Shown here one piece after another: positions 1 to 25,922 of a stretch of 25,922 bases of DNA. The notes beneath the pieces were generated by a model. The model worked only from the letters and a program-made list of their open reading frames with translations. It was not told the DNA's origin and did no database searches. The stretch covers positions 1 through 25,922 of the IMG/VR virus record IMGVR_UViG_3300032282_004584; one strand, 5' to 3'. The position numbers were made by a program, and so were the translations under genes. Source of the stretch: a virus. Taxonomy: Duplodnaviria > Caudoviricetes. How positions within the stretch are numbered: position 1 is the stretch's first letter; each line of letters opens with the position of its first letter.

Positions 1-3000
1 ACTTCATATTGTTCTCCATCTACATCAACAGTAAAATACTTTTGGTTACCTGAAGCAAAAAATACATCTTTAACGTCTATAACTTTTAAGTCTTTTCCAT
101 ATAAATTACTTAAAGAAGCCATATAAGGCATGTCTTTAGCTATTTTTATTACATTTCCAACATTACCTCCAGTTTCCATTTTTGAAAACATTTCTTTAGA
201 TATTTTTTTTAATTCCATATTTAAGTCTTCTAACCAAAAGTCTCTATCACTTCGTAATTTATCTAAAGTTTTATTATGGTTTTCAAATATTTCATTGTAT
301 TTCTTTGCGTAATCATCATAAGCTTCTTTATCTTGAGCTTTTCCACTTTTAATATAAGTCAAACCTAATTCATTAAGTTTTTCCATTCCTTCTTTTTGCT
401 CTTTATTGAACTTAGCATATTGTTCATTAAATAACTCTTCGTATTCTTTATAGATACTATTTATTTTATTAGAAACTTCTGTGTATTTTTTCCCTAAGTA
501 TTCTAATCTATCCAATTTATTTTCAAGATTACCTCCAGTTTCTTTTTTATCATTTTTAAAGCTTTCTTTTATGTTATGGATTTCTGCCATCAACAAAGAT
601 TTATCTCTGTCTGTTGAATATTCTTTTCCGTCAAAAGTTATAAATCCTTTCTCTATATCTTCTAAAATATGTTCAAACTTTAATTCTTGTGGCTGTGAAT
701 TTTCAAATCTTGTAACTCTTTTAACTAATACTCCATCTTTTGTATAGCCTTCAATTTTCATAATATAACTAGAAGGTTTTTCTGTTATAGTATTTCCTTT
801 GGCTAAATAATATAAATTTTCCATTATTTTTGGTTTTTCAATTGTTTCTAATTTTGTATAATATTTTGGGTCTTCTTTTAAATGTTCTTTTGCTATGCTT
901 TTTGCAGATTGTTCTGGAGTAATTTGACGTTGGTATAACTTTTCTGCTGTTCCAATATGTTCTTTTTCTGCTTCTATTCCTTTTTTAAGTTCTCCACCTA
1001 ATTCCATTATTTGCTCATCAAAAGTAACAACATTGTTTATATCGTCGTAGTTGTTTACTCTTATTTTATTTTCTTTAATATATTCTTTTACGTTATTATA
1101 GTCTTCTTCATTTGGAAATTTATAAACTGACCTAATCACGCTTGATATATCTTTACCATTAAAATCATTTAAAAAATCAAAATGATATTTTCCAGTTTTT
1201 TGTACGTAATCTCTTCCACCTATGGCTACATTTTGTATTTGTTTACTTACTAAATCTTTCGACTCAAAATTTAAACTACCATCTGCGTTTTTAGTTACAG
1301 CATAATATAAAGTTTTGGTTTTATCTCCTATTATTTCTACTCTATCTAAATCTTTATCTACTTCAAACATTACTTTAGCCGCGTCTTTAGCTTTTTCTAT
1401 TCCATTTACTTTATCAAATAAAGAATGGTACATTACATCAACATTTGGAGTTTTTATAAGTCCATGTATGCTAAAATAAATATCTGCTTTGTTTATATTT
1501 CCACCTGTTTGCATTTGTATTAAATGTTGTTTGTTATTACCTATCTCAAAAGATGCTTCACCTAAAGCAAGTTCTTTCACTCTATTTAAAAAATTATTAT
1601 ATCTTACATTTCTATCTTCAAAACTACCTTTGCCATAATCTTCTATATTTTCTACATAATCTAATCCTCTTAGCTTTTTACTAATTAGTATTATTGAATT
1701 TATCCAATCTACAGATATTGAAGTTCCATCTTTTAATTCAAATTCTGTTAACCCATTTTGATTTGGTTTATTTTTTTGTTGCCATTTTTTAAATTCAATT
1801 TCTCCTCCAAATTCCATTTTAGTAACTCCAAGTTCAGCAAGTTTTTTGTTAAATTTATCAATTTCTTTTTGCTCTCTTTTTATCATGTTTTCATATTGAG
1901 TATAATTGGCATTGAAAGTTCTCCAAGATTTAATCAAATAATCTTTATATTCTTTTTGACTTTGTAAATATTTTTCTTTGCTGTAATCAAAGTTTTTATT
2001 TGCTCCTCTTTCAACTATTGTTTCCCAAGAAGTATCATTTGTTCTCCACGAATCTGGTTTATCTTCTCTTGATAATTTTTCTACTTCTAAATTTGAAAGT
2101 TTTGAATTTTCTTTTGCTTCATTAAGTTTAACTTCATATTTAGCAATAGCATTTTTAGCATAAGAAATTTGCTCTTGAATTTTTTGAGCTTTAGTCATTT
2201 TTTTATACTGCTCATTTAATTTTTCATATTCTGGATTACTCTTTTTATTAGGTAAAGTAGTATGAACTATGTATCTTAAATGCAGTTTTTGAATATTGTA
2301 ACCTCCAGCTATTATAACTTCTGTTGAAAAATAATATTCTTTTTCTTCTCTAACTATTATACATGAAATTGTTATAGAACCTTGTTGTTTTGAGAATTTT
2401 AAATCTTTTATTGAATCTGTTTTTTCTAAATAATTTCCTATTGCTTTAGTTAAGTCCATTACAAGCATAAATTGATACATTTCAATATCCCAATCCGATA
2501 GCTTTATTTTTCCTTCTTCATTTATTGCTTTAATCCATTTTTCAGTTAATTCATCTTGATAAGGCTTTACTTTTTCTAAAATTATATTTAAAGGTGAGTT
2601 TTGAATTGGTCCTCCTAAATCCATTTTTAATTCTTTAGCATCAATTTTTGCTGCTTTACCTCCCATAACTGCACTATATACTCTACCCATACCCCATTGT
2701 TCTTCAGATTTTACTGTTGGTCTTACGCTTTGTGGGTTTGTATTATATGCTCCTACTCCTTTGTTATAAATTTGTTGAAGTCCTTTTTTAGAAACTTTAG
2801 TATCTTTTGCTATTTCTTTTAAATCATGGCTTTCATTTTTATCATAGCCATATTTTTTATTATATTTTTGTTTGTAAGTTACTGGACCACCTTCTTTTTT
2901 CTTACTATACTTTTTATCGATTTCTTTTTGGATTAAGTCTTTCATATATGGCCAACCTTTGTCACTTTTATCTACCCATTTAAGCATTGCTACTGTTCCA

Positions 3001-3665
3001 GCAATTCTAAAATCTTTATGGTGACGAGCAACATAGCTTCTCCATTTTTTATACATCCATTCTTCATTATCTGTCCAATATCCACGTTTTAAAACTCTTT
3101 CTAAATTTTTAAAAGCTTCGTTGCCAAAAATGTTGCCTCCCATATCCCAAACTTTAGGATATTTTTGTTTAACCATTTTAGCAAAATTATATATTTTTTT
3201 ACTTGGCAAATGGTTTGGGTTAAATTCTATTTTACCACCTCCAGCAAATTCTTCTGGGTCTTCATCTACTCCAACATCACTTCCATGAATAGGTACTCCA
3301 TTTCCAGCGCTTTGATTTATTTTACTTAATTCTTTCCAATGTTTTTGAGAAGCTTCTTTATTTACAACAAACTCATCTCCTTCAACTTCAATTTTTTTAC
3401 CTCCATCTACTTCAACTGGTATTCCACCTAATGAATTTCCATTTTTATCGTAGTGAGGTTTACCTTTTAAAAGTCCACCATCAGTTCCATCAGTTGTTAC
3501 TCCTTGTTTTGGAGAATCTAAGCCGTCATTGTTAATATCAATAAGTTTATCTAAATTTTGTTTAGTAGCTTTTTTGTTAATAATAACTTGGCCAGCTTCC
3601 ATTTTTGTAGGGTTATTTTTATTTCCTACTATTATAGATGTTTTTTTATGTTTCCAACCTGCCAT
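1..3665 (-). CDS. Large multidomain (polyvalent/polyprotein-like) protein, >1,220 aa, 3' end runs off the window
   Basis: Hand translation from ATG at 3665 (MAGWKHKKTSIIVGNKNNPTKMEAGQVIINK...) stays open to base 1, with frame checked at several points. It is absent from the ORF track because it has no stop in the window. It contains a GGLLKGKPH..GGIPV..IEVEGDEFVVNK module, a DUF5824-like segment (LQQIYNKGVGAY..RP..EQWGMGRVYS), a DUF5661-like segment (GIEAEKEH..IAKEHLKEDPKYYTKL) and 8 xxxGGx[ILV] linkers. Confidence 0.88.
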   Translation of the reverse strand, partial: MAGWKHKKTSIIVGNKNNPTKMEAGQVIINKKATKQNLDKLIDINNDGLDSPKQGVTTDGTDGGLLKGKPHYDKNGNSLGGIPVEVDGGKKIEVEGDEFVVNKEASQKHWKELSKINQSAGNGVPIHGSDVGVDEDPEEFAGGGKIEFNPNHLPSKKIYNFAKMVKQKYPKVWDMGGNIFGNEAFKNLERVLKRGYWTDNEEWMYKKWRSYVARHHKDFRIAGTVAMLKWVDKSDKGWPYMKDLIQKEIDKKYSKKKEGGPVTYKQKYNKKYGYDKNESHDLKEIAKDTKVSKKGLQQIYNKGVGAYNTNPQSVRPTVKSEEQWGMGRVYSAVMGGKAAKIDAKELKMDLGGPIQNSPLNIILEKVKPYQDELTEKWIKAINEEGKIKLSDWDIEMYQFMLVMDLTKAIGNYLEKTDSIKDLKFSKQQGSITISCIIVREEKEYYFSTEVIIAGGYNIQKLHLRYIVHTTLPNKKSNPEYEKLNEQYKKMTKAQKIQEQISYAKNAIAKYEVKLNEAKENSKLSNLEVEKLSREDKPDSWRTNDTSWETIVERGANKNFDYSKEKYLQSQKEYKDYLIKSWRTFNANYTQYENMIKREQKEIDKFNKKLAELGVTKMEFGGEIEFKKWQQKNKPNQNGLTEFELKDGTSISVDWINSIILISKKLRGLDYVENIEDYGKGSFEDRNVRYNNFLNRVKELALGEASFEIGNNKQHLIQMQTGGNINKADIYFSIHGLIKTPNVDVMYHSLFDKVNGIEKAKDAAKVMFEVDKDLDRVEIIGDKTKTLYYAVTKNADGSLNFESKDLVSKQIQNVAIGGRDYVQKTGKYHFDFLNDFNGKDISSVIRSVYKFPNEEDYNNVKEYIKENKIRVNNYDDINNVVTFDEQIMELGGELKKGIEAEKEHIGTAEKLYQRQITPEQSAKSIAKEHLKEDPKYYTKLETIEKPKIMENLYYLAKGNTITEKPSSYIMKIEGYTKDGVLVKRVTRFENSQPQELKFEHILEDIEKGFITFDGKEYSTDRDKSLLMAEIHNIKESFKNDKKETGGNLENKLDRLEYLGKKYTEVSNKINSIYKEYEELFNEQYAKFNKEQKEGMEKLNELGLTYIKSGKAQDKEAYDDYAKKYNEIFENHNKTLDKLRSDRDFWLEDLNMELKKISKEMFSKMETGGNVGNVIKIAKDMPYMASLSNLYGKDLKVIDVKDVFFASGNQKYFTVDVDGEQYE

Positions 3666-3666
3666 T

Positions 3667-4512
3667 TTAAAGTCCTCCTATTGTATAAATAAATTCTTTA
3701 GTAGTTCCACCTTTTTCATAACGAATATCTGGGTTACTACTGTCAAAAGTCGTGTTTGTGCCATCTGCGAGTTTTATATTAGTAAATTTACCATCTTTAT
3801 TTGGAAATACTAAATATGTAGTTCCTATGTAATCTTGACTTTGATATTTATACAATTCAGAAGATTCGCTCAACTCAACAATATTTTCTGCTTTCACTCC
3901 ATCAACTTTTTCAACTACTTTTTTTCTTCCAAAATTATCCCATCCAACATAACCTTCAGTTAAAAAATTCATAGCTTCACGACCTGTTTTAATATCATAT
4001 CCTGCATCGACTTTTAAGTTTTGATATGCTTCTATGCCCGACATACCTTTTCCATCAAATGTTACAATCTTTCTTAAATTTAAAAATGCTTCATAAACAC
4101 GACCATACTTCATTAAATATAATTCTTTAGTTAATTTATCATATTCAATGTTATTTCTAACCTTACTTATTTTATCTTCAAGATTTTTTATTTTATTTTT
4201 CCACTCCTCTGTTTTATCAATTTGTTTTCTTTGATAAACTTTTGGAATGTTTTTATTAGTTGTAAAATAAACCCCATACTCTTTTAATCCACTTGACTTA
4301 ACAAGATTTTCATTAAGTAAAAATTCAGTAATTATTCCATTCGGACTTCCATGAAATACAACTAAAGGCTCTCCATTGTCATCAACGACTTTACTTGCAT
4401 TTTTAGGGTCATTTTCCCAATCCCCAAACCAATTTTTAAAAGCAGAAGTGCGAACTAATTTATATTGTTCGGCAGTCAAGTTGCTTGGTTTTCCATTAGG
4501 TGCTAAATTCAT
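3667..4512 (-). CDS. ART-PolyVal-like ADP-ribosyltransferase-fold protein with C-terminal FxYxIGGL tag
   Basis: Motifs FKNWFGDW..SKVVDDNGEPLVVFHGS, GVYFT, VYEAFLNLRK, DGV and YLVF..NIKLADGTNTTFDSSNPDIRY match the ART-PolyVal domain of phage/plasmid polyvalent proteins. Confidence 0.72.
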   Translation of the reverse strand: MNLAPNGKPSNLTAEQYKLVRTSAFKNWFGDWENDPKNASKVVDDNGEPLVVFHGSPNGIITEFLLNENLVKSSGLKEYGVYFTTNKNIPKVYQRKQIDKTEEWKNKIKNLEDKISKVRNNIEYDKLTKELYLMKYGRVYEAFLNLRKIVTFDGKGMSGIEAYQNLKVDAGYDIKTGREAMNFLTEGYVGWDNFGRKKVVEKVDGVKAENIVELSESSELYKYQSQDYIGTTYLVFPNKDGKFTNIKLADGTNTTFDSSNPDIRYEKGGTTKEFIYTIGGL

Positions 4513-4832
4513 AAACCTCCTATCTGGTATTCAAATTTTGATGAAATTTCACCTCCATCTTTCATTACTTTATTTTTAATTATTTCTGTTTCAACAATTA
4601 TAAAATTTTTTTTAAAATCATTTCCAAATTTTACCTCTTCAAAATCCTTTAATAATTTTTCTTTTGAATTTGAAAATTTAACGTAATTAGTATAAATTCC
4701 TTGATTATCTAATAAACAATATTTATATTCTCCGACTTTACTAAATTTTTGATTTTTAGAATTAGTAGCAATAGAAAAATAATCTGACTTATTTCTCTTT
4801 TTTATTGTATTTGGTTTAACTAATCTGCCCAT
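4509..4832 (-). CDS. Hypothetical protein with C-terminal MKDGG...FEYQIGGL tag
   Basis: 107-aa ORF with ATGA overlap to the next gene. It shares its C-terminal motif with both neighbours. Confidence 0.8.
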   Translation of the reverse strand: MGRLVKPNTIKKRNKSDYFSIATNSKNQKFSKVGEYKYCLLDNQGIYTNYVKFSNSKEKLLKDFEEVKFGNDFKKNFIIVETEIIKNKVMKDGGEISSKFEYQIGGL

Positions 4833-4834
4833 TT

Positions 4835-5563
4835 TTATAGCCCTCCTATTGCATATTCAAAGTTTTTAATAATTCCACCACTATTATAAGTATCTTTATT
4901 AGATAAGTTTATTATGTTGGCGTTTTCTATATAGTTAATTTCAAGTTCTGGTATTAAGTAATGTTTTTTCAAAGTTCCTTTACCGTGTCCTATTTTTTCT
5001 GCTATACTTTTTAATGTTTCACTAAATATTTTTTTTCTATCTTTTTCTTCTTTTGGTAAATCTTTAGCTTCTAATTTTTTTATAATCCAATTATTAGCTG
5101 AATAACCTCTAATGTCTTTTGCTGTAATATTAAATTCACTTAAATATCTATTAACTCTATCATTAGAAATTTTAAATCCATTAGAAGTTACAAATACATC
5201 ATTTGAATTATTATTTTTTATTACTTCTTTTAAAGCTTTTGCTATTTTAGCGTCACTAAAACTTTTTTCTTGTTCAACCCCAGATTTACCAACATATTTT
5301 AAAGTAATATTATTACCATTTATTTTAATGTGTCTCTTTTTTAATCCTGTAACTCCATAATGACCATTTTCTGCTGAGTTATTATTTCCTACTCTTTCTC
5401 CTGTTTTATCCATAATAGAAATAACAAGAGCCGTCAATTTATCTTTCTCATTCTTACTATTCAAATCTCTAGTAAGATTTAACCTTAATTTTCTTAAATT
5501 ATTCGCAAGAGTTTCGATGTGGTTCTTTTTCTTTTCCCATCTATTTGCAATTTCTTGTTCCAA
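4835..5563 (-). CDS. DNA topoisomerase IB catalytic-core protein with C-terminal FxYxIGGL tag
   Basis: The TopIB catalytic pentad is present in order: R (TGERVGN), K (YVGKSG), R (TAKDIRG), H and Y (IGHGKGTLKKHY). The H-to-Y spacing of 9 matches vaccinia H265/Y274. It also has a YGVTGL motif and a TTG start. Confidence 0.85.
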   Translation of the reverse strand: MEQEIANRWEKKKNHIETLANNLRKLRLNLTRDLNSKNEKDKLTALVISIMDKTGERVGNNNSAENGHYGVTGLKKRHIKINGNNITLKYVGKSGVEQEKSFSDAKIAKALKEVIKNNNSNDVFVTSNGFKISNDRVNRYLSEFNITAKDIRGYSANNWIIKKLEAKDLPKEEKDRKKIFSETLKSIAEKIGHGKGTLKKHYLIPELEINYIENANIINLSNKDTYNSGGIIKNFEYAIGGL

Positions 5564-5581
5564 AGAGTTTTAATTAAAATA

Positions 5582-5639
5582 CAAAAATAAAAACAATAAT
5601 TGAATAAAAAAAATTTATTTTTGGTTTTATACAAATGTA
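5582..5639 (-). promoter_or_regulatory. Two Bacteroidota-type -7 boxes (TACATTTG 5632-5639; TATTTTTG 5582-5589) upstream of the TopIB/tagged-protein operon
   Basis: Matches to TAnnTTTG in the only intergenic gap before the tagged genes. Confidence 0.5.
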
Positions 5640-5643
5640 ACAA

Positions 5644-6108
5644 TCACTTAATATTAAAATAGTTTTTTATTTCTTTTATAGCTTCTTCTGCTCCAAAACA
5701 GCACTCCGCCTTATATTTTATTTTATTTAATCTTTTTAATAAATCTTCTTGTTCTTCACTTAATTTGCCTTTTGATATAGTAATTTTGCCTATATTTTTA
5801 CCTTTTTTTACTACTCTTTCATGTTCTGGAGCTTTTAATTCAATCATTAGTCCATTATATTGTAGTTCTTTATAAACATTACCAAATTCGTCTTTTTTTG
5901 GTTCACTATGTTTTGGATGTAAAATGATAAAATCTGGACATCCTTTTAATATACCCATAATTGATGCTTTATATCTTTCAAAAGCACTTTTTTTGCCTTC
6001 ATTAGGGACATGAAAAGCAATTACGTTTGGTAAATTTTCTTTTAACCAATTAACTACTTTAACGTGTTCTTTATCTTCGTAGGTTAACCACTTTTCAAAT
6101 GGATTCAT
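5644..6108 (-). CDS. VRR-NUC family PD-(D/E)XK endonuclease
   Basis: FHVPNEG..GILKGCPDFIIL..GLMIELKAP..GKLSEEQ motifs. Confidence 0.85.
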   Translation of the reverse strand: MNPFEKWLTYEDKEHVKVVNWLKENLPNVIAFHVPNEGKKSAFERYKASIMGILKGCPDFIILHPKHSEPKKDEFGNVYKELQYNGLMIELKAPEHERVVKKGKNIGKITISKGKLSEEQEDLLKRLNKIKYKAECCFGAEEAIKEIKNYFNIK

Positions 6109-6349
6109 TTTCTTTTTTTATTTGATATTTTACCATTTTTTGAACTCTTGCTATAATATTTTGAGGACTAAATCTATTTTCTAATAAGCCTACAAAAAAT
6201 TCTTCAAATTCCATTTCTTCATTTACTCCTTCATATTTCCAAATATAACCAGAAAGCAAGTTTAAATCATTAACACAATCTGGATTTTCTTCAAATGCTT
6301 TTTTTATTAAAGGTACAAGATGCTTTGTTTTTTGTTTTAAGTAACTCAT
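6095..6349 (-). CDS. Hypothetical protein
   Basis: ORF track gives 6095..6397 (TTG). The ATG at 6349 (MSYLKQ) overlaps the upstream RHH stop as ATGA and is the more likely start. Confidence 0.65.
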   Translation of the reverse strand: MSYLKQKTKHLVPLIKKAFEENPDCVNDLNLLSGYIWKYEGVNEEMEFEEFFVGLLENRFSPQNIIARVQKMVKYQIKKENESI

Positions 6350-6495
6350 TTTTTTACTTTTTGTAAATAAGCATCTAATATCTTTTGAACGTACCAATTT
6401 ACTTTTCTATCAGATTTTATACATATTTCTGACAATTGTTCTAAAGTAGAAACTTTAAGTCTAAAGCTTTTTATTTTTGTTTTTTCGGCTGGCAT
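6346..6495 (-). CDS. Small ribbon-helix-helix (CopG/Arc-like) DNA-binding protein, 49 aa
   Basis: Hand translation MPAEKTKIKSFRLKVSTLEQLSEICIKSDRKVNWYVQKILDAYLQKVKK shows a beta strand (KSFRL) plus two amphipathic helices. It is below the ORF-track length cutoff. Confidence 0.65.
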   Translation of the reverse strand: MPAEKTKIKSFRLKVSTLEQLSEICIKSDRKVNWYVQKILDAYLQKVKK

Positions 6496-6677
6496 GTGTT
6501 GCAATTTAAAGTATATTCTGAAGAGTTCAAATATCTATCTAAAATTCTATTTTTTTCTTCTAACAAATAGTTATACTCTCCTTTTCCAATTTCTTTTTCT
6601 GGAGATTCTGGATATTTTACAAAATATTTTCCACTAGTTTCTGATTGGTATAATTGGTATCTAATTAACTTTTCCAT
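6471..6677 (-). CDS. Hypothetical protein
   Basis: 68-aa ORF overlapping the RecT stop. Confidence 0.6.
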   Translation of the reverse strand: MEKLIRYQLYQSETSGKYFVKYPESPEKEIGKGEYNYLLEEKNRILDRYLNSSEYTLNCNTCQPKKQK

Positions 6678-7497
6678 TTTTACTTAGTTTTTTAAAATTA
6701 TCACTTTCAATTATTTTTATTTCTTCTAATTCTTTTACTTCTATATCTATTGTTTGGCTATTATTTTTTTCATTAATGTCTACGTATTCTATTTCCATAG
6801 TATCTGCATTTTTAATAATAGCTTGGTCTACGGTAATAGCTGTTTGCATTTCTACAGATAAAATGCCATATTTGCTTAATAACAACTTAATAACAGTTTT
6901 TAAAGCCATACTATCAAAATCTTGTTGCCATCTACCATATTTACTAGAATAAGACTTAGAATACTTATTGCCATGATTTTCTATTTGTTCTTTTGTCATG
7001 TACAACATTTTTTCAAATCCATTTAGTAGTTTAAAATAAGCAACGTAACCTATTATCTTATTAGTTCTTTTTTTAGTAGTATCAAGTTCAACTTCTCCAG
7101 TTATTCTATCATGTTTTACTAATTCACCATCATATACTTCACTAGCATTAATATTTTTATATTGCGCTGTTCTAAGAGCTAACTGTACAAATCCTTTATA
7201 ACCCATTTGAAATTGAGCTTGCTTAACAGTATTACCATTTTGGTCTTTACTATTATAAGGAACTATATGTGCAAATCCTAAATTTGATTGTATAGGCAAA
7301 TTTAAAGTTGCTGAAATTACCGCGCTTGAAATTATACTTTCAGGTTCACAATCTGCTAAAGATGGATTAGCTTTTGTTGCTGAAATAATACTACTCATAA
7401 ACGCATTTGCATTTTTACCTAATATCTCTGCAAATCTAGATTTTATAGATTCTTGAGATAAAATTGAACTAACCGTTTTTTTTGTTACATTTTCCAT
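6661..7497 (-). CDS. recT: RecT family single-strand annealing recombinase
   Basis: LGFAHIVPY, AQFQMGYKGFVQLALRT, IIGYVAYFKLLNGFEK and MALKTVIKLLLSKYGILS motifs. Confidence 0.92.
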   Translation of the reverse strand: MENVTKKTVSSILSQESIKSRFAEILGKNANAFMSSIISATKANPSLADCEPESIISSAVISATLNLPIQSNLGFAHIVPYNSKDQNGNTVKQAQFQMGYKGFVQLALRTAQYKNINASEVYDGELVKHDRITGEVELDTTKKRTNKIIGYVAYFKLLNGFEKMLYMTKEQIENHGNKYSKSYSSKYGRWQQDFDSMALKTVIKLLLSKYGILSVEMQTAITVDQAIIKNADTMEIEYVDINEKNNSQTIDIEVKELEEIKIIESDNFKKLSKNGKVN

Positions 7498-7500
7498 ATT

Positions 7501-8103
7501 TTATTTTTTTGGGTATATATAAATAATTCCTCTTTTCACTTCTGTTGAAGTTTCGTTACTGTTATAATGGTAATCATATTTTCCATAAATACTTTCAAGG
7601 TAAGGCTTCATGGTGTCATGGCTAATAATTACTCCATCGTAACTATCATATCCTAATTTTGGCTCATTTGGAACGTAGCAATCGTGAACTATTATACATG
7701 GTTTTAATCCACTTTCTTTTATTAGTTTTAATTCGTTTAATAAAGGCAAAGTTTGCCAATGTGAATCTATAAAAATAATAGTATTATCGTCACAGTTTTT
7801 TAACATTTCAGGTAACATTTGAACACTATTTCCTAATAAAGAAACTATATTAGTTAATCCTTTAGCTCTTTGTAACCCTATATTTCTAAATTGTTCATTT
7901 ATTTCTACTGTAATTACTTTTTCAAAATTTTCCGCAAACCATTTTGTTGAGCCAAAAACACAAGAGCCTAATTCTACAAGTGTTTTTATTTCATATTTTT
8001 CTTTAAGTTTTAAAAACTCTTGGCAAGCAAAAGTATCATTGTTTAATGGCTTAGATTGATAAGGCATTAAAATTGGTTCGTTTGGTAATAAATCTGTATA
8101 CAT
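7501..8103 (-). CDS. Class I SAM-dependent methyltransferase (Methyltransf_24-like)
   Basis: VELGSCVFGST motif I, VITVEIN, GNS, IFIDSHW and IIVHD. Confidence 0.7.
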   Translation of the reverse strand: MYTDLLPNEPILMPYQSKPLNNDTFACQEFLKLKEKYEIKTLVELGSCVFGSTKWFAENFEKVITVEINEQFRNIGLQRAKGLTNIVSLLGNSVQMLPEMLKNCDDNTIIFIDSHWQTLPLLNELKLIKESGLKPCIIVHDCYVPNEPKLGYDSYDGVIISHDTMKPYLESIYGKYDYHYNSNETSTEVKRGIIYIYPKK

Positions 8104-8115
8104 ATATATTTTTTT

Positions 8116-8787
8116 TTATTTATATTCTATCCATTCTCTATTTGCTGAATGGGCGTGGTATTGAGTTTTTTGATAAGTTACTCCATATTCTACATTTGGA
8201 ACTATGTCTTCTCTTATAAAAAACATGTTTGTTGTTGCGATTTGATGAACCAAAGTATATCCAAACTTATTTCCTAAAACTTTAAAAGCTTCAAAACTGC
8301 CTCCATAATAATCATTTTCTCCCCAAGTATGAGTAGGATTGTATTTTATTACTTTATTTTCTCCATTATCTATACAACCATTAAATTCATTTATGATAAC
8401 TCTTGGTTTATATTCTTTAAGTATATTTTCTAAAACCCAAACGTCATTTCCATCTATATCTATAGAAAGTAAATCAAATTCAGTTGGTACTTTATATTTT
8501 TTAAAAAGATCGCAAATATTTTCTGCGGTAATAAATTCTTCTTTGATTAAAGGATTCCCATCACTTTTTCCATCCATTAAAAGCGCTTTCCAGCCTTTTT
8601 CTAAAAGGTATTTACTATTACTTAGTCCTAAATTGAGAGAACTTGCTCCAAAATCTACTAAGTATTTATTTGTTACACCTATGTTTTGAAAAATATAATC
8701 AAATATAGCTTCTTCTCCAAATTGAGCGTAAATTTTTGTGGGTTTAATATTCTTAATATTTAAAACCCAATCTAATTGTCTATTCAT
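8116..8787 (-). CDS. FkbM-like methyltransferase
   Basis: YAQFGEEAIFDYIF, VDFGA, FITAENI, FDLLSIDIDGND, PRVIINEFN and NMFF. Confidence 0.75.
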   Translation of the reverse strand: MNRQLDWVLNIKNIKPTKIYAQFGEEAIFDYIFQNIGVTNKYLVDFGASSLNLGLSNSKYLLEKGWKALLMDGKSDGNPLIKEEFITAENICDLFKKYKVPTEFDLLSIDIDGNDVWVLENILKEYKPRVIINEFNGCIDNGENKVIKYNPTHTWGENDYYGGSFEAFKVLGNKFGYTLVHQIATTNMFFIREDIVPNVEYGVTYQKTQYHAHSANREWIEYK

Positions 8788-9715
8788 ATATTATTTTTTT
8801 TAAATTTTGAGCAAAATTATCCCAAGTGTAATTATTTATTACTTTATTATAACCATTATTAGCTATTATTTTTCTTTCTTCTTCGTTAATTAGATAGTGA
8901 TTTATTTTGTCTATTAAATCATCAAAATTTTTCCAAATAACTAAATCTTTTCCGTCGGTAAAATCTTTTTCTATTTCTGGATAATAATGAGTAAGACAAA
9001 AAGCTCCACTTCCTAATATTCTATAAAGCCTATCAGAACTATATCTTTTATATTCAAAATGACTTAAATTTATAGCTATTTTTGAAGAACGATATGCTTT
9101 TCCTTCTTCATGATAATTATCTATATTTCCATCAGCGAAACCATTCCAAAAATTTCCATACAAACCAAAATAATTCCCGAATCTATTTTTTAAAATTTTA
9201 ACCATTTCATTTCTATAATTGGTTAAAGGAAAATTTATAATATTAGAATAATTACTTCCTAAAAAAAGTATAGGTTGATATTTTATATTTGTTTCTCCAC
9301 GAGGAGTAAAATTAGTAGAGTCATATCCTACTTGTAAATAATCTGCTTTTACTCCATTTTGTAAACAAGTTTCTACATCATTCATATTTGTAAATAGCGT
9401 ACTATGTATAATTTTACCTATTTGTAAATAATGAGTCGGCAAAGGGTATCTTACGTCTCCTGTCCAATTTACAACTATTGAGTTATTTGCCATGTATTCA
9501 ATTGTTGAAATATCTAAAACTTCTCCACTTTGTAAATGCATAAACACAAAATCAGGTTTAAAACAATTAAACTCATTTAATAAATTAGTTTGTAACAAAG
9601 AAGATTTGGATTGATAAGTTGTCCAATCAAAATGAATACAATTAAATTCTAAATTTAAAGCTCTTTGCAAATCTACATTAGATTTACCCATCATAACATG
9701 TAATAACTTTTTCAT
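8780..9715 (-). CDS. CgeB-like (Glyco_trans_1_2) GT-B glycosyltransferase
   Basis: NWTGD, ILFLGS, YRSSKIAINLS, SSDRLYRILGSGAFCLT and IANNGYNKV..YTW. Confidence 0.82.
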   Translation of the reverse strand: MKKLLHVMMGKSNVDLQRALNLEFNCIHFDWTTYQSKSSLLQTNLLNEFNCFKPDFVFMHLQSGEVLDISTIEYMANNSIVVNWTGDVRYPLPTHYLQIGKIIHSTLFTNMNDVETCLQNGVKADYLQVGYDSTNFTPRGETNIKYQPILFLGSNYSNIINFPLTNYRNEMVKILKNRFGNYFGLYGNFWNGFADGNIDNYHEEGKAYRSSKIAINLSHFEYKRYSSDRLYRILGSGAFCLTHYYPEIEKDFTDGKDLVIWKNFDDLIDKINHYLINEEERKIIANNGYNKVINNYTWDNFAQNLKKIIYE

Positions 9716-10344
9716 TCTGTTGGATTTACTAGTTTATAAGGAGGTGGAATAGTTTCTTTTGCTTTTCCTAAATTGTTAATATAATTTCTAATATTGCTTT
9801 CGTGTAAATGTAATGTTTTAAGAGTTTTAGATGGGTTTATAACATTATAGCCATTAGATTCTAATAGATAAGCTATTGAATTGTCGCATCCAGCAACGCC
9901 TAAAGTAAAATCTGCTCCATTTATTTTAGGTACTTCTCCCATAAATATCCACGTGTCTTGAGAATCACTTCTATTAAAGTGTATTGATGTTTTATTTATT
10001 AAATCCCATCTTGATAACGCTAAACACGTTTTATTGTTTAAATAAGTTTTAGCTTTATTTATAGTTTCTTCTGGTAGAATTATATCTAAATTAGCTATGA
10101 TGTTAATATCTTCTTTTTTTGTTAAAGCAAAATAGTCGTTATAAGTTGGTCTTTTATTTGTTATTATTTGGGTAACTTTATAAAAATTAAGTTTTGAACT
10201 AATATTTTCAAAATCTTTTTCTTCACAAAACATTATTATTTTATCTATACTTGGATTGTTTAAATTTTCTATGAAGCAAGTTTCAAGTTCTAAATTTCTT
10301 GATTCATTTTTATCTATATAAAAGTTAACTAAAAGATTATTCAT
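9712..10344 (-). CDS. Putative GT-A-fold glycosyltransferase-like protein
   Basis: IIANLDI, ALSRWD, SQDTWIF, GVAGCDN and HLH motifs are typical of virus-associated GT-like proteins. Start at 10344 (ATGA overlap) is preferred over 10362. Confidence 0.55.
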   Translation of the reverse strand: MNNLLVNFYIDKNESRNLELETCFIENLNNPSIDKIIMFCEEKDFENISSKLNFYKVTQIITNKRPTYNDYFALTKKEDINIIANLDIILPEETINKAKTYLNNKTCLALSRWDLINKTSIHFNRSDSQDTWIFMGEVPKINGADFTLGVAGCDNSIAYLLESNGYNVINPSKTLKTLHLHESNIRNYINNLGKAKETIPPPYKLVNPTE

Positions 10345-10961
10345 AGTGGAATGTATTGACAAATTTTACTTTCATTGTATTTTTGAATATTTTTTGAAAC
10401 TATTTCATTTCTTTCATTTGAATTTATACTTGATTTATGCTTTGAGTTAGAGTAATCTAAAGCGTATAAATATTCTTCAGTTCCTATAAGCATTGGATAA
10501 TCTCCTTTTTTACCAATTATTCTATTAGTATAATCTACGTGCTCAAATCCATATATTCCAAAACTTTCGTCAAATGCTCCAACTCTATCTATAGCAGATT
10601 TTTTCATGAATAAAAATACTCCACCGCAATTATTATAAACTTCAATATTTTTAACAGTTTCTTTGTAAGAGTGTAAATTTTTAGACAAAAATAATAAATG
10701 TTCTTGGTTAGAACTTATAAAAAAATCTATCCAATTATCTTTTATAGGAAAGCAATCATCGTCAAATAAAAAAACATATTCACAATCTTTAAGATTTCTA
10801 AGGCATTCATTTTTTCTATAAGCTACTCCTTTTCTTTCTGAATCAAAATCAACAGCTATATATAGTTTTACATTTTCCATATTTGTATGCTTTAAAATTT
10901 GTTCTTTAAATAACCGCAAACAATCTGGTCTATTATAAGTTGTACAACCTATTCCTATCAT
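10341..10961 (-). CDS. GT2 family glycosyltransferase
   Basis: TTYNRP, GVAYRKN, FLFDDD (DxD) and VGAFDESFGIYGFEHVDY. Confidence 0.82.
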   Translation of the reverse strand: MIGIGCTTYNRPDCLRLFKEQILKHTNMENVKLYIAVDFDSERKGVAYRKNECLRNLKDCEYVFLFDDDCFPIKDNWIDFFISSNQEHLLFLSKNLHSYKETVKNIEVYNNCGGVFLFMKKSAIDRVGAFDESFGIYGFEHVDYTNRIIGKKGDYPMLIGTEEYLYALDYSNSKHKSSINSNERNEIVSKNIQKYNESKICQYIPL

Positions 10962-11170
10962 GAATTATTTTCTTTTTCTTTATTTAAAATTTCTAACTCA
11001 ACCTCTACTTCTGCGATGAATTTTTCAAGTTCATTTTTTTGAGCCATTAACTCTCTAAACTTATTTCCATCCATGCCTTTTTTAAAAAACTTATCAATTA
11101 TTTGATATTCATCTTTTAGGCTTTTTAGTTCTTTTTCTAACTCTAAGATTTCTTTTTCTATTTCTTCCAT
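10958..11170 (-). CDS. Hypothetical coiled-coil protein
   Basis: 70-aa E/K/L-rich ORF with ATGA coupling to the next gene. Confidence 0.65.
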   Translation of the reverse strand: MEEIEKEILELEKELKSLKDEYQIIDKFFKKGMDGNKFRELMAQKNELEKFIAEVEVELEILNKEKENNS

Positions 11171-11171
11171 A

Positions 11172-11396
11172 TTATTTATGCTTTTTTGATTTTTTATATT
11201 CTTTTCTGTTTGCTTCGCTTTGTTTTTTTATAAAATTCATTTTTGAAATTTCTAAACTTCCAATTATGCTTTCGTAAGTTATATTATAGTCTTTTTCAAT
11301 AGTTTGTACTTTAAATACGTTTGAGTTCTTGCACACTATTATTTCTATTTTGTATAATTCTTTATTGTAATCTGCTTTTAATAGTTTGTTTTCCAT
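11172..11396 (-). CDS. Hypothetical protein (array member)
   Basis: 74-aa ORF preceded by the TAACCAATAAAAACAAATAA repeat. Confidence 0.7.
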   Translation of the reverse strand: MENKLLKADYNKELYKIEIIVCKNSNVFKVQTIEKDYNITYESIIGSLEISKMNFIKKQSEANRKEYKKSKKHK

Positions 11397-11398
11397 GC

Positions 11399-11782
11399 TT
11401 ATTTGTTTTTATTGGTTATTTTATAATACATCTTTACAGAAGATTTTGGGTAAAACTTAAATCCATTTTTTTTGTAAAATAAAACTGCTTTATCATAATC
11501 TTGCTTGGTAAAAAATTTGCTATGAATATATTTGTCTGTTGGTAAGTATAATTGAATTTCTGCAAATCCTTTAGTTTTTGCTATTGATTTTGCTTTATCA
11601 ATCAATTTACTTGCTTGACCTTTCCTTTGTTCATTTTTATCAGTACCTATATTTTGAATTTTAAAATAATACCCAATACAATAATCTAAAATCATTGTGC
11701 TTCCATTTAATTCATAATTAAGTAAGTAGCAATTTTTATTTAAGTAAATATATTTAGTTGTATTTTTTAAAATAATTTTCAT
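11399..11782 (-). CDS. GNAT family acetyltransferase
   Basis: QRKGQASKLI (acetyl-CoA binding motif A) and AVLFYKKNGF (motif B). Confidence 0.75.
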   Translation of the reverse strand: MKIILKNTTKYIYLNKNCYLLNYELNGSTMILDYCIGYYFKIQNIGTDKNEQRKGQASKLIDKAKSIAKTKGFAEIQLYLPTDKYIHSKFFTKQDYDKAVLFYKKNGFKFYPKSSVKMYYKITNKNK

Positions 11783-11783
11783 A

Positions 11784-12230
11784 TTATTTTTTATTATTGG
11801 TTAGTTTATAAATTCCAAGTTCGGTGTGTTTTTTGCTCACTTCAATCAAATATTTTTTCTTGACAATGAATAATTTAGTTGTTTTGTCGCAAGGTCTTTT
11901 TAACGCTTCAAAAATATTTGTATCAAACCAATCTGAACTTCCCGTATTAAACAAAATAACCTCATCTTTTTCTGGAGTTTCTATTAGTGCCAATTTATCA
12001 TCAATAAATTTATAATAATCTTTTACCATTTGAATTAAAATATTTGTGTTTTTTGGCTTTGATAAATATTCAGATATATTACCATCATTTTTAAGCAAAG
12101 TAATTTTATAGTCATATTTCTTTATTTTTGGCAAATTTATTTTTATTTGATTAAACACTTCCAAAATAAATTGTATATCTATTGTTTGTGTGTTTTCTTT
12201 CTTATCTTCAAAAATTAAAGTGTAGTTCAT
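11784..12230 (-). CDS. Hypothetical protein (array member)
   Basis: 148-aa ORF flanked by repeats, ending LTNNKK. Confidence 0.7.
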   Translation of the reverse strand: MNYTLIFEDKKENTQTIDIQFILEVFNQIKINLPKIKKYDYKITLLKNDGNISEYLSKPKNTNILIQMVKDYYKFIDDKLALIETPEKDEVILFNTGSSDWFDTNIFEALKRPCDKTTKLFIVKKKYLIEVSKKHTELGIYKLTNNKK

Positions 12231-12242
12231 ACTTATTTGTTT

Positions 12243-12521
12243 TTATGGGTTAGTATATTCAGCGTTTCTTCTCATAAATTCGTCTATAAATTCGTCTGCC
12301 AATTTTCCAAACTCCCTTGTGAATATGGGTATTTGCAATTCAGCACCATATTGATTTTTGCTACACAAAAAAACAACTTCTTTTCCATTTAAAAAAACCT
12401 CTTGGTCTTTCGAGAGTGGTATAATTGGTGTTTTGCTTATTGTTCTAATGTACGCTTTTGGGTTAAAGATTTCAATTTCTCTGCCAAAAACATTTATTGA
12501 GTACTCTCTTTTATTTTCCAT
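12243..12521 (-). CDS. Hypothetical protein (array member)
   Basis: 92-aa ORF flanked by repeats. Confidence 0.7.
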   Translation of the reverse strand: MENKREYSINVFGREIEIFNPKAYIRTISKTPIIPLSKDQEVFLNGKEVVFLCSKNQYGAELQIPIFTREFGKLADEFIDEFMRRNAEYTNP

Positions 12522-12540
12522 ACTTATTTGTTTTTATTGG

Positions 12541-12729
12541 TTAGTAATGTATGCCTTGTAGCTTTATATCGGTTATTTTCCCATAACTTTTAATTCCTAA
12601 TTCTTTCGCTATGGATAATGCTTTTTGGTCGTTTTCTGCAAAAAAAGAAAAACAAGTCATTGAGTTTTTAGGAGTTTCTCCTATTTCTTTTATTTCAATA
12701 CTGCCAAGTATTTCAATGTATATTTCCAT
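12541..12729 (-). CDS. Hypothetical protein (array member)
   Basis: 62-aa ORF whose stop is the first TAA of the repeat. Confidence 0.65.
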   Translation of the reverse strand: MEIYIEILGSIEIKEIGETPKNSMTCFSFFAENDQKALSIAKELGIKSYGKITDIKLQGIHY

Positions 12730-12731
12730 AA

Positions 12732-12926
12732 TTATTTGTTTTTATTGGTTATTAAAAAATTATTCATTATGTAATCTAATTGTTCATGCCAAACTTTTGT
12801 ATATTTTGTTCTTTCTAAATAATCCATTATTTCAAGTGCGTTAGCAACTTGTGTTTTGTGGTTTTCAAAATACGCTTTTCTTTCAGTATCAGACATTATG
12901 CTTATTGGACTAATTTTTTCTTCCAT
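12732..12926 (-). CDS. Hypothetical protein (array member)
   Basis: 64-aa ORF ending ITNKNK, which is encoded by the repeat. Confidence 0.65.
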   Translation of the reverse strand: MEEKISPISIMSDTERKAYFENHKTQVANALEIMDYLERTKYTKVWHEQLDYIMNNFLITNKNK

Positions 12927-12928
12927 AC

Positions 12929-13108
12929 TTATTTGTTATTATATTTTTTAAATTTCCAAACTCCTATAAGTCTTGGGTAATCTTCTTCTTTAATAGCTAA
13001 ACCGCACTTATGATAATCCGATTTAAACCACGCTCTCATCATTTCAATAGGTGCAGTAGAAACAAATTGTAGTCCATGTTTATACTTATAATGATAGTAA
13101 GCGTTCAT
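12929..13108 (-). CDS. Hypothetical protein (array member), 59 aa
   Basis: Hand translation MNAYYHYKYKHGLQFVSTAPIEMMRAWF...KKYNNK. It is preceded by the repeat. Confidence 0.65.
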   Translation of the reverse strand: MNAYYHYKYKHGLQFVSTAPIEMMRAWFKSDYHKCGLAIKEEDYPRLIGVWKFKKYNNK

Positions 13109-13110
13109 AC

Positions 13111-13272
13111 TTATTTGTTTTTATTGGTTAATACTTTTTGTTCTGCCATTTTTATTATTTCATCAATAACAAAAACTTGACTTCGCGTTAAATTAGGATT
13201 ATAACTTGCATTATTATCTGGAACAATTTGTTTTAATTCTTCTATAAATTCTTCTAAAATTTTTGTTTCCAT
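13111..13272 (-). CDS. Hypothetical protein (array member), 53 aa
   Basis: Hand translation METKILEEFIEELKQIVP...KVLTNKNK. It is flanked by repeats. Confidence 0.65.
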   Translation of the reverse strand: METKILEEFIEELKQIVPDNNASYNPNLTRSQVFVIDEIIKMAEQKVLTNKNK

Positions 13273-13370
13273 ATTTATTTTTTTTTATTGGTTAGTTATT
13301 TTATATTTGTAATCTCTTAACAAACGCTATTATTATAGCATAAAATAGGCTCATTTTTAATGGGTCTTTT

Positions 13371-13544
13371 TTATTTGTTTTTATTGGTTAGTATTTTTAA
13401 ATATTGAGACCTTTTGTCCATATTTAATATCCATTCCATAAGTTTTATTTCTGCTAAAAGTATTTCTTTATCTTTACCGTGACGATACTGTAAAATGCTA
13501 TTTAATTGATTTAGCTTAAGTTTTAATGCTCTTTCAGTTCTCAT
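13371..13544 (-). CDS. Hypothetical protein, 57 aa
   Basis: Hand translation MRTERALKLKLNQLNSILQYRHG...KILTNKNK. It ends in the repeat. Confidence 0.6.
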   Translation of the reverse strand: MRTERALKLKLNQLNSILQYRHGKDKEILLAEIKLMEWILNMDKRSQYLKILTNKNK

Positions 13545-13548
13545 ATTT

Positions 13549-13788
13549 TTAATTTTCTAAAGTTTCTATACATTTTTCTTCTAAAGCGTTCCAGTCAAAT
13601 CCTTCTTCGTCAAGCTTTTCTGTTATATCTAAAGAATCCCATTTAACATTATGTATTTCAAATTGAGCTTGTTCTGGCGGTTCTCCAGGGTCTCCATTTG
13701 ATTTATAAAATGAACCATATTTTTCTGGAAAAAATTTTCCTTCTACTTCAACTTCTACTTCAATATTTATTTTAACTTTTACTTTCAT
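13549..13788 (-). CDS. Hypothetical acidic phage protein
   Basis: 79-aa ORF with a GDPGEPPE motif and ATGA overlap with the exonuclease gene. Confidence 0.7.
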   Translation of the reverse strand: MKVKVKINIEVEVEVEGKFFPEKYGSFYKSNGDPGEPPEQAQFEIHNVKWDSLDITEKLDEEGFDWNALEEKCIETLEN

Positions 13789-14627
13789 AATATAGTTATT
13801 TTTTGCGATTGTTTATTTATTTCTAAAAATTCATTTAAGTTTCCTAATTCATAACACTCTTTAAGTATAACGAACTCATTATGTGAACACCAATAGTTAT
13901 TATCATAGCTCCATTTAAGTAAATCTAAAGCCATTCTATATTGTTGTTTTCCAAATTCTATCATTTCATCGTTCAAAGAATATAAAGCTATGTCGTAAGG
14001 AGCTTGTTTTTCTATAGCAGCAAAAACATAATGTTCTCTTTTTAATACATCACAATAATAAGCAGCAGATATAGAATATCCAAAAGAATAAACATTTCTT
14101 TTAAATTCTTTTGGGCTACTATCAATACAACTTTTAATATCTACTATAGCGCTTTTATTTTGAGGCAAAATATCTGGTCTTATTCTTAAATTTAGTCCTG
14201 TAATTTCGTCAACTTTATAACAAGATACTTCTCTATGGCTATTTTCTAAAAAAGACATGAAAGTTTCATTTTTAGTAGCGTTTTCTGCCATTTCTAAAAT
14301 CATGGACATTTCATTTTCTTCTATCAATCTTTTTCCTTGAGATTCTAATAAAAACTCATTATAAAGACTTTTACCTTCTTTTGTTCTTTTGTCTATTTTA
14401 GGTATTACAATGTAATTACTTTTAAATAAATGAGGTTCTAAAATCATTTCATGTAAAGCTGAACCTATAGCAAAATGTCTTTGCTCTTCTTTAACATTGC
14501 TCAGGTATTTATTCCAGTAATAATACTTAGGACTTTTTAAAAAACTTTTAATGTCTGAAGAGCTAATAAAATCTTTTTTAGACAAGTATTCTGGAAAGCT
14601 ATCTTTTATGTATTGTATTTCGTTCAT
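13785..14627 (-). CDS. RecE/exonuclease VIII-like PD-(D/E)XK nuclease (DUF3799-like)
   Basis: ISSSDIK..SP, IGSALHEMILEP, RIRPD, IVDIKS, YSISAAYY and FAAIEKQAPY. Start at 14627 (MNEIQ) is preferred because 14629-14678 is a duplicated promoter element. Confidence 0.85.
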   Translation of the reverse strand: MNEIQYIKDSFPEYLSKKDFISSSDIKSFLKSPKYYYWNKYLSNVKEEQRHFAIGSALHEMILEPHLFKSNYIVIPKIDKRTKEGKSLYNEFLLESQGKRLIEENEMSMILEMAENATKNETFMSFLENSHREVSCYKVDEITGLNLRIRPDILPQNKSAIVDIKSCIDSSPKEFKRNVYSFGYSISAAYYCDVLKREHYVFAAIEKQAPYDIALYSLNDEMIEFGKQQYRMALDLLKWSYDNNYWCSHNEFVILKECYELGNLNEFLEINKQSQKITIL

Positions 14628-14628
14628 G

Positions 14629-14686
14629 TTGCAAATATAATTAAATGTTACAAATGTACTACGATAAGTTATGAACAATTATTTGT
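14629..14686 (-). promoter_or_regulatory. Duplicated promoter element, copy 1 (TACATTTGTAACATTTAATTATATTTGCAA)
   Basis: 30-bp exact match to 19600-19629. It contains two TAnnTTTG boxes and ends 1 nt before the ATG. Confidence 0.8.
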
Positions 14687-14940
14687 TAATCTTCTTCTTC
14701 GTTTACTTTATTGTAAGATTTAGCTATAAAAACTTCTTCAACCGGTTTATTTAAAGCGTTAGATATTTTAAAAGCAATAGGTAAACTTATACATCTTCTT
14801 TTACCTAAAATTATTTTAGAGACAAAACTTGAGCTTAAATTAGTTAAGTCCGATAGTTCTTGTTGTGTCATTTCTATTTCTTCTAAAATTTTCCTAATAT
14901 TATTTCCGTGTATTTTTTCTTTAGGCTTTTTTACTTTCAT
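14686..14940 (-). CDS. XRE-family helix-turn-helix regulator
   Basis: MTQQELSDLTNLSSSFVSKIILGK..ISLPIAFKISNALNKPVEEVF. Confidence 0.88.
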   Translation of the reverse strand: MKVKKPKEKIHGNNIRKILEEIEMTQQELSDLTNLSSSFVSKIILGKRRCISLPIAFKISNALNKPVEEVFIAKSYNKVNEEED

Positions 14941-15157
14941 AGTTCTTAAATTTATAGTTTGGACAAATGTAATTTTGATTTAATATTAACGAGTCTTCTT
15001 GTTCTTCGTGATATATTAAACCTTTAACTGAAGCTGTAGAAACTATATCTTTTTTTATATAACTTTCTGCGCTTTCAAAATCTAAAAATTCTTTTCTTTG
15101 AACAGTAACTTCAAAGTCACAATCAAAGCCTCTAACTATTATTGTTGTTTTTTTCAT
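14921..15157 (-). CDS. Hypothetical protein
   Basis: 78-aa ORF overlapping its neighbours. It contains a TACATTTG box (14964-14971) upstream of the HTH gene. Confidence 0.6.
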   Translation of the reverse strand: MKKTTIIVRGFDCDFEVTVQRKEFLDFESAESYIKKDIVSTASVKGLIYHEEQEDSLILNQNYICPNYKFKNYESKKA

Positions 15158-15725
15158 CTTGTTTTATTTTTTCTAATACACACATTTTTTTATTATTATG
15201 CTCTATTACTTTTGTTTCATGGTTATATAATACTTCTTCTCCTATAATATCTATTATTTTTAAATACCTTAAGTCTTTTTCATTAAAGTTAACAAATATT
15301 ATAGCTTTATTATTTTTTACTTTTATACTTTTAAAGTCATTTAGTGGTATATAGTAATAGTCTTTGTTTAAGTCTATATTTGTATTTAACTCTATTTTTT
15401 TATTATCTATAATTGACTGGATTTCATTTACTTCATTTTTAAAATCTTTATCGAACTCAATATAATTTGTGAACTTTTTTTCAACATGAACTACTGTAGA
15501 ATGGTCGCAATTGAATATATTACCTATTTGAACTAATGGTAAATTAGTATTTTTTTTAACCATATATATAGCCATGTGTCTTGGCTTTACACTTTCTATA
15601 TTTCTTTTTTTAGAATTAAAAATGCTACTATCTACTTCATAATAAGCGCCTATCAAAGACTTAATATAGTCTACTGTTTTGTTATTTGTATTTTTTACAA
15701 ATTCTCTTTCTGTTTCTGAAATCAT
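15132..15725 (-). CDS. DnaA domain IV (Bac_DnaA_C-like HTH) protein
   Basis: SKKRNIESVKPRHMAIYMVKKNTNLPLVQIGNIFNCDHSTVVH matches the DnaA C-terminal signature. No AAA+ domain is present. Confidence 0.8.
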   Translation of the reverse strand: MISETEREFVKNTNNKTVDYIKSLIGAYYEVDSSIFNSKKRNIESVKPRHMAIYMVKKNTNLPLVQIGNIFNCDHSTVVHVEKKFTNYIEFDKDFKNEVNEIQSIIDNKKIELNTNIDLNKDYYYIPLNDFKSIKVKNNKAIIFVNFNEKDLRYLKIIDIIGEEVLYNHETKVIEHNNKKMCVLEKIKQDEKNNNNS

Positions 15726-15726
15726 T

Positions 15727-17193
15727 TTAAAATGGAGTTTGTTGATTTAAAAAGTCTGTATTATTTTGTATTACATCGATTTCGTTTGGTGATACAAATG
15801 TATTACTATTATTTGAATTATTAAAATTATTATAGTTTTTTATTTTAGCGTTTTCATGTACAAATCTTAAAGGTATTTCTCCAAGTTCACCATTTCTATG
15901 CTTTGCTACTAACAACATCATTAAACCAAAAGTTTCAAAGTTTTGAGAACCTATTTCATATTGTTCTATTCCATAATATTCTGGTCTATAGCAAAATATA
16001 ACCATATCCGCGTCTTGTTCAATTTGACCTGACTCTCTCAAATCTGACAACATTGGTTTTTTATCTCCTCTAGATTCTACAGTCCTGCTTAACTGGCTCA
16101 AAGCTATTACTGGTATATTTAGTTCTTTAGCTAATGCTTTTAAACCTCTACTTATTTCCGCTATTTCTTGCTCTCTATGCATAATATTTAAACCACTTCT
16201 CATTAATTGAAGATAATCTATAACTATTAGTCTAACTCCGTTTTCTTTTACAAGCTTTCTGGATTTAGATTTTAATTCTATTAAAGATATATTTGGCGTA
16301 TCGTCTATATATAAAGGAGCTTTATCTAATGAATCGCATGAAGATATTATTACTCTTAGTTCTTCTATGTTTAATTGAGACTTAATAATTTTTGAAACGT
16401 TTATTTCACTAATATAAGATTGAATCCTTCCTCCTAATTGGAACTTAGACATTTCTAAACTAAAAATAGCTACTGGAATTTGTTTCTCAATAGATGGGTG
16501 AATAATCATAGAAACAGCACAAGCAGTTTTGCCCATTGATGGTCTACCAGCTAAAATAATTAAATCAGAATCTTGCCAACCATTAGTAACATTATCTAAT
16601 AAATTAAACCCAGTTGGAACTCCACTTTTAATTCCTTTTTCTATTACATTAGACATTTTAAAAATAATATCATAATGTATTTCGCTTATTTTAGAAACTT
16701 CATATTTTAAAACGTCTTTAAGGCAGTTATCCAATTCAACTTGTAAGTTAGCAAATACATCAAAAACATCTTCTCTAAAATCTAATATCCTTTGTAAGTT
16801 CTTATTACAAATATAAATTATGCTTCTTTCTAAAAACTTTTGTTGTAAGATTTTTATATAAAAATTTATATTAGCACTAGAAACCACTTTTGAAGTTAAA
16901 TTAGTTATATAATAAGGTCCACCAACTTCTTTTAATAATTGCTTTTGATTCAATTCAACCGTTAAAGTCATTATGTCAATAGCTTTATCATTTTTGTACA
17001 TTTCAAATATTACTTCAGCTATTAACTTATTTTCTTTTACGGCAAATAAATTAGGGTTAAAGTCTGACCATACTTCAATCATATTAGTGTTATCCAATAA
17101 AACCATTCCTAATACTGAGCATTCTATATCTTGAGCTACTGGTATTATTTGGTTTTCTAATACTAATGGTAAATTATTTTCTTTTTTCTTCAT
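15727..17193 (-). CDS. dnaB: Replicative DNA helicase DnaB
   Basis: LAGRPSMGKT (Walker A), FSLEMS, IVIDYLQLM, ALSQLSR, LSDLRESGQIEQDAD and AKHRNGE. Confidence 0.96.
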   Translation of the reverse strand: MKKKENNLPLVLENQIIPVAQDIECSVLGMVLLDNTNMIEVWSDFNPNLFAVKENKLIAEVIFEMYKNDKAIDIMTLTVELNQKQLLKEVGGPYYITNLTSKVVSSANINFYIKILQQKFLERSIIYICNKNLQRILDFREDVFDVFANLQVELDNCLKDVLKYEVSKISEIHYDIIFKMSNVIEKGIKSGVPTGFNLLDNVTNGWQDSDLIILAGRPSMGKTACAVSMIIHPSIEKQIPVAIFSLEMSKFQLGGRIQSYISEINVSKIIKSQLNIEELRVIISSCDSLDKAPLYIDDTPNISLIELKSKSRKLVKENGVRLIVIDYLQLMRSGLNIMHREQEIAEISRGLKALAKELNIPVIALSQLSRTVESRGDKKPMLSDLRESGQIEQDADMVIFCYRPEYYGIEQYEIGSQNFETFGLMMLLVAKHRNGELGEIPLRFVHENAKIKNYNNFNNSNNSNTFVSPNEIDVIQNNTDFLNQQTPF

Positions 17194-17789
17194 ATACCTA
17201 AAATTTTGTTATTAGACTTTATTTTATTTTCCGCTTGTTTAGGCATTTGTTTTACTTGATTTGGCAACCAATAAATAAAATGTTTTACGCAATCATTATG
17301 GTTAGTATACTTTTTTTCAATAGCTTTTTGCTCTAAAATAAATGAATCTATAAACGCTAACACATCTTCTTTTTTTATTTTATGTTTCATTTGTGCTATT
17401 TCAAATACTCTAGAATTTTGCTTTAAATCTTTCTCAAAATGTTCTATTCCATTAAAACTGAAACCAGCTACATATTCTACTGGGTTAACTTTTTCAAGTT
17501 GTGTTCTATCTATATGTTTACCCCAAACATTATTAAAAGTTATAGACTTAATTCCTATACTAATTAGTCCAGCTTTATGAAGCTCTTGCATTAAAGTTTT
17601 ATACTTTTCATAGTCTTTAAAATCTTCTTCGAATAATTCAAAAGCTACCGCATTAGATACTGTAGCTGATTTGTCTTTAAAATAATGCATTAAACAATTT
17701 ATGTATAACATTTTAGCTCTAGAACTAATTTTACGTTCAGCGTTTTCAAATATTTTACTAATAGTATATAAATTTAGAATTTTAAGCAT
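17190..17789 (-). CDS. Putative replication initiator-like protein
   Basis: It lies directly upstream of dnaB with ATGA coupling and has a wHTH-like N-terminal part and a KHFIYWL C-terminal part. The function is inferred from context. Confidence 0.4.
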   Translation of the reverse strand: MLKILNLYTISKIFENAERKISSRAKMLYINCLMHYFKDKSATVSNAVAFELFEEDFKDYEKYKTLMQELHKAGLISIGIKSITFNNVWGKHIDRTQLEKVNPVEYVAGFSFNGIEHFEKDLKQNSRVFEIAQMKHKIKKEDVLAFIDSFILEQKAIEKKYTNHNDCVKHFIYWLPNQVKQMPKQAENKIKSNNKILGI

Positions 17790-18409
17790 AAGTGTTTGTT
17801 ATATAAATGTAAATTATTAGCAAAATGATAATACCAACCTACTTCAATATCTAATTCTTTAGCTAACTTTTCTTGTAATTTACTAAAACAATATTGGTCA
17901 TTGCAAAATCCAAACCATAAATCATTGCTTCTCATTACTACACTCATGTTAAGCTTATTTTCAAAAATATTAAAGTTAATAGCTAAAGTACATGGAGTAT
18001 CATTGTTAAAACTATCCCATTCTTTTCCATCGTAAATAGTTATTACTGCTCTTCTCGATTCTGGATTTTTTTTCAATTCTTTAATAATATAATCTAATTG
18101 TTCATTTCTACTCCATTGCCAACCATAATTAGAATTTACTATATCATCTCCAATATGCATTTTATCCCAAATTTTAGCTTTTGTTTTAATTTCTTTAACG
18201 CTTCTATTTTTTGATAAATACCATTGCCATTCATATTCAGCATATTCTTTTTTCCAAGTTCTAAAGTTTACTTTTATTTCATTATCTAAAGGATTTTCTA
18301 TATAAAAACCTTCATTAAATAAACATTTAGTGTCTTGAACATCACATCCATTATCTCTAATATAAAGATAATAATGAAGAAATGCTTCGTTTGCGTTTTT
18401 AAATCTCAT
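17774..18409 (-). CDS. Thymidylate synthase-superfamily enzyme, dCMP hydroxymethylase-type
   Basis: NSNYG, SRRAVITI, DTPCT (catalytic Cys), MRSNDLWFGFCND and NLHLY. It has Asp at the base-specificity position, as in T4 gp42 (RSNDVVFGFRND), rather than the Asn of ThyA. Confidence 0.8.
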   Translation of the reverse strand: MRFKNANEAFLHYYLYIRDNGCDVQDTKCLFNEGFYIENPLDNEIKVNFRTWKKEYAEYEWQWYLSKNRSVKEIKTKAKIWDKMHIGDDIVNSNYGWQWSRNEQLDYIIKELKKNPESRRAVITIYDGKEWDSFNNDTPCTLAINFNIFENKLNMSVVMRSNDLWFGFCNDQYCFSKLQEKLAKELDIEVGWYYHFANNLHLYNKHLCLKF

Positions 18410-18672
18410 ATTTTTATTGATGTTTGATAGTACACTACTACTGGATTAGATTTTTTATAGTCAACAATACTCTTTTTAAAGTTTTTATCACTTTTTTCTT
18501 TTATTACTATTCCATCTAATACATCTCCAACTTTACAACCTAAAGCTTTATTAGGTCCTTCATGCCAACGGTACTCTTTTCCTTCATTATCATATAAATA
18601 ATAAGTAACAATTAAAGATTCTGTGTGTGGTCCTTTATAAGGCCTTGATATACTTTTACATGTCAATAACAT
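18406..18672 (-). CDS. Hypothetical protein
   Basis: ORF track gives 18406..18702 (TTG). The ATG at 18672, just after the upstream stop, is preferred. Confidence 0.6.
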   Translation of the reverse strand: MLLTCKSISRPYKGPHTESLIVTYYLYDNEGKEYRWHEGPNKALGCKVGDVLDGIVIKEKSDKNFKKSIVDYKKSNPVVVYYQTSIKI

Positions 18673-18674
18673 AA

Positions 18675-19103
18675 CTAATAATTTATTTTGATTAAACCCC
18701 AAAAAATTGATATTGTTTTTTTATTATTTTCTTTTTCTCCAAGAAAACGTGTTTGCTTTAATAATGGTTCTTTTATTTCTTCTTTTTTAACTACTTCTTT
18801 TTTTACATTTTTTTTATTTGGTTTTTTTCTATTCATTACTTGAGTTGTGTTTTTTAACTCAATTACTTTTCTAGCGTGTATTGGTTCTATCTTATCTACA
18901 TTAACTTTAAAAAGGCCTACATTTGTTTTTTCTACTATTTTTGTTTTTAATACTCCATCAACACAGGTCCAAGATATTCTATTTTTCCTAGCTATCTCAA
19001 ACATTTCTTTAAAAATTACTTTTCCATTTTTAGACTTAATTAAGTCAACTATCTCTTGAATAGCTATTTGATATTTGTCAATTGTTACTTTTCTTGTTTT
19101 CAT
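18675..19103 (-). CDS. Hypothetical basic protein
   Basis: Start at 19103 (MKTRKV), right after the MazG stop, is preferred. The C-terminus is ISIFWGLIKINY. Confidence 0.65.
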   Translation of the reverse strand: MKTRKVTIDKYQIAIQEIVDLIKSKNGKVIFKEMFEIARKNRISWTCVDGVLKTKIVEKTNVGLFKVNVDKIEPIHARKVIELKNTTQVMNRKKPNKKNVKKEVVKKEEIKEPLLKQTRFLGEKENNKKTISIFWGLIKINY

Positions 19104-19104
19104 A

Positions 19105-19431
19105 TTATTTGTCTTTAACGAATGTTCCATTAACCATTTTACCTGTTCTTTTTGAAATTACTTTATAAGCGCTTTTTATACAATCTTCAATATCTAATCC
19201 TTCTAAAGCTGCTAAATTTGTTAATACTACTACGCAATCTCCTATAGCATCAATTAACTCTTCTCTATCTTTTTTAAGAATAGACTTTGCTAATTCTCCA
19301 GTTTCTTCTTGTAGTTTAATAAATTGGGTTTTAGAATCTCCTTTTTCATAGATTCCTCTTTGCTTTGCCCATTCTCTAATTGATTCAAATTCATTTCCGA
19401 ATTTTAACTTTTCTTTTTTTTCTTTTTTCAT
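19105..19431 (-). CDS. MazG-like nucleotide pyrophosphohydrolase
   Basis: IREWAKQRGI, KLQEETGELA, DAIGDCVVVL and AYKVISKRTGKMVNGTFVK. Confidence 0.88.
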   Translation of the reverse strand: MKKEKKEKLKFGNEFESIREWAKQRGIYEKGDSKTQFIKLQEETGELAKSILKKDREELIDAIGDCVVVLTNLAALEGLDIEDCIKSAYKVISKRTGKMVNGTFVKDK

Positions 19432-19433
19432 AT

Positions 19434-19598
19434 TTATTTTTGTTTAATAATTTCTTTTAATTCTACTGGATATTTGAATCCATCATTTGGTTTAAAAACA
19501 TATAATGTCAAGTTACCATAAGTAGTTTTTATTTCTATTAGTTCACCTTCTAATACGCTTCCTGCAAATTTAAAGTAGTATGTTGCTCCTATTTCCAT
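19434..19598 (-). CDS. Hypothetical protein, 54 aa
   Basis: Hand translation MEIGATYYFKFAGSVLEGELIEIK...DGFKYPVELKEIIKQK. It follows promoter copy 2 directly. Confidence 0.65.
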   Translation of the reverse strand: MEIGATYYFKFAGSVLEGELIEIKTTYGNLTLYVFKPNDGFKYPVELKEIIKQK

Positions 19599-19599
19599 A

Positions 19600-19657
19600 T
19601 TGCAAATATAATTAAATGTTACAAATGTATAACTATAAGTTATTAACGTTTGATTGT
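19600..19657 (-). promoter_or_regulatory. Duplicated promoter element, copy 2
   Basis: 30-bp identity with 14629-14658 and partial similarity for a further ~28 bp. It contains two TAnnTTTG boxes. Confidence 0.8.
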
Positions 19658-20826
19658 TAAAATAATTTTAATTGACTAATTTCTTCGTTATTATCTAATC
19701 CTTCTTTACTTATTGGAGCGCTGGCTCTTCTTAAAGCCATATTTTTATTATTTTTTAATCTTAAATAAACAGAAAATTGACAACAACTTATCTCTACGCC
19801 AAAAGTAGTAAACCTTCCTATTTCTGTTATTTCATTTAAAACATTTAAACTTTCTCCTTTAAAATTAAAAAACTCATTTTGATTATCTCTAATTGCTTGA
19901 ATAACTTTAGCTCCTACTTTTGTAGAGATGCTTATACCTAAGTCTTTATAAAACCAATTTATAGTAGACATTGCTCCTACTCCTGGCGCAACAAAGTCAT
20001 CATCTTCATCTAAATTACCAAATTTATTAGTTGAATTTTTTAATAATAACTCAGTTCCTATTTCTGGCATCCTAGCTAAATTAGTGCTAAAATGATATCC
20101 GTAATAGTTTCCAATTCCTCTTATAGATGTTAAAAAATCAAATGATTGTTCCATTGAAGGTTTAGATTTGTAAAATTCTACAAATTTTGGTCCTAAATAA
20201 GTAAACCAATAAACTATATCACTAGCTCTACCTTTTCTTTGATTATTAAAATTTGATTTAATAAAGTCATCATAAGGAGTATTTATTTCTCTACAATAGT
20301 TTCTAGATTCTGTTTGTAAACTTGTACGTAATTCAGTTGTGCCGTATATTTTAGTATTTTGTTTTCTAGCATTTTCTAAATTCACCATACATTTTTGGAC
20401 ATAATTATAGTCATTAACTAATGAATTATATTTTATAAAAGGACTATCTGTATCTTTAGTTATTAAACTTATAGTATTTGATGGTCCATAAAATTTAACA
20501 ATAGCTGCGTTTATTAGCTTATCTTCAAAAGTACAATCAGGATTATAAAACACATTATTGTTTAGCCAAATAATTTCATCGTGAAAAGACCTATTAGGAT
20601 GGAAATATGGTACAGATTTATTATCTACTATAAATCCATATCCAAATTTATTTTCTTCATTCTCTAAATGTTTAAAAGTATCAAAATTACATTTTTTTTG
20701 AAATCTAACTTCATATTCTCTACGATTCATTTCATGAACAAAATCTCTTATAAGTTCTTTTTTTTCATTTGGAATTAACTCAATAATTTTTTTTGAATCT
20801 AATTCCATTAAGTTTTTATTGCTCAT
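19657..20826 (-). CDS. aGPT-Pplase1-like / amino acid:DNA transferase-like DNA hypermodification enzyme (HhH-glycosylase-like fold), divergent
   Basis: Ordered motifs FHPNRSFHD, LTSIRGIGNYYGYHFSTNL, FVAPGVGA and VEISCCQFSVY parallel the family's F.N..R..D, G.G.F.AY....DL, GPGA and IE..LCE..KY. Confidence 0.6.
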   Translation of the reverse strand: MSNKNLMELDSKKIIELIPNEKKELIRDFVHEMNRREYEVRFQKKCNFDTFKHLENEENKFGYGFIVDNKSVPYFHPNRSFHDEIIWLNNNVFYNPDCTFEDKLINAAIVKFYGPSNTISLITKDTDSPFIKYNSLVNDYNYVQKCMVNLENARKQNTKIYGTTELRTSLQTESRNYCREINTPYDDFIKSNFNNQRKGRASDIVYWFTYLGPKFVEFYKSKPSMEQSFDFLTSIRGIGNYYGYHFSTNLARMPEIGTELLLKNSTNKFGNLDEDDDFVAPGVGAMSTINWFYKDLGISISTKVGAKVIQAIRDNQNEFFNFKGESLNVLNEITEIGRFTTFGVEISCCQFSVYLRLKNNKNMALRRASAPISKEGLDNNEEISQLKLF

Positions 20827-20831
20827 ATTTA

Positions 20832-21527
20832 TTATTTTTTAAAAAAACAATCATAACCACATATTTGGTTAACGTAAATAATTAGTGGCTCAACTTTATA
20901 ATTTTTATATTTAGACTTAAATAATTCAATTGTTTTTTCCATTTTTTCTTTTTTACCGTGAAATTCAATAAATAAAGTTTCTGGAAAATAATCTAACAAA
21001 TCTTCTATAAAAGTGTATTCTGCAGATTCAATATCTATTTTTATTATATCTGGATTTATTTTATTTATTAAATATTTGAAATTTACATTTGGAACTTCGT
21101 CATATTCTCCAAATCTCATTTTACTAATTATAGAAGTAGAGCAATGTTTATTTCCACTAGAAGATTTATATATTTTTATTTTTTCTTCTTCTAATCCACT
21201 TACAGCTCCAAAAATTAACTCTACTTGACTTTCGTTTTCAAAAGTTTTTGATATTTTTTCAAAATTTCTTTTATCACATTCTACAGAATAAACTTTTTTT
21301 GCTTCAGAGTCTAAAGCTATTTGAGTAAAAGCTCCAATGTTACAACCTAAGTCTAAACAAATTTTATTCTTATAGTCTACTTCTTTTAGCAAATAATTAT
21401 TTATGCTTTGGTCGATCATTTTTTTATCTACTTGCTCTTCAGCTTTTAAAATTTCGACGTATTTTTTCTTTAAACTTCTTTTATCTTCTTTTGATATAGG
21501 TAAATTTGGCAATTTTATTCTTTCCAT
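20832..21527 (-). CDS. FkbM-like SAM-dependent methyltransferase
   Basis: CLDLGCNIGAF, VYSVEC, GAV, IIKIDIESAEY and FIEFH. Confidence 0.8.
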   Translation of the reverse strand: MERIKLPNLPISKEDKRSLKKKYVEILKAEEQVDKKMIDQSINNYLLKEVDYKNKICLDLGCNIGAFTQIALDSEAKKVYSVECDKRNFEKISKTFENESQVELIFGAVSGLEEEKIKIYKSSSGNKHCSTSIISKMRFGEYDEVPNVNFKYLINKINPDIIKIDIESAEYTFIEDLLDYFPETLFIEFHGKKEKMEKTIELFKSKYKNYKVEPLIIYVNQICGYDCFFKK

Positions 21528-21907
21528 TATTTTTGTATTAAATTTGAAACAATATGAACTATCTCTAAATCAGGATGGTTTTTTTGAATTATGTCTTTTT
21601 GCAATTCATCATCTTCAAAAAACCTAACTACATTTAACCCTCTAGATTTTAATTCTTCAATTTTTTTAGCTTTATGTAATGCCGAATAAGTTCTCGCTTG
21701 TTCAGTATGGTTACCTCTTTGTTCTAAAGTCATTGGATTAAAATATACTTTATTAGATATTTTTCTTTTTCTAAGTTGATTTAATATTAAATTTTTTTCG
21801 TCAATGCATCTTCCAGTTATAATAACATCTTCTTTACTCATTGGGTTAATACCTATAGAAATAACTCCATCAAAATCGTAACCATATATGTAATCTATTC
21901 CGTTCAT
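21527..21907 (-). CDS. Minimal (capless) HAD-superfamily phosphatase
   Basis: YDFDGVI (motif I), ITGR (II), HK (III) and FFEDD (IV). Confidence 0.8.
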   Translation of the reverse strand: MNGIDYIYGYDFDGVISIGINPMSKEDVIITGRCIDEKNLILNQLRKRKISNKVYFNPMTLEQRGNHTEQARTYSALHKAKKIEELKSRGLNVVRFFEDDELQKDIIQKNHPDLEIVHIVSNLIQK

Positions 21908-23082
21908 TATATTATTTGTTTTTTAGTTGTTTCTGTTAATTTTCTTTTTGCTAAAGCTTCGCATTCATTTAAAGCTTCTGAAAACATCATTTGTTTTGGT
22001 GGTGTTTTTTGAGTAAATGCTGATGGTCCTCTTAAAGCTCCAACTATACCCATTTCTCTTGCTACTTGTAAATATCTAATAGCGTCAATAACTACTCCAG
22101 CAGAATTTGGAGAATCTTGAACAGATAATTGAGCATCTAAAATTACTGGTGAACCACCAAATCCTTCTAATTCTAATCTAAAATTAGCTACTTTATTATC
22201 TCCATAATAAGATATATACTCAGAAGGACCAGCATGTAAAAAAGAATCTTCAGTAGAAATTCCACGAATATCATTTTGCGCTCTAATTACATTTTCTTTT
22301 GAAATCTTTTTAGACTTTAATCTTGATTTGTCTTCCATATTTAAAAAATCTGTATTTCCTCCAACATTTCTTTGGATATGGCATTTAACATTATGTCCTC
22401 TTTCAAAAGCTAATTCTTGAAGCATTTGTGATAAAATCGAAGCTCCAAACTGAGAACGCATATCATCTCCTATTAGTGGTATTCCAGCATCAATAAATCT
22501 TTTTTCCCATGCTAAATCAGAAGCTATAAATACTGGTATACAGTTAACAAATGAAATTTTAGTTTCTAAACAAATTTCTGCCCAAAATTCTGTTGCTTTT
22601 TGAGAACCTACTGGCAAATAATTGATTAAAATTTCAACTTCATGATGTTTTAATTGTGAAATAATTTTTTCTTTCCATTCTTTAGCTTTTTTATCTGTCC
22701 AATTTGTTCTGTTCATTTCTGTAGAATTTCTTAATTCTTCAGAAACTAAAAATCTATTACTTTCTGGATAACCATCCATTAATAATGCATAACCATCAAT
22801 TACTGGAGCAGAATAAACTGGTGATTGATTTTTTATTTCTTTTACTATATCCCAAGCACAGTTTGGTCTTTGTTTTAATGCTTTTCCTAAAGGTAAATCG
22901 ATTTTGCGTTCATCAATATCAAAAGCGCAAACAAATTCTATATTTTCTGCTTTATAACCTCCAATGTCTTGTCTCATAATTCCATTAGATACTTGATTGT
23001 TTTCGCTGTAAAATTGTACTCCTTCTACTAACGATTTAGCGCAATTTCCAGCGCCAATAATTGCTACTTTGATTTTTTTCAT
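21907..23082 (-). CDS. ino1: Myo-inositol-1(3)-phosphate synthase, bacterial/archaeal type
   Basis: IIGAGNCAKSLVEG, NYLPVGS, FVNCIPVFIA, GDDMRSQFGAS, NVGGNTDFLNM, RLKSKKISK, GPSEY..DNK and DSPNSAGVVIDAIR. Confidence 0.95.
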   Translation of the reverse strand: MKKIKVAIIGAGNCAKSLVEGVQFYSENNQVSNGIMRQDIGGYKAENIEFVCAFDIDERKIDLPLGKALKQRPNCAWDIVKEIKNQSPVYSAPVIDGYALLMDGYPESNRFLVSEELRNSTEMNRTNWTDKKAKEWKEKIISQLKHHEVEILINYLPVGSQKATEFWAEICLETKISFVNCIPVFIASDLAWEKRFIDAGIPLIGDDMRSQFGASILSQMLQELAFERGHNVKCHIQRNVGGNTDFLNMEDKSRLKSKKISKENVIRAQNDIRGISTEDSFLHAGPSEYISYYGDNKVANFRLELEGFGGSPVILDAQLSVQDSPNSAGVVIDAIRYLQVAREMGIVGALRGPSAFTQKTPPKQMMFSEALNECEALAKRKLTETTKKQII

Positions 23083-23086
23083 GTTT

Positions 23087-23986
23087 TTAAAAATTAAATA
23101 AGTTAAATTGTTTTTTGTTTTCTTTCATATAGTATTTAGGTCTAATATGCACTGATTGTTTTGGTTCCATAATATCAAATTTAAGATTTCCTTTTTCATC
23201 AACAAAATAATCTGGCCAAGTTAAAAAGTCAATACCACTTTCTAACATTACTTCATTTGCTACTCTTCTTAGTTCTTTTCTTAATTCAATATCTCCAAAA
23301 AATGGTTTGCCTTTATATAATCCTGATTTTGGAATTTTTCTGCTTTCATCTTCAATAGGTAATAACTGCACTATACTACAATTATATTTTGAAGCGTATT
23401 CGCAGTATCTATTAAATAAATCTTTAGTAGCTTCTAATGGGTTAACTTGTCTAGCTAAATGAAATCTAATATCAATATTGCCAAAATACATTATAATATG
23501 TTTGTAAGTTGATAAATCTAAATTCATTTTTAAAAATCCATGTAAAGTTTTACCATCATTTCTTGATATTGCATAAGATTCGTCTGGCCAAACTGATATA
23601 CTATGAGAATCTCCAATAACTAAATTTTCTCTTTCTGGCAAATTTATCAATTCTATATTTAAGTAGTCATTAAAAGTTTCTAACTTTCTTTTAACAGAAA
23701 AATCGTTTAATTGAAAACCATCTAATGAATAAACTTTACCATTATATTCAGTTAACTTTTTAGCTCTAACAATTATATCATCACTTAAGCCTCCAATTAT
23801 GTTAAAAGAACCAATTTTAAAATTTGGACCGTGATAAATGATAAGTCTATCGTAATTGTTCCAATTTTCGTTTTCAGTAATTATTTCAGCATTAAATAAC
23901 TTTGAAATAATATTTACCATGCCTGCAGAATGTGAATTTTCTGATTTTGCTGGATTATTTATTATGCCTATTATTGCTGTTTTCAT
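23087..23986 (-). CDS. Protein with C-terminal SGNH/GDSL-like acyl-hydrolase/transferase domain
   Basis: LVIGDSHS (block I), YFGNID (block III-like) and QSVH (block V-like). The N-terminal domain is unassigned. Confidence 0.5.
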   Translation of the reverse strand: MKTAIIGIINNPAKSENSHSAGMVNIISKLFNAEIITENENWNNYDRLIIYHGPNFKIGSFNIIGGLSDDIIVRAKKLTEYNGKVYSLDGFQLNDFSVKRKLETFNDYLNIELINLPERENLVIGDSHSISVWPDESYAISRNDGKTLHGFLKMNLDLSTYKHIIMYFGNIDIRFHLARQVNPLEATKDLFNRYCEYASKYNCSIVQLLPIEDESRKIPKSGLYKGKPFFGDIELRKELRRVANEVMLESGIDFLTWPDYFVDEKGNLKFDIMEPKQSVHIRPKYYMKENKKQFNLFNF

Positions 23987-24243
23987 TTTTCTAAATAATT
24001 ATTTAAACTACCTAAATAAGCTACTGCGTCTAAAAGATTATCTTCTTTATGATTATAAGACTCTCTAGATAACTTTAATGCAACTAATGCTTTATACATA
24101 AATTCTGCGTTTATTTGTTGACCAGTCATTCCTGATAATATTTTAGCAGCTCTTTCCATTCCTTCTTCAAATGGACCGTATTGTCTTTCTTTTTCTTCTT
24201 TGTGCAAATTGACAATTTCATTTGCTTTTTCTAGTATATTCAT
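23983..24243 (-). CDS. DUF6378-like all-alpha protein (putative nucleotide diphosphohydrolase-related)
   Basis: ILEKANEIVN..RQYGPFEE..ALKLSR....KEDNLLDAVAY. Confidence 0.72.
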   Translation of the reverse strand: MNILEKANEIVNLHKEEKERQYGPFEEGMERAAKILSGMTGQQINAEFMYKALVALKLSRESYNHKEDNLLDAVAYLGSLNNYLEK

Positions 24244-24374
24244 GCTTTTTTATATTGGATGTTTGAGTATTTAAAACTTTCTGCTGATACACATATTTGA
24301 ATAGCGTGATAAATACTTTCAGCTAATACTTTAAATATTTTACCAGATGGTGATTGTATTTTATATTGTTTCAT
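24240..24374 (-). CDS. Hypothetical protein, 44 aa
   Basis: Hand translation MKQYKIQSPSGKIFKVLAESIYHAIQ..., with ATGA overlap to the DUF6378 gene. Confidence 0.55.
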   Translation of the reverse strand: MKQYKIQSPSGKIFKVLAESIYHAIQICVSAESFKYSNIQYKKA

Positions 24375-24380
24375 AATTTT

Positions 24381-24410
24381 AAAAAAAGGTAGGAGCAGTT
24401 AACTCCTACC
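24381..24410 (-). terminator. Rho-independent terminator
   Basis: Minus strand reads GGTAGGAG-TTAACTG-CTCCTACC-TTTTTTT: a perfect 8-bp stem plus a U7 tract, 10 nt after the DUF932 stop. Confidence 0.88.
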
Positions 24411-24419
24411 GTGTTAATT

Positions 24420-25445
24420 TTAATTCCAATTTTGTTGCATTATTTGATAACCAATAGACTCTAAATCTGTTGACCTATCATAACTTTTTACATCTTGAGC
24501 CATACGAGTAACTGCATTACCTAATCCCCAACTTGTTAAATCACCACCTTTGATTAAATGAGCTAATACATTACTTTGTTCAAAATCATTAAAAGAGTAT
24601 TTTTTAGAAACTAATTCAATAGCTTTTTCAGGCATTAAAATTTGTTTTTCTGTACTTTCTCTCATTGTTTCAACTATTTTATTAAATGTAGTTTCTTCAA
24701 GTGTGTACTTAACTAAATCTCTAACAGTTAACCAAAAAGCTTTATCTTCAGCTCTAAGAGTATCATTAGCAAATTCAATTTGCATCATATCTGTAGCTTT
24801 TCCAGCATGATATTTACGCATAGCATAGTCATCTGCAATAGCTCCATTACTGCAAACTAATCTATAAACTAATGGTTTAACACTTAAACTACCATGTCCA
24901 GTTTCGCTATTACTAATAATAATACCAGCACTTACAACATCTCCTTTTTTTACTTCAGCTTGAACTTTATGAGTAATAGCTTTTATATATAACTTATTGT
25001 CAGTTATTTCGCAGCTTTCAATTTCTACTTGAGCATCATTTAACATAGGTAATATATTTTGAGCTAAGTCAAAATTATCTAATCTACGATACTTATCGCT
25101 TAATACTGCTCTTACTTTACCATCTAATGTTCTAACTGTTCTTCTAGAATCTGAATTAAGTAACCAATGATTAACGTTTTTAGTTAATAAATCTGGATGA
25201 GGTATCATCATATCATAATATTTTTTTGGAATATCACAAAATGAACCTAATTGCTGATGGCCATTTTGCGTTAATCCACCAGTAAATAATTCTTCGCTAT
25301 TGTCTTTGATACCGAATCCTAATTCCATTTCGTTACCATGTACAAATGCGCTAATTCTGTTTGCTGGAATTAAAAAGTCTCTTTTAGCATCTTGTTGTCT
25401 TTGGATTTCGATTGCTAATTCTTGTAGTGTTTTTCCGTTTTTCAT
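24420..25445 (-). CDS. DUF932/DUF945-like phage protein
   Basis: RAVLSDKYRRLDN, GIIISNSETGHGSLSV and YRLVCSNGAI, plus WGLGNAVT at the C-terminus. Confidence 0.8.
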   Translation of the reverse strand: MKNGKTLQELAIEIQRQQDAKRDFLIPANRISAFVHGNEMELGFGIKDNSEELFTGGLTQNGHQQLGSFCDIPKKYYDMMIPHPDLLTKNVNHWLLNSDSRRTVRTLDGKVRAVLSDKYRRLDNFDLAQNILPMLNDAQVEIESCEITDNKLYIKAITHKVQAEVKKGDVVSAGIIISNSETGHGSLSVKPLVYRLVCSNGAIADDYAMRKYHAGKATDMMQIEFANDTLRAEDKAFWLTVRDLVKYTLEETTFNKIVETMRESTEKQILMPEKAIELVSKKYSFNDFEQSNVLAHLIKGGDLTSWGLGNAVTRMAQDVKSYDRSTDLESIGYQIMQQNWN

Positions 25446-25588
25446 TTTTTTTGTTTTTTATTGGTTATATAATTATTTTTGATATTTAAAAATTTTTTTT
25501 ACTTTTTAACATTTAGCTATTTTTTGTAAACCACCACTCCGGCTTTGATTTTTTTTTTCATGTATACTAATTTAGCGTTTTTCAATAT

Positions 25589-25834
25589 TTAATTCTGTAC
25601 TGCTGGATTGCTACAGGTTAAATCTTGTTGATAATCTTTTTGTGTAAAATTTTTGAAAATTGTCGTTTTTCCAACTTTCGGTTCGTTATACTTAAGTGTA
25701 TAACTTGTTAAGATTTCGTATTCATTTATGTAGTTAACTACTTTAAATAAATCTACGTTATCTATTATAACGCCTGTTGTTTTTGCTAATCTAACTGCTT
25801 CATTTACAGTTAGTTGTGTTGTTGTTGTTTTCAT
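25589..25834 (-). CDS. Hypothetical protein
   Basis: 81-aa ORF downstream of a TATATTTG box. Confidence 0.6.
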   Translation of the reverse strand: MKTTTTQLTVNEAVRLAKTTGVIIDNVDLFKVVNYINEYEILTSYTLKYNEPKVGKTTIFKNFTQKDYQQDLTCSNPAVQN

Positions 25835-25870
25835 ACTTCTAATTAGTTTTTTTAGGTTAGTAATAATTTG

Positions 25871-25884
25871 ATGTTACAAATATA
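25871..25884 (-). promoter_or_regulatory. Bacteroidota-type -7 promoter box TATATTTG(TAACAT)
   Basis: TAnnTTTG match followed by TAACAT, as in the duplicated element, ~43 nt upstream of the ATG at 25834. Confidence 0.6.
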
Positions 25885-25922
25885 ACTCTTTTATTTTATA
25901 CAGGTTTAAAAAAGTTTTAAAA

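What the first reader, a model, noticed from the sequence alone, without database searches (positions are those of the whole stretch)
1..3665. Hidden >1,220-aa ORF built like a polyprotein, with domains separated by [MFK]xxGGx[ILV] linkers
Seen: eight linkers, FAGGG-KI (3234-3248), KKEGG-PV (2886-2900), MDLGG-PI (2610-2624), MEFGG-EI (1803-1817), MQTGG-NI (1500-1514), MELGG-EL (993-1007), KETGG-NL (531-545) and METGG-NV (165-179). They cut the protein into unrelated ~85-265-aa blocks, and the recognisable DUF5824-like and DUF5661-like segments each begin just after a linker. Known: ASFV polyproteins are cleaved at Gly-Gly-X and adenovirus protease cleaves (M/I/L)XGG-X. Polyvalent proteins of phages are thought to be delivered into the host with the DNA. 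Inference: this is a phage polyprotein matured at di-Gly sites into many small effectors. The short linker DNA (ATGGAAnnnGGWGGW) could also act as a junction for domain shuffling.
Basis: partly seen in the sequence, partly recalled or inferred. Interest (0 to 1): 0.85.

Follow-up and report, generated by a model that had tools for sequence, protein, structure and literature searches.

The report
Motif-punctuated cargo polyprotein of tailless phage
A very large protein of an uncultured, likely tailless bacterial virus is a chain of small swappable domains whose borders carry the same five-residue signal, which is likely cut by a viral protease so that many host-takeover proteins would be packed into the particle as one precursor.

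Summary
Confirmed. The 1,221-aa ORF (cut by the contig end) has all eight motifs. In 121 homologues [MFY]xxGG occurs 811 times against 80 in shuffles, and homology breakpoints cluster on it. Blocks are gained, lost and reordered there (135 architectures in 145 proteins). The three linkers modelled are the disordered gaps between folded domains. Codons vary freely, so the signal is peptide-level. Three upstream solo genes (ART, unknown, topoisomerase IB) end in the motif plus an FxYxIGGL tail; two of these modules sit between motifs in relatives.

Relatives are 60-100-kb viruses with an FtsK/HerA-type ATPase, a jelly-roll-like capsid candidate, many membrane proteins, no terminase found, and a conserved HExxH gluzincin that lies 2-4 kb from the cassette in a divergent clade. 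The N-terminal domain also occurs, motif-bracketed, in tape-measure proteins, and T5 pb2 is cut at R|AEGG, so the cut may precede, not follow, GG.

Cleavage is inferred, not shown (about 0.6); docking without cutting is the main rival. No adenain-like protease was found. Not found in my literature searches; the scan's notes hold only an analogous case with another motif.

The parts
3..3665 (-). Mosaic polyprotein, 1,221 aa, C-terminus lost at the contig end; a close relative (P0001) is 1,824 aa
3516..3665 (-). Residues 1-50: looks like a degenerate first copy of the block-1 domain (seen by eye and in the model's strand-strand-strand-helix order; not tested by profile)
   Evidence: sequence
3276..3500 (-). 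Block-1 domain (GG-x-x-x-G-x-x-H...GG...E-x-E-G-x-E), no Pfam family; one copy per virus; also in tape-measure proteins
3234..3248 (-). Linker 1 FAGGG; [MFY]xxGG in 44 of 44 aligned rows; pLDDT<50 at 130-143
2886..3233 (-). Block 2, helical domain of unknown function (residues 145-260, including linker 2)
2886..2900 (-). Linker 2 KKEGG; commonest homology breakpoint (113 alignment ends); pLDDT<50 at 255-260; strict [MFY]xxGG in 30 of 44 rows
2610..2885 (-). Block 3, DUF5824; a stand-alone 91-aa gene with the same borders in polinton-like-virus-type contigs
2610..2624 (-). Linker 3 MDLGG; motif in 44 of 44 rows; 88 alignment ends; pLDDT<50 at 351-355
1803..2609 (-). Block 4 (269 aa, unknown) ending in linker 4 MEFGG (1803-1817); all 4 homologues have a motif or terminus on both sides
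1500..1802 (-). Block 5 (101 aa, unknown) ending in linker 5 MQTGG (1500-1514); replaced by another block in P0001
993..1499 (-). Block 6 (169 aa, unknown) ending in linker 6 MELGG (993-1007)
531..992 (-). Block 7: DUF5661 (residues 893-944), a decayed border LAKGN at 792-806, an unknown part, then linker 7 KETGG (531-545)
165..530 (-). Block 8 (122 aa, unknown) ending in linker 8 METGG (165-179); order of blocks 8 and 9 is reversed in P0001
3..164 (-). Block 9 (54+ aa); N-terminal module of a motif protein in G007
3667..4512 (-). Solo ART-PolyVal gene ending YEKGG...FIYTIGGL; the same module lies between two motifs inside relatives' polyproteins
4509..4832 (-). Solo 107-aa gene without homologues in my set, ending MKDGG...FEYQIGGL
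4835..5563 (-). Solo topoisomerase IB catalytic core (start may be the ATG at 5413) ending YNSGG...FEYAIGGL; found inside polyproteins of relatives

Best explanation
The ORF is a mosaic of small independent domains with a conserved [MFY]-[AEK]-x-G-G-x-[VILT] peptide at their borders, and it is likely a virion cargo precursor of a likely tailless, membrane-containing bacterial virus that a viral protease would cut at or beside each motif. Shown: the motif, its enrichment, its place at module borders and in predicted-disordered gaps, its peptide-level conservation, module shuffling, and its presence in all 14 virus records fetched. Inferred: packaging, cleavage and delivery into the host. Mechanism proposed: the single-copy block-1 protein and sister cassette proteins are packed during assembly; the conserved HExxH...E-A-D gluzincin of the morphogenesis cluster (my first candidate, about 55% given cleavage; block 1 itself about 25%) cuts the motifs, releasing about 6-30-kDa products (DNA-binding-like basic domains and enzymes such as ART, GNAT, zeta kinase, ParB, topoisomerase IB in relatives) that enter the cell with the DNA. 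A new domain would join the cargo by landing next to a motif, which explains the shuffling. The cut may lie before the AxGG (as in T5 pb2) or after GG (as for adenain and ASFV pS273R).
For: Motif 811 vs 80 shuffled in 121 proteins; 35% of 1,009 supported breakpoints within 5 aa vs 7.5% random, control pattern 2% vs 3%. Second, more diverse set: 605 vs 69, 98 of 104 long proteins with three or more motifs. 277 module families, 135 architectures in 145 proteins, median spacing 97 aa. Model of residues 1-355: low confidence only at 1-4, 130-143, 255-260, 351-355, pTM 0.39. All 16 codon pairs used. Modules exist as free genes with the same borders. 20 of 24 records chosen by the gluzincin alone carry block 1 once; the 3 fetched of the 4 without it still have motif polyproteins, 2.0-4.3 kb from the gluzincin gene. 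Capsid-candidate and membrane-protein leaders carry a related [FY]xNAxG motif (39 vs 8.3, pattern fitted after the fact), in a disordered leader in the capsid model. T5 pb2 is cut after R1127 (PMC10038345, passage), which is R|AEGG in the GenBank record. Same motif shape as adenain (M/I/L)XGG|X (PMC4246237, passages) and ASFV GG|X (PMC10308890, passages). Zincin processing of polyvalent proteins was proposed in PMC5512222 (section 8 read).
Against: No cultured virus, no proteomics: cleavage is unobserved. The window holds no structural or protease gene; the link to the virus group rests on relatives. Some motifs make little sense as domain-releasing cuts: 29 of 760 spacings are 25 aa or less, 4 of 145 proteins end within 6 aa of the last motif, and the window's solo genes carry two motifs in their last 17 residues. 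In ten other records the gluzincin is 8.8-19.9 kb from the cassette. Its peptidase activity is read from motifs only (best Pfam E 0.013). Known di-Gly viral proteases are cysteine enzymes, and none was found. Five of eight linkers were not modelled. pb2 has R, not M/F/Y, at the first position, and no profile linked pb2 to block 1. N4 virion RNA polymerase is packaged uncut despite a peptidase domain (PMC5512222).
Confidence: 0.6

Rival explanations
1. The motif is a docking peptide, never cut: each copy binds an inner virion protein (or block 1, whose tape-measure copies begin with the motif), tethering an intact beads-on-a-string protein and solo cargo.
For: Motifs 1-5 residues from the stop and closely spaced pairs; doubled motif in the FxYxIGGL tail of three solo genes, kept as peptide where the DNA differs (L105, L215); shared C-terminal tails in 5 of 33 genomes or loci. 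In adenovirus, cleaved precursors also bind the hexon cavity (PMC4246237), so docking and cutting can coexist.
Against: One anchor would suffice for a polyprotein, yet nearly every border is marked; 28 of 33 genomes or loci show no shared tail; a conserved peptidase-like gene travels with the cassette.
Confidence: 0.2
2. The motif is a flexible linker spread by duplication and by recombination between its short look-alike coding stretches, with no partner that reads it.
For: Gly-rich and disordered; first Gly codon is biased (GGT 64% vs 45% for other Gly); decayed borders exist (LAKGN; KKEGG).
Against: M/F/Y three residues before GG and V/I/L/T two after are kept across proteins with unrelated flanks and free synonymous change; present in all 14 records fetched.
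Confidence: 0.12
3. The linker DNA is a site-specific recombination site that shuffles cassettes.
For: Breakpoints cluster there.
Against: All 16 codon pairs; first codon varies among ATG, TTY and TAY; other positions near background usage. No recombinase among the core families annotated.
Confidence: 0.03
4. Cutting after GG exposes C-terminal di-glycine ends that are ligated to other proteins, as for ubiquitin-like modifiers.
For: Tails such as IGGL-stop and xxGGKL-stop leave 1-2 residues after GG, like ubiquitin precursors (recalled).
Against: No E1/E2 family in the Pfam scans (subsets of ORFs); modules share no fold.
Confidence: 0.05

Closest known systems
Polyvalent proteins of phages and conjugative elements (Iyer et al. 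2017, PMC5512222)
   Same: Multidomain mosaic; ART-PolyVal, Kinase-PolyVal, GNAT, zeta, ParB, RelA/SpoT, RadC domains in the family or cassette; proposed zincin processing and delivery with DNA.
   Different: A fixed motif at nearly every border (the words 'linker' and 'glycine' have 0 hits in that paper's main text; supplements not seen); peptidase is a separate core gene (HExxH text in only 8 of 120 polyproteins); virus looks tailless.
ASFV core polyproteins pp220/pp62 cut by pS273R at Gly-Gly-X (PMC10308890)
   Same: Large polyprotein with repeated di-Gly sites in a virus with an inner membrane (membrane inferred here).
   Different: Bacterial host; variable cargo rather than fixed shell proteins; no SUMO-protease-family enzyme found.
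Adenovirus maturation by adenain, (M/I/L)XGG|X and (M/I/L)XGX|G (PMC4246237)
   Same: Hydrophobic residue three before GG; two motif variants in cargo and structural precursors.
   Different: F/Y accepted; PF00770 absent in 5 of 5 records tested; many sites in one mosaic chain.
Tape-measure protein processing (T5 pb2 cut after R1127, PMC10038345; lambda gpH)
   Same: pb2 cut is R|AEGG; gpH has FATGG 733-737 and YATGG 778-782; block 1 occurs 7 times, motif-bracketed, in each of two giant proteins, one of them a confirmed tape-measure protein.
   Different: One cut in a tail protein; homology of pb2/gpH C-termini to block 1 unproven (gpH E 0.08, pb2 none).
Prokaryotic double jelly-roll viruses (Yutin et al. 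2018, PMC5894146)
   Same: FtsK/HerA-type ATPase, jelly-roll-like capsid candidate, inverted terminal repeats.
   Different: Those are about 7-18 kb with a double jelly-roll; these are 60-100 kb with a 230-aa single beta-sandwich candidate and DnaB/RecT genes.

Membership tests
Polyvalent proteins | Several unrelated domains in one chain, shuffled between relatives | tested here: met
Polyvalent proteins | Signature effector domains (ART-PolyVal, Kinase-PolyVal, ParB, GNAT) | tested here: met
   In homologues and the adjacent solo gene; not in the sequenced 1,221 aa itself
Polyvalent proteins | Encoded near virion genes and delivered with the DNA | tested here: inconclusive
   Near the morphogenesis cluster in relatives; delivery cannot be tested
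Polyvalent proteins | Fused zincin MPTase (about 36% of members) | tested here: inconclusive
   HExxH text in 8 of 120 homologues; separate gluzincin gene instead; window ORF is truncated
Adenain/pS273R di-Gly polyprotein systems | Hydrophobic-x-G-G substrate motif in precursors | tested here: met
Adenain/pS273R di-Gly polyprotein systems | Virus-encoded CE-clan cysteine protease | tested here: not met
   PF00770 in 0 of 5 records; no C48/C57/C5 hit among 85 + 148 ORFs scanned; a very remote member is not excluded
Adenain/pS273R di-Gly polyprotein systems | Cleavage after the second Gly | not testable with these tools
   needs N-terminomics
Tailed phages (Caudoviricetes) | Terminase, portal, HK97 capsid protein | tested here: not met
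   None among core families of 10 records or in Pfam/PHROG scans of subsets, apart from one weak 'major head protein' hit (E 0.004); the window itself lacks the structural region
Vertical jelly-roll viruses (Varidnaviria/Singelaviria) | FtsK/HerA packaging ATPase | tested here: met
   P-loop ATPase in 10 of 10 records with weak HerA (DUF87) and Zot hits, E 0.001-0.02; clade assignment from motifs
Vertical jelly-roll viruses (Varidnaviria/Singelaviria) | Jelly-roll major capsid protein | tested here: inconclusive

The most novel reading that the evidence does not exclude
An abundant, uncultured group of 60-100-kb tailless, membrane-containing, single-jelly-roll viruses of Bacteroidota-like hosts uses a universal [MFY]xxGG tag, read by a new gluzincin or by the block-1 domain, to load and release dozens of interchangeable effectors from polyproteins: a bacterial counterpart of ASFV/adenovirus di-Gly maturation that shares its motif with the long-unexplained cleavage of siphophage tape-measure proteins.
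Probability: 0.3. Interest if true: 0.9.

Novelty: new variant of a known kind. Interest (0 to 1): 0.76.

Why it matters
It gives a sequence rule that splits hundreds of unannotated viral giant proteins into their likely mature products (277 module families in 145 proteins), many of them candidate anti-defence or host-takeover enzymes. It makes the proposed processing of polyvalent proteins directly testable with a named site and two named candidate enzymes. It points to a large virus group without a cultured member (capsid candidate: 2,415 related proteins). The match between the motif and the mapped T5 pb2 cut suggests a test for what cuts tape-measure proteins.

Full report
Observation. The ORF 3..3665 (-) encodes 1,221 aa without a stop and runs off the contig, which is the whole held record. 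The fitted pattern gives 8 against 0.24 in shuffles; the unfitted GG count is 16 against 6.1 (p=0.0003); 35 other ORFs (6,327 aa) hold one motif. Pfam finds only DUF5824 and DUF5661. The three upstream genes (ART-PolyVal, a 107-aa unknown, topoisomerase IB core) each end in [YM]xxGG followed by FxYxIGGL, so the system extends to 5563. The rest of the window is replication and modification genes (RecT, DnaB, thymidylate synthase, glycosyltransferases).

The motif marks module borders. A search with residues 1-350 gave 518 proteins, of which the best 120 were listed and used. With the query they hold 811 [MFY]xxGG against 80 in shuffles. Of 1,009 breakpoints supported by three or more alignments, 35% lie within 5 residues of a motif against 7.5% for random positions; with all 1,655 breakpoints it is 25% against 7%; a control pattern gave 2% against 3%. 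So most breakpoints are not within 5 residues, as expected from ragged alignment ends and decayed or variant motifs. In 44 aligned rows the motif is present in all at linkers 1 and 3 and in 30 at linker 2. P0001, 76-97% identical per block, has an extra stretch after block 2, another block in place of block 5, and blocks 8 and 9 reordered, with the changed borders at motifs. Splitting 145 proteins at 905 motifs gives 911 segments of 45 aa or more, 277 single-linkage families and 135 architectures. A profile of block 1 found 3,455 clusters; among the 140 new proteins listed, the 104 of 400 aa or more hold 605 motifs against 69, and none lacks one. Block 3 is a free 91-aa gene with the same borders in polinton-like-virus-type contigs (class judged from gene layout), and the window's solo ART gene is an internal module elsewhere. 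An AlphaFold2 model of residues 1-355 has three confident domains and pLDDT under 50 only at the N-terminus and the three linkers; the other five linkers were not modelled.

The signal is a peptide. In 846 motifs from 123 ORFs all 16 Gly-Gly codon pairs occur and most positions follow background usage; the first Gly favours GGT (64% against 45%; related sequences are not independent). The IGGL tails overlap AGGAGG in the window but persist with other codons in L105.

Mechanism. I commit to proteolytic maturation of virion cargo (0.6). For: a hydrophobic residue three before and two after a di-Gly in disordered gaps is the shape of known maturation sites (PMC4246237 and PMC10308890, passages read); modules work as free genes; a peptidase-like core gene travels with the cassette; capsid and membrane proteins carry a related [FY]xNAxG motif, often in acidic leaders (39 against 8.3; fitted pattern). 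Block 1 also occurs seven times in each of two giant proteins, one a confirmed tape-measure protein, usually opened and often closed by the motif. T5 pb2 is cut after R1127 (PMC10038345, passage; figure S5G not seen), which reads R|AEGG in the GenBank record, one of only five GG pairs in 1,219 aa. This is a single look-alike case without shown homology, but it means the cut need not follow GG. Against: nothing has been seen cut; near-terminal and closely spaced motifs fit docking better; no cysteine protease of the adenain class was found; block 1, with invariant His and three Glu, is a second candidate enzyme or motif reader, though three incomplete records lack it.

Comparison and novelty. 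It works like a polyvalent protein (PMC5512222: passages and section 8 read) and is built like the ASFV polyproteins, but fails membership of the adenain/pS273R systems on the enzyme. My searches listed nothing on this motif or virus group; PMC5894146 (passages) describes prokaryotic jelly-roll viruses of 7-18 kb only; PMC11161782 and PMC10172136 (passages) gave context only. Supplements were not read. The scan's notes had no match by sequence and one analogous, different motif by words, not tested here. Verdict: real, new variant of a known kind, interest 0.76.

Noticed in passing
L165:13927-15734 (G002) and equivalents in G001-G042: An apparently undescribed group of 60-100-kb viruses with HerA-like ATPase, 230-aa beta-sandwich capsid candidate (2,415 relatives, no Pfam, no cultured match), gluzincin and inverted terminal repeats.
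   Followed up: partly
L198:16694-17392 and neighbouring small genes: Second motif [FY]xNAxG in acidic leaders of capsid and membrane proteins, often followed by basic stretches; possible maturation sites.
   Followed up: partly
P0241, P0243: 4,300-5,900-aa proteins (P0243 a tape-measure protein) with seven block-1 domains and 22-23 motifs each: the system may extend to tailed phages.
   Followed up: partly
L356:243-2804 (lambda gpH), L357:8122-11781 (T5 pb2): gpH has four [MFY]xxGG, all in its last 121 residues; the pb2 cut site is R|AEGG.
   Followed up: partly
L003-L005, many of L012-L083: DUF5824 block is a stand-alone gene in polinton-like-virus-type contigs, about 60% identical to the window's block 3.
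   Followed up: partly
window 19657-24243: 5-hmdU DNA kinase helical domain, FkbM methyltransferase, inositol-1-phosphate synthase and unknown genes with thymidylate synthase and MazG nearby: likely a DNA base hypermodification cluster.
   Followed up: no
window 7501-10961: Cluster of methyltransferase-like and glycosyltransferase genes, possibly for virion or DNA glycosylation.
   Followed up: no
L164:15870-19012, L002:14793-17461: MoxR-like AAA+ ATPase and a partner gene sit inside the cassette in 6 of 10 records and carry almost no motifs.
   Followed up: no
L339, L344, L347, L091: Clade-specific shared C-terminal tails on cassette proteins (KC[FY]LRP[FY]Y; GGWGIxLxW).
   Followed up: partly
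L165:10923-11234 and homologues: A 104-116-aa membrane protein keeps [MY]xxGG at residues 31-42 in 5 of 5 records.
   Followed up: no

Follow-up and report, generated by a model that had tools for sequence, protein, structure and literature searches.

A C-terminal peptide tag shared by unrelated proteins in a group of related viruses, and its possible role as a label for particle cargo

Terminal labels and Gly-Gly cut sites in described viruses

How viruses choose the enzymes that travel in their particles is understood in very few cases, of which the classic one is the short signal of phage T4. According to the account in PMC9958956, the capsid-targeting sequence of the T4 proteins IPII and IPIII is a short terminal peptide that is sufficient to load GFP and is trimmed by gp21 at maturation. 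The system presented here is similar in that one short terminal peptide is found on unrelated proteins (94 genes in 32 groups) that are presumably internal. However, the T4 sequence described there is N-terminal, about 10 residues long and belongs to a tailed phage, whereas the present tag is hydrophobic and C-terminal (129 of 131 full tags); moreover, it stands on dozens of unrelated bodies, is swapped for another tail between clades and is known from genes alone. Another relevant case is the eukaryotic virus ASFV, whose core polyproteins pp220 and pp62 are reported to be processed at Gly-Gly-X, with pS273R as the enzyme, and to dock through a myristate and the membrane protein pEP84R (PMC10308890, PMC9910796). 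Polyproteins marked by Gly-Gly are common to both cases, and the combination of inner membrane, terminal anchor and viral membrane receptor is the model that we propose below. In contrast, the ASFV enzyme in these accounts belongs to the SUMO-protease family and cuts after the second Gly, while the anchor is an N-terminal lipid; in five incomplete records of relatives no such protease was found, the conserved protease is of the HExxH type and our prediction places the cut before xxGG. The tag system would work like those of T4 and ASFV, as these sources portray them, and is a member of neither.

With regard to the cut site, the tape measure proteins of tailed phages also need to be considered. 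The maturation cut of T5 pb2 has been mapped after R1127 (PMC10038345), which in the protein sequence is followed by AEGG, so that R1127|AEGG is cut before xxGG. Lambda gpH is cut in its glycine-rich C-terminal region, with neither site nor enzyme mapped in the published account (PMC12617516), and its sequence contains FATGG at 733, YATGG at 778 and MRDGG at 842. Motifs of the xxGG kind are thus common to these proteins and the viruses studied here, and the giant ORF introduced below opens with a module resembling the C-terminal module of a tape measure; yet pb2 and gpH are tail proteins with one mapped cut between them, and the accessible text of the two papers describes no terminal address tail. 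Multi-module proteins containing ART-PolyVal and other domains have been proposed to be packaged and injected, as phage-type polyvalent proteins (Iyer et al. 2017, PMC5512222); the accessible text of that study mentions no xxGG linker, terminal tag or context of jelly-roll viruses, on which its supplements could bear. A literature search covering mainly open-access papers found nothing that describes the tag, the swap of tails or the virus group. The sole literal match to the tag word, in the accessible text, was a paper on a human phosphatase.

Tag, linker and codons across the virus family

The window, by which we mean the whole stretch of DNA analysed, is an entire virus record of 25,922 bases with about 26% GC. 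The original prediction held that three proteins with unrelated bodies end in a common C-terminal tag, that the codons of this tag differ synonymously among the three genes and that its [MFY]xxGG element recurs in the adjacent giant ORF; the ends of the three adjacent minus-strand ORFs are exactly as claimed, the codons differ as stated and the element occurs six times in the 1221 aa of the giant ORF, versus once in the 6452 aa of the window's other untagged ORFs. The relevant features are the following.

4835..5563, minus strand: tagged gene 1, TopIB catalytic core, 242 aa, with a TTG start (Pfam PF01028, Topoisom_I, E 6e-26)
4835..4888, minus strand: end of gene 1, with linker YNSGG, a spacer of four residues, tail FEYAIGGL and stop; AGGAGG lies 9 nt before the next ATG
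4509..4832, minus strand: tagged gene 2, a 107-aa protein that matches neither Pfam nor PHROG families
4509..4565, minus strand: end of gene 2, with linker MKDGG, a spacer of five residues, tail FEYQIGGL and stop, overlapping the next start (ATGA)
3667..4512, minus strand: tagged gene 3, ART-PolyVal protein of 281 aa, of predicted activity (PF18760, E 6e-9)
3667..3720, minus strand: end of gene 3, with linker YEKGG, a spacer of four residues, tail FIYTIGGL and stop; AGGAGG lies 8 nt before the ATG of the giant ORF
3..3665, minus strand: giant polyprotein of at least 1221 aa, open and running off the window, with [MFY]xxGG linkers at aa 140, 348, 617, 718, 887 and 1163
3234..3500, minus strand: N-terminal module of the giant ORF, which opens the first polyprotein in both tag clades

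By composition, the chance of Y-x-[IV]-G-G-L at the end of one ORF is about 2.4e-6, and three adjacent genes of the window have it. The residues R57, K93, R152, H193 and Y202 of the TopIB protein, which we take to be its catalytic pentad, are invariant in 32 of 32 aligned homologs, while no homolog was found for the body of the 107-aa protein among the fetched loci.

Among TopIB homologs, 23 of 120 (query included) end in the strict tag and two more in GGF; the YxxGG after the core is kept in many homologs that then continue differently. For the ART protein, 61 of 120 homologs end in Yx[IV]GGL, 33 combine the linker with another short ending, 17 continue into a further domain and nine have no linker. 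The search of related genomes suggested earlier for tagged C-termini returned 94 distinct genes ending in Yx[IV]GGL, from the following census. The 79 stretches retrieved by a metagenome scan belong to 77 loci, of which 64 with a tagged ORF of at least 50 aa were retained; the 13 dropped before the census for want of such an ORF comprise 12 chance-like loci and one locus of the family with a short ORF (L075). Together with the window and three viral loci, the retained set holds 667 distinct complete gene ends, including the 94 tagged ones. Their last residue is always L (94/94), and the fourth-last is I in 90 and V in four, in a census biased by the scan pattern, which fixes residues in 62 of the 94 tags and leaves 32 independent of it. 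These 32 retain Y-x-[IV]-G-G-L-stop as the invariant core of the predicted pattern, while its F proved variable, often being W, Y or C (at position -8, F in 13 and W in nine), and the upstream GG is present in 28 and absent in four.

Tagged bodies form 32 groups when any shared region is counted and 71 by the module before the tag, with two to five tags per record in 23 of 59 records. A profile of 20 tails retrieved 304 representatives at E<=1e-3; within the best 150 of these 304 matches, 129 of 131 full tags lie at the exact C-terminus and the other two a few residues short of it, a terminal position that is unbiased because the profile contains no end signal, while residue identity is biased by it. 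The bodies of the same best 150 of 304 matches chain into 12 groups, two of them large. In the 128,119 residues of the loci a single internal copy of the tag was found. Other ways of sampling were less productive: scanning viral contigs with the TopIB protein alone or with two narrow tag patterns gave no matches, a loose tag pattern gave 32 stretches with only one family member (L014), and among seven loci found with a TopIB profile the tag was absent from all four records searched, one locus (L033) encoding a related polyprotein and the others resembling other viruses. In three relatives whose records cover the cargo region (G007, G009 and G010), linkers occur but no shared tail does, and eight soluble ORFs with at least two linkers are untagged in loci that bear tags; hence, the tail is not needed for all cargo.

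The linker that precedes the tail has the consensus K-[YFM]-[AK]-x-G-G-x-[IVTL], and its K-[YFM]-[AK]-x-G-G part also separates the modules of polyproteins in related viruses. Its density of 5.5 per 1000 aa in tagged bodies versus about 1 in untagged genes, its logo and its positions relative to Pfam domains place this Gly-Gly motif at module junctions. In the giant ORF, DUF5824 (250-341) and DUF5661 (893-944) lie between linkers or right after one. As in phage-type polyvalent proteins, modules such as ART-PolyVal, helicase and NUDIX are found in shuffled combinations within multi-domain proteins. Several polyproteins terminate a few residues past a linker, and the ART protein of one relative ends exactly at FKTGG. 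Membrane proteins are rich in the motif [FY]x[NS]AxG (59 copies in 36,961 aa versus two in 26,939 aa of tagged proteins), and in both clades the acidic N-terminal region of the capsid candidate is set off from its jelly-roll domain by an A-x-G motif. The start of the giant ORF is 66% identical to that of the polyprotein of a relative, G001. Its N-terminal module, common to the two clades in diverged form and found also in tagless records, matches the tape measure of the Bacteroidota siphophage TCUEAP1 of Elizabethkingia (tblastn E 0.04; profile E 4e-6 at Z=1000), in which the matching module is C-terminal and followed by KFARGG. One contig from a lake run combines the window's tag and giant-ORF start with a different body ending in YANGG (read by eye), a hint from a single contig that protein bodies are exchanged at the tag.

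The other endings of ART homologs include PDYLKMFLGK, PDYLKFLIG, WGWFGIKF, SFLNW and WYKGLF types, many of them hydrophobic. A scan for PDYLxMFLGK identified four viral records with 11 PDYLxMFL(GK/DL/GF) tails and no IGGL tag, carried by two or three genes that immediately precede the first polyprotein, in synteny with the arrangement of the window; no record with both tail classes was found. The same jelly-roll protein and HExxH protease recur in all four records in strongly diverged form. Tag class follows the tree of the protease, in which support is 100/100 for the four sister rows and 93/89, short of the starred threshold, for the group of nine IGGL rows; the capsid tree leaves the IGGL clade unresolved. 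Hence IGGL is replaced, in a sister clade, by another hydrophobic tail behind the same linker.

The original prediction had warned that the tag codons also spell AGGAGG upstream of the next gene, and this is true of all three tags of the window, where an SD-like 4-mer is found in none of 33 other genes (24 of 495 other genes in the relatives' census). A nucleic-acid element, either a ribosome-binding site or a copied junction cassette with the peptide as its by-product, would account for the fact that AGGAGG is favoured at SD distance, being present in 25 of 31 tags that have the next ATG 6-10 nt away versus 19 of 63 others (18/23 versus 17/52 when collapsed by downstream gene, p 4e-4), and that the third codon positions of the tag are more A-rich than background. 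The tail codons are thus tuned to AGGAGG where the next start lies 6-10 nt downstream, as the statistics show. However, 44 of the 63 tags away from SD distance have no AGGAGG and keep the peptide, AGGAGG is absent from all 11 tails of the sister clade, and for the three tighter patterns the non-tag matches listed for the DNA motif are all in-frame IGG, none stand-alone. Similarity at synonymous sites is about the same for tags within one record as for tags from different records (0.517 versus 0.485), which also led us to reject the idea that tag DNA was copied recently inside a genome. As the sole cause, a nucleic-acid element is largely refuted, and we regard this reading of the motif as very improbable. 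Across the relatives the motif is neither confined to SD distance nor free to vary in its residues; the caveat holds for codon choice, mainly where a start follows at SD distance, and does not extend to the peptide, which persists without AGGAGG. The FxYxIGGL tag is real and selected as a peptide.

The virus, its particle and its candidate protease

The window itself contains no particle genes, which have to be sought in relatives such as G001, a record that has two IGGL tags and credibly matches nine of the window's 42 called ORFs. Common to five long records are a Walker A protein, two paralogous beta proteins, an HExxH protein and several membrane proteins. The Walker A protein, present in all five, is a candidate packaging ATPase (HerA central domain at E 9e-4, below the cut-off). 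For the capsid candidate, a model of mediocre quality (mean pLDDT 54) shows an eight-stranded sandwich, with best matches to a PR772 chain (Z 6.2, rmsd 5.0, 104 aligned) and to the FLiP capsid (Z 5.8, rmsd 3.5, 101 aligned), both tied with non-viral rows; its matches around Z 6 include capsid chains of PR772, STIV, FLiP and a giant virus, tied with cellular proteins. The second beta protein, its jelly-roll paralog, gave a match at a probability of 82%. No match to the capsid candidate was found among 50,697 phage records, Foldseek against the PDB returned nothing at E<=1e-3 for it or for the protease, a PDB sequence search with the protease gave nothing useful, and a viral structure library returned rows driven by disorder. 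The particle module contains many small membrane proteins (a simple hydropathy heuristic predicts a helix in 217 of 573 untagged ORFs), and none of the 33 longer proteins of G013, a record that is probably incomplete, matches a head or tail PHROG at 1e-5. The candidate jelly-roll protein and HerA-like ATPase, the many membrane proteins, the conserved HExxH protease and the lack of head and tail PHROG matches among these 33 proteins therefore make it likely that the particle is tailless and contains a membrane, even if the Atlas labels of the clusters are mostly Uroviricota, i.e. tailed phages. The packaging into a T4-like head that had been envisaged probably does not apply, as the relatives point to such a tailless virion.

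With respect to the host, the capsid candidate is found in seven genome bins, four of them Bacteroidota (misbinning is possible), and gene starts are A-rich without SD, as is typical of Bacteroidota, which probably are the hosts. Four lake-water studies contain parts of the window stretch, none of the listed datasets containing it being RNA; the virus, an uncultured one, is likely to be lake-dwelling.

The HExxH protein is the only conserved protease recognised in the virus family. Its residues H187, E188, H191 and E205 are unchanged across all 12 sequences compared, and its model (pLDDT 88.7) combines a beta sandwich with a zincin-like domain that aligns to E. coli BepA (Z 7.6, rmsd 4.8, 117 aligned). 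It is a candidate for cutting the linkers, although the cutting enzyme may also be the host's. A predicted complex of protease and tail scored 0.01 and was given no weight. Since the linker matches the mapped site R|AEGG of T5 pb2, the cut is likely, by analogy, to fall before xxGG; it would then expose no di-Gly and free a tail of about 16 residues.

This differs from the clipping at GG of the original prediction, which is at odds with the only cut mapped at a like motif, that of pb2. It differs also from the more speculative proposal that removal of the last Leu exposes a di-Gly for ubiquitin-like conjugation of the cargo. YxIGG does resemble the C-terminal ends of SUMO type, the ART protein of one relative stops exactly at FKTGG, and among the polyproteins one matches Prok-JAB weakly (E 0.002, below the cut-off). 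Nevertheless, the E1, JAB, Ulp1 and adenain-like genes that this proposal called for were sought as ThiF, Ulp1, adenain and JAB families and found in none of five relative records (all incomplete; the adenain control rang nowhere, and a host could supply E1 or JAB), the equivalent sister tails end in FLGK, FLDL, FLNW or GIKF and thus have no di-Gly, and the T5 analogy places the cut before GG. We consider such conjugation highly improbable.

A proposed label for cargo and the alternatives to it

Which proteins carry the tag is informative about its function. By the hydropathy heuristic, none of the 94 tagged genes has a predicted membrane helix, versus the 217 of 573 untagged genes mentioned above, and the tag is absent from all 79 replication-side ORFs in the window and G001. 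Its carriers are encoded ahead of the polyprotein or among particle genes, in positions that vary between genomes. ART-PolyVal and TopIB are the only known families common among them; Pfam matched 12 of 70 tagged proteins, all with ART-PolyVal, and none of the other 58, so that any role as effectors is mostly putative. By the Wimley-White scale, the mean sum for the last nine residues is +1.3 for IGGL and +0.5 to +5.1 for other tails, versus -2.2 for untagged soluble proteins, so that every tail class favours the interface more than untagged ends do. The IGGL tail is amphipathic as a strand and the PDYL tail as a helix, while one tail class looks transmembrane-like.

The explanation that we favour, with moderate confidence and from sequence comparison, is that the tail is a removable address label for particle cargo, as suggested by its terminal position, its invariance, its soluble carriers outside replication, the linker and the swap between clades. 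In this model, the hydrophobic tail and its free carboxyl would attach to a putative site on the inner wall of the particle as it forms, probably one offered by a virus-encoded protein at the membrane. A maturation protease, for which the HExxH protease is the candidate, would then cut the shared linker, probably at [YFM]|x-x-G-G, splitting the polyproteins into modules and detaching the tails of tagged proteins; enzymes set free in this way, such as the ART-like protein and the topoisomerase core, would enter the next host along with the DNA. Of the original prediction, the evidence supports a modular, protein-level tag at the end of soluble proteins outside replication, which most probably serves to load them into the particle; it does not support the clipping at GG. 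Tagless cargo and the tagless relatives G007, G009 and G010 count against an address label.

Three other functions of the peptide have been weighed against the same evidence. Tail-specific protease and ClpXP signals are C-terminal and end in hydrophobic residues, and the strict position and hydrophobic end of the tail would suit a degradation signal for a host protease, which might clear harmful cargo left unpackaged or limit its life after injection, the linker cut stripping the signal only inside the particle. The exclusively soluble carriers and the existence of cargo without a tail would fit as well. Yet the tail switches between unrelated sequences with the virus clade, no replication-side protein (0/79) carries it and its near-invariant pattern of eight residues is stricter than any degron we know of; we therefore judge a degron unlikely. 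The interface-seeking character of all tail classes, one of them transmembrane-like, would be equally at home in a permanent membrane-binding peptide that is never removed and holds enzymes at the viral or host membrane, with the linker as a hinge; a membrane could also accommodate strand- and helix-amphipathic tails better than one receptor would. Generic membrane binding, however, does not require GGL in 94 of 94 tags, and the linker matches a mapped cut site, a like motif flanking the pro-region of the capsid candidate, which leaves this reading decidedly unlikely.

The tail might instead be a handle on another cargo protein, for example the N-terminal module of the giant polyprotein, with tagged enzymes riding piggy-back and no docking at the wall. 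This would agree with the tagged genes lying directly before the first polyprotein in both clades, where that module is shared but diverged. It is nonetheless quite improbable, since many tagged genes stand among membrane-protein genes with varied neighbours and the module occurs also in tagless records.

In broader terms, it is possible, though we advance this tentatively, that these viruses form a widespread family of tailless, membrane-containing bacterial viruses with a two-part code: a cut site of the T5/lambda type, followed by a clade-specific tail that is read by a co-evolving receptor. If so, an added stretch of about 16 residues could turn any module into injected cargo, and the unmapped cut of lambda gpH would be predicted after F733. 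A portable C-terminal label that differs between clades would provide a direct handle on the choice of cargo, one that needs no culture of the virus, since the fusion is of 16 residues and both a protease candidate and a predicted position of the cut are available. With the tag, sequence alone would also suffice to list the cargo genes of a virus family that has no isolate in the phage collection searched.

Fused modules in related polyproteins

The domains that the window carries as separate tagged genes are joined in G002, a virus record with inverted terminal repeats and a related polyprotein, into a single chain that unites the N-terminal module of the window's giant ORF with TopIB, ART-PolyVal and NUDIX modules. 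A MoxR-like AAA+ ATPase lies within the polyprotein module at another locus and has equivalents in the relatives G006, G007, G009 and G013; a DUF7192 partner was found in G001 and G006. In the polyprotein at L112:6639-10004, residues 710-754 weakly resemble Prok-JAB, with an E-value of 0.002 that does not reach the cut-off for significance.

L033:9566-14584, 1673-aa fused polyprotein (G002)
L118:3714-6625, MoxR-like AAA+ ATPase

Linker-like motifs in other proteins

Motifs of the form [FY]x[NS]A[DEN]G, which are possibly sites for the same protease that is proposed to cut the linker, occur 59 times in 36,961 aa of C-terminally anchored membrane proteins of the family loci. The tape-measure protein of lambda, gpH, has three motifs resembling the linker. 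Were gpH cut after F733, the fragment set free would be 120 residues long, close to the 14 kDa that has been reported; for gpH*, PMC12617516 estimates a length of about 710 residues.

L014:1561-3353, example of a membrane protein with the motif
L098:5322-7260, a second example
L154:43-2604, lambda gpH (FATGG at 733, YATGG at 778, MRDGG at 842)

Shared gene ends, translation and possible modified bases

Small window ORFs have another common ending, resembled by ORF ends in locus L101 and in G001; this ending may reflect a junction element repeated in the DNA rather than a peptide. For the tags, Shine-Dalgarno (SD)-like codons are over-represented at precisely the SD spacing, with ATG 6-10 nt beyond AGGAGG, despite the rarity of the SD-like 4-mer otherwise (24 of 495 other genes); this suggests that the host ribosome is able to use SD pairing.

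Window 11399-13544, minus, small ORFs (four ending [IL]TNKNK, a fifth LTNNKK)
Window 4830-4850 and 3663-3680, examples of tags with AGGAGG, then ATG at SD spacing
Window 17774-23986, minus, 5-hmdU DNA kinase helical-domain gene (PF18723 match) and surrounding genes

The neighbours of the PF18723 gene, judged by eye, presumably resemble thymidylate synthase, MazG and inositol-phosphate synthase, and this gene set suggests that the virus has modified DNA bases.
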